In this document: in pieces, positions 1 through 64,000 of the stretch
Layout: each line of letters opens with the position of its first letter
Position numbering within the stretch: the stretch's first letter is position 1
From: Octopus vulgaris
Taxonomy: Eukaryota
Direction of reading: 5' to 3'
Assembly: GCA_951406725.2 (NCBI GenBank)
Contig: OX597827.1
Span: forward strand, 51,336,001 to 51,400,000
Length of the DNA: 64,000 nucleotides
Made by a program: the position numbers and the translations under genes
Notes under the pieces: generated by a model
Databases searched by the model: none
Told to the model about the DNA's origin: nothing
Seen by the model: only the letters and a program-made list of their open reading frames with translations

Positions 1-708
1 GGTTCATTAGAATTATCACGAAAATTTTCTTAGATACTCTACTTTAGTTCATTATCATCTTTAATGATAATAGTTCTTGCTTTTTTCTTTTTTTGTTAGC
101 TTTTATTTTTAATGTGAGAAGAGGCTCAATTTTAACTTTTCCATCTACCAATTTTAAATTTGTAACCCTTGCCCATGTAAATCTTCAAGATCTAGAGCTC
201 AACTTTAAGATGGACACTATATTTCAGACCTCTACATCCACTGTAGCTTGTCTCTCAAGAATGATCTTCTTTCTCCTTTTGATCTGTACATAAGGATGCA
301 AATAAAAAATGACATATTTCATTACTCTTTAGACTTCATTAATGATTTTTGGTACAAGGCTGAAAGGCAGTAGTAGTTTCTTTAGCACAAGTTAAACACC
401 ACAGAAGCCAAGATAAGTTCTAACCTAATTGGCCAATAGGCTCAAGACAGACTTTAACATTACACACATGTGCATGCGTGCACCCCCCACCCCACACACA
501 CATGCATGCACATATCTGTGTTGTGTGCATTTTTAATACATGCAATATCTTCAGCAAACAATGGTTAAAAAAAAACTGGAATGAGTCAAAATATGGTTCA
601 TTGCTAATTTAACTCAAACGTGGTAAATGACTGAAAGTATTTATGCATTATGGAGATGTACTTGCATAGCAAGTGATTTGATCTGAGATCGTGTGCTGAA
701 ACAAAAAC

Positions 709-971
709 AATTGCATCGTGGAAGGTGTTTATAAGCCATTTAAGAAATACACAAAAGCCGTTCGATTCACTTCAACATTTAAGTTTAATTTGTCAAAATA
801 TTTTCGTCGCTTTAAGACCGTGACCTGTTCAGCATGGATTTTTGTCAGTGAACAGGTCACGGTCTTAAAGTGACAAAAATATTTTGACAAATTAAACTTA
901 AATGTTGAAGTGAATCGAATGGCTTTTGTGTGTTTCTTAAATGGCTTACAAACACCTTCCACACTGCAATT
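709..971. repeat. 263-bp near-perfect palindrome (arms 709-831 and 849-971), probably inverted Penelope-like pLTRs
   Basis: The arms are reverse complements with few mismatches and a 17-nt spacer. Each arm carries an HHR-like motif. Confidence 0.85.
841..891 (+). ncRNA. Minimal type-I hammerhead-like motif with G3:C8 core
   Basis: TTTGTCA-GTGAACA-G-GTCAC(ggtcttaaa)GTGAC-AAAA-ATATTT-TGACAAA. Stem I is 7 bp, stem II is 5 bp and stem III is palindromic. G12 is A here but G in the mirror arm (789-832, minus). Confidence 0.55.
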
Positions 972-1324
972 ATTTATGCATTGAACTTTTGAAAGTTTGG
1001 ATTCCATTCTCGGGATAGTTCCAACTGCAGTTTCTATAGCTTTTTCTAGATGATAATGGCTGACTCTATGAAGACTATCTTGATAAGAGTTGATTACTAA
1101 GCCTTAGTAGCCAGTGTAGCATATGCTATGGGTCATACATCTTCAAGGCATCTGTGCTAAATGTATGCAAACTGGCAATTCTGATTCCATAATTCTGCCC
1201 ATGTTGTATTTCATTTTTTTTCTTGAGCCCTAAGACTCATAAGGCTGGTTACCCTGTTTCCATGGCAATATATGTGACCAAAATCACAGCATTTTCCAGA
1301 ACAGAGCACTGGACTATTGCAGGA

Positions 1325-1530
1325 CACAAGGCCAGCAATTTTTGAAGGGAGGGTGATCAGTCAAGTATATTGAGCCCAGTGCTCAACAGGTATTTTATTT
1401 TATCAACCTTGAATGGATGAATGGTAAAATTGACCTTGGTGGGGTTTGAATTCAGAATTTAGGTAACTGGAAGAAATGCCACAAGGCATTTTGTTCGATA
1501 TGCTAATGATTCTACCTGCTCTCCACCAAT
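1325..1530 (-). mobile_element. Old tRNA-derived SINE (family 1)
   Basis: Diverged match to the copies at 30945-31152 and 32828-33030. Confidence 0.65.
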
Positions 1531-2599
1531 ATGCTGTATTACTATAGAACTGTACTGTTTCCAACTTTTGTGAATGACTGGGTGTTTAAGGTTGATCCAA
1601 TACTTGGAATACTTCTGACATCCAATAAACTTTAAACAAATTGCAACAATTGAATGGCATTGGTAAATAAACAGATATACTTAATTTTCGTTGATTGCTA
1701 ATTAATATGCTTGCCATTCTATTTCTCTTTTAGATTCATACAATAATTTAATTAGGTTTAATTATTATTATCATACAAAAATTGAAATTAATTATTTTTT
1801 CATAAATAAAATCTGTTTAATAAATCATGTTTACATTTGTATATTATAGACTCTGTAATGCTAGCCATTCATTTAAAATTAGATTGAGATTATTAAATGA
1901 GTCAGAAACATTCTATTGTGTGCAGTTTCTATTTTAACATTATGTTGTTCTATAAGGCTATAGCACAAATAACAAGTTTAAATTAAAATAATCACATTTT
2001 CAACATTAAAACAAACTTTCATTATATTTAGGTTAGTTTATCAAGACAATATCCAACTTGTGCATTTTAGATGTTTTAATAACAATGATATATTTATAAG
2101 TGAATTTGTGTAGTGGAGCATTTAAGCTTTGCATTAAGTTTGGTTTTGGAATGAAATAAGAATCTAGATAATTCCACAGGTAAAGGTTCATGAATTCAAC
2201 ATACATGAAACAATTGGTAAAGAATGTTTGCAGGTTTCATGTATATCCTGAATGTTGGCAGTTAATAGCTGTTCATTAATAAAGTTCATTCAACCTCAGA
2301 TAGCCAGTTCAAACATATCATATATTTATAGATCTTTGAGGAATGCTGCTTTTAGTTTGGATTTTCTTACAGATGAAATCCATGATGAGGGATGGAATGC
2401 TAACATAATTCACTATTTTTAAGCTATAGTTTTCCAGTGTCAACTATCAAACTGATTCAAATACATCAAGTAGTGAATACATATCAAACTTATAATAAAC
2501 AGTGGAACCCTTTTATTAATTTTGATTACGCCCACCTCATGCTAACTGATTTGTGCACATTGTTCTTTTAAATATGCATAAAAGTAATTATATCCACAA

Positions 2600-4270
2600 C
2601 TGTAATAATTACATAAAAGTAATAATAATTTGGCTCATTGATGGAATACACATATAGCAGACCAACGACCCTCACCATTGCCACCATATGCTAGCTGAGC
2701 AACATCTATTTTTGATTAGCAGACTAAATCTGTAAATAAATTTCTAAACTAAGAGAAGTCAAAAAACTAAGTAGGTTGTGATTACTATCATGTTATTAAA
2801 TAAAAGTTTAGATGCATTTTGGCTTTTATTTCAACCAAAACCTAAATATTTTATCAAATTATAATAAAGGAAAATAGTATTGACGTAAAAGATTGTCTCA
2901 GTCAAAGACAACAACATGAGTAGCAAGTATTGGAGTTTACAACCAAAAATTAAAGAACTGAAAGGGTTGTCAAGAAGCATTCATTTTCTCTGAATTTGGT
3001 CAAAGCCTGAGACCATTTCCATTTCATTCTGTGTGCATAGGTTTCTTGTTCTTTTTTTACACAGGTGCTACAAAGGTACTAAAATTAGCAAAAATTCCTA
3101 TTTTATTTATTTATTCCTCCCTCCCCCAAATTAATGAGATTTTTGTAATTAACATCTAAAACTATATCTGTGGAGATAATTTCCCAAAAGTTAAGTGTAG
3201 TATATCAAATAACAAAGATCAAAAGCCTATACACTTTTCTCTGCTTCTCTCTGTTGGCGGGATCTCTTTTATGCGGTAGTATCTGATTGTGGTGTTCACT
3301 TGACCATTGTAAAGAATGTCAGATACTAGGTGGTCAGCTTGTACAGATGCAACAAAAGTACTTTTACACAGGTTTTCTTTGAACTAAAACATGGATTAGA
3401 GGATGTTTCAAATCACAATGATTACAAGAGGAAATGTATACAACAGGCTTGGGGACTACTTTGAGACATGATAAAGTTGAAAACAAGAATGATGGTCATA
3501 TCGTAGGATCAAGTATTGCTCCTTTGCAATATTCTGGCTATGACTGGAACACAGCTTGTGCATTTTATGAATCTTTGGATATAATAAAGCTATGTGTGTT
3601 TTCATACACTGAGATAAAGATCAAGAATTTAGTTGAGTGTAAAAATTGTTGACTACAAACATGAAGAGAACACAAGCAAAATGACAAGCATAATGAATTC
3701 AGTGGTTCTAGCATTCTTCATCCATTTGTTAAATTTCAAACACTCCAGAAGATTAGATGCCAAACATTTCTTGCCATTTTTTATAACTTGCTTTCTGCCC
3801 TGTCAAAATGCTTGGAAGCTTATCAAAAGGTGAATAGGGAATTTAGATTCTTTTCTTAGTTACAGTGGTTTACACCCAAAGGAGTTTGATGTAAAGAGTT
3901 CACCAACTTTTGTCACACCATATTTAGAAGATTTGGAAGGAAGTCCTGGCAAAGAATTTATACTGCTTAATAAACTGTTTAATACAATTCTTTACAGATT
4001 TGGCTTTATGAATATAGAAAATTGCCTTATGCATCTATTTGTCACACATGGTTACTAACTGCAGTGGAAAGTGTTCATTTTCAAAAGTCCTAGGTATTTA
4101 AAATAAATTAAGTACCACCATGGGCATATACAGATTGAACAATCTCACTAAAGAGCTTTGAACATGTCTTTATGAGTGAAATAAACGTTTCCAGTATCAC
4201 CAACAGATTTGCTTAAGTAAATCTAGAAAATGCAACATTTAGATTTGTATTTTTACTAAGCAATTAATTT
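2600..4270 (+). pseudogene. Heavily decayed hAT transposase
   Basis: SDTRWSA motif at ~3320. hAT dimerisation-domain remnant VTNCSGKCSFSK...TMG..RLNNL at ~4052-4150. Many stops and frameshifts. Confidence 0.55.
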
Positions 4271-5736
4271 GTTTTTGATTTTTTTAAAATTTAGGTTCCC
4301 TTTGTAATATATGCAACAGATTCCACTCTAGCTTAACTCAGCCCTACTTTGAGCACCATTGTCTTTTGGACTGCAGTACAAAAATAGTTCTAAGGTTAGA
4401 TAGTATGAGTTATGTTATGACATTTTGTAGTCATCAGTGTGTTTTTTTTGTGGACTGTTCATTATCAGCTGCAATAATTCTGAGAGTTTTCCTTTCTCAG
4501 TTGACTGAAGAAACTAAGTGAAGCATTCAGTCATATGTATCTGCCTATTTGCAGCTTTCTAGAGCCTGCTAACCCTTTTAAAAAAAACTTGATTAGCTGG
4601 TGAGATATAGTTTGGTATACACCAGCTATAAACCCAAATTTTCAAGCTAATATTTTCATAGTTATTGTTAGTATTGAGATATTTAATACATAGAGCCTTA
4701 AAAATCTAACTAGAAATAATTATGTGAAAAGAAAAAAAAAGCACAAAAAAACAATATTAGTCAATGAATAATATTTTAATTAATTTGGAAAATATGGGAG
4801 GCAACTCCAGGTATGTTTTGTTTTCAATGACCTCATCAGTGAAGCATAGATTTTGCCTTTCTGGCCAAAGTAGTGAGAGAAGAATCACAGATAGTGTTTC
4901 TGAGTTTTTTTATTCTCATATGGTCATAGATAATGCATTATTCAAAGACAATTTCTAAAATGCATTTTATGGTTAGAAGATGGCTTTTCTGATTGATTCA
5001 AATGTTACCTCCAGTTTTCTGCTCAAGCTTATTGCATATATAACAAATATTACAAACAAACATACTCTATATCTTAACATAAAGCATTCTGATATTGTAT
5101 ATGCTTATATTTCAAACTGTATAAGGATTTCTGATAAAGGGCATTGTGATAAATAGTTTTCTTCTATAAAAACTAAAGTATAATTTCATACAAGGTAACA
5201 AATTAATTTAATAAATAATACTTATGATAGAATATTGTAATGAAAGAAATACATCATCATTATAATAGAATATCTTGTATCAGAAACATGATGTAATACA
5301 GCATCAGAATGTCAGACAGTAATTGGAGAGAACTCTACCAAATTTTCTTGAGACAAAATCAACAGAGATCTCCCCAGAATTTCACATCCCAAATCAGTTT
5401 GAGTTGAGACCATTCTGCCACTTCAACAGAAATTGCAACATTAAACTTCTACTGGGGCCACCAACACCTTTGTAGTATATTATAATACAATATCTTAATA
5501 GTATGCCACGATAAAGTAGCTTGTAGTGTTGGAGTCTGTATCACAGATAGGTTTTATCATAGATTTTGGCAGTAGCTTCCTAATAAAATACATAAGGTTG
5601 TTGTTTAGCCCAAGATCAGCATTAATCAAGTAGAGTTATGATCAAAAACATTTAAGCTGTTATCTTTCCATATATTTAGAGGTATCTAGAACAACAATAT
5701 TCTTATTCTTAGTTAAGACAGAAAGATGTGTTTTAA

Positions 5737-5960
5737 CCCTTTAACATTTAAACTGTCCAAATTCGGCCGGCCCAGATATTCTATCCATTTTATGTTTGAA
5801 TTGGCCAGATCTGGCTTCTCACACTTACCTTACAATGTCACTCTAAAAATATATACAATCACATCATTGAATTATCAAGACACAAGATAATACGTAATTA
5901 ATTCAAAGCCATGTGAATAATAGGTATTACCTTTGACTAAGTAATTTGAATGCTTAAGGG
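5737..5960. mobile_element. piggyBac-like MITE
   Basis: TTAA on both flanks. Imperfect TIR CCCTTTAACATTTAAA...TTTGAATGCTTAAGGG. Confidence 0.75.
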
Positions 5961-7600
5961 TTAAAAGCAATTTGGCTGCTATTTCTAGATATTTAAGTGA
6001 CTATATGGAGGCTTCCTAGTTGGCACAAATATACAAGGTTGGGTACTATAGTGTATTCTAATATAGTATCATCTACTATGAATCATGATAATATAGGGAT
6101 CAGAGTACTATGATTATTTTGATAAAGAAAATGAAACACAACATATTTCAATATAAAAACAATATTAAATATGTTTTATTGTGAAGTAAGAAAGGTTGAA
6201 TAGTGTTGTCATACAGTGCCCTATGTATTATAATGTCTTGAGATGTAGCTGAAAGAGGTAGTGTCTTTATGATATAAAGAGCTATCATTCAGAGCTATTT
6301 CTCCACAAGTTAAGATTATGTATTACAGTAAGTACGATAATATAATATAGGAAATGCTGGATATACTTCACGTTTTCTGCACTACTTATAATTACCCTAT
6401 CATTTAAAAATAGCAGTTATTTTATAAAATCAGATTTACATGTACCTCATTATAATGTTTAACACACCATTTCAATATTCAATCCATGCTACTGGAATCA
6501 ATATATTTTAAAGTGAATTAATTCCTAGAGCAGTTAAAAGATTGTGAAAGCCATATTTTCAAACAAGAATTTAGAATAGTTTTTAGTTAAACAAATTGTA
6601 GATAAAACCATGTTCTCTGGTGGCTTTCTTCATTATTAGGATATCAATTTGGGTTATATTATAATTTTAGTTTTATCTGAAACAAATGATACATAAAGAC
6701 TAAATAATTTATCCCAAATGAACAATACATTATGAAAGATGATATCTAAGTTAAATATGATAGCTGAGATGTATAACAAAGTTAAACTAAGTATCACAGT
6801 TGAGCCATATAACATAACACAGCTGAAAGGTTTCCACATTTTAACTAAATATGTAAGTCTGTAAATTTGTATATGAAAAAAGTATGCACATGTTCATATG
6901 TGCAGTGAAATGTATACATACAAATGGTTGGCACTAGAAATAACATTCCCCCATAGGGATCACCAAAATAGATCACATTAAGTTAATAGATTACAAATTC
7001 AAAGTACTATGCAAGTACTGTAGCCATGTCACTGGAAGAAGTTATAAAATTTAAAAAAGAAATTTATCTGTTGTATGCAAGGGATCTAAGGATAAAAATT
7101 GAAGAATATACATCTGTGAATATAGGAAAAATTTCTACAACAATATCTGATAATTTGTAATATTTTCTGTGATAACAGTCAACATGTTATGGAGTTAGAC
7201 TGGACATATGGTCACTCAGTAATGAGAGTTAATGAAATTTAAAGCTGTTCTTTTTTTTATATCTGGACAAAATCTCATTCAACAAAAATTAGAAAATGTC
7301 ACCTAATATTCATGTCTGACTTTCAATTTATTTTGGGAGTCAAAATTGATGAAAACAAAAGTGAACTAGTTTCCTCAGCTTATTGGTAGTGATATTGTAT
7401 TTAATTATGCAACTATAATATACTACAAAGTATATTAAACCTTTTTATAAGTCAATACTCTGCTCTACTGTGTTAGCACTTATTAAGGTTGTCTCTACAG
7501 ATTTTCATAACAAAATCAGTGCTGGCAATAATTTCTATAGAAAATCTGGAGAGGTAACCTTAACCAGTGGTCCTCAGTTTATATGCCCACCTGTGGCACT

Positions 7601-10600
7601 TTACAAACACATATATTTACTGACAGGAGGATATTCGTCACTTGTGGATGCTGTTGCTGGAGCAATATTGCTTTTATTGTCTTGTGATCGATTAACTAAT
7701 GATCCTGTGTTTACCGCTTCTGTTGAAGTTTCATTACCTTTCTGCAATGTTTGAACATTACCACCACAGTTTTCATTACAGCTACTGCCGATGTTGTTGC
7801 TGTTGTTATTAGAATTATTATTGGAACAAATGTGAGAGGAAATATGTTCAGAATTAGAATGAATAATTTGGATAGGTTGTGATGGTAAAGATGGTACTTT
7901 TATATTATGAGTGCGTTTATGTCTTTGCAAAGCATCTCTACGGGAAAATTGCTTAGGGCAAATCTCGCAGTGATATGGTTTTTCACCAGTATGAATTCTT
8001 GCATGAATACGCAAATAGTCTCTCTGGGAAAACTGTTTCAGACAAATCTCACAGTGGTAAGGTTTTTCTCCAGTATGTGACCTCCTGTGTACAGCTAGTG
8101 TATTTTTACGTGCAAATCTCTGCCCACAAAATTCACATTCAAATGGACGTTCACCTGTGTGAATACGCTGATGTACAACCAAATAGTCCTTTTGCACGAA
8201 CTGCTTGAAGCAAACGTTACATTGATAAGGGCATATCAAAGGCTGATTCTGTTGAACTTGCAAAGTATTTTGTTGTGGGAAATGTTTTGGACTTTGGCTA
8301 TGAGAGAAAGGCTTAAAACCAACGTGCGTTTGCCTATGTATCTGCATTGCAGCTTTCTGTGAAAATTGGGCAGAACAAATTTCACATTTGAATGGCTTAT
8401 TTCCAGTGTGTGAACGTCTGTGTATTACTAAAGTGTCTTTCCGAGAAAACCGTTTTGGACAAAGATCACAGTGGAATGGTTTTTCCCCAGTGTGTATACG
8501 CTTATGTATGACTAGATAGTCCTTTTGTGCAAACTGCTTGAGACACACCTCACACTGGTATGGTTTCTCACCTGAATGACGTACTCTATGTATTTTGAGA
8601 GTATCTCGACGAGCAAAGCTTTTTGAACAGATGTCACAAACAAATCTCTTGATTTTTACTTTCGTCTGAGGATGATGAGACCTTTGATGAGAAAGAAGCT
8701 TATCTCGTTTTATGAAGTTCATCCCACAGAGAGAACAGCTATATGGCTTTTCAAAGGTGTGCTGAGTACGTCGGTGTATTTGAAGTGTCTCACGGCGAGA
8801 AAATTTCTGAATGCAGAAGTCACACTGAAAAGGTTTCTCACCTGTATGTGTTCTGTAGTGTATTTGAAGCTTATCCTTTTGAGAAAATTGCTGAAGACAC
8901 ACATCACACTGGAATTTTTTTTCCCCTGTATGTATCTTGCGGTGGATTTGTAATGTACTCTTTCTTGCAAATGATTTTGAACAAAACTCACATACAAATG
9001 GTCTCTCACCAGTATGGACACGTCTGTGTATCTGCAAATAGTCCCGTTGTGCAAATTTCTTCCAGCAAATATCACAGCTATGTCTCTGTTTTCTAGAACT
9101 GTGTGGATTATTGCTATGTGTTTGTTTATGACTTTCAAGTTTCTGCCGCTTAGCAAACTGCATCCCACACACATCGCATCTGAAAGAGGTTTCACCAGTA
9201 TGAGTCCTTCGATGAATCTGAAGTGTATCTCGCCGAGCAAATTTCTGAATACAAAAATCACACTGATAGGGCTTTTCCCCAGTATGACTGCGCCTGTGAA
9301 TTTTCAGGTAATCTTTTTGAGCAAATGACTGAAGGCATATATCACATTGATATTTTGGTTTATGCTCTTGTGATGATTCCATTTGACAGTGTGATTCATA
9401 GGGCACTTTGTTGTCCTGTTGTTGGTAGTATATTGTTTGTTGTTGTTGTTGAAATTTAGGCTTTTGTTGATCTTTAACACCGTCATGCTGTTTAAAATGA
9501 GTTTTCTGATGAATTTTCAATGTATCTTTTCTAGAGAACTGTTTTTGACATATTTCACAATGGTAGGGTCTTTCCCCAGTATGTAATCTTTTGTGTATCT
9601 GTAGATAGTCTTTCTGAGCAAATTTTTTTAAGCATATATCACAGTGAAATTGTTTCTCCCCAGTGTGAGTACGCTTGTGGATTCGCAAGGTATCCCTACG
9701 ACCAAAGCTTTTAGAACAAACATCACACTGAAATGGTTTTTCCCCAGTATGAATTCTTCGATGAATCTGCATTAAATATTCCTGAACAAACTCCTTTCCA
9801 CAGTAACCACAGAATAGTTGTCTAGGTTTTGTAGTCATGTTAATTTTATTTGTTTCAAGTTGATGCTTCTGATCAACAGTGGCGTCCGAATAGAATGACT
9901 TTGATGATGAAGACATTGCCAATGATAAGTTGGCTTCTGAAGTAGTCAGTTGAGGTTTTTGGTGACAGTGAGGGCTGGCTTGTTTTGCAGATGAATTATT
10001 TGTCATAATATCTTCTGATATAGATGATGATTGTGTTGGTGGTTGTTGTGGGGATACATAACATGGTTGACTAGATGGACTGCCATACATATCATTAAGT
10101 AAAACTGTTTCATTGACCGGAGTTAGTCGAGGTGTTTGAAGACCTGAATCCAATGGAAAGTGTTTGCTCGGGACGTTATTATGCATAGATTTTTCAGCAA
10201 TATTATTTGATGGAGATGAACAAGAACTTGGCTGTTCATGAGAACTGTTTCTACTGTTGCCTTTGTGGTTTCCATCAGTGTTAGCTGCATTACTACTATT
10301 TGAATTGTGCTGCATGTGTTTACCAATTCCATGACTAGATCTTGACATTCCTCTATTTTCTTCATTATGGAAGTGCTGACTGCTGGTACTGTTATGGATT
10401 TGTTTATCTGGCAAATTACTTTGAGAGTTCTGAGAAAAATGTTTCTCGGAAATACTGTGTGACATTCTGTGTGATGGATGGGCCACAAGGTTCTGAACAT
10501 ATTGTTTGCCACCACCATCACTTTGAACATGCTGCCCTTGTTGCATGCTTGACCTCTGAGAAAAATGTTTTCCAGAAACAGATGTATCATTGCTGTGGAT

Positions 10601-10957
10601 TTGTTTTTCAGCAATATGTGATATTCTCTGTGGAGGTAAGGTGTGTCGTGGTAGAAAATCCTTGGGAAAAAGATCTGAGTGAAACACTGAATCAGTTATG
10701 TATGCCATTCTAGGTGTTTCCAAGCAATGCTTCTGAGGGAATTCCTTACCAAACATATCACAGTGAATAGGGTTTTCTGTTATATAGGTTAGTCTTGGTG
10801 TATCTAATCGCTGAGAGAGATCTCTCCCATAAATGTCACAGTAAATTGGTGTTTGATTGCGCTGGTTTATTCTGTGAGTTGCAATGCTATGTCTAGGTGA
10901 ATACTGTTTACTATGAAGACTTCCATGACTGGTTCTGTCACTAACGGATCCATCCAT
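7601..10957 (-). CDS. C2H2 zinc-finger protein, ~1118 aa, 20 intact fingers in 5 clusters (4+3+5+4+4), single coding exon
   Basis: Uninterrupted ORF with repeated CxxC-x12-HxxxH and TGEKP/TGERP linkers. The ORF track starts at GTG 10963. The first ATG is 10957, and an in-frame TAG at 10975-10973 lies upstream. Confidence 0.95.
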   Translation of the reverse strand: MDGSVSDRTSHGSLHSKQYSPRHSIATHRINQRNQTPIYCDIYGRDLSQRLDTPRLTYITENPIHCDMFGKEFPQKHCLETPRMAYITDSVFHSDLFPKDFLPRHTLPPQRISHIAEKQIHSNDTSVSGKHFSQRSSMQQGQHVQSDGGGKQYVQNLVAHPSHRMSHSISEKHFSQNSQSNLPDKQIHNSTSSQHFHNEENRGMSRSSHGIGKHMQHNSNSSNAANTDGNHKGNSRNSSHEQPSSCSSPSNNIAEKSMHNNVPSKHFPLDSGLQTPRLTPVNETVLLNDMYGSPSSQPCYVSPQQPPTQSSSISEDIMTNNSSAKQASPHCHQKPQLTTSEANLSLAMSSSSKSFYSDATVDQKHQLETNKINMTTKPRQLFCGYCGKEFVQEYLMQIHRRIHTGEKPFQCDVCSKSFGRRDTLRIHKRTHTGEKQFHCDICLKKFAQKDYLQIHKRLHTGERPYHCEICQKQFSRKDTLKIHQKTHFKQHDGVKDQQKPKFQQQQQTIYYQQQDNKVPYESHCQMESSQEHKPKYQCDICLQSFAQKDYLKIHRRSHTGEKPYQCDFCIQKFARRDTLQIHRRTHTGETSFRCDVCGMQFAKRQKLESHKQTHSNNPHSSRKQRHSCDICWKKFAQRDYLQIHRRVHTGERPFVCEFCSKSFARKSTLQIHRKIHTGEKKFQCDVCLQQFSQKDKLQIHYRTHTGEKPFQCDFCIQKFSRRETLQIHRRTQHTFEKPYSCSLCGMNFIKRDKLLSHQRSHHPQTKVKIKRFVCDICSKSFARRDTLKIHRVRHSGEKPYQCEVCLKQFAQKDYLVIHKRIHTGEKPFHCDLCPKRFSRKDTLVIHRRSHTGNKPFKCEICSAQFSQKAAMQIHRQTHVGFKPFSHSQSPKHFPQQNTLQVQQNQPLICPYQCNVCFKQFVQKDYLVVHQRIHTGERPFECEFCGQRFARKNTLAVHRRSHTGEKPYHCEICLKQFSQRDYLRIHARIHTGEKPYHCEICPKQFSRRDALQRHKRTHNIKVPSLPSQPIQIIHSNSEHISSHICSNNNSNNNSNNIGSSCNENCGGNVQTLQKGNETSTEAVNTGSLVNRSQDNKSNIAPATASTSDEYPPVSKYMCL

Positions 10958-11106
10958 ATCCACAGGATGTTTCTAGTGTCTATGTAAGAAATATATCAGT
11001 CATTTTATTAATCATCTCAAATTGATCCAAGATTAAACTGAACCTATAACGCTCTTTTATGACAGTTCAGAATAGAAATTCTTTCTCCAAAGGCATTATT
11101 TGAAAA

Positions 11107-11130
11107 CCTGAAAAGAAGAAAATAGTCAAA
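11107..11130 (-). promoter_or_regulatory. Splice acceptor of the ZNF coding exon (exon begins 11107)
   Basis: Minus strand reads tttgactattttcttcttttcag|gttttca: a polypyrimidine tract plus CAG, 150 nt upstream of the ATG. Confidence 0.75.
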
Positions 11131-11525
11131 TAAGTCGAGGATTGATGAGTGGTGATACATCTAAAATTAAGTAAAAGAATATAAATATAGCTGTCAACCT
11201 TATTGTTTTAATAAGTGAATATAAAATGATATTCAGAAATAAAAACAAGAAATAATATGACCAGCAGAAAGGGCAGAGCATCAGTCTAAATGAATTGTCA
11301 CATTCAATTTCATCGCTCTTTTGTTATGTCTCAAGTTCAAATTTCATTAGAGTTACTATTTCACATTTCTAGTCTTTCACTAGTTTCAGTCATTGAACTG
11401 TGGTCATGCTGAAGCACTACCTTCAAAGGTTTTAATTGATTACATTAACCTCCACCCACAATATTTATTTTAATTTAGTACTTATTTTATTGATCTCTTT
11501 TGGATGGCTAAGTTAACTTTTGATT

Positions 11526-11860
11526 TATCATCATCATTGTTCAACCATGGTCGAGACAATGGAATTTACTATGCTACGCCAGACTTCACGGTCCATCATA
11601 GCATTACGGAGGTCCTGTTACTGGATGCTTGTATCCCTGGAGATTACATCAGGGTAGGAGAGTGTGCGCTCTCTAGTATCACGAGCAGATGGCTTCCAGA
11701 GGAGAAGAGTAGAAATTATCTCATTTTCAGTTCTACAACAATATCCAGCAAGCTGGACTCTTCTACCTTTCACAAGAGATGATACAGGTGGTAGTTTCCC
11801 ATATATTTGTACTTTGGTTGGATGGTGCTTCCACGAGAGATTTTGATTTATAGAGATGCA
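11526..11860 (-). mobile_element. RTE-type LINE 3' fragment
   Basis: Minus strand gives AGYCCR..ISTLLLWKP..YPDVISRDT..DLRNAMMDREVWRSIV, followed by an (ATG)n tail. Confidence 0.6.
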
Positions 11861-12369
11861 GCTTGATACACTATATTATATTGGTAAACACACACACACA
11901 CATTGAGTAGACTTCTGCACAGTTTACATCTACCAAATTCTGCTTGTACAGCATTGTTAAGTCCAAAGCTACGCTAGCAACTACTTGCCCAAAATGCCAT
12001 GCATTGAAATCGAATCTGAAATCATGTGATAATTTCAGATTAATCACACGGTTGCGCCTTGTGCCCTAGTTATTTTGCTTTTTACTCCTAGTATTTGAAA
12101 ATATAAATTTATAAATTTGATTTGCAAGATTCCCGATGTGAAAGTGTGTGTTGAAACAGATATGACAGAATGGACTAAACAGAACAGGGGGGATACACGT
12201 GGATGGAAGAGTTGCTGAAGAGGCCACAAATGTATGTCAAAAGATTTCCAGATAATGGACATAAGATAAAATAAGAACAATAATAAATGAGTGAAGAATG
12301 AATATATAGTGCATGTTGTTATTTGGCAAGAAGAAAAAAAAATGACCATCCCGAAATATAACAATGAGA

Positions 12370-12765
12370 TAAAAATTTTGCTTCCCAACCACATGTTTCC
12401 AGGTTCAATCCCACTGTTTGGCACCTTGGGCAGGTGTCTTTTACTATAACCTCGGGCAGAGCAAAGCCTTGTGAGTGGATTTGGTAGGTGGAAACTGAAA
12501 AAGCCCATCGTGTGTATGTATGTATGTATCTGTGTGTATGTGTGTGTGTCTTTGTATCTGTTTTGTCCCCAACTTGACTACTTGACAACCAGTGTTGGTG
12601 TGTTTACTTCCCTGTACCTTAGTGATTCAGCAAAAGAGACCAATAGAATAAGTACCAGGCTTAAAGAAATATACTGGGCTTGATTCATTTAACTCAAATT
12701 CCTCAAGGTGGTGCCCCAGTTTGGCCACAGTCTAATAACTGCAACAAGTAAAAGATAAAAGATAT
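12370..12765 (+). mobile_element. tRNA-derived SINE family 2 (internal microsatellite)
   Basis: B-box ggttcaatccc, CORE-like accttgggcaggtg and tail aaacaagtaaaagataaaag. Matches 50573-50970. Confidence 0.75.
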
Positions 12766-13014
12766 ATCATCAATCAAGCTACTGTCTGTTAATTTACTGT
12801 AATTCAAAATATTCTATAATTTGACAGGCACAGTATCCCATAAGTAGAGCAGAATTTACATATTACATCTTTTTTTTATCTTTTCTATTTGTTTCAGTCA
12901 TTAGACTGCAGCCATGCTGGGGCACCACCTGAATAATTTTTAGTCAAATGAATCAATCTGAGTACTAATTTTCTTTTATATGTTTGAAAAACAAATTACC
13001 AACAATGACTAACA

Positions 13015-13187
13015 TAGTGTGGTGAGAAGTTTGCTTCCCAACTACATGGTTCCAGGTTCAGTCCCACTGCATGGCATCTTGGGCAAGTGCCTTCTACTAC
13101 AGCCTCAGACCAACCAAAGCCTTGTTAGTGGATTTAATATATGGAAACTGAAAGAAGCCCATTGTGTGTGTGTGTATGCACAATAGA

Positions 13188-13223
<36 letters not shown>

Positions 13224-13535
13224 AAGAGGGTCTCTTTATATATAATTATAACAAAGAGGGTCTCTTTGCAACAAGTTGCTAGACCACATACCGAAAGTAT
13301 TAGAAATAGCAGCCAGAGGACTGTTATTTCTTTTACTACAAAAATATGTCTCCACAGACAACAGTATTTGTAACTCACAATATTTGTAACTCACTAAGTA
13401 GTTCAGTAAAAAGACACCAACAGAATAAATACCAATCTTGGAAAAAGTTCTGGGGTTGATTCATTCAACTATAATTTCCTCAAGATGGTGCACCAGCATG
13501 GCTGCAGTTCATTGATTGAAACAAGTGAAAGAATG
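13015..13535 (+). mobile_element. tRNA-derived SINE family 2, diverged
   Basis: Same head (ggttcagtccc, atcttgggcaagtg) and tail as 50573-50970. Confidence 0.7.
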
Positions 13536-14002
13536 ATACAGATGGTATTTTGACAATGTCAAATAATCAACAAGATAAAATCTTCAGTCAAACTTTGATC
13601 GCTATTTCATACAAAAATTTGACAACCAGGCAATTAGCCTATTTTCTCTTACTCAAGTATCAATTCTTTCTCACTCTTTCTCTACCCATCCACCCATTCC
13701 CTTTCTTCTCCCTGACAAGTGCATCAAAAGCCATTAACTGCTATGGTACTTTCGCTAAATATGAATTTCTGGATATAGCAACAGGGTGTTTAACCAGAAA
13801 CTTTCACTGCCTGTATTAGTAGAAACTCTAGAGCTGGTTAATGAGTTAAAATGTACTGTCTTTGTAGGAACTGTAAATGATGATAACATACACTATGAAG
13901 GAGTATAAGTTTTTTTTATTCAATTAATCTCTTTCAATAGTTTGCCACTAGTAATTGACTAGTAAACTGAATATTTGTCACTGTGGATTTTCCATAAGTT
14001 TA

Positions 14003-14325
14003 TTCAATTCAATTCAATTCAATTTTTATTGACTCAAAAAGCAAAAGCAAGGCCATGTAGGGGGACAGGGAGTTATGTACAGGGAAGGTGGTCATGCAAA
14101 GAGTTCAGGCCATTTCTGGTCAAGAGAGACTTTGAACTGAGTGGTCGTTGGCATCTTCACTATCTCATCTGGCAGCTTACTCCACGAATCCGCAACCCGG
14201 ACGGAGAAAGCCCCTCTCCTTCGATTGAGATGAAATCGTCTTAGATAGAGCTTTTTGGAGTGACCCCGCAGCCCACGCACTGGAGCAGGAGTGACGAACA
14301 GCTCTTTTGAGAGGTTATTATTTAT
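14003..14325 (-). mobile_element. CR1-group LINE 3' fragment
   Basis: LRGHSKKL...RRGAFSVRVADSWSKLP...FKVSLD C-terminal motif, then AATAAA and an (AATTG)n tail. Confidence 0.8.
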
Positions 14326-14624
14326 AATGTGAAACAAATTAAAGTGAATAGACTGAGGTGGTAGTTTCTTATGTGGCAAGAAAGATTATGAACAAAACTG
14401 CTTTTAGTCCTTGTCAAATCTTTTAGCTTAATGAAGCGATACTAAATAAGTAACTGAATGATTGTTACTATGGTTGTTAATTTTTTAACTTTCAGATTCT
14501 GATCATGGATTGCATGATTTGAGCGCACATCACGTACGCATATCCACATTTAAGTTGTGTGTGAGTATGTGCACATATGTGCGCATGTGCATATGCATGT
14601 GTGTGCACATATATTTGAATGCAT

Positions 14625-14975
<351 letters not shown>

Positions 14976-15179
14976 ATGTGTGGCAAACTAATACATCTGC
15001 TTGTTTCTACATTTATCTTCATCTTTTGTTTTTCTGTAAATTTGAACTATATATACATATATATGTATAAACACATACTTATAAATATATACACTTATAT
15101 ACATGTAGTGATCCCAACCTCTGTCACTACCATCTTTTCAAAGTATGTTTCACCACTAGTGGTTAAGTTTTCTACTGCA

Positions 15180-15700
15180 CCACATATCACCACTCAATAT
15201 GATCCCTTATCACCTCCTTTAGGTCAGCATTTACCACTTGTCTTCCTCAGTTTCCCTTTTCCAGGGATTCCAATAACTTGGAGTACATGACACTTCATTA
15301 TGCAGCAATTATCTTCCATGTGTAGTCACATGCCCATACTAATGAATTCCCCCTCTCTTGTGCACTACATCTGATTCCCCTTATACTCAGTTTTTCTGTC
15401 TGCTGAGTGGTACTCAAATGTTCATGCCCACTGACATTATACATACATCTAAATGTGTTTGCTTCATTTCTTTTTAGACATTGCAGATCTTCTGTAGTCA
15501 ACACCAGTGTCTCCCTACCCTACAACATCGGTTTGAACACAAACATCATACAATCCGCCCTTCAGTCTTGGGGGTGAAGACATTTGTTGCCAGCTGCAGT
15601 AACAGCTCCTTGAACTTTTTCTAACCGGTACTTACACTAGCTACTATACTTTACTTTCAGAACAACTACCTCCGCTGTAAAATATGTCACCTAGGCAACA
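15180..15700 (-). mobile_element. RTE LINE C-terminal fragment
   Basis: EDLQCLKRNEANTFRCMYNV...LSIRGIRCSAQER resembles the RTE ORF end (RNE..MLRWMC...LRW.GHV). Confidence 0.65.
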
Positions 15701-16263
15701 GAAACCACACACACACACACACACACATACATATTATATATATTATATACATATACACATACACACACATATATATTATTTTACAAATTCTAGAAAAATG
15801 TCAGTTATTGAAATATCCTAAAAACGATACAATAAAATGGTAATCTTGTTGAATTCTTCAGGCATATCTAGTTCAACTACCCAGGTCATCTGAGTGGCTG
15901 GCAGTATAAATGGCATGCAGTAGACCTCATATCCTGGAATCCCTGAGCCGTGGCAGTTGTAGGCTGCGGGTGAGGTGTGGGGGTGGGGGTCAAGAGAGGA
16001 TGCATCAAGAAGGTCAATGGACATCGCTTAGTAGCCAGCCTATGTTAATGCCGAAGGAACTTTTGAACCACCTTGTGTGCATGTATGTACCTAATTGTAT
16101 GTGTGTGTGTGTGTATAGGAAGGAAGAGAAAGAATTAGATATACATATACATACTGTCATTTAGAAGTGTTGCGTTCAAAATGTCTAAATCCTGCTTATA
16201 TACATATAGATATAATACATATATATATATATGTATACATACATACATACATACATACATACA

Positions 16264-16331
<68 letters not shown>

Positions 16332-16626
16332 ATACACACATTCATTCATACATACATACAACATTTTCTATAGAACTGGTGGATAGCATCAAGTTAATGT
16401 AAATGTAATAGTATATTTTATTGTACATGCAGTTTGTTGTATATATTGCAGAAGTATACAGCATTCAGAATAAATTTAATATTTTAGTGAATATCTAATA
16501 TTTGAAAAAAAAAAAAATATTCATGCCAGGTAGACATATCTGAATACTAGCATACATAAGTAATGCATAATGTCCAACATTTACATGCAGAAAGAGCAGG
16601 CAGTGTTATTCCACTGAACATGTATC

Positions 16627-16640
16627 ACTTACCATACACG
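16627..16640 (-). promoter_or_regulatory. Candidate splice donor of a non-coding first exon of the minus-strand ZNF (intron 11108-16632)
   Basis: Minus strand reads gtgtatg|GTAAGT in non-repeat sequence. The pairing with the 11107 acceptor is inferred. Confidence 0.45.
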
Positions 16641-17720
16641 ACAGCATCGTCAAGAACTACCCTTTATCTTATATGGTGTCTCTTTGGTGCAATATTCTCA
16701 GTGTTTGTATATTAACACACACATCTGTATATGCTAACGTCTACTATGTATGTATATGCTTGTAATATCTATATGTGTTTTCAGAAAAGTGGGAGAGAGA
16801 GAGAGAGAAAGAGAAAGACATAGAGACAAAGGTGGAGAGAGAAGGAGAGAGAGAGAGAGAAAGAGAGAGAGATAGTGTGCGTGTGTGTGTGTGTGTGAAA
16901 AAGATAGATACACTCACAGACAGAATGTATGAGTTGGAGTGTTATTCGTGAGTTTTAGTCCCACAGTAACAAACTATATTTCCAACACTGAACATTATTT
17001 TTCAAGATAATTTTACATTACAATGACATGCAGACGCTTCTGTTGCAAGACACCCACCCTAATTTCATTATCCCTCCCCACTCTGTCTGACTGCTTCTCT
17101 CTCCCTCTCTCATGTGTGTATATGTATGTGTATGCGTGTGTGTATGTATGTATATATATATATATATATATATGTTTGTGCGAATGTGCTTATGTACGTA
17201 TATGTATGTGAACTATATACATATATATATATGTATTTATAAACAAACACATGTAAGCGTACATACACTCACATACACATGTGTATGCATGTGTGTGTAT
17301 TTGTGCACATACACACAGACACATACACACATATACACACACACGCCCTTACTCAAGCATCTTTATACTCTATTACATGCACACACGCAACAAGCTATAC
17401 ATTATGTTATCACGTAGTCTCTACCTCCTTGATTGTACTGCTGCTACTGCTGTTGTTCTGCCTGTTTGGTTTCCAACTTGATACAGCTGTCTCTGCTATC
17501 CCATTGCAAAAAGCTGGCCTTGTCTCTGGGAACCACATTTCATGTTTAACCCTAGAAAGCAGACACAAAATGGTGTCGTTTTATATATATGCGAATGTTC
17601 GACTGCTGTTCTAATTGATGGTGGTAGTTATGGTGATGCTGGAGGTTGTAAAGGGTAGAAAACATGTGAGATGGTACCAGCCATTCTTTTTGACTACTGA
17701 TTGGCAATCTTTAAACTCGT

Positions 17721-17786
<66 letters not shown>

Positions 17787-19105
17787 ATTTGCTCGTCTTA
17801 TTACAAATCCATGTCACACTTGCCGTCGTCATCGACTTTGACATTCTTATAATGGTAATGATGATGATGAAGATGATGATGATGATGATGAAAATCACTG
17901 TTGCTGCTGCCTTCACTGTTGTTATCTTTGAAAACGACTTTACAATTTGCCCTTTTACAAGAACCAACCCCCTCAAAAAAAAAAAAAAAAACAAAAACAA
18001 AACCCCCAAAAAAACAGACAGAAGATTTAAAGAATTATTTTGCCAAATTAACTCGTATTGAATGAAGCTTGTATTTTTATACTAAAATCACAACTGACCA
18101 GCAAAGTCTCTCTTTCCCCACCCTCGCTCTTGCATACATGTTTTCTATCGATTTCCTGATGGAGTTATCGAAAATGTTGATGGTATTATTTTCTTTTTTA
18201 AATCACATGTCAACTCTGATCGAGCATCTATGGTCAAAGGCTATGACTATCTATGACTATCCAGTCTGCTGGATATATATTATCCGATCTATCCGGTTTA
18301 TTTTTTTTCATGATTGTAGTGAGACTGGTTGCTATTTCTAGCGTATCGAGCGATCTCTTTGAGACTTCCTTGTTGGCTGGTATATTATTATGTTGATTGT
18401 AATTACAATAATTTATTGAGGCAGTGCATTTTCATAGCTGACCGAGAGAGCATAGCACGAACGACTATGATAAACGACGTCTCTTGATCACGACTATTAT
18501 TTTTTGTTTGTCAATAAAATGAGTGAGTACCAGTCAGATATTGGGGTCTGAAAGTAAACATACCTAAGTCAAAATGTTAATACAAAAACAAAAAAAGTAG
18601 TTTCGACTAAAGAGAGGAAATGAAGGAAGAAGATTATGCTGTGATTGTTGATAAGCCTTGGAGTGACCTAATCCAGATGAAATAGCATCTAAATATTCAT
18701 CAATTTACACCTTACTATCTTGAAAAAACTTATAGACCTATTAGATAACGTAGACAATACTAAACAATAGGAAGAAAAAAATCAAGATGGTTATGGATGG
18801 AAGGCTTTTGAATGTAGGGTCAGATTAATCATTGACTGGTGGTGGTGGGTTTAACAATAACGTTCCAACAGTAAACAAGTGTATTTTTTACTTTCTTTTC
18901 CAAGCTTCTGTGTAACTAGATGTGATTTACCAAAGATGACTCGCATGTTCAAGAGGGTAGCAGGAGATTTGAGGGTTTATTGGATACTAATTATTAGCAC
19001 GTCCCACGAGAATATAAACTGTTCTCATGCCGGCATGATGCAGAGGCTGTTTTCTGCAGTTGACAAGATGGAAAAATATTTTCCAGAGATACATTACCAA
19101 TATCA

Positions 19106-19259
19106 ATACATACATACATACATACATACATACATACATACATACATACATACATACATACATACATACATACATACATACATACATACATACATACATA
19201 CATACATACATACATACATACATACATACATACATACATACATACATACATACATACAT
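19106..19259. repeat. (TACA)n microsatellite
   Basis: Read directly. Confidence 0.95.
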
Positions 19260-19675
19260 CTGTGCGTGTGTGTTCACCCAAGAAGCGATAAATTATAGGA
19301 CTCCATACGTAAATGTAGATAGTTCTTTAACAGATTTTAGCTTAAATTTTCAAGAACTTCGAGTTTCGCGTCAGTGATCTTTCAGTTGACAATCTGTCTG
19401 AGACTATTGACTCTTAAAAATCAATGATGCTGGAATATATATTTTCAAATACTTTCATATGACATTTTTTTAATGTATTAAGATAAGCGTATCTCTAGAT
19501 AGATTTCATGTATGAAAGTATGTTCAAACATCCGATGATAATTTAAAAGGCAAGAGTCAGGTCATCAGTTGAAAGAGCGGGGACGTGAAACGCGGGGTGC
19601 TGGCATTATTGAGCGATTTGGTTTATATTTACATGATGCATAAATATCACACACACACATAGGTATATATATGTA

Positions 19676-19738
<63 letters not shown>

Positions 19739-19803
19739 ATATATATAGACATACATGTATGTATATATGTATATATATAGACATACATGTATGTATATAT
19801 GTA

Positions 19804-19860
<57 letters not shown>

Positions 19861-19914
19861 GTGTATATATATATATACGCATATATATGTATGTATATAG
19901 ATCGGTAGCCACTA

Positions 19915-20074
19915 CGCACATTTTTTTCTCGTTTCTTTCTGTGTTCCTTTCTGTGAAAGAGCATAGGCTCGAAACGTAAAATACCTTTTCAATTCCTGAG
20001 CGTTATACTAATACATCTGTTTGTTTTCTACACCACCTGTCTTTGTCTTTTGCTTTTTTCGTGAATTCTCCACC

Positions 20075-20078
<4 letters not shown>
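19915..20078 (+). mobile_element. Penelope-like pLTR family B with HHR-like motif (19947-19982)
   Basis: CTTT-CTGTGAA-A-GAGC(atag)GCTC-GAAACGTA. Flanked by (TA)n and homologous to 22930-23088. Confidence 0.6.
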
Positions 20079-20120
<42 letters not shown>

Positions 20121-20257
20121 CTGAACCCGAGCGAACCCGCCCCCACTCCACTGTAATGTCATCGGTTTGTTTTCTACATTCGATTTTATGTCTTTGTCTT
20201 TTGTGAATTTTTTTTTGAATTCTCCTTGTAACCCCTATATATATGACCCCACATAGG

Positions 20258-20352
<95 letters not shown>

Positions 20353-20527
20353 TGTGTGTGTTTGTGTGTATAGATACACAGCCGACAGCTGATGAAGGGT
20401 CGTTCTTTGTGTTGCTAGTCCTGTTTTCCATTTGTTTATCTCGTTGTTTGCATATTAAACTCATTTGTTTTCGTATTTCATGTTGTTTACTGTTGGTGAC
20501 ATCCTTTACCCATATATGCATATGTAT

Positions 20528-20559
<32 letters not shown>

Positions 20560-20701
20560 GTATAATTTATATATATGTATACGCACGCACACATATATGC
20601 ATATACATACATATATGCACTTGTATGCACACGTACACTTTCAAGAAATAGAGTTCTAGGTAATAATATGTACATGTAAGTAACGATATATGCATATATG
20701 A

Positions 20702-21285
20702 AGGCGGCGAGCTGGCAGAATCGTTAGCACGCCGAGCGAAATGCTTAACAGTATTTCGTCTGCTGCTACATTCTGAGTTCAAATTCCGCCGATGTCGACT
20801 TTGCCTTTCATCCTTTCGGGGTCGATTAAATAAGTACCAGTTACACACTGGGGTCGATATAATCGACTTAATCCGTTTGTCTGTCCTTGTTTGTCCTCTG
20901 TGTTTAGCCCCTTGTGGGTAGTAAAGAAATAGGTATTTCGTCTGCCGCTACGTTCTAAGTTCAAATTCCGCCGAGGTCGACTTTGCCTTTCATCCTTTAG
21001 GGGGGCGATAAATTAAGTACCAGCTACGCACTGGGGTCGATATAATCGACTTAATCCGTTTGTCTGTCCTTGTTTGTCCTCTCTGTGTTTAGCCCCTTGT
21101 GGGCAGAAAAGAGATAGGTATTTCGTCTGCCGCTACGTTCTGAATACAAATTCCGCCGAAGTCGACTTTGCCTTTCATCCTTTAGGGGGTCGATAAATTA
21201 AGTACCAGTTGCATACTGGAGTCGATCTTATCGACTGGCCCCCTCCCCCCAAACTTCGGGCCTTGTGCCTAGAGTAGAAAAGAAT
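20702..21285 (+). mobile_element. SINE family 1, tandem trimer
   Basis: Head GGCGGCGAGCTGGCAGAA, then three ~182-bp units, each with GTTCAAATTCC (B-box-like, degenerate in unit 3) and gcctttcatcctt..gataaattaagtaccag. Confidence 0.85.
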
Positions 21286-21689
21286 ATATGCATTTATGTA
21301 AAAATACATACACATATACATGCATAAAATAATGTACTCAAACAGTGGGTAGAAATGATATAAAGTACGCTTGCATGAAAATGTTTTAATTTGGGCATAA
21401 TATGCATATATATTCGCATACACACATACGCATTTATGTATCTACACATATAGTTAGGCATTAATACATAGCTAAAAAACCAAAAAGACGAATTATATGT
21501 AACACACACTTTTCTATATACTTATACACGTACATGCTACATGTACTTATACATATTCGTGTTTTAATTACCGGAATTTAATTATTTGGGCAAAATCGAG
21601 ACAGCTGTTAGAGAATATGCTGAATTTTTGCAGTTAATAAATTATATTAATGCTACTTCTCCATTTTCTGAATTTTGATACATATATAA

Positions 21690-21878
21690 ATATGAACAAA
21701 GAGAAAACACAACAACGCGAGGACATGGAACAAGTATAGTGTTATTGGACGCTCAGGAAAGGAAAGAAAGAAGGAGGATTTAACGTTTCGAGCGGAGCTC
21801 TTCGTCAGAAACATAGAAAAAGGAAAGGTCCAAGGAAGGGAAGACGGAGAAAGAAAATCGCCAACGATACACACGCGG

Positions 21879-21883
<5 letters not shown>
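21690..21883 (-). mobile_element. Penelope-like solo pLTR family A with HHR (21777-21812)
   Basis: Minus strand GTTT-CTGACGA-A-GAGC(tcc)GCTC-GAAACGTT-AAAT. Homologous to 42487-42692 and 52336-52542. Confidence 0.75.
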
Positions 21884-21957
<74 letters not shown>

Positions 21958-22119
21958 TGTATGTATGTATATATATATATATAAAATATATATAAAAATA
22001 CAAAATGGAAGAAGAACGCAAAACATTCAAATAGAAGACACAAAAAAAACGGACGGGTCATTCGAAGCCTCTAATCTTCAGTCAAGAACAGGATCATCCT
22101 CGCAATTTCGGCTGATTGG

Positions 22120-22760
22120 TCATTAAGTAGTTCATATATCCAAAAAGATGCACACTCTAAAACATTAGAGCAGTAGTATTTAGAAGTTATTTGTTATGGC
22201 CACTCTCAGAGTGACCATTGGTTTCGCACCCACAAGGCGCTTAGCTGTACAGGCGACTCGTCAGACTTAAATGACCGGAGGTACGTAACGTCTCTAACTT
22301 TTTTCACTCAACATCAAGTCTTGCGTGAGAAGGATTTTCTTTAGATTAGTGGCCAAATACTTCACACAGGTAGTGATGTTTGTTTAACAGACACAACTTA
22401 AAGAGTCTCTTTCATTTGTATACCTCACGTTAAAAGAAAATATTAGTTAAGCACCGCTAAACTACAAGCAGAGGCAGGTTGCCCATGTAGTGTTAATGAG
22501 TGTCCAGTGGATGTAGTGTATGAAGCTGAAGTAGTGACCGTCACTGGTGACTTCAGCAGCGGCGTTGATGATCACAAAAAAAGCTCCTTTTGCAAACCAG
22601 GCTACAAAAGACATAGTAAACCAATGCGAAGTGAACAAATACCTGATAAACTAGCCTTCTATCATCATACACTAAAATAAATTATTTTCGCTCGGTTTTG
22701 TTTGCGAAACGGCCGTCACACTATGGCTTTCAACTGGTGAAATGAACATATTCATCTCAT
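22120..22760 (+). pseudogene. Decayed Penelope-like RT-linker/GIY-YIG fragment
   Basis: DFLRLVAKYF..LFNRHNLK.SF.CIP..CP..VVYEAEVV, read across frameshifts. Confidence 0.55.
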
Positions 22761-22793
22761 ACCTTCTGACTATCTTTATATTCTATATATATA

Positions 22794-22916
22794 CAGGGCC
22801 GGCCCCAGGGTTGCTGGTGCCTCGAGCAAGTTGGACTTCGGGGGATTTGTCTTTGTCATGCTCTCCTTGGCGCCCCGGGCGGCTTCCCGTGTTGCCGATA
22901 CCTTGAGCCGCCCCTA
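22794..22916. mobile_element. GC-rich hAT-like MITE inserted in (TA)n
   Basis: TIR CAGGGCCGGC...GCCGCCCCTA. Confidence 0.55.
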
Positions 22917-22929
22917 TATATATATATCT

Positions 22930-23084
22930 ATCTTTATTTTCTCTCCTTGTTTCTTTCTGTGTTCCTTTCTGTGGAAGAGCGTAGGCTCGAAACGTTAAAG
23001 ACTTTTTCAATTCCCGAACGTTATACTAATACATCTGTTTGTTTTATACACCACCTGTCTTCGTCTTTTTTTTTTGTGAATTCT

Positions 23085-23088
<4 letters not shown>
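22930..23088 (+). mobile_element. Penelope-like pLTR family B with HHR-like motif (22965-23000)
   Basis: CTTT-CTGTGGA-A-GAGC(gtag)GCTC-GAAACGTT-AAAG. Stem I is CTTT/AAAG. Confidence 0.65.
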
Positions 23089-23131
<43 letters not shown>

Positions 23132-23380
23132 CATACATACATACATACATACATACATACATACATACATACACGACAGGCTTCTTTCCGTTTTTGTCTA
23201 CCAAATCCATATACAAGGCTTTGGTTGGCCTGAGGCTATAATCGAAGACACTCAATGTATCACACAATGGGACTGAACATCGATGAATCATGTGGTTGGG
23301 ATGCAAGCCTCTTACCATGCAGCCACGTACATATATACATAAATGCATACAAATGCATGATGACAGATCAATAAAGAGAT

Positions 23381-23438
<58 letters not shown>

Positions 23439-23519
23439 ATTCGAGACAAAACCACTATTTTAAAACCAAACAAGGAAAGACTTAATCAATACATAAAATT
23501 TTAATATAAATTAAATAAA

Positions 23520-23663
<144 letters not shown>

Positions 23664-23795
23664 CAGACAGACACGTAAGTAGGTAGGTAGGTAGTTCGGT
23701 GGTATGCATGGATGGTGATATAGATTCAGAACCTGACACTCAAACAGTAAGAGAAATGGACACTGCATTAAACAGCTGAACACTTTGTGTGTGCG

Positions 23796-23828
<33 letters not shown>

Positions 23829-24039
23829 CATTTCTAAATATGTCAGAGAGATTTATGCAGTAGTGATACGATAAAGTAGTTGTATACTGTCAACTTAATG
23901 TGACAGTCCCATGAAGGGAATAATACTACTGCTATTTAGCTCTAGGAAGCAGCAACACTTCCTGTCGGCCTTGACACATTTCCTGTGTCCTTATGTTTGC
24001 AAGGGGGAGATAAACACCTCCACCCAACGAAGCCTGCAT

Positions 24040-24080
24040 CCAGAGACTAGTTTCTGAGTCTTTGCTCGTTATCAGTCTGG
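24040..24080 (-). ncRNA. Minimal type-I hammerhead motif with GUC site, one core mismatch
   Basis: CCAGA-CTGATAA-C-GAG(caaaga)CTC-A-GAAACTAGTC-TCTGG. Stem I is a perfect 5 bp and stem III is the palindrome ACTAGT. Confidence 0.65.
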
Positions 24081-24119
24081 TGTAGCATGGCCTTATTTCT
24101 TTATTATAGGCACAATGGC

Positions 24120-25870
24120 CTGATTATATAGAAGGAACAATACAAAATACATGCGGGAACACAAAACGAATAAAAAAATGAGAATGAAATGAATATAAAC
24201 ATTATGTAAATGAGACAGCCACCTTGCCCCGCTGCGAGACGAACTGTGATTATCTCTACATAGAACTTACTTTCTTAAACTTACAACAAAAACTTTACAA
24301 AAAACATTGATTTTTACAACTGTCCTAGCTTCGCTACAATGCAAAACTGTGTCCTTTTCTTTCATTTTTTGTTCTACAGTTCGTATATGTCCTTTTACGA
24401 ATTACAGTTTTTCTTTCTTTTTTCTTTTTTTTTTATAATGTAATTGTCTGTTCATCAATTTTTCATTATTACAATTTATAACGTTCATTTTTCTTTTTTC
24501 ATTCGTAATTTTTCTACATCTTCCTACTTACCTTTTTCATCCTTTCCCGTTATGTTTCTCTCCGTTTTTTTTTTTTTTTGTTTGTTTTCCTCTATGCTTT
24601 TTCCTCCCTTCACCTCCTCGCCGTTCTGGTTCTTCTCTCCACTGCAACTCCACATTCTGCACTCTCTCATATTCCGGTTCATCTGTATGTCTGTTCGACT
24701 GTACTTGTTCGTTCTCTCTTTGCGTACCTCTGCTGTATCTCTCCTGGTTCCCCTGTTCCGCCTCCTCGTCACTTTGTATCTCTATTTCCTCTTCCGACAT
24801 CTCTGTTGTTAGCTCTTCCATAACTTTAGTTTCGCGTAGTGTCTCCTCTTCCTCATTTTTGCTTCTTTTTATCTCTCTTACTATTGGGGATCTTTTCCTT
24901 TCCCGCTTTCTGCTTTTTATTCTGTTTTTTTCCTTCTCCGCCGGTTCCTCGGCCCATTGTCTTTGTTCTTCTGCAATACTTTCCATTACTTCCTTTGCCA
25001 ATTCCTCGACTGGTTTACAGTCTTTAATTTTATGGCATCTCATAATTATGTCTAATCTATCACCTGTTGGTAACTCTATTTTTTCTGGAACTTCTTTGTA
25101 ATATTCTGGGGTTACAGCTCCGATTATTTCAATGCCGTATCCCCAGAAATTTCTACATCCGGTTTTGCTGACTAGTTCTGTTTCCAAATCAAGGCTACCT
25201 TTTCGTAGCTTTTCTCTAAAAATGGCCACTATTACCCATTCTGGCTCTATCGTTGGGGGCAGTCTTCCCACTATGACTCTTATTAAAGTCTTTCTCGGCG
25301 TGCTGGGTAACAGTGATCATTTTCTGCCTACTGTTACTTGTTTGCTGTTAATTACCATGTCCTCTTCTTTCTCAAAAGTTACCTCTACAGGTTGGGGACA
25401 GTCTTCCCACTATGACTCTTATTAAAGTCTTTCTCGGCGTGCTGGGTAACAGTGATCATTTTCTGCCTACTGTTACTTGTTTGCTGTTAATTACCATGTC
25501 CTCTTCTTTCTCAAAAGTTACCTCTACAGTTCTGTATTCTTTTCCTTTGTTCATGAACACAATTTTCTCCTCTATGCTGCTCAAAATTAGTATCTCAATC
25601 TCATTTTCTGGTACTCTCTCTATCGTTCTGTTTTCATTTGAAAAGGTTCGAAATTTAACTGTTCTTTCTATTTTCTTCTTCTCTTCTTCTGGCATAGCAA
25701 TTCTTCCTCAAACTTCACCATGTTGCTATATTTTCTTAACTTCTTTATATCCCATTGTATCTGCTGATGCTTCAGCCTTCCTCTGTTCATTGCTTCCTGC
25801 ATTTCTGCCACTTCAGCATACATTTTCATGTCATCCTTTCTCGTTATGCCCAACATGACGGTGAGATTAT
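24120..25870 (-). mobile_element. LINE ORF1-like (gag-like) relic with no RT visible
   Basis: Broken ORF: RTVKFRTF..YRTVEVTFE..LPPTIEPEWVI..RCHKIKDC, then a charged tail. A related fragment lies at 55420-55790. Assignment to an L1/Tx1-type ORF1 is inferred. Confidence 0.5.
25252..25529. repeat. 139-bp tandem duplication (25252-25390 and 25391-25529)
   Basis: Two units with one visible mismatch. Confidence 0.9.
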
Positions 25871-26989
25871 TCTATAAATCCATCTTCAGCTTCGATGATT
25901 ACTTCAATGCGGTACTGGAGCCGTCGATATGCATGCACCAATGACTCTTATTCATTCTTGAGATCACCTGGATTAGGTGTAAAGCTATGCTATTGTGAGG
26001 ATGCCAGTTAGCTTCTTTTCGAACGCAGTAGTCCTTGGGATTTAAATTTGGGGGAATTTGAAAGCCACGTGTTTGGTGTTACATGACTGTAAGGATTGTC
26101 TGACATTCATTATTGGATCACGTGGGCTTTGTGAGAAAGTGCTGTCTATATTGTGTAAAACTGTTTTATATTCATCATTGTTTTTCGTTGCCATCAGTTC
26201 TGCACATTTAAGCATGGCTCACTCAGTTTTGGTTATTATCTTTCCATTAATATTCGTGTCGGTCATTGACAAATTCATGAGGCTGTTGTCGAGCGTCCGT
26301 AAGGTGTCTTACGTGTTGAAGTATAATTTTGTGACTTATTCGGCTGTTATTCGGGCATACCATTTTGTAGTATTATTCATTGCTTGAGTTTAGGTTGTGT
26401 AGCGAGTCCTAGGATTCGGACCCCTTTTTCTAAATTATCAGTTCTCTGTCATGAGCGAACTACAATTGAAGTATGCATTTATCTCGTACATGTTTTATCT
26501 ATTGACCAGTCGACTTCCAGGAGATCACGCCACAAGTTGGAACTAAAGGGAAAATCCTTGACAACCACACCCTTTTCTATAGTTAAGGAGTTCTGCGTTA
26601 AAAATCTTCGCAAAGTGTCGAAGGCAGCTGGAAGATTCACACCTCATCTCTCTCTTGTCAAGCAGGCCAGGGCAAACGCAGAGATTGTGAGACTCCACAG
26701 AGAACAGCACATGATTCTTGGTCCCTGTGCGAGCATGTTATTAAGAATCACTTGTCCCTAATGTACTTCTCTATTTAAGCACCATGAAGTCAATTTCTTC
26801 ACCTCTCGCAACACATGCCGAGGACAGAGTTTCAGCCATATTCGGCGGATTTTTGTCTCTCGTCCAAGATAACTAATGGTTGAGTAAACACAGCTGAAGA
26901 CATGGTATTTAACTTCTCGCCACAAGCAAGCCAGAAATGTGAGTAGAAAGGATAACTCACATCTAAATTCATTCGAAACCAATTCATTC

Positions 26990-28111
26990 ATGTCTCTTAA
27001 GTAACCTACTAATGCCTGTTGAATTTAGACACCGTGAAAGTCGTTCCCTTTAGCCTAAGCCTTTCTACCAGTGAATATCTGAACATTTATATATGTATAA
27101 ATGTTCAGCCTTCGGCCTAAATTTATTGTTAAATGTTCGCGAGTTTTGTTCTTGTTAAAACGACAATTCGAACTCACGATAGCTGCATCGTATTCAAGTC
27201 CGTTGGAGTAACCATGTCGTACTTGCGTTTGGTTGACTTTCAGGATACCCATTCCGTATTTGTGTTACGTTTAACATGTTGAATAGTTTAATAAGGAATT
27301 ATCTTCAGTAATATATATTAATAACACTAAACATTTTAATATACAGACTTCCATTGTGAAGCACAGGTCTCGGTCTCTTTGCAGAATCCAAATTGGGATA
27401 TACAATTTTGTGTTTATTCTTCATAGAAAATCTTGTGACATTTACTTTGCAAAAATAAGTCATTAAAATGGTATATCATTGGAATGGCAAAAGGCATGAA
27501 CTTCTTATTGAGCCACTCATGTAAGCCATTTGAACAAGGTGAACAGGTAAAAAGTGGTGCACATAACTTGTCCTGATCTCCAAGACGTCAATCAAAGTTT
27601 AGCTTATAAATCTTCTTGATCTCTGGTGTTATTGTACATTTTTGAGCTTTTACAATAAATTGTCCACTGACATAACAAAACACATCAGGACGATTTCTAC
27701 ACTATCTCGACATTGTGAACACTGTAAAACAAGTAAAGAAATAGATACAAATGGTTATACTTATATTGAATTTGAGATGAAGAAATATTTCATCAGACCA
27801 ATTATGACTGGACAATTTGAGATGTTGAAATAACTATTTCGTCAGACAAAACTTGATTGGTTAATTTAAGATGATAAAACTATGCAGCAATGAATAATGT
27901 AGTTCATTTTAAAGGTATGTTTGCATGATGTAAATGAAATACAGGCATCTACGTCATTAATTGGAATTTCTATATAATGCATGAGCTAAAGCCAAGAAAC
28001 TTTCTCATCTTGAAAACTGTACGTGATGTCAAAAAACTAATTGTATATTTGAAATCAGCATCAAAAATTACACCTTGACATATGCTTGATGAAAAATACT
28101 TGTTGACCAGT
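26990..28111 (-). mobile_element. Chapaev3-type (CMC) DNA transposon, left part
   Basis: Terminus CACTGGTCAACAA flanked by TAA/TTA. Minus strand gives CRNRPDVFCYVSGQF..LGDQDK..MPFAIPMI..IVYPNLDSAKRP. Confidence 0.7.
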
Positions 28112-28120
28112 GTAACAGAT

Positions 28121-28351
28121 TGTTACAACAGAAATAATCTCTTAGTAAGAAAGTCAAGGGATGAAAATTATTTCATTATAATTGGAAGCTAAAGACACAT
28201 GGTCTCTGACTGCAGTTAGAAATAACCTTCAAGAGAGTTGAAATCTAGTTTTTTTTTTCTTTATATATGCCCGCTGAAACGTTCTAGAATGTTCCATAAG
28301 GTCTTCAGGTGTAAAAATTAAATTTCATTGCCTATCGCTAACAGATGTAAC
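28121..28351 (-). mobile_element. Solo LTR-like repeat (inverted homologue of 33103-33755)
   Basis: TG...CA ends and reverse-complement similarity to 33140-33290 plus 33703-33755. Confidence 0.55.
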
Positions 28352-28732
28352 AAATGATTGATTGACTTTTACCAAATATAATATCATTATTCGCCAGCGG
28401 CAATGTCTTTAGTCCATATTATCAAATATTAACTAAAATATCGATATTATCAAATATCAACTAAAATATTAAAAAAGTGCGAATATTATTTTTGTTGGAT
28501 GCTAATTAACATCTTGTCATTCTGTTTCTTTATTTCTATGCATTAAATTTATAATAATTGATCTTAACCATCATGTTTCTCATAAATAAGACCAGCCCAG
28601 CGAATAAGATTATTTATAATATACTATGGCCACTGTAACGATAACAATCTTCGTTGAATGAAATCGGGGATTTTAAACGGATAAATAACATGTCATTTGC
28701 TATACTTGGGGATGGTAATATTTTGCCAATTA

Positions 28733-28863
28733 TTCTGCCGAGGTCGACTTTGCCTTTCATCCTTTCAGGGTCGATAAATTAAGTACCAGTTGCGTACTAG
28801 AGTCAATCTAATCAACTGGACCCCTCCCCTAAAATTTCGGGCCTTGTGCCTAGAGTAGAAAAG
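28733..28863 (+). mobile_element. 5'-truncated SINE family 1 with TSD
   Basis: Flanked by aatattttgccaatta and aatattctgccaatta. Confidence 0.8.
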
Positions 28864-29049
28864 AATATTCTGCCAATTAAACATACGCACTATACATTTG
28901 GTCTTCACTTCAGCTTTATTACTATTATTTTAGTTTCGTTGTCAAAGTTCTTTCGTCACACATTCTGTGATCTCTTCACGAATTCTCTGTCCTAAGTGTC
29001 TCCTCTTGTTCTGCTTGTTCCTCTTGTTTCGCTTACTCTATTTGCTTAA

Positions 29050-31980
29050 TTTGATGGTAGATTTCATTTAGTGGTGATTATATGTTAAACAGCTCTAGAA
29101 TAGTCCTGGAGAAATATCCCATTTCACACATTTAGTATCTTATCTGTAATATAGACTTAATTCGGGCTTATAACCAAATTCATATCTAACCTAATAATAT
29201 TCATAAAATAGCTGTAACTAAACCTTTCGGACTATTTGAATTTTTGAGGGTGTTTTTCGGTTTCCGAAATGCAGCCAATTCTTTTCAGAGATTCATTGAT
29301 GAAGTTATTCGTTGTTTACATTTTAATTTCTCTTATATTGACTATTTATTCTTCCGCATCAGAACACGAAGAATATTTACAATAGCTTTTTACTTACTTG
29401 TCACACTATGGTGTTGTAATTAACCCTACTCAATGTCTTTTCCGTATTCCATCTCTAATACTCTTAGGGCATGTTATGGATAAAAGGAATCCAGCCCAAG
29501 CAAGATAAGGTGGAAGCTATGTTACAGTTTCCACCACCCAGATCTTTACAGAAATTGCAAGAATTCCTAGGGCTTCACTCCGCACTACGCTGAAACAATA
29601 TATCCTTATTACACAGCTGTTATGTAACCGAAAAAAAGAAAAATACAAAAATTATTCTGACAGCAAACAAATAGTTGTAAACGATTGTTTACAGCTATTA
29701 AAGACAGGCTATTTAAAGTTACCTTATTGGCTCATATGATACCAGAGGAACCCTTATTTCTTTTTCTGGACTGCTTCTTAAGTGAGAATCAGGGAGTCTT
29801 CAACAGTTTATTCATAACTCATGGCAGCCATTTTCATTCTTCTTAAAGCGTTTGAAACCAGCTGAAACTAGATCCAATTCTTCTGTTAGTGGACTATTGG
29901 CTGCTGATTCATTCTACTAAACACCTTTATCATTTGCTTAAAAGACGACAATTCTTCATGTATACCAATCGTAAACTGTTGACTTACGCATTACAGTCAA
30001 AAATCAGTCAAACATTCTCCAAGAGGGATTCGGCACCTAGATTTTATATCACGATATATGAAGAAGATTAACTCTGCAGCAGACGCTTTATCTCGGGTAT
30101 ATATTGATTCTTTGCATTCTCATAATGCAAGTGACTTGAAAAAAACTGCGTCTAATCATGAAACTGGTGAAGAGTTTCAACAACTAAGAAATTCATTATT
30201 TTTTTCTCAAATTTCGTCTCTTTCTACTACTTCCTTCTACGATGTTTATATCGTGTGATACCGTGTCTTTTGTGCTAATGAACAAAAGGCCCTTTATGGC
30301 CGGCCTTTTGCTCATTCGCACAACAGACATTGGCATTTTCTACTATTCACATCTTTTCCCATCCTGGAGTTTTTACTTCTGAAAAACTCTTTTTTTGGCT
30401 CGATTTGTTTGGTTATGAACGAAGAATAGTATTCGAGAATAGGTTAAAATGCACACCGTGTCAGAAAACTAAAACTTCTTCCACTCCGGATACCTGCCTT
30501 CAACACATATATATATATAGAAGTTGCTGGACGTTTATCGCCGATAAATGACGACCTTTATCTCTTAACGTGCATTGATCTTTTTCTTGAAAGCCTGAAG
30601 CCATTCCTATTCCGTACATTTCAGTTGCACTTGAAGCAAAAGCTTTTATCTTTTTTATATTGGATCTCGTGTTTTATACTCCTACCTCAACATCTATAGA
30701 TAAACATCGGCGATTTGGATCTACTCCTTTCACTGAGCTTACACAATATGCTTGGTACGAAAAAAATTCGTATGACAACATATCACCTAGCCTCAGATGG
30801 AATGATAGGTTTTATCATAATTTTAACATAGCGGTGCTCCAACATGGCCACAGTCAAATGACTGAAACAAGTAAAAGAGTATAGCTTTTTAATCGTACGA
30901 CGACACAGATAGATGGTTGAAATATCAGCCGATAATACTGATTTCAAATTTTGGCACAAGGCCAGCAATTTCGGGGAAGGTAGTACATCAACTACACCGA
31001 CTCCAGTGCTGGACTGGTACTTATTCTATCGACTCCGAAAGGATGAAAGGCAAAGTCGACCTCGGCGGAATTTGTACTCAGAACATGAAGACGGACGAAA
31101 TGCCGCAAAGTATTTTGCCTGACGTGATAACGATTCTGCCAGTTCGCCGCCTTTATATCTACCGATAATATTAGTCGGTATCTAAGGGAGTGAGCTGGCA
31201 GAATCATTAGTGTGCCGGGCAAAATGCTCAGCGCCATTTACGTTCTGAGTTCAAGTTCTTTCGAGGTCCACTTTGACCTTCATCCTGTTGGAGTCGATAA
31301 AAAAGTACTAGTCGGGCACTGAGGTCGATGTAATCGACTTGTCCCCTCATCCCAAATTACTGGCCTTGTGCCAAAACTTGAAACCAACATTTTTCGGTAT
31401 CAGATCATCGGTTAAAGCGTGTTACACATTCATATGTATGTGTTTGCGTATCCCAAACTACTCCCCACTCTTGGCACTATTTTGTTAGTGAACAGTACAA
31501 CTGTGTGTAAAGTATATAATGTATCACTACGCTCAATGTCGTCGTCCGTGTAACATGTAAAGATAATAAACACGTAAACAACAACAATGGTTTTCATTTG
31601 GTTGTCTTTCCCATTAGAACCCAAACTACACATAACAAAGCGGGTCTTGGTTTTTAAATCCAGCAGAATTATCACATTGATTCTACTGGAGAGGTGGTTG
31701 GGAATTCCCACAAGTGAGGAGTCCAGTTTTGTGCATAACTTGCGACAGCATAAATCTAATTTGCCAGAAACAATAGCAAGGCAACAAACTGTTTCTAAAG
31801 ATACGTTCCTGCTGATATTAGTGGGTTGGTCTCATGTTTACAGTACAAAGCTGTAGCGTACCGCTTATAATGGACGCTATCGTGTTTTGCATGTTAATTC
31901 GAAATATTTTGTGATTGATGTGTATAGGAAAAAGGAAACGGTCAGCATCGACAGATTAAGAAAAGCTTTTATTGATTTGG
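29050..31980 (+). pseudogene. Decayed Gypsy LTR-retrotransposon pol (RT, RNase H, integrase), interrupted by SINEs
   Basis: IDLIRAYNQI, KIAVTKPFGLFEF..FGFRNAANSFQRFID, YID, ADALSR, integrase HPG..C..CQ and C-terminal YNGRYRVL..VSIDRLRKA. Confidence 0.8.
30945..31390. mobile_element. Two family-1 SINEs head to head (30945-31152 minus, 31186-31390 plus)
   Basis: Matches to family 1. Apparent TSDs are ccgataata and tcggtatc. Confidence 0.8.
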
Positions 31981-32143
31981 TCTCTTCACTCGCAAGCCAA
32001 CTCGCTACTTCACATACAAAATTTCTATTAAAATACAATTCAAAGATGCACAGAAAACTATTACTACCAGAATCCGTAGCAGAATGCATTGGCCTGCTAG
32101 ACGTGTAGAAATACGTTACATACAACTGTTTATTTAAATGATG

Positions 32144-32150
32144 CACACAC

Positions 32151-32198
<48 letters not shown>

Positions 32199-32211
32199 AC
32201 ACACATACATA

Positions 32212-32296
<85 letters not shown>
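32144..32296. repeat. (CA)n microsatellite
   Basis: Read directly. Confidence 0.95.
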
Positions 32297-32297
<1 letters not shown>

Positions 32298-32827
32298 ACA
32301 GTCAATGAAGACTGAAACGATTCACACCTGAACAATTTGATAACATTACGTTTTGGTACATTTCCCATCGCTTAACGTCCGCCTTCCATGCAGGCATGGG
32401 TTGGACGGCTAGACACGTGCTGGCCAGGTAGACGACTACCTCACCAGGTTACAATGTCTCTTGTGGCAAGGTTTTTTTTTACGGCTGGATGCCCCTCCTA
32501 ACACCAACCACTCCGTAAATAACTATTTCTTCCAAAAACAATTTTCTAACAATCCCTAACTGAATGAACTGAAATGAAGAATTTCATTTTTCTTGATTGT
32601 TAATTGATATTCATAATTTAACAAATAGTGCTTGTTTATTGTTATATGTCATTGCTTTCACTACAAACTCGAATATACACTTGCTCTAATTCCTTGGTGT
32701 CGTTCATTTGTCTTGCATGAATGCACTTCGATATGATTCCTGTAGCTTTTCTCAAATTCGAACCTGGAATGTTTAGATTTGAAAGCTAAAACCACAGGCG
32801 AATAGCACTACTGTATGTGGTATTATT

Positions 32828-33030
32828 GATTTCAAATATTGGCACAAGGCCAGCATTTCCGGAGTAATGCATTAGTCGATTACATTGATCCCAGTGTTCA
32901 ACTGGTACTTATTTTATCGACACCGAAAGGATGAAAGGTAAAGTCGACCTTGGCGGAATTTGAACTCAGAACGTGAAGACGGAAAGAAATGCTGCTAAGC
33001 ATTTTGCCCGTCTGCCAGCTCGCCGCCTTG
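32828..33030 (-). mobile_element. SINE family 1
   Basis: Reverse complement of the family-1 head and body. Confidence 0.8.
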
Positions 33031-33102
33031 ATATTTGGTAATATTGACCAAAGATAATCGCTGTTGGTGAATGATTATACTACATTTAGTGGTATAATCA
33101 TC

Positions 33103-33755
33103 TGTGACGCCAGTTGGTGAATGGTGGTGACAATCAAAAAGGAAAACTTTAATTTTTGCGTCTAAAGATCTTATGGAACATCGTAGAACGTCTTGGCGGG
33201 CTTATAAAAACCCTTGAATTCAACTCTCCTGAAGGCCCTTTCTTACTATAGTCGGAGACCAAGTGCGTTTAGACCCATGTTTAATAAATAGAATCTTTTC
33301 GGTTTGAACGGCAGTTTTTCTAGCGGGGTCATATGAAATTGTCACCCATAATTATGACCCTAGTATCGATCTATTGCATTTCAATCTGTTTTAGGGTGAG
33401 GATTAGGGGTGGGGGTAGGGTATCTTTTTTCTTCACAAATGTAAATAAACCCAATCTGTTTCTTAAACGAGGGACATATTCATACGGCACAGAATGTGTT
33501 CTCCTCAATAGACGTCATTGATTGGTTGAAATTGCAGAAATTGAAGAAAAACAACAAATATCTTACAAACTATAGAATTTTCTCAATAAAGCCAAGAGAA
33601 AAAGATGTTTTATAAACGACATTCTACCAGTATACGAAGTTTAAAAGTGTTTAGTTACGTGGAAATTATTTTAAAAAACTGCGGTTCAAACCGAAAAGAT
33701 CCATAAAATAATCCTCATTTCTCAATTTTCTCTCAAAGAGATTATTTCTGTAGTA
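33103..33755 (+). mobile_element. Solo LTR-like repeat split by a MITE
   Basis: TG start, TATAAAA at ~33203 and AATAAA at ~33283. Homology to 28121-28351 resumes after 33702. Confidence 0.5.
33291..33702. mobile_element. MITE with ~29-bp TIRs, superfamily unassigned
   Basis: GAATCTTTTCGGTTTGAACGGCAGTTTTT...AAAAACTGCGGTTCAAACCGAAAAGATCC. Confidence 0.85.
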
Positions 33756-33828
33756 ATTATTAATTGTAATATGAAACATTTCCTCTCTTCTGACACTTCA
33801 TTATTTCTTAACTCACACACATAACATG

Positions 33829-34550
33829 TGTAGCAGATTTGAAACCAAATCGACAAATTGCCAAATAAAGGCCGTGGCTTAGTAACAGCCATTTCATGTG
33901 ATCAGCCGCTTAACTTACCAGTTAGCATCTAGACACCACATGATACAACTTTCTAGAATCTTCTAGAACAGGGCTCTGCAACCTTTTTCACTAGCGGTAC
34001 TCTTATACTCTTTTCAAACTTCGGCGGCACACCTGAACTAAAAATATAGGGAAAAAATTATATTCAGTTTACACTGCAGCACACCTAGCACACCAGTGTG
34101 CCGCGGCATATCGGTTGCGGAGCACTGTTCTAGAACGTCTCCTAACCAGGCTTATAAATAAACTTGCTTTGGGTGCCAAATTTTACATCATTGGAACCGC
34201 CTCTTTGAAAACCCCATTCTCAGTTTGCAGCATTTATCAGTCGTTCTAACGACTCCTTATTCAACCGAGTAGATAACAGTTATAGTTTTGCAGTCATGAA
34301 TCCAGCGTGAGCCGACTTAACCAGCTATTTTGTAATAACTACAGAATTGTCTTTCCAGTATGTAAACTTTGTTGCTGTATTTTGAATTCAAGACCATCAT
34401 GGAAAATATTTTGTGCAGTGAATAAAGTTTCTATAAAATTGTTCTCGATTGTTTGTGCCTATTTATATGTGACCACGACAGAATCAAAACCAACCACCAG
34501 CATATCATATCTATTATTCAATGACCTACGTGATAATTTGTAACACCACA
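33829..34550 (+). mobile_element. Solo LTR
   Basis: TGTAG...ACCACA ends, TATAAA at ~34154 and AATAAA at 34421. The 5' end resembles 45278-45771. Confidence 0.55.
33969..34127. mobile_element. hAT-Charlie-type MITE
   Basis: TIR CAGGGCTCTGCAACC/GGTTGCGGAGCACTG and a perfect 8-bp TSD TTCTAGAA (Charlie NTCTAGAN preference). Confidence 0.9.
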
Positions 34551-34772
34551 TCCTTCTGACACATACATACAATATATTGCGTATTATGTATATTTAAAGT
34601 GCTTAGTGTTGTTAATAAATATTGTTAAGATAAGTCTTTCTCTTGCCAATTATTCAACGTGTTAAGAAGGTGAACTGGCAGAATCACTAGTACTTTGAAG
34701 AAAATGCTTAGCAGATCAGAATACAATGCTTAAGGCTCAGAATATAAATATTCAGAATTCAAATATCGCTGA

Positions 34773-35875
34773 GGTTAACGAACGACCGTGCGAAAAGGAG
34801 AAGTGACAAATGAATGACTCCTTAAACACCGCACGGTCGCCTTACAATAAAAGCCAAAATATGGATAAATGAATATGAGTGTCAGAATGAAATGAAAGAC
34901 GACACAACCGTAAAATGTTTAAGTGAAAGGTTTTATTTAGATGTTAACATGTGGGTAGCAGAGTGTGTGTCTGTGTGTTCGACATAAGTACATATATAAT
35001 AAAAACAATAATAATAGACATGCCGTCATGCATATAATAATATGTATGTGTGCTAGCAGAGTGTGTCTGTGTGCGCGTCATAAGTACATATATGATAATA
35101 ATAATAGACAGGCCGTCAAGCATGCAGTAATGTGTATGTGTGTACAAACAAGGGTGTATGCGTGTGAGATAAAATACAGAGCATAGAAATGAGTCTATCA
35201 GGACGCTAGAAGTTCAGACAATGAAGATAAATACCAGTTCGTAGTAAGATACACAATAGTTGGTGTTCTGTACAAGAAGTTGAGGTCACAAGGCAGAACC
35301 GGTTGAACACATGTCGTGTTGCGGTTGTGGCTACTATGCTGTACCGGGTTACTTGATACAGGAAATTCTCGCAGGTTGAGCTTGCTGTTAACCATGGTGA
35401 AGTACTCACAAATAGCGCGAAGTTAAACCAAAGCAAATGGTGCTGTGTACGTAGAGATGTTGTTGGCGTCGATAAGATGAAGGCGACGGTGGTGGGGACG
35501 ACGTTAAGATGAAGGCGACGTAGATGGAGGTCCTGAAATGCTGCTGGTGTTGTCTGACGCCGAAACTGGCTGAGTCGCTGGGACTGACTGTGTGTCGCTC
35601 TGTGGTCAGTGACTAGACCTTAGAAGGTCTAGAGCCAAAGACGAGATACTGTGAATCGCTGAAGCTTTTATAGCAAATTATAGGCTCCAGCAGAGAATTT
35701 AGGAGTTTGTGTCACGAGACCTTATCAAAAGGTTGCGATTGGTTGGGTTGCACAGTGGCGCGTAATACAGCAAGAAACAAATTGCGCCAATATCAACCAA
35801 TCAGAGTAGTGGACACAATAGGGCCCAAGCGACCGAAGGTTGGCTGTTATCTGCTACGTCCGTATTTGTGTTACA
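34773..35875 (-). mobile_element. Solo LTR family X copy 1, inserted in a family-1 SINE
   Basis: Minus strand starts TGTAAC and has CCAAT boxes, TATAAAAG (35665-35672) and AATAAA (~34935). SINE halves lie at 34665-34772 and 35940-36060. Confidence 0.65.
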
Positions 35876-35878
35876 TAT

Positions 35879-35939
<61 letters not shown>

Positions 35940-36311
35940 TCACTAAGGGTCCGCTATACCTTTCATCTTTTCAGGATTGATAAAGTACCAGTCAAATACT
36001 GGAGTCAACTTGCTGCCTTCCTTCGAAATTGCAGGTCCTGTGCCAAAAATTTCAAAACTAGACAGAAAGAATTAATTATTCAAAATGTTAAACATAATAC
36101 AACTATAATATGTATAAAAGCAGCAAAGTATATACTTTAAATTAACTTAATCTAGTTAATTATATAAAGCAATACGTAATCATGAAATTATCAATGTTTA
36201 TCCAAATGAAACAACTGTTGAACACGACTTAAGTATGAATTACATGTGAAATGTATTCTTTACTGTTTTTATTCTAAATATGTCGCCTTATAAGATTGTT
36301 TTGATCGATTG

Positions 36312-39300
36312 CACAGGTCTGCGGGTAAAAAGTTGCTTCACATTTATTGGGTGAACTTGATCAATTTTTACCTACTGATGTAAAAAAATTCCAAATAAAC
36401 GATCCTATCACATATAGTTTCTTCACAAAATCGGTCATTGCATTTTATCATTATGCTCGAATTTGACTAATGTCTATTATTACTATTAATTGCGATATTT
36501 AGACTATGGCAGTATAATTAATAGGCATAATTTTGAAAACTAAGTATCTGGCAATGCTAAGACCGCCTCAGCCGCACAGAGAGATACCTGCATCACCGTA
36601 GCTTCAACCAGCCGAAAACAATGAAGAGAAAAATAAATGTTTTACAAGGTCACGTTGTTTATGTTAAAACGTATCTTTTTTTAATTTCTGTTATTTCCTC
36701 ATGCCATTTTTCAATGTATATATGCTGTATACTTTGTTTTATTGCATCGTATGTTACATTTCAATGTTTCTTTAATGGTATAGATGGTCGGGGTCTCACG
36801 TGGTGAAACCATCTAATAACGACTCCGTTCAGAAAGCTGGAATAATACATATATGTGTACCAGAGGGGAAAGGGAGAGACACAACCGAACAAAATGTTTA
36901 AGAGAAAATTTATCGATATGTTAACATATGTGCGTCATGTATACAGAATGATAGACAGGCCGCCATGAGAAAGTATATGTGTGTGGATGAATGTGTGTGC
37001 GTTAAGTACATATAAGAATAGCAATGAAGAAATAGATAGTGAAAGAGTCTATAATGAGAAGTTAGACGAATGTTCATAGACACAAGAATGAGAAATACCA
37101 GTTCGTAGTCAATTGTACACGGTAATTGAAATACTGTATCAAGAAGTTGCTGCGATGATGCGGGACCGGAGTTGTAGTTCATGTCGTGCGAAGTTGTGGC
37201 TGTAATGCTGCTGCCTGGGTCACTTGGTACAGGAGTTTTTGCAGGCTGTATATTCAGTGTTAATCCATGGTGAAGTAATTCACAAAGAATGCAGTATTGA
37301 AACCTGAGCGTGTTACTGGTTGCTGTGTATGTAGAAAGATGATGTTGACGACGTTAAGATGGCGACGTAGAGAGATGATGTTGACGACGTTAAGAAGATG
37401 GCGACGAAGAAAGAGATTGCCGTAATGCTGTTGGACGGGTGTTGTCGTCTGGCTTGCAGGTTGTATATTTTCTGTTGATCCATAGTGAAGTAATTCACGA
37501 ACAGTGCTGTGTTGAAACCTGGGCGTGTTGCTGTTGGACGGATGTTGTCGTCTGGCGTTGTCGTTGGAACTGGCTGTTTTATGTGGTCAGTGACTAGACC
37601 TTAAAAGATCTGGAACCAAAGACCTCGAGACGAGGAGAAGGTGAGTTTTTATAAGGAACACTAGGCTCAAACTGGACTGAGAACAGGCTATCTCACGTGA
37701 CCTTATTTAGGGGTTCCAATTGGTTATACGCTGCATATCGGAGCGACAGAGCAAGCGACAAATTGCGCCAATACCAACCAATCAGTGTAGTGAACACAAC
37801 GGGGGTCCAAATAACGGCCAAAGGCTAGCTGTTATCTGCTATGTTCGAATGTACGTATATATAATAAAGGGGAGAGAAGAATTTCACCCGAATGTACGCT
37901 ACAATGGTATTACGTATATATTTAGCAAATCAAATATATGCTGTTAAAAATGTCCCTTTCCTCTTTCCTTACAGATCTTCACATCATTTGAAGCAAGGCT
38001 GTAACTTTTGTTACATTTGTGGCGAGTTTATGACTAAAAGACATCAGAGAAACATCACCAAACTTGTCAAAAAATATTACTATGTCTAATTTGATGTGAA
38101 ATTAGGAGACCAAGATAAGAAGTGGATTCCTCAGGCATGTTCAATATTTGAAGTACAAAGACAATGGACAAAATGTACAAAAAAGTCTTTTCGTTTTAGG
38201 GTCCCAATGATGTGGAGGGATCCTACAAATCACAGTGATGACTGCTACTTTTTCTCATGTAAGGTGCAGGGACACAATTAGAATAGTGAAAAAAAAACAT
38301 TGTTTATCTAAAGTCCCACCTGCGTTGCGACCTATTTCCCATGGACCAGACGTTCCACTTCAATCACTAACAGGAAACCTTGGAGACATACACTTGCGTT
38401 CTGAGCCAGAAGACAGAAAGAGCGATAATGATGAAGACTTCAACAGCGGTGAAGGTGAAGAACCTCTACAATTCAATATTAGTGTGAATTAAAAGATCTA
38501 GTGAGAGACTTAGGGCTCGCAAAAGATTCAACACAGCTTTTAGGTTCCAGACTAAAATCGAAAACTCTTTTAGCTCGTCGCGCATCATCTTATTGATATC
38601 GTAAACCGCAAAAAAGAATTTGTTCCTTATTTTGCTCAAGAAAATTATTTGGATTGCTTGTTGATCCATGAAGACTATTAGGAAAGTAAGGCATAAGTTA
38701 CAACCTTTATAAATGGAGGCTCTGTATTGGCTTTTCAAAGAAACGTCTAAAAGCTGTTCTACTGTATAACGGTAATGAATATGTTTCTATCCCTGTTGGA
38801 CACTCAATGATCACGAAGGAAAAGTATGAAAATTTAGTGTCATTCTTACACAAAGATTAAATTCAAAGGTCACAACTGGATGATTCGCGGCGACTTGGAA
38901 ATAATTTGAATGTTGGCTGGACAACAATCAAGCTATACGAAACTACCTTGTTTCTTCTGTTAAAGGGGCATTAAAGCCAGGAACCTCTATTGATCTAAAA
39001 AAAAAGGAGGGTTATGCTTACACCAGGAACAAAGAATATCTTTTGAGAAAGTTTAGTTGATCTGAAAAGGGCTCTTTTGCCGCCTTGACCTATAAAACTT
39101 GACCTCGTGAAGCAATTCGTAAAAGCTTAGCCACAAGGAGAGGGCTTCAAATATTTGCATAGTAAGTTTCCTGCTCAATCAGATACCAAGGTTGAAGAAG
39201 GTGTATTTGTAGAACTAGATATAAGGAAACTCGTCAAGGATGAAAATTTGAAAATTCAGTGATTTTGAAAAAGATGCATGGATTAGTTTTAAAGATGTGA

Positions 39301-39454
39301 TAAAGAACTTCTTTGGTAATCACAAGTAACCAAACTACAAAGACAGTGGGAAGAATGCTGGAAAAGTTCGAGGCCTTAGGATGTAAAATGAGCATTAATG
39401 TTCATTTCCTACATGAACATGTGGATTCCTTTCCAGAAAATCTGGGGGCTGTGC
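36312..39454 (+). mobile_element. Chapaev3-type transposon with decayed transposase (37975-39454), split by an LTR and truncated by mariner
   Basis: FCYICGEF..LGDQDKKW..PMMWRDPTNHSDDCYF, then YTKLPCFFC, LLPP.PIKLDLVKQFVKA, NFFGNHK and HFLHEHVDSFPENLGAV (CMC C2C, LH and H4H motifs). Confidence 0.75.
36801..37866 (-). mobile_element. Solo LTR family X copy 2
   Basis: Co-linear similarity to 34773-35875. Confidence 0.65.
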
Positions 39455-39928
39455 TCATGAACGACGGATTTTGATAGGTTGAGGCTTTCTGCCAATTCTC
39501 GGATTGTGCAATGTGGGTTATTCGCAACTAATGACTTGATTTGGTCATCATCTGTAGTGGATGGTCTGCCTGATCACTCTTTATCAATAAGGCTACAATC
39601 TCCAACTCGGAACCTTGCGAACCACTTCCGTACAATTCTTTCGGATAAAGAAACATCACCGTAAACTGCGCATATTTCTTTGGTTGTTTGTGAGGCATTT
39701 TTCCCTTTACGGAAAAAGAAAATGAACTTTCTTATCTTCCATTTTAAATGGTTACAGAATTAACACAGGTTATATATAGGAACATAAACCTTCTTCCACG
39801 AAAAGATAGCTTAAACTGTGCTCTAAATGGAGGTGTAGTCAAATCCTATTTTATGGACTCAACCATGTTCTAAAATAAGTGGAAAGGTAAGCTACTATAA
39901 ATCGGCATGAACTTTCCGGACAACCCAG
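39455..39928 (-). mobile_element. mariner transposon left end with N-terminal transposase remnant
   Basis: TA-CTGGGTTGTCCGGAAAGTTC terminus. KGKNASQTTKEICAVYG..VRKWFARFR.G..SGRP..NNPHCTIRELAESL. Confidence 0.85.
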
Positions 39929-40381
39929 TAACTTCTGGAACCATACGAAATGCGTATGAACAACTCAGTAAGCATTTAGGAATTCAGTGCAGTGCTAGTG
40001 ACGGTTAGTTGTGGCGTTTCGGTAACAAGCATGGACTGCGTGATACACAGGTGAGGGGTGAGACTGGTAGGGCAGATGCGGCAGGTGCTGAGGTTTGTCG
40101 GGTTAAGCTAAATGAGCTGATTAAGAAAGAAGGTCTTCTTATGTCCCAGGTGTACAACACCGATGAAACTGGCTTATTTTGGCGCTTTCAGCCTAATAAT
40201 ACGCAAGCACGTAAGGATGAAGAAGTAATAAGAGGAAAGAAAACATCAAAGGAAAGGATTTCGGCACTTTGTTGTGCTAACGCTGACAGTATGCACCGAC
40301 ATAAGTTGTTGGTTGTTGGTAAATCATCTCGGCCCCGTGCATTGAAAGATCACATGCACACCTTGCCAGTTCTTTATTACC

Positions 40382-40634
40382 TATTTCTTTACTACCCACA
40401 AGGGGCTAAACATAGAGGGGACAAACAAGGACAGACATAGGTATTAAGTCGATTACATCGACCCCAGTGCGTAACTGGTACTTAATTTATCGACCCCGAA
40501 AGGATGAAAGGCAAAGTCAACCTCGGCGGAATTTGAACTCAGCACGTAACGACAGACGAAATACCGCTAAGCATTTCATCCGGCGTGCTAACGTTTCTGC
40601 CAGCTCGCCGCCTCCTTTATTACCACTCCAGCTC
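40382..40634 (-). mobile_element. Young SINE family 1 in Tigger
   Basis: 17-bp TSD gccagttctttattacc (40365-40381 and 40635-40651). Confidence 0.85.
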
Positions 40635-40951
40635 GCCAGTTCTTTATTACCACACCAAGAAAGCTTGGTTTAATGTTTCCATTTTCTCTGACTGGTTATA
40701 TAAGCATTTTGTACCAGAAGTGCGAAGGTACCAGGAGGACGTGTTGAAGTTTCACCCTGATGATGTAAAAACTCTTCTCCTTTTAGATAATGTGCCTTCT
40801 CACCCCGGTGCTGTGAAGCTTGTAAGCGCTAACAACAGAATTCGTGTTATGTGTTTGCCTGCAAACAATCACATCACACATTCAGTCAATGGACCAAGGT
40901 GTCATCAGTGCCTGTAAAAGAAGATACCAACGACGCTATTTAAATGAGGTT

Positions 40952-41368
40952 TAAGGCAGCGAGCTGGCAGAAACGTTAGCACGCCGGGCGAAATGCTTAG
41001 CGGTATTTCGTCTGCGTTACGTTGTGAGTTCAAATTCCGCCGAGGTTGACTTTGCCTTTCATCCTTTCGGGGTCGATAAATTAAGTACCAGTTACGCACT
41101 GGGGTCGATGTAATCGACTTAATACCTATGTCTGTCCTTGTTTGTCTCCTCTGTGTTTAGCCCCTTGTGGGTAATAAAGAAATAGGTATTTCGTCTGTCG
41201 CAACGTTCTGAGATCAAATTCCGCCGAGGTCGACTTTGCCTTTCATCCTTTCGGGGTTGATAAATTATGTACCAGTTACCCACTGGGGTCGATGTAATCG
41301 ACTTAATACCTATGTCTGTCCTTGTTTGTCCCCTCTATGTTTAGCCCCTTGTGGGTAATAAAGAAATA
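40952..41368 (+). mobile_element. Young SINE family 1 tandem dimer in Tigger
   Basis: A perfect 17-bp TSD gctatttaaatgaggtt (40935-40951 and 41369-41385) encloses both units. Confidence 0.9.
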
Positions 41369-42397
41369 GCTATTTAAATGAGGTTATGGTGGTTCTCGAG
41401 AATGGGCAGGATATAGAAAACGACACCAGAGGACTACATACACTTCAAAACATACGGAATTACACTATTAAATCTGCCATATTTAACTTTTCTAATTCGT
41501 GGAAGGATCTGAAAATATCTACCTTAGCAAATAGCTGGAAGAAACGCCTAATTGGTGCAGAACCTGATTACAACTTCGTATGCTGCAGCGTGCAGGTGAG
41601 AAAGATATAGCCTTGGGGGATGTTCAAGATTGGCTGGATGAAAATGAGAGTGATCCGGGATACCAGATACTTTCAGATGAAGAGATTGTTGCAGAGATGG
41701 TCGGCACCCAAGAGAGTAACAGCAGTGACGTGGAAGACGAGGTGCCGGTAACATTGCCAAAACTGTCGGAGGTGAGTAACTGTATGGACACCGTGCTACA
41801 GTTTGTGGAACACATCAAGAATAGAGATATCAATGTTCATTATGGAAATTTCTGAATTCTTCGAGAAGCCATAATTAAAGAATAATTTCAAAGCGGCAAG
41901 CAGTTTAAAATTAGACAGCTTTTTCAAACAAGTACAGACTCCGCGATTACCTGATGCACGAGGGTTACCAGCCTGTCCGCCCTCACTCTCACCTAATGAA
42001 CCACCAGCCTCTACCTCACATTGTTCAAGTACTACTGATACAACTATACCACCAGTACAGCTTACAACCAGCGGTACATCATTGGAGCTGCAAAGCTCCA
42101 GTGATTCAGAATAAATTTCTAAGGCCCCACTATACGATCACGGCATATCACCAGCACTTCTTCACCATCCATGGTAAGTCTGATTTTAAAATTAAAATGT
42201 TGAATTTACTGTATTATAGAGTATATTTACAGTGTACATGTATTTTACACTGTCAGATTGGACAGAGCGCTTGATTAAAAGTACAGTACTGTATTTATTC
42301 CTCTGTCTTTCGTAATGTAATTGTTGATATTGGCCACTCCAAACGTAACCTAACCTTAGTGTCGGTACCTGTATATATATATATATATGTGTATGTA

Positions 42398-42436
<39 letters not shown>

Positions 42437-42445
42437 GTGTATGTA

Positions 42446-42486
<41 letters not shown>

Positions 42487-42490
<4 letters not shown>

Positions 42491-42692
42491 ATCCAAACAA
42501 GAAAGCACAAAAAAAACACAACAACGCGAGGACGTGGAACAAATATAGTATTATTGGACACTCAGGAAAGATGAAAGATGAAAGGGTTTAACGTTTCGAG
42601 CGGAGCTCTTCGTCGGAAACATAGGAGAAGGAAAGATCTAGAGAAGGGAAGACAGAGGAAAAAAAATCGCCAACGGTACACACGAGGTCACA
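42487..42692 (-). mobile_element. Penelope-like solo pLTR family A with HHR (42586-42620, U4C core)
   Basis: GTTT-CCGACGA-A-GAGC(tcc)GCTC-GAAACGTT-AAAC, flanked by (TA)n. Confidence 0.7.
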
Positions 42693-42722
42693 TATATATA
42701 TATATGTATGTATGTATGTATG

Positions 42723-42756
<34 letters not shown>

Positions 42757-45277
42757 TATATGTATGTATGTATGTATATATGTATGTATATGTGTATGTG
42801 CGCATGTATTTGTGTGTCTGTATTTGTCCGCCTACTATCACTTCACAACCGATGTTGGTGTGCTTACCTCCCCGTAACTTAGTTCGGCAAAAGAGACCGA
42901 TAGAATAAGTACTAGGCATACAAAGAATAAGTCCTGGGGTTGATTCGTTCGACTAAAGGCGGTGCTCCAGCATGGCTGCAGTCAAATGACTGAAACAAGT
43001 AAAAGAGTAAAAGAGAAAATGTGAAGCGTCCCTATGTTATGAGTAATAGCACCAGCAGAATCCAGCAACTCAGTCAAGAGCTTAAGAGCTCGAGACAGCA
43101 GCTCAATGGGACGAGAGAGGTAGTGGAAAATACTCCACAAGAAGCTTTTAACACTGAAGAGAGCTGAGTAGTATAGGAGACAGCGGAAGGAGAGAAATAG
43201 AGAGAGAGAGCCAGGAAGTGATCGACTTGCACCTCAGAGTCGCCTTCAGTGTTATTCCAGGGACCAAGTCCACCTTCTCCAACTACAGAATTTGATATGA
43301 GGGAGCTTAGTTAGAATGAGATCCAGAATGTGGTCAGAAAGCCAAGAGTAGGTTTAGCTCCCGGGCCGAGTGTAAAACAATTGCATAACGGTGCTTTGCA
43401 GGATTTTGGGGGTGATTTGGAAAAAAGTAAGGTGGTTTGGCAGTGGAGGTGCGTAGAAAGGATGAGGATTCCAAAAGAAGAAGTAGAGTCAAAGTCCATC
43501 AGTCAGTTTAGAATAATCACTTCCTTCAGTTTTGAGACGATAATCTTCAGTATTTTGCTGCCAGGTGCCTGATGAACTACCTCCTGAAGAATTCCTAAAT
43601 TTATTCAGTTCAGAAAGAAGGAATTCCAATGGACTCAGGGTGTCTAGAGCACTTAGGTGTGGTCAATCTGTTAATCAGGAAATCCTGAGAGAACAAGGAA
43701 GATCTAGTAGTGCTGTGGTTATGTACCCATAGGTATTCTTGCCAATACCTAGAGGTCCATACTCTATAAGCTGGTTTAAGAAGCTCCGAAAAGGTATCAT
43801 GTCCAAGACAGGTTCAGCAATCTCATTCTAGATTACAACGTTTTCAATCTGAGAATCTCTGCAGCTTCTACATCAGAGTGACACAAACTCAAGAAGGTCA
43901 TCATCACTGAATATATCATTTAGAGACTCTTTTCGCGCTCGCAATGAACATGTTGGTAAAGTTAGTGGAAATGCAACGTCGAAAGCCACTCACCATGTTT
44001 GGTGTTCGCCCTATTAGAGTCTTTATGAATAACCTAACTGTAACAACCTTAGTCGTTAAGAACAGGAGGATCCTAAAAGGCTTTAACAGTTTGATAGCAT
44101 GGGCTCACATGAATTTCAAGCTAGCTGAGTTAAGATATCTTGTGCTGAAGAAAGGCAAGGTTAGAATCAGGTTCAGCACGTCAATAGCGCTCAGATACCA
44201 TCCATCATTGAGAAACCAGTGAAGAGCCTGGGAAAGGTTTTTAACATTAACCTGAGAGAAATGTCTCTCTGTGAAACCAACAAGATACTGGAGACCTGGA
44301 TGTCCGCAGTGGACAAGCCATGATATCCTAGCAAGTTTAAGTCTTAGATTTACCACATAGGATCTTCTCATTGATTCTTTGGCTGCTTTTGGTATGAGTC
44401 TCGATGTCCCTGCAGAAATGGTTGGAGCTTCCTCGGCGCCTGAACCACGTCGTCCTGCATGGAAAAAAAAAAACAAGTTGAAAGCAGCAAATTCATGGTG
44501 ATCCATGCCGGAAGGTGTTACAATGCTAAAACTCCTGCCACCCTAAAGTCTCTCTGACTGGTATTGAAATCAAAATAGGACGGAAGTGAAGAACAATGGA
44601 GGCCGTCAAGGCTGCAGAGACGCAGTTAAGACATGAAACACTCGTGGATGTTTTACTTCGGAGAAAGGCTGGCCTGAGGAGTTCTACAATACCCCACTAC
44701 GACAAGATGCAAGAAAAGAATAGGAGACGACTGATCTGGGATGAGGTGTGAGCTTCGATTAAAGAAGAATGAGCCAGCAAGTGTGCTGGGATGCGGCGCC
44801 AAGGAGCCTGGCTAAGATGGGACCAAGCAGTGGTACGCCAAGTCTCATGGCACGGCCTTCGGAAAATGGAGCTCTACCAGATAAAATTCCTAATTCAGGC
44901 GGTTTACGATTTCCAAAAGAATCCATTTAATTTATTCTGCCTGGAGTGACCTGATAAGCCCCTGTGTCCGAGGAACAGACCCCTGGAGCACATTCTAATA
45001 GGCGTCCAAACGTCCTGAGAGAGGGATGCTACTGCTGGAGGCATTACCAGGTTATGACGATCAAAGCAAACACTATCCGAAGCGGGATTAGCGATAGCAG
45101 TCACCTCTGCCCTCCGAAGTTTAACATGGAGAAGACGCCAGCTACTAGGCCCGCCCCCTCGGGCCTACTAGTCATGGAAAAAACTGGGAGTTGAAAATCA
45201 ACCAGAAGAAACAGCTGAAGTTTCCTGAAACTGTCGCTTCAACATTACACAGACTAGATATGGTGCTGATAAGAATG

Positions 45278-45771
45278 TGTAGTGGTGATTCGAAACCGAA
45301 TCTCTTGATAAGCTGTCAGACATCACGAATAAGCCGCAATAGTTTCACGCGATCGATCTATTAAGCAACCAATCAACATCCAACCACTGCGTGGTTCAAT
45401 TTTCTTGAATTTTCTTTTTGTGCCCCATATAAAAGCCACTTTTTGGCGTCTAAAATCTTAGCAGAGTGTTGAGACTGGCCTCCCATTCACACGTCTCACC
45501 TCATAACAGGCAGAGTATTGAAAGCTGGGTGAAATGCATCTCCAATCTTGTTTTTGGATATTTGCACAGATATCTTCAGGTTCTCATAAGTAAATTCTTT
45601 GAAGGTAGCGCGGTTTTTCCATCTCTACCAGTAAGTAATTGTTGCTGTTATTATTTGTAAAAGACCAATACAGTTAAAACACTATGTCCAGTAATAAAAT
45701 CTTCTGTTACTTGTCGTAAGTGTAGTTACTTTTTCACGCAGTCCCAAGATACATTTTTTTTACCATCAACA
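45278..45771 (+). mobile_element. Solo LTR inserted in HERO
   Basis: TGTAGTGGT...ACCATCAACA ends, CCAAT at ~45369, TATAAAAG at ~45428 and AATAAA at ~45694. Confidence 0.65.
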
Positions 45772-45840
45772 AAACAGCAGCTACAATGACTACTGTACGA
45801 CCAAACAACAGCTCGAAAAATCTATAGATGAGTAGGTTGT

Positions 45841-46457
45841 TGTTGAACCACCTAATGTGACTCACTCAGAAGGCTGTAATAACATTTGACAGGAAATCCG
45901 GTAAGAAGAAATACATCGAACAAGATGGTAACTTTAAACGTCTTTAATGCCGGCCACACGTATATATACATAAGCTGAATGATCAATGGAAGTGGTTGAT
46001 GGACATTTATTCATATATCTACATGCATCTGCATGGGTTGTATGTTTGCTGATAACCCTGGTGAGAAGCTCACGAACAGCGATATGTTACAACCAGTGCA
46101 ATGTTGTCGGTGCTGTGTATGTGTTGCTGACGACGTTGATGTAGCAACGAAGATGGAGGTCGCTGTAATGTGGTCAGTATTTTGACCTTAGAAGGTCTGA
46201 AACCAACAGACTCCGAGACTAGAAGGGAGTGAGTTTTTATATAGCTAATGGTAGGCTTAAGTGCAGTTTAGAACAGACTGTCTCACGTGATTTATTTGGA
46301 GGCTGCGATTGGTTGGGTTGCATATTGGCGCGCGATAGAGTAAGAGACAAATTGCGCCAATACCAACCAATCAGAATGTTAGACACAACCGGGTCCAAAA
46401 CAGCGTCCAAAGGTTAGCTATTGCCTGCTACGTTCGTGTATGTATGTATATATAACA
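45841..46457 (-). mobile_element. Solo LTR family X copy 3 (internally shorter)
   Basis: TG...CA ends and the same CCAAT/E2F-like/TATA cassette as copies 1 and 2. Confidence 0.65.
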
Positions 46458-47178
46458 GAGAGAGGAAGTTCACTAGAGTTCGCAACAAATGCAAGCAGGT
46501 GGTTTTCCATTACCTGTGAGAACCGCATCAAGGAGGCAGCTGAAACAAAGTATGATGCCATCAAAGTCGGGTGCAGAGGGTTGCAGGTCAGTTCCTCTGC
46601 AGAGCTCACAAGCATGCTTGACATCACAGGGACCAATTGGCGGAGAGCAGTCAGGATGGCTGTGGGGAGGGGGGGGGGGGGCAACTGAAGGGTTACCTGA
46701 AGACGGCCGTAGATCGGGTAGAGCGAACATTAGAAGGAACAGTGTTATCAGAGTAAGTGCTGGCTGGACACAAAACGGGGCTTGATCAAACCCAGCTGGG
46801 TCACCTGGGCGAGGGTGTCTGATATTGAAAGACCTGAAACACCTAATTAGCCCACTTGACCCCTTGTCAACATCACTGATGATGTGTCCAAGTGCCATTA
46901 CAGGATGATGTATGGAAAACCATCAAAGTTATGTGCAGAGGGTCGGCAAGCCAGTCTCTCTGCAGAACTTACAAACATCTTTCGCACCACAGGGGCCAAT
47001 TGTCGAAAAGCAGTCAGGCTGGCTGTGTAGACAAGCAGTAGGGTGTGGATCATGCCGACCTCAGGAAAAATAACTGATGTGTTCAGGTGCATCACAGGAT
47101 GATGTATGAAAAACTATGTATGTATGTATGTATGTATGTATGTATGTATGTATGTATGTATGTATGTATGTATGTATG

Positions 47179-47228
<50 letters not shown>

Positions 47229-47293
47229 TATTAAAAAAATTCAAGGTTTATATCATCACCTGTAATTTGATATATACGTACATATATATATAC

Positions 47294-47350
<57 letters not shown>

Positions 47351-48079
47351 ATGTATGTATGTATGTATGTTTGTACATATGTATGTTTGTATGTATGTAC
47401 GTACGTATGTATGCATGCATGTATGTATGTATGTATGTATGTATGTATGTATGTATGTATGTATGTATGTATGTGTGTATGTATGTATGTATGTATGTAT
47501 ATACGTTTGTATATACATGACAAGATCACAATCAACAAAACTTCGAAGTCCCCATCACCACTTTTCCTTGAGATAAGTACCACACCTTCAGTAAAAGTCA
47601 CTTCCTTTTAAGTTTGGCTTATATATTAAAATGCACACACGTTATGTACATACATACATGCATATAGTACATTATTTCACCTAAGATCTGTACTCTTCTA
47701 AAAAATATACATATGTATATACGCACACATTTTACATATGGAAAATATTGTACACACGTATATAAATATATGTATACGTGCGTGTATGAAATGCTTTTGT
47801 GATCATAATTCTTTATGATTAGCTTTCAAACTGTCTACAAGAAGAGACAGTTTTTTAAAAAATATACTATTAAGCACAACGTCGCCTGTCAAAGACAGAA
47901 TATATTTTACACCGAAATATCTGTATGTATGTATGTATGTATATACACATACAGTGTACGTCCATCAATGTACACGTACACACACACTAAGCAAACACGG
48001 AAGCGGCGACACACAGACAACATAATTTATTTGCTAAAAAACTATGGTGCTGTAATCTGGACCAGCCTTACATATGTCT

Positions 48080-48900
48080 GTCGACCTCGCTCAGACACAC
48101 ACACACAGAGAAAAAGTTCTCTCTCTTTACTTGCCTGTCTTTTTTCTCACTTTCTCACACACACACACACACATACAGACTCACACCGGCCTGTCGGACG
48201 GAGAGAGAAAATATTGCAGCGACTGATCTGTTTTTCTCTTCTGATCAACATCTCCACCAGATATTCTATTCTTCCTTACATGTTTAAATATGTATATAAA
48301 TCCTGGAACCTCTAACTATTCTTAAAGCCAGCATCAGTTTTTTTTTTTTTTATATAGAAAAAAAGCAATAGACATTTCACCTCTTTTTTCACTCCATGTT
48401 CTTGTAGTTTAAACAGGACAAACATTCATAGACTTTCCTCTATCTATCACTGTCTCAGAGACATTTTTTACTCCCAAGTAATCATAATACTCTTTCTCTT
48501 TCTCTTTCCAACACACTCACACTTAACAGGATCAATATATAAAAAGCTATTTTTTTTCCCATCCTCCACAGTTTATAGACCAGTACATTTTTTTTTTATA
48601 CACACATCAAACACTGCTGTGAGTACTATATACAACTACAAGATACAGGAGAAGCATCAAAACTAGACCAGAATTTCGGCGAAAAATTATCCCGCACCTG
48701 CAGTAACCAGAACAAAACGACAGAGTAAATAACAACAAAGGAATCAGAGAAAGGTGTCGCCAGGACAGTTAGAAGGCAAGTGTCTGGATCTCTCCACTCA
48801 TGGTTATATTTTTTTAACATTGCTGATGGTTTACTTTTTTTAGGAGAGAAAAAAAAAAACATTACGAGATGGCGGCAGAGAATTTCTTTGTTCCTTTTAC
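48080..48900 (+). promoter_or_regulatory. Probable promoter and non-coding first exon of the plus-strand ZNF
   Basis: Unique, CpG-containing sequence with CT/CA tracts. It has a YY1-like GAGATGGCGGC at 48866-48876 and candidate donors gct|GTGAGT (48619) and aag|GCAAGT (48776). Confidence 0.45.
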
Positions 48901-49009
48901 AGCGATTATTTGATTATTTCTTCTCTCCTTCTCATTTTTTTCGTTTCTTTATTTTTAATCTGTTGTTATACCGACATAACTTTTTATTTATTTATATTTA
49001 CATTACATA

Positions 49010-49081
49010 AACTTTAAATATATATAAACAAACACATACACACATACGCATACATTTTATATGTATGTATATCATATGTGA

Positions 49082-49127
<46 letters not shown>

Positions 49128-49272
49128 GTGTGTGAATATATAAATGTGTGTATACATAGATATATACATATATATATATACATACACACATGTACACATA
49201 TATATATACACACAAATACATATATATAGTATATATATATATATATATATGTATGTATATAGAATATATATA

Positions 49273-49303
<31 letters not shown>

Positions 49304-49812
49304 GTTACACATATATATATATAGTTATATGATATACATACATACACAAACATATATATACATATGCATGTATATTTCACTATGTGTATGTATTTCAACA
49401 TAGCTTGCCAGATAAGGGCTGATCTTGTCAATCGTGTCTTCATACACGTTAACTATTCGGGCATCAGTGTGTTCACAAACATTTCATTTGTGTTAGCATC
49501 AGCTCACACAAAATGAAATGTTTGTGGATTTTAACCAGAACACACATGAAACTGAAATGATGGCATAAATAGAATTCAAATCTGTCCAGCACACTGTTGT
49601 GTCAATTTTTCTTCTCTTTCCCATCCATCTCACTTATGTGTCTGGAGGTACGTATGTCAAAAACTTAAAAGAAATCATAAACGTACATAATCTCACACAG
49701 ATGTGTAGGTATGAATGTATATATAGGTATATACATATATATATACACACACACATTTTCAGCTACATATGTGTATGAATATATAAAATATATAACTATA
49801 TATATATATAAC

Positions 49813-49843
<31 letters not shown>

Positions 49844-50041
49844 TATATATATATACACACTATATATATATTCTATATACATATATATATATACTATGTA
49901 TACTACATGTATGTATTTGTGTGTATGTATATATGTGTATATGTGTGTGTATGTATATATATATATATATATATATGTATTTATATATGTATATATTTTT
50001 ATATGTATATAATGTACATAAATATGTACATGTATATGTAT

Positions 50042-50079
<38 letters not shown>

Positions 50080-50449
50080 GCATATGTATATATATGTATA
50101 TATATATATATACTTTATTTAAAAGCAGCAGAAATATGTGCATATATATATATATATGTTATTATACATGTATCTATATGTATATGTATGTATATATGTA
50201 TACATATGTATATGTATTTATATATATATATATATATATAGATATATATATACATACATATACATATGTATACATATATACATACATATACATATCAATA
50301 TATATGTATATATGTGTATATATATATGTATATGTATACATATATATATGTGTATAGATATGATATATAGATATATGTATATATATATATGTTTATATAT
50401 ATATATGTATATATATATATGCATATATATATGTATCTGTGTATATATA

Positions 50450-50480
<31 letters not shown>

Positions 50481-51129
50481 GGGTGTATATATATATGTGT
50501 GTGTATGTATATATGTATACATATGTATATGTATGTATATATATATATATACATACATATGTATACATATATTGTGGTAAGTAGCTTGCCTACCAACCAC
50601 ATGGTTCTGGGTTCAGTCCCACTGCGTGGCATCTTGGGCAAGTGTCTTCTGCTATAGCCTCGGGCCGACCAAAGCCTTGTGAGTGGATTTGGTAGACGGA
50701 AACTGAAAGAAGCCTGTCGTATATATGTATATATATATATATATGTATGTGTGTGTATATGTTTGTGTGTCTGTGTTTGTCCCTCTAGCATTGCTTGACA
50801 ACCGATGCTAGTGTGTTTACGTCCCCGTCACTTAGCGGTTCGGCAAAAGAGACCGATAGAATAACTACCTGGATTACAAAGAATAAGTCCCGGGGTCGAT
50901 TTGCCGACTAAAGGCGGTGCTCCAGCATGGCCGCAGTCAAATGACTGAAACAACTAAAAGAGAAAAGAGTAATATACATATCAATATATATGTATATATG
51001 TGTATATATATATGTATACATATATATATATGTGTGTAGATATGATATATAGATATATGTATATATATATATATGTTTATATATATATATGTATGTATAT
51101 ATATGCATATATATATCTGTGTATATATA

Positions 51130-51162
<33 letters not shown>

Positions 51163-51374
51163 CATCATCATCGTTTAACGGCCATTTTCCATGTTAGCAT
51201 GAGTTGGACGGTTCGACTGGTGTCTGGGAATCCAGGAGGCTGCACGAGTCCCAAGTCTTATCAGTGTTTCTACAGCTGGATGCCCTTCCTAACGCCAACA
51301 TCTCTGCAAGTGTAGTGGGTGATTTTTACATGCCATCGGCACAGATGGGAAACAGGGCGGTGCTGGCACCGACC

Positions 51375-51452
<78 letters not shown>

Positions 51453-51621
51453 ATATACCTTTGTATATATATGTGTGTATATATATATATGTGTGTGTAT
51501 ATATATGTATACATATATATGTGTGTATATATATGTATACATATATATATGTGTGTATATATATGTATACATATATATATGTGTGTAAATATATATGTAT
51601 ACATATGTATATGTATATATG

Positions 51622-51654
<33 letters not shown>

Positions 51655-51665
51655 GTATATATATG

Positions 51666-51699
<34 letters not shown>

Positions 51700-52209
51700 T
51701 ATATTTGTATGTATATATACGTATGTATATATATATATTTGTATGTATATATATATTTGTATATATATATGTATATGTATATACCTATATATATACATAT
51801 ATATCTATATGTGTATATATATGTGTATATATATATATGTCTATACTTAGTATGTATATAACTTAGTTTGATTTGAAAACCCCACTAGAATGGGAGAAAG
51901 CGCTAATGATCTAAGTGATATGATATATATATAAAAAATGTAATATATAAATAAATATCTGTAAATATAAACCATCCGATCTTCTGATTACCTCATTTCT
52001 TCTAATATATATGCATATATATATATATATGTGTATATATGTATATATATGCATATATATATATGAATATATATATATGTATATGTATATATGTATATAT
52101 ATATATGTATATATGTATATATATATATATGTATATATGTATATATATGCATATATATATTTATATATATGTGTGTGTATATATATATATGTGTGTGTGT
52201 ATATATATA

Positions 52210-52240
<31 letters not shown>

Positions 52241-52335
52241 GTGTGTATATATATATGTATATATATATGTGAATATATAGATATATATGTATATATCATC
52301 ATCATCATCATATGTGTATATATATGTATATATAG
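49010..52335. repeat. Long compound (TA)/(TG)/(TATG) microsatellite field with embedded SINEs
   Basis: Read directly. Confidence 0.9.
50573..50970 (+). mobile_element. SINE family 2, near full length
   Basis: tRNA-like head with gggttcagtccc, CORE-like atcttgggcaagtg, internal (TA)/(TG) tract and A-rich tail. Confidence 0.85.
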
Positions 52336-54136
52336 TTAATCGAACATGAAAACACAAAGAGAAAACACAACAATGCAAGGATGTGGAACAAGTATAGTGT
52401 TATTGGACGCTCAGGAAAGGAAGGAAAGAAGGAGGATTTAACGTTTCGAGCGGAGCTCTTCATCAGAAACATAGGAAATGGAAAGATCCGAGGAAGGGAA
52501 GGCGGAGAAAAAAAAGTCGCCAACGGTACACACACGGTCACATTTTGAATGACCGGAAGGGAATGGGTGAAGAAAAAGTTCTTTCAAAGACAGGAGAGTG
52601 CAAGAGAAGGAGGTATGTGTGGGTATGTGCGTGCGCGCAGGTCTGTATGTATGTGTGTAATGATACGTATGTTTGTGGATACGTATGTGTATGTGGTTGT
52701 GGCTGTTAATCTATGTTGGGCTTAGTATCGTTTAAGGTCAAGGAAGAATGAAGTAGGGGGTGGCTCTTGTGTCTACCTACCCATGTGCGTAGAAGAATGG
52801 TCAGTGGAAGGTACTGGTAGTTTGAAGTATGTGTGTGTGCATGTATGTATATGTATTGTGTGTGTGTGTATATGTTTGTATGTGTCTGTTCGTGTGTGTA
52901 TGCGTAGAGGTTGTGTGTGTGGGGAATAACTGTGCTTTACTTTGAGTATGTGTGCTTGTATGTGTGTATACATGTATGTATAATTGTATGCATGTATGTA
53001 TGTGTGCTGTGTGTATGGGAGGTATGTGTGGGTTCATTTGTGTGTGTGTGTAAGTGCATGCGTGTTGTATGTGCCTGTAGTTGTGTGTGCGTGTATGCGT
53101 ATGTGGGTGTATATACGTGTATCCGTGGGGTTGTGAGTGTTAGGTGTGTGTATTCGTATGCATGCGTATGTGTGTGCATGTTTGTGTGTGCATGTGTGTG
53201 TGTCCGTGTCTATATATGTATATGTATGTGTGTGTGTGCATATATGCATATATTGTGTGTATATGTGAATTTGTGTATGTGTGTGTGGGGGGGTTTGTGG
53301 AGTTTGTGTAGGTATAATGTGCATGCGTGTGCTTGTGTGTGTGTGTGCTTACGTGCGTGTGTGTTTGTGCCCATAATTGTGTGCATGTGTCTATGTGTAT
53401 TGTTTGTTGGAGGTATATGTGCGAACCTGTGCTAGTGTGTGTATGTACGTGTGTATATGTGTGTGTGCGTATGTATGTGTGCGTATGTATGTGTGTGTGT
53501 ATGTGCGTGTATGTGTGTATGTGCGTGTGTGTGAACGTGGAGATGTGTGTCAGGTTGTGTGCGTGTTTGTGAATGTGGAGATGTGTGTTAGGTTGTGTGC
53601 ATTTTGTTGTGTGTACACACGTGTGCTTGACTATGTGCGTGTCTGTGATTGTGTGTACGTTTATGTGTGTCTGTGTGTGCATGGGTTGTGTGGCATAGGT
53701 TTCTGTGCATTCCTGTGTGTGTGTATGTGTGTACGTGCATATGTGTGTGCTTGTGAGTGTATGTGGGTGTGTGTGTGTATGTATGCGTGTGTATATGTGT
53801 GTGGAAGTATGTGTGTGTATATGTGCATGTATGTATGTTGTATGTGTGCGGTGTGTGGAAGGTATATGTGTGTTTGTGGATACGTATGTGTGTGTATGTC
53901 TTCGTGTATAAAAACAATAAATAAAAAAACAAAATTATAAAAACAATAAAATATATGGAAGTTGATCTAATATAAAAGATGCAATTACAAGAAAGGAAAA
54001 ATGAAAAATGAAAAAGAGAGAAGAAATAAAGTTGCTTGTTGCGGGAGGTGTAGAGGCAGTCACTAAGAGGAGGGAGCTGTGTTAAGTCCATGCGGGATAT
54101 TAGTCCGTAAATTGAAGATATAGCGCTGTTCCAAGT

Positions 54137-54139
<3 letters not shown>
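52336..54139 (-). mobile_element. 5'-truncated Penelope-like element: GIY-YIG C-terminus, (CA)-rich 3' region and pLTR with canonical HHR
   Basis: [18 protein letters not shown], stop at 54063 (E..WI..L.T..P.GLN motif). pLTR family A at 52336-52542. (TA)n on both flanks. Confidence 0.65.
52435..52470 (-). ncRNA. Minimal type-I hammerhead ribozyme with canonical core
   Basis: GTTT-CTGATGA-A-GAGC(tcc)GCTC-GAAACGTT-AAAT. Confidence 0.75.
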
Positions 54140-54180
<41 letters not shown>

Positions 54181-54199
54181 CATAAATGTATATATGTGA

Positions 54200-54234
<35 letters not shown>

Positions 54235-54434
54235 GTATGTATATATATGTATATATATATATGTGTATATATGTATATATACGAGTATATATATGTATAT
54301 ATATGTATATATATATATGTATATATATGTATATATATATATGTATATATATATATATGTATATATATATGTATATATACGTGTGTATATATATATATAT
54401 ATGTGTGTGTATATATGTATATATATGTATATAT

Positions 54435-54925
54435 CATCATCATCATTTAACGTCCGTTTTCCATGCTAGCATGGGTTGTACGGTTCAACCGGGGTCTGGG
54501 AAGCAGAGGGCTGCACCAGGCTCCAGTCTGATCTGGCAGTGTTTTTACAGCTGGATGCCCTTCCTAATGCCAACCACTCCGTGAGTGTAGTAGGTGCTGT
54601 TTACATGCCACCGGCACAGGTGCCAGGGGAGGCTGGCAACTGCTACGATCAGTTACTTACTTTGGATCGTAGGGTGACCTGCTGTGCTTGAGGGCACTAT
54701 TGAGTCATATACATCCATCAACATCAAAATAAAAATCAAATGGAAATTGTAGTTGTGATACCTGTGCCGGTGTCACGCAAAAAACACCCTCCGAATGTGG
54801 CCGATGCCAGTGCCGCCTTGACTAGTGTCTGTGCCGGTGGCACATAAAAAGCACCAACGGATTGTGGACATTGCCAGCCTCGTCTGGCTCCTGTGCCGGT
54901 GGCACGTAAAAGAGTGCCACTACAC
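54435..54925. mobile_element. Repeat with (CAT)n/RTE-like tail and an internal tandem GTGCCGGTGGCAC motif (related pieces at 32370-32520, 51165-51375, 58730-59040)
   Basis: Shared catcatttaacgtccgttttccatgctagcatgggttg..ctggatgcccttcctaatgccaacc. Confidence 0.65.
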
Positions 54926-54936
54926 TCATACATATA

Positions 54937-55955
54937 TCTTTATATATATAAAACAGAATGTGTGTGTGTCTATCTGTGTGTTTCCCTAAAACTTGAGAAC
55001 TACACAACCAATTTCATTCAAATTTTACACATGCCTTACTTAGGGTCCGGGGAGTGTCGTCGGCAAAAAAAATGTTCAACTTCTTGCCTAGAGTGAGCCC
55101 ATAGCAATATCATATCTTCTCCACTATTTCAGTATTACGTGTTAAAAGTGAAACAAAACCATTTCTCTATTTTATGTCAGATACTTTCACTTTAACAATA
55201 AAAATAATAATAACAATTGAATTATATGTAGTAAGTAATAATTAAAATCAAACTAAGGTATAATATAATCGTAACATAACTAAAGTAAAAATAGCAATTG
55301 GTATAAAATTGCATCAATGACTTGAACTTGAATAAGTGGTTTCACATGAATGGGAATAAATTAAAAATAAAATTAGCATGCAGAAATGGAATAGTCCAGA
55401 TGGATAATAAAAAATTAAATTAAAGAAAAGACTATTGTCTATAAAGTATACAATGTAGAGAAAACAGATTTGAGCACATGGAGGAAAGCACCTTCGAAAA
55501 GTGTCTTGGTGCGACTATGAAAGATATCTAATCAGAGGCGGTAAATTCGCCACAATAGAAGCAAGGTTTGAGTCAACAGAGCGTGCAAGGGAGTACTCGA
55601 CTCGAACTTGCAAAGTGGAAATATTTTATTTTTACCTTTATATCTGGGATGTAGGACGTGCCGGAAAAAAATTTAAAATGCCACCACCCCCAGAAGTAGA
55701 GGTAGGCTGGATTGTAGCCACACTTCTATACAAAAAGGAGGACAAGATCCAATTGATCGAAATTACAAGAGACGGGCTAACAATTCCAGTCTGTTATATA
55801 TTTTGAGTATTGTTATCACTAGCGATATCAAGATATAACTTTGTATTTTGTATTTTATGTGTAGATCTATATATATATAGATGTACACATATATATATAC
55901 ACATATATACATGCACTAGCACTATGACCTAGCAACAACAGGTCTTTAATGCTAG
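54937..55955 (+). mobile_element. Non-autonomous Helitron-like element
   Basis: 5' A|TCTTTATATATATAAAA. 3' hairpin GACCT..AGGTC followed by CTAG|T. Linkage of the two ends is inferred. Confidence 0.5.
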
Positions 55956-56580
55956 TATATATATACATGTTTGTATGTATGTATGTATATATATGTGTAT
56001 TATTTTCAAGGAAAGATCCAGAGAAATAGTTACCAGGTTAGCCAAATATCACATAAGTGCCTAAGAAATTCGTCACCACACTTTCATTGGTGATAATTCC
56101 GAGGAGAAGTGAGTCATTTTTTGAAGAACTATATTATTTATATATATATATTTATATATTATAGTTTCTCACATCTATTAAAAAGGCTTATTAATGAGCC
56201 CATGTTTATAATCTCTCACCTGATGAGATTGATATATCATTCCACATTATTCTTCCTCTCAGATTAATTTTTAATGCATGAAGTGAAATATATGTCAGTG
56301 ATATGATGATATAAATGATTTACATTACATCTTGTGTGTTTGTCTCCATTTTTCATTATTATTATATATGTATGTATATATATTTTCCTTTTTGCACCCT
56401 TTTCAAGCCTAGCCAGGCTCATGGGTCCGGTTTCCTGGTTTCTGTGGCGTATGTGTTCCCCCCAGCTGGACGGTACACCAGTCCATCGCAGATGTATATA
56501 TATACATGTGTATATATATGTGTGTATATATTTATGTATATATATATGTGTATATATATAGAGATATATATATATATATG

Positions 56581-56634
<54 letters not shown>

Positions 56635-56699
56635 CATATATGTGTGTGTATATATACATACACACACATATACACTAGCAAGGTGTATGTTTATAAAGA

Positions 56700-57830
56700 A
56701 GATAATATTTAAGTTATATAGAGTATATTGAGTATAGAGAGTGTTGTCTAATACGTATATTAGGAAAGGATTGCAATCAATATTTAGTGTTTTGATCAGG
56801 GAAAATATTATTATTATCAAAAGAGGTACTAGCACTAGTATCAGTTAATATTAATGATATTTAGAGAAAGTGTGTTTAGCCTTATGAAGGCAAAAAACAT
56901 TTCAAGTAGAGGAAAATCAGCCTTAAGTATAAAAAGTATCTCACTAATATAACAAGCATTTCTTACTCCTTGCATCATACACAGGTGCTGAGGCTAGGAT
57001 TTTTCCAATGTTGGTCATAGTTAATACACTTATCTTTGAGGACCCATATATAGTTACTTAAACCAGTTGAGTTCCTCCTATTTCTGTTTCTGAAGGTATA
57101 CATATGGTGATTTAGCCTATGTTTCATATGGTTTTGTGTGGTCCCCACATATACCTTATTATTCGATTGAGTACTTACTACACATTGGCAAACTACTTCT
57201 TTACTATTGCAGTTATTACTAAAGACACAACTATTACTATTTCTACAATCAGAAGATCTGTACTGTTGTGCAGGGTCTACACTGGTACGGTTAATATGTA
57301 TATTGGGGGTATAATTAGGTGTGGTATAATTACTGTTGCTATGACTGGTGTTAATATTGTTGTTGTTGTTGTTATTCGTGTATGTATTACTGTTATTTTT
57401 TCTATTTAAGTAGAAGGTGTCAAGTTTTTATTATTCATGAAGGAGATGATAGTGGCCAGTGTTTTTCTATTAGTGATTTCCCAGTATTTATGTTTTCTTT
57501 TTTGTTTTTACTAAGTTGCTTTTAATTTGCATAGTATATGGTAGTATTAGCCAGACAATATCGTTTCCTTTGTTTGCCGATTGGGGTTATTGTTCTTTGG
57601 TCTATTGTTATTATTAGGGTAATAATTTTTATTATTAATAATATCAACATTATACCCATCATTACTATTGTTATCACTGTTTATGGAGCTGATGACGGGT
57701 GCTTGTTTGGGATTTCTTATGTTATTCATTTTATGCTTCTTATATCTAAAATCACAATTACCACTTTCACTAGCATTTGGTTCCACTACCATTTCCAAAT
57801 CTGGGTCAAAATGTGATAATGACAATTCTG
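56700..57830 (-). pseudogene. Decayed Penelope-like element: RT-EN linker and GIY-YIG endonuclease
   Basis: IVWLILPY..LIEKH, then CNSKEVVCQCVV..KVYVGTTQNHMKHRLNHH..F..STGLSNYIWVLKD..W..KKC..SEILFI. Confidence 0.8.
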
Positions 57831-57929
57831 ATGTTAAGATGTTTTCACTTTCTTCAAAAGCTTTTTGGCACTTGTAGGACCAGTTTCATTTAATGTCTTT
57901 TTTTAACAAGTTATTGAGGGTTGCTCTCA

Positions 57930-58605
57930 AATCATGCATATTCAGTATGTATACCTGGTAGTATATTTTTTACTGCACTTACCCTTGATGGGTCTAGTCT
58001 ACATCCATTTTCATCAATGATCTGCCATAGATGTTTTATTCTTGGCATAAAAAATTCATACTTTTCCTTGCTGAGCTTAAACCCATAATCTTTTATTTTT
58101 TCGAAGACCTTTCTTACATATTCAACATGCTGACCACGAGATTCGCTTTTTACGAGCATGTCATCGAGGTAAGCTATTGCAAAATTCAAACCTGCAAGCA
58201 TAGTATCCATAAGTTGTTGGAATATACCTGGTGCTACCTTTCTACCGAAAGGAAATTGATTAAGTTTATATAATCCTTTATGGGTATTTATCATTAATAA
58301 TTCCTCATCAACCTGCAGGTATGCTTCAGACAGGTTCAATTTTTGGAAAAAGTTTCCTCCATTCAACTTCACAAAAATTTCTTCTGGACTTATTAATGGT
58401 TAATTATATGGCATCAAACATACATTTAACCCTTTAAAAAATCGGCACATATATGGATTTTAGTATTTTTTTTCTTGACATAAACTTGTTGAGGATACCC
58501 ATTCAGCGTAATCAATTTTTTCAATAACCCCAAGCTTTTCAACTCTATCCAATTCTTCATTGACTTCTTTCAATGCTGTGAAAGGTATAGTCCTTTTTGG
58601 AAGCT
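57930..58605 (-). pseudogene. Gypsy reverse-transcriptase fragment
   Basis: KLNLSEAYLQV..INTHKGLY..PFG.KVAPGIFQQLMD..AYLDD. Upstream reads EELDRVEKLGVI..EW. Confidence 0.85.
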
Positions 58606-59404
58606 GGATGCTATTCCTTGGTTACAGGAATGGCATCCAGTTGTAGGAAATTTGCCTCAGTAAACTTTGTCTGGCCCATTGCAAGCCTGGAAAAGTAGAC
58701 ATTAAAACAATCATGATAATATGTATCATCATCGTCATTAATTAACATTCATTTTTCCATGCTGGCATGGGTTAGATGGTTTGACAGGACCTGGATGCCC
58801 TTCCTAATGCCAATCATTTTACTGAGTATACTAGGTGCTACCAGCACTGGTATTTTTTATGGTATACTACCAGCACTGGTATTTTTTATGTAGTACCAGG
58901 ACTAATGGGTTCGCCAAGTAATTTGCAAGACAAAGATCCCTCAGCTGGGAGAGGTAGTGGTACTGAGGCAGGTGGCTTTGTGCTGGTTGGGAGGTAAAAT
59001 ATAATAGATAGAAATAGGTGTCTTACTATGGAGGAGATTATTGACTATCCTACTAGGATAAGAAAGGAGAGAAAAGAGGGATAAGAGTTAGAGAAAAAGC
59101 TAGCTAGATCAGTAGATAGGCAAGGTAAGGCAGCTAGGTTTAGGAGGAAGAGAAATGGATGGTTGTGGAGATATATTGGGATATACCCATAAGGTACAGT
59201 GGGAGTAAATATAAGTGGTATAGCGGGGTACCTATTCAAGAACAAGAACACATCAGGCCACAAGAAATGGCATTGTACTATATGGCAGCATTGAAATATG
59301 AAAGAAGAGAGAGTGGTGCTTCTTGCTGTTTCATGTTTTAATTTTATTTTAATTTTAAATGGTTCTTGAAATTATATTTATCTTACTTTTATATAAATCT
59401 TATT

Positions 59405-59430
59405 GTTGCTTTTTCTTTTTATTTTTCAGG
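59405..59430 (+). promoter_or_regulatory. Splice acceptor of the plus-strand ZNF coding exon (exon begins 59430)
   Basis: gctttttctttttatttttcag|gtg, 114 nt upstream of the ATG. Confidence 0.8.
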
Positions 59431-59543
59431 TGATTTTGAAACGTTGAAATGTTGAAAACTGAAATAAAACAAAAGTAAAATTAGTTCATTCTGAAATATT
59501 CATTTTAAAAGCTCAAATATTTATTTTGAAACATATACCAAAA

Positions 59544-60530
59544 ATGTATTCTATGCAAGGTACTTCAACTAACTATCCACTTGGTCGTCAGTTCACATGT
59601 GAAACCTGTGGTGCTGTCTTCCCCCTCTATGATCAAATGAAGAGACATAAACAACAAACACACAGTGACAACAAGACATATTCATGCTCATATTGCCACA
59701 AAGTCTTTGCACAAGTGTCTAGCATGCGTAGTCATGAGCGATGTCATACAGGAGAACGGCCCTATACATGTTTAACATGTAGTCGTGGATTTTCCCAGAA
59801 AGGGAATCTAAAACATCATATGATGACTCATACTGGTGAAAAGCCATTTAAATGTCCACTCTGTTGGAAATCTTTTTCTCAACGTGGAAATTTGAAACAT
59901 CATCAAAGATGTCACACTGGTGACAAACCATACACATGTGTCACGTGCCATAAATCTTTCTCTCAAATTGCTAGCTTAAAAAATCACCATCGAGTTCATT
60001 CAGGTGAGAAGCCATTTACATGTGAAACATGCCACAAATCATTTTCTCAAAAAGGAAATCTTAAAATTCATGAGCGTTCACACACAGGAGACAAGCCTTA
60101 CTCGTGTGATGTTTGTCAAAAAGCGTTTTCTCAAATCAGCAACTTAAAGATTCACAAAATGTCTCATGATGGTCAGAAACCATTTTCATGTCCTATCTGC
60201 GCTCGTGGATTTTCCCAGAAAGGAAATTTGAAAACTCATATCCGCAACCATGAGAATAATAACCGTAAAATGCCATTGAGCTGTGATGTTTGTGGTAAAG
60301 AGTTTGTTCATAAATCACTGCTGAAATGCCATGAAAAAACACACCTGGTTGAAAGAATGAATGCAATAAATGTTGCTCCCCACCACACACAACATAATGT
60401 CACTTCTAATAATGGCCCCAACAACAATAATAACACAAGCCATACCACCACTACCACCACCAATCCACATCATCAACACCAGCCCCATAACCAAAATATT
60501 ATGAGGGGCATTGTATACAAGCAACTTTAA
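59544..60530 (+). CDS. C2H2 zinc-finger protein, ~328 aa, 9 fingers plus N/T/H/Q-rich tail, single coding exon
   Basis: Nine CxxC...HxxxH units with TGEKP/TGDKP linkers. The ORF track starts at TTG 59526, and the first ATG is 59544. Confidence 0.95.
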   Translation: MYSMQGTSTNYPLGRQFTCETCGAVFPLYDQMKRHKQQTHSDNKTYSCSYCHKVFAQVSSMRSHERCHTGERPYTCLTCSRGFSQKGNLKHHMMTHTGEKPFKCPLCWKSFSQRGNLKHHQRCHTGDKPYTCVTCHKSFSQIASLKNHHRVHSGEKPFTCETCHKSFSQKGNLKIHERSHTGDKPYSCDVCQKAFSQISNLKIHKMSHDGQKPFSCPICARGFSQKGNLKTHIRNHENNNRKMPLSCDVCGKEFVHKSLLKCHEKTHLVERMNAINVAPHHTQHNVTSNNGPNNNNNTSHTTTTTTNPHHQHQPHNQNIMRGIVYKQL

Positions 60531-61172
60531 CTGAAAGATTTGAACTTTCCAACTGATAAAGTGAATTCAAAATCATCAAAAATAATCTAAGCAGCTGAAA
60601 GACATAACTGGAAAAGATAAAAATCAAAAAGAAAAGTTAACATTATTTTTAGCTGAGGCAAAACAAAGTTATATATTTAGATCAAATATTTTTCTCAAAA
60701 GGCCTCTTTGGCTGTATTTATCTCTGTCATAACCTAGTGCATTTCCTCCATTTCCTCACACCTTTGTTCATTTTAATTAAATCAAGAAAATTTTAAGTAA
60801 ACACAATTATATAATGTTTATATACAAACACATTCATATGTACACATATTTATATAATAAATACATCACTTACATATGTATCTGTATCAATATTAGAAAG
60901 GCAGAAAATGACATTGGAAAAACAGAATTGGTAGAACATCGGACAAAGTGCTTTACAGTATTTAGTTAGGTCCCTTTAGGTTCAAACTTTAAATTCCACT
61001 TAGGCTGGCCTTGCTGTGCATCCTTCAGGATTGATACAAAAGGTGTCAATCTAGAATGGGAGTCTGTGTAGTTTACACACACAAAAAAGAACAACAAATA
61101 TACATGAACTTGTAAGAAATCAAAGATGGTCAAGCATTTTCTTTTCATTAAATACACACACATCACCACCAC

Positions 61173-61203
<31 letters not shown>

Positions 61204-62279
61204 GTCATTATAACATCTGCTTTTCCATGCTTGCATGGGTCAAATGATAATGTTTGTTGAAGCACATATTTCTACAGCTAGAGGCTCTTGTTTCCAAACA
61301 AAGTATTATTTTTCCTAGTACAACAAACAGCAAACAGGCCAGTTGTGCATTTGCAGAGGATTCTAAACAAACAACACTGTTTTTATGAATGGTGACACAT
61401 TGCTTACAATCAATGTGCACATGTCAAGATAAGGGAAATACATACATATGCACACACATACATATATACATATCTGTAATGGTTTCATGCCAAAAAAGAG
61501 ATGAAAGTTCAGCAATCACTAGATACAGCTGAATTGAAAAGTATGAGCCTTGGCTCTTTGCTACCGAAGGTCTAAAAGCATCACATTCAATATAGAGTTG
61601 TTAAAAAAGAAAAATTTCAATGTTGAAAGAACACAAACCAAAACCACACACAAAAAAGGGGGTGGCTAATTTTGGCCAACAGAGTTATACCTCTTGACTT
61701 TTTATTTTTATTTTTTTTATTCACTAATGACCTGCATTCCAAGGTTCAGATGACAAAAAGAGCTGTAATCAGATGTGACACTTTCAGTAACAATCAGTGA
61801 AGGCAATACATTTCCAGTCAGCTATATCTAATAAATGCTGAACTTGCATGAAACCATTTGGTAATATATTGGCTGCTATGAGACTATAATGTATAAATAA
61901 TTTGATGTTATAGTTAATAATATTATATAAATATATTATAGTTTATGTATATTATTGACTTTAATATTATATAGATGTGTTTCCAGTTCCCAAATTCACT
62001 CACCAGGCATTGGTCAACATATAGTTGTATAAGTCAACTGCAGCCAACAGTGACCTTTTCTGTAGGTAGGTTTGTGTGTGTGGTGTGTGTGTATAAATAT
62101 TATTAAACTGAAAAGAGATGAAGATTGGCAACATGAAGGGCATCTAACCATAGGAAAGCTACTTCAAAACAATCTAACCTGTGCAAGCACAAGAAAGTGG
62201 ATGTAAAAACTATAATGATGATGAAAGGTACATGTATCTATCTATCTATAAATATATATATATATACACACAACATTAT

Positions 62280-62665
62280 ATAAAAGACAAGAAAACAAGA
62301 AATTATTTTATGAACTTCATTAACTTACAACTGTTTCTGCTATGAGATGCAATGCACTCATCAGAGCTTTGAAAATGAAGTGCAATTTTATTTGGGAAAG
62401 CATTTATTTATTTAGAGGACTTCATGAAAATGTAATGTAGTATTGAGTTTGAAAGGGAAAATGTTGTACTTGACTAATGTTTTTCTCTGAAGCATGTATA
62501 TATTGAGTTCTAATACCAGGTTATTGGTATTACTATGTCTAAGCATATGTATGTACACACACATACCTGTTTTGGAATAATACTTCTCAAAATACATCAC
62601 ACAGTTATAAAACCCTTTTGGGATAGAAAGGTTGAAAGCTGCCCATGGGACTTGAATCCACATCT
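62280..62665 (-). mobile_element. Internally deleted Penelope-like relic carrying the 62322 HHR
   Basis: Linker-like WIQVP..AFNLSIPKGFY remnant upstream of the HHR, between microsatellites. Confidence 0.45.
62322..62368 (-). ncRNA. Minimal type-I hammerhead motif with canonical core and GUA site
   Basis: AGCT-CTGATGA-G-TGC(attgcatctcata)GCA-GAAACAGTTGTA-AGTT. Confidence 0.6.
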
Positions 62666-62779
62666 CCTGTATGTATGTATTTCTATATTTTTATATATGT
62701 GTGTGTATTTATATATTTATATGTGTGTGTGTATGTATATATATATATATGTGTGTGTGTGTGTATATATATCAACCAG

Positions 62780-64000
62780 CATCCAGATGGTCTTCTTGTG
62801 TCCAGAGATCAGCTTACCAAGTTTCTCCTGTTCCCTCTGTATTGGGTTGCATGCATACAATCAACCAGGCTCTTGTTTGCTGTCCCTCATTTCATGTTGT
62901 CAGTTCACAAACTTCTTTGATGACCTCTTACTCTCTTCTCCTCACATTTCCTGTCAGGGTTATCTTAGAATGTGACTCCTGGAACATTGCATGTTCAAAA
63001 TATGATAGCTTTGTGGACTTGATTCTCAACAAACAATAGATATCTTTAGATTTTCAGCATTTCCAGTATTGCAGCATTTGTTACCCTGTCTTTCTAGTTT
63101 ATCCTGCCATATCTGCAAAAGATCTACTTTTCGAAGGTTTCTATTTTTTTCTTCATAGCTATGTGCATTGCCCAAGTTTCTGCCCTTTGAAGGACAGTTG
63201 GCATGGTATAACACTTTCCTAGCTTCAGTTTTTTTTTTTGTTACCTTATTTATTCATTGAGTAACTTCTACAAAGCAACCTTTGATTTATTGTTTGTCTT
63301 AGAGGCTTGAAGCTTTTTTTATTTGCTCAAGCTTCTGTTTGTTCTGTCTTGCTAATAACCATTGTTTTTGTCTTTTTTTACATCTATATTTAGACCGTTC
63401 TTATCACTTTGCTCTTTTACATCAGTAATTTCTAGTAATTTCTCATTGCTTTCTGACAAATAATGCTGTCATTAGATTATGTTCATGTCATTGACTATGA
63501 GTCCTTTGATCTCATATGACTTTGAGTATATACTCAGTACAAATATTGAATAGGAATAGTGATAATACACATCCTTGTCTTACACCCCTTTTGATCTCTG
63601 CTGGTTCTAACAATTCCTGGTCTATTTTGATGGCTGTCTGTTGGCTCCAGTATAACACACAGATGATTCTGATGTCTTTTCCTTTAAAACTGTTTCTTTT
63701 TTTTTAGAAGCAATGAGCTCTCTGTGGTGTATGCAGTCAAATACCTTGGCATAATCTATGAAGTGAGCAAACAGATCTTTCTGAATTTGCATTTGTTTTT
63801 GTACATAACTGCTGAAGCAGAATGTGGCACCTCTTGTACCTTTATTGAGTTTAAGTCCAATTTGCTCCTTATTGACTTCATTTATTTTGCTTTATATTTT
63901 CCCTAGCATGATAGTAAGAAATATTTTAAGAGCACGAGGTATGAGACTTATAGACTTGGAGTTAGAACACTCATTTGCCTTAAGTTCTTTCAGGTGGGGT
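62780..64000 (-). pseudogene. RTE-type LINE RT fragment (runs off the window end)
   Basis: IDYAKVFDCI and KRGVRQGCVLSLFLFNI motifs with stops and frameshifts. Confidence 0.75.

Follow-up and report, generated by a model that had tools for sequence, protein, structure and literature searches.

Close to the start of a 64,000-nt window of Octopus vulgaris DNA (GCA_951406725.2, contig OX597827.1, 51,336,001-51,400,000, forward strand; the window is the whole stretch analysed, and positions count from its start) lies an insertion in fold-back form, made of two ends, both 5'-truncated, of a Penelope-like retrotransposon (PLE) that was recently mobile. The new feature of this family is its hammerhead motif, in which an otherwise intact core with G at position 3 and C at position 8 (G3:C8) stands in thousands of copies, in a family with very recent mobility and a canonical sister family. 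It is rather probable, judging from sequence comparison, that this swap was compensatory and was selected, and that it keeps a slow self-cleavage that would proceed in dimers or with protein help.

The insertion and its parent element

The insertion contains an inverted repeat with arms of 130 nt each (702-831 and 849-978) and a complementarity of 93%. The preliminary description had placed the palindrome at 709-971; it is real, and its extent was drawn too narrowly, the insertion spanning about 650-970 plus a 12-bp duplication on either side (Table 1).

Table 1. Features of the fold-back insertion, in window positions
Feature	Position	Strand	Basis
Target-site duplication, left copy, 12 bp	638..649	+	Direct repeat; 12-nt match in locus L001
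One-sided PLE tail, within the first ~30 codons of the element ORF	650..708	-	One-sided in 28 listed loci; frame continuous in L134
Left arm: 5'-truncated PLE 3' end; hammerhead from U4 on, GAAA intact	709..831	-	Sequence
Right-arm leader; 830-831 is a 2-nt microhomology with the left arm	830..840	+	Comparison with family leaders
Minimal type I hammerhead motif: G3 (848), C8 (853), G12A (875), predicted cut after 884	841..891	+	Sequence, fold, family state
Remainder of right arm; holds the ORF start codon (941)	892..970	+	Sequence
Target-site duplication, right copy, 12 bp	971..982	+	Direct repeat

The right arm had been read as a complete minimal hammerhead layout with a GUGAACA core, and both sequence and fold agree with this. 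The motif consists of: (i) stem I (841-847/885-891); (ii) the core GTGAACA (848-854), followed by an extra G at 855; (iii) stem II (856-860/870-874); (iv) AAAA in place of GAAA (G12A, 875), a change that is, as was suggested, consistent with CpG decay; and (v) the palindromic AATATT (878-883), followed by U17 at 884. It folds as a hammerhead at -12.1 kcal/mol (z -2.67), and 2 of 200 shuffles folded equally well. On the minus strand, the left arm retains GCGAC-GAAA intact (810-802), with an A-C mismatch in stem II, and has lost position 3 and the 5' strand of stem I at the junction. The kept GAAA and the lost strand had been recognised before; the reading of this arm as CUGAACA has to be withdrawn, since the arm stops at the 830-831 microhomology and G832 belongs to the right-arm leader, so that position 3 is absent and the supposed C3 is the complement of G832. 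The ATG of the ORF is present in both arms (941 on the plus strand, 739 on the minus strand), and the frame that opens at 739 translates as MAYKHLPRC... and passes into the tail. The entire palindrome is predicted to fold as a single hairpin of about -191 kcal/mol, so that the window copy, which also bears G12A, would be inactive, with its motif sequestered in a 130-bp hairpin.

A DNA search of the genome returned 80 matches from 40 scored of 2,057 candidates; except for the window itself, their identity was 87-95%. In the 28 loci listed, only one side of each copy of the family carries the tail. Of the 27 scored copies, 18 are flanked by a direct repeat of at least 9 nt that is not (TA)n (mostly 10-14 nt); six others lie in (TA)n sites and three have neither. 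Passages of PMC8557442 and PMC11167929 describe inverted 5'-truncated copies, a tail and (TA)n targets for endonuclease-bearing (EN+) PLEs.

The order of the parts is reverse transcriptase (RT), CX3CxxC linker, GIY-YIG endonuclease, 3' UTR of ~1 kb, hammerhead, ORF start and tail. Locus L128 has an open frame of 1,025 aa, and in L134 the frame from the ATG inside the arm continues through the tail into the element ORF. Pfam matched the GIY-YIG domain with an E-value of 1.4e-4 (22.5 bits; cut-off 22.6) and RVT_1 weakly (E 0.05-0.07), RT motifs being visible in the sequence; the linker, C-X3-C-X2-C, precedes the endonuclease in L093 and L128. The element is thus an EN+ Penelope-like element, with a single ORF for RT plus a GIY-YIG at the C-terminus, a pseudo-LTR that contains the ORF start, inverted 5'-truncated copies and a one-sided tail. 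The proposal of a natural swapped-core family was right; its context had been missed, namely that the motif is the pseudo-LTR hammerhead of an autonomous PLE. Twelve loci (L116-L127) are 100% identical to L126 across 570 bp of the ORF, and the family has therefore moved very recently, carrying the G3:C8 core.

Two further observations concern individual copies. By eye count, about 130 aa separate RT motifs A and B in L128 (3471-6545, minus strand), which we take to be long for a PLE with a C-terminal endonuclease; the extra length may be an insertion-in-fingers. In L092 (717-1608, minus strand), one PLE arm is interrupted by what is, from its motifs, presumably a broken mariner-like transposase.

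The core in the genome and in related families

Searches with exact flanks found G3:C8 in 5,132 matches, a position 8 other than C in 301, and a position 3 other than G together with C8 in 133. G3:C8 is therefore the state of 92% of these matches (5,132/5,566), and since all the reversed-pattern controls gave 0, the motif is not a product of chance. Because the exact-flank patterns fix the rest of the core, the core was also read in loci chosen by other criteria: (i) of the 34 arms in loci picked through the endonuclease protein, 32 have GTGAACA and an intact GAAA (one with a shifted register), one has an altered G12 and one a broken core; (ii) in 12 loci with long ORFs, 19 of 20 arms are intact and one is truncated; and (iii) in loci picked by upstream DNA, 25 of 33 have GTGAACA, four have single changes at position 3 or 8 and four are truncated. 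These counts confirm the expectation that GTGAACA with GCGAC-GAAA is the majority state of the family. They also remove the need to reconstruct an active form from the two damaged arms, as had been supposed, since the intact motif stands in thousands of copies.

One locus (L061, 2567-7550; G000:C2 near 17.91 Mb) holds a head-to-tail array of 30 units of 166 bp, with the G3:C8 core in 30/30. By its layout, the array is a natural multimer that would be suited to cleavage in dimers. Each unit includes a short (TA)n piece, and the array is bounded by tail and arm ends.

When copies were divided into six subfamily bins, the majority letter differed at 5 of the 9 columns in loop II and, in the core and stems, at only two columns, i.e., a CpG site and position 8 in the old bins, the latter because loci L170-L199 were selected for non-C8. 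Set against the downstream region, where 5 of 81 columns differ, this conservation is weak. In contigs from four runs with four organism labels, no alternative letter reached 3% at positions 3 or 8, at a contig depth lower there than downstream. Within the genome, G3:C8 is confined to the octopus PLE family: among the first 100 of 108 matches inspected for other families with this state, 99 belong to it.

Position 8 is altered in 301 matches, compared with 133 at position 3 and 93 at a control C of stem I that shares its trinucleotide context. By hand counts, G8 occurs in 36 of the first 100 non-C8 rows listed, against 21 of 93 changes at the control C (Fisher p 0.058). An intermediate G3:G8 subfamily was considered and rejected as a clade, copies with G8 or T8 being scattered over all subfamilies. 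An ancestral C3:G8 subfamily was likewise rejected: among 66 canonical-pattern matches there are only two such arms (L169/L201 and L200), chance alone would yield about 0.34 double mutants with the strict pattern, and the other arms of the L200 insertion are G3:C8. Both arms are probably point mutants.

The canonical-core pattern (66 matches; control 1) found mostly other PLE-type families of the same layout. Their 3' ends are homologous to that of the octopus G3:C8 family, four of five alignments beating all 300 shuffles (L207 failed). The nearest named protein, P0001, has about 57-58% amino acid identity to the element and is encoded in the same genome at 100% identity. On the RT-EN tree (15 rows; five loci left out for short frames), the P0001 family is the sister (57.7% aa identity; node 100/99), and its core is C3:G8. 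In this very young sister family (L267/L268 and L202-L231), frames reach 1,312 aa and many copies are 99-100% identical at the protein level.

Of 35 metagenomic relatives collected, 17 had 3' sequence and were searched with a motif that left 3:8 free. A clear motif was found in five, all Watson-Crick at 3:8 (C:G in L234, L237 and L238; U:A in L232 and L239), at 0.56 chance matches per shuffle set; in the other 12 the strict descriptor found no clear motif. Under looser inspection, L249 has U:A with a short stem II, and L255 is odd: its first two core letters seem to have changed places, so that it would read U3:G8 and C4. The proteins of L255 and L238 are near-identical despite their differing motifs.

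Since the sister family has C3:G8 and the five clear relatives are all Watson-Crick (three C:G and two U:A), selection probably acts on the 3:8 pair. Within one clade, a tertiary pair in three Watson-Crick states has the signature of selection on pairing, read from a small sample in which G3:C8 is a single event. The swap would have arisen from C3:G8 in the octopus PLE lineage. By our own calculation, a new Watson-Crick 3:8 pair results less than 1% of the time when two changes fall at random on ~11 core letters.

In the youngest sister lineage, 38/38 arms have C9, i.e., A9C without compensation, and older sister copies have A9 (the search pattern required A9). The metagenomic relative L232 also has C9; hence, the core is not strictly conserved in the clade. 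As the uncompensated A9C does not preclude very recent mobility, the element either tolerates C9 or can do without cleavage.

Probable self-cleavage and the alternatives to it

The G3:C8 motif likely still cuts RNA. According to passages of PMC3088659, positions 3 and 8 pair in the active hammerhead fold; the swap would retain this pair and leave a slow ribozyme. The AAUAUU palindrome could form helix III between two copies, and cleavage would follow U17 once helix III has formed in this way or with the help of the element protein, at a predicted site that precedes the ORF start by about 56 nt. U17, common to the family and its sister, possibly permitted the swap. A passage of PMC3884650 states that G3:C8 works better with G than with C at position 17 ("data not shown").

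Minimal metazoan hammerheads are described, in parts of PMC4209133, as weak cleavers that act only when dimeric or when helix III is closed. With two natural units of the array, a nearest-neighbour model without tertiary terms gave -47.8 kcal/mol for two monomers vs. -44.1 for the dimer, which is 3.7 worse. Among the first 100 of 550 rows, tallied by hand, the 5' junctions of copies showed no accumulation at the predicted site of cutting, about 17 falling on four positions around it vs. about 32 on six positions 3' of it.

The 5' ends of copies cluster 20-23 nt upstream of G3 (13 of 26 arms in L031-L060 and 16 of 30 in L170-L199), directly after a branch-point-like and acceptor-like sequence present in longer copies. 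A 3' splice site or a transcription start may lie at this point of the leader, ~21 nt upstream of G3, where a single loose end in run X14 stops in AG (two contigs, weak).

The absence of a junction pile-up weighs, like the less favourable dimer energy, against activity, and would suit a rather unlikely alternative, in which the fold, 3:8 pair included, was kept as a structural element (for protein binding, protection of the RNA 5' end or translation control upstream of the ORF) and catalysis was largely lost or irrelevant. The fixation of A9C in the young sister lineage, C9 in L232 and the position of the motif about 50 nt ahead of the ORF start point the same way. So do passages of PMC11167929 on PLE activity: PAc inserts with uncleaved RNA, and cleavage of the anole PLE required protein, was dispensable for insertion in vitro and was absent from RNA-seq. 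Nevertheless, pairing of 3 with 8 belongs to the active fold, and the young family keeps G12, A13, A14, G5, A6 and U16.1, which are not obviously all needed for structure. It is very improbable that the motif is a dead relic, in which two neutral mutations were carried along by a source element that happened to succeed and resemble compensation only by accident. In favour of this reading, there is one swap event only, in one lineage, PLE clades that lack hammerheads amplify well according to passages of PMC8557442, and the C-to-G share is sizeable at both C8 and the control C. Against it, subfamily changes are concentrated in loop II, all clear relatives keep a Watson-Crick 3:8 with three different pair types across the clade, and the chance of exactly such a pair of changes is low.

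If the motif cleaves, (i) the missing natural Watson-Crick state at the hammerhead 3:8 pair is filled; and (ii) CUGANGA descriptors are shown to overlook thousands of motifs in one genome. If it does not, a conserved silent fold would indicate a non-catalytic role. A matched natural set (the G3:C8 family and its C3:G8 sister, in forms that have A9C and forms that lack it) is also at hand, as are intact elements of very young age, for asking what PLE hammerheads do.

Comparison with known hammerheads and Penelope-like elements

By architecture, the motif belongs with the minimal hammerheads of PLEs: it has stems I and II of the minimal type I form, the extra base at 9/10.1, G10.1-C11.1, GAAA, a palindromic helix III region and a Watson-Crick 3:8 pair (G:C). 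It departs only from the CUGANGA letter rule, the box being GUGAACA in 5,132/5,566. As the preliminary description held, descriptors built on CUGANGA would overlook the swapped core, which follows from their wording. The Rfam covariance models gave no hammerhead match in the window or L099, nor in the canonical minimal motifs of L234 and L237, and are therefore blind to the minimal PLE class.

Tentatively, a catalytically competent G3:C8 core, with C at the general-acid position, could here be seen for the first time in a natural, high-copy animal hammerhead, carried by a recently mobile retroelement; the clade may be rewiring the "invariant" core (G3:C8, U3:A8, A9C), perhaps via U17 and protein help, and standard descriptors would miss whole families of PLE ribozymes. 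Lunse and colleagues reportedly surveyed about 150,000 PLE hammerhead variants. A natural G3:C8 was not found in the passages of the literature searched (none in those of PMC6765202, PMC6155905 and PMC6962438); Lunse et al. (2017), Przybilski and Hammann (2007) and the supplements of PMC4209133 and PMC3088659 lay outside the scope of the search.

As an element, the octopus family resembles the Neptune/Nematis-type EN+ PLEs in passages of Craig et al. (2021, PMC8557442): both have a C-terminal GIY-YIG, a CX2-5CxxC linker, inverted 5'-truncated copies, a one-sided tail and (TA)n targets, while the tail is 30-40 bp there and about 55-60 nt in octopus. The likeness to Neptune or Nematis is one of description, the RT-EN tree holding no reference-clade sequences.

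As a hammerhead, the motif shares with the minimal PLE hammerheads described in parts of Cervera and de la Peña (2014, PMC4209133) the pseudo-LTR site, the extra nucleotide between 9 and 10.1, G10.1-C11.1 and the dimer-suited palindromic 15/16 region, and inverted pairs 100-700 bp apart are described there too. However, those hammerheads have C3:G8 and a natural U3:A8, not G3:C8. The natural U3:A8 (passages of Perreault et al., 2011, PMC3088659; Schistosoma Cercyon PLEs, PMC4209133) is also compensatory at 3:8, but it takes two transitions and keeps a purine at position 8, whereas for G3:C8 two transversions are needed and the general-acid position receives a pyrimidine.

G3:C8 itself is on record as an engineered mutant (passages of PMC11167929, PMC8495972 and PMC3884650). 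The rescue by C3G/G8C on which the preliminary description relied holds in the laboratory, as a partial rescue (passages of PMC11167929 and PMC8495972). The same core letters were engineered, again with partial rescue, in the anole Poseidon PLE (passages of Frangieh et al., 2024, PMC11167929), where the hammerhead likewise goes with a tail and protein-assisted cleavage; that core is laboratory-made and stands in a different PLE clade, whereas the octopus family carries it naturally.
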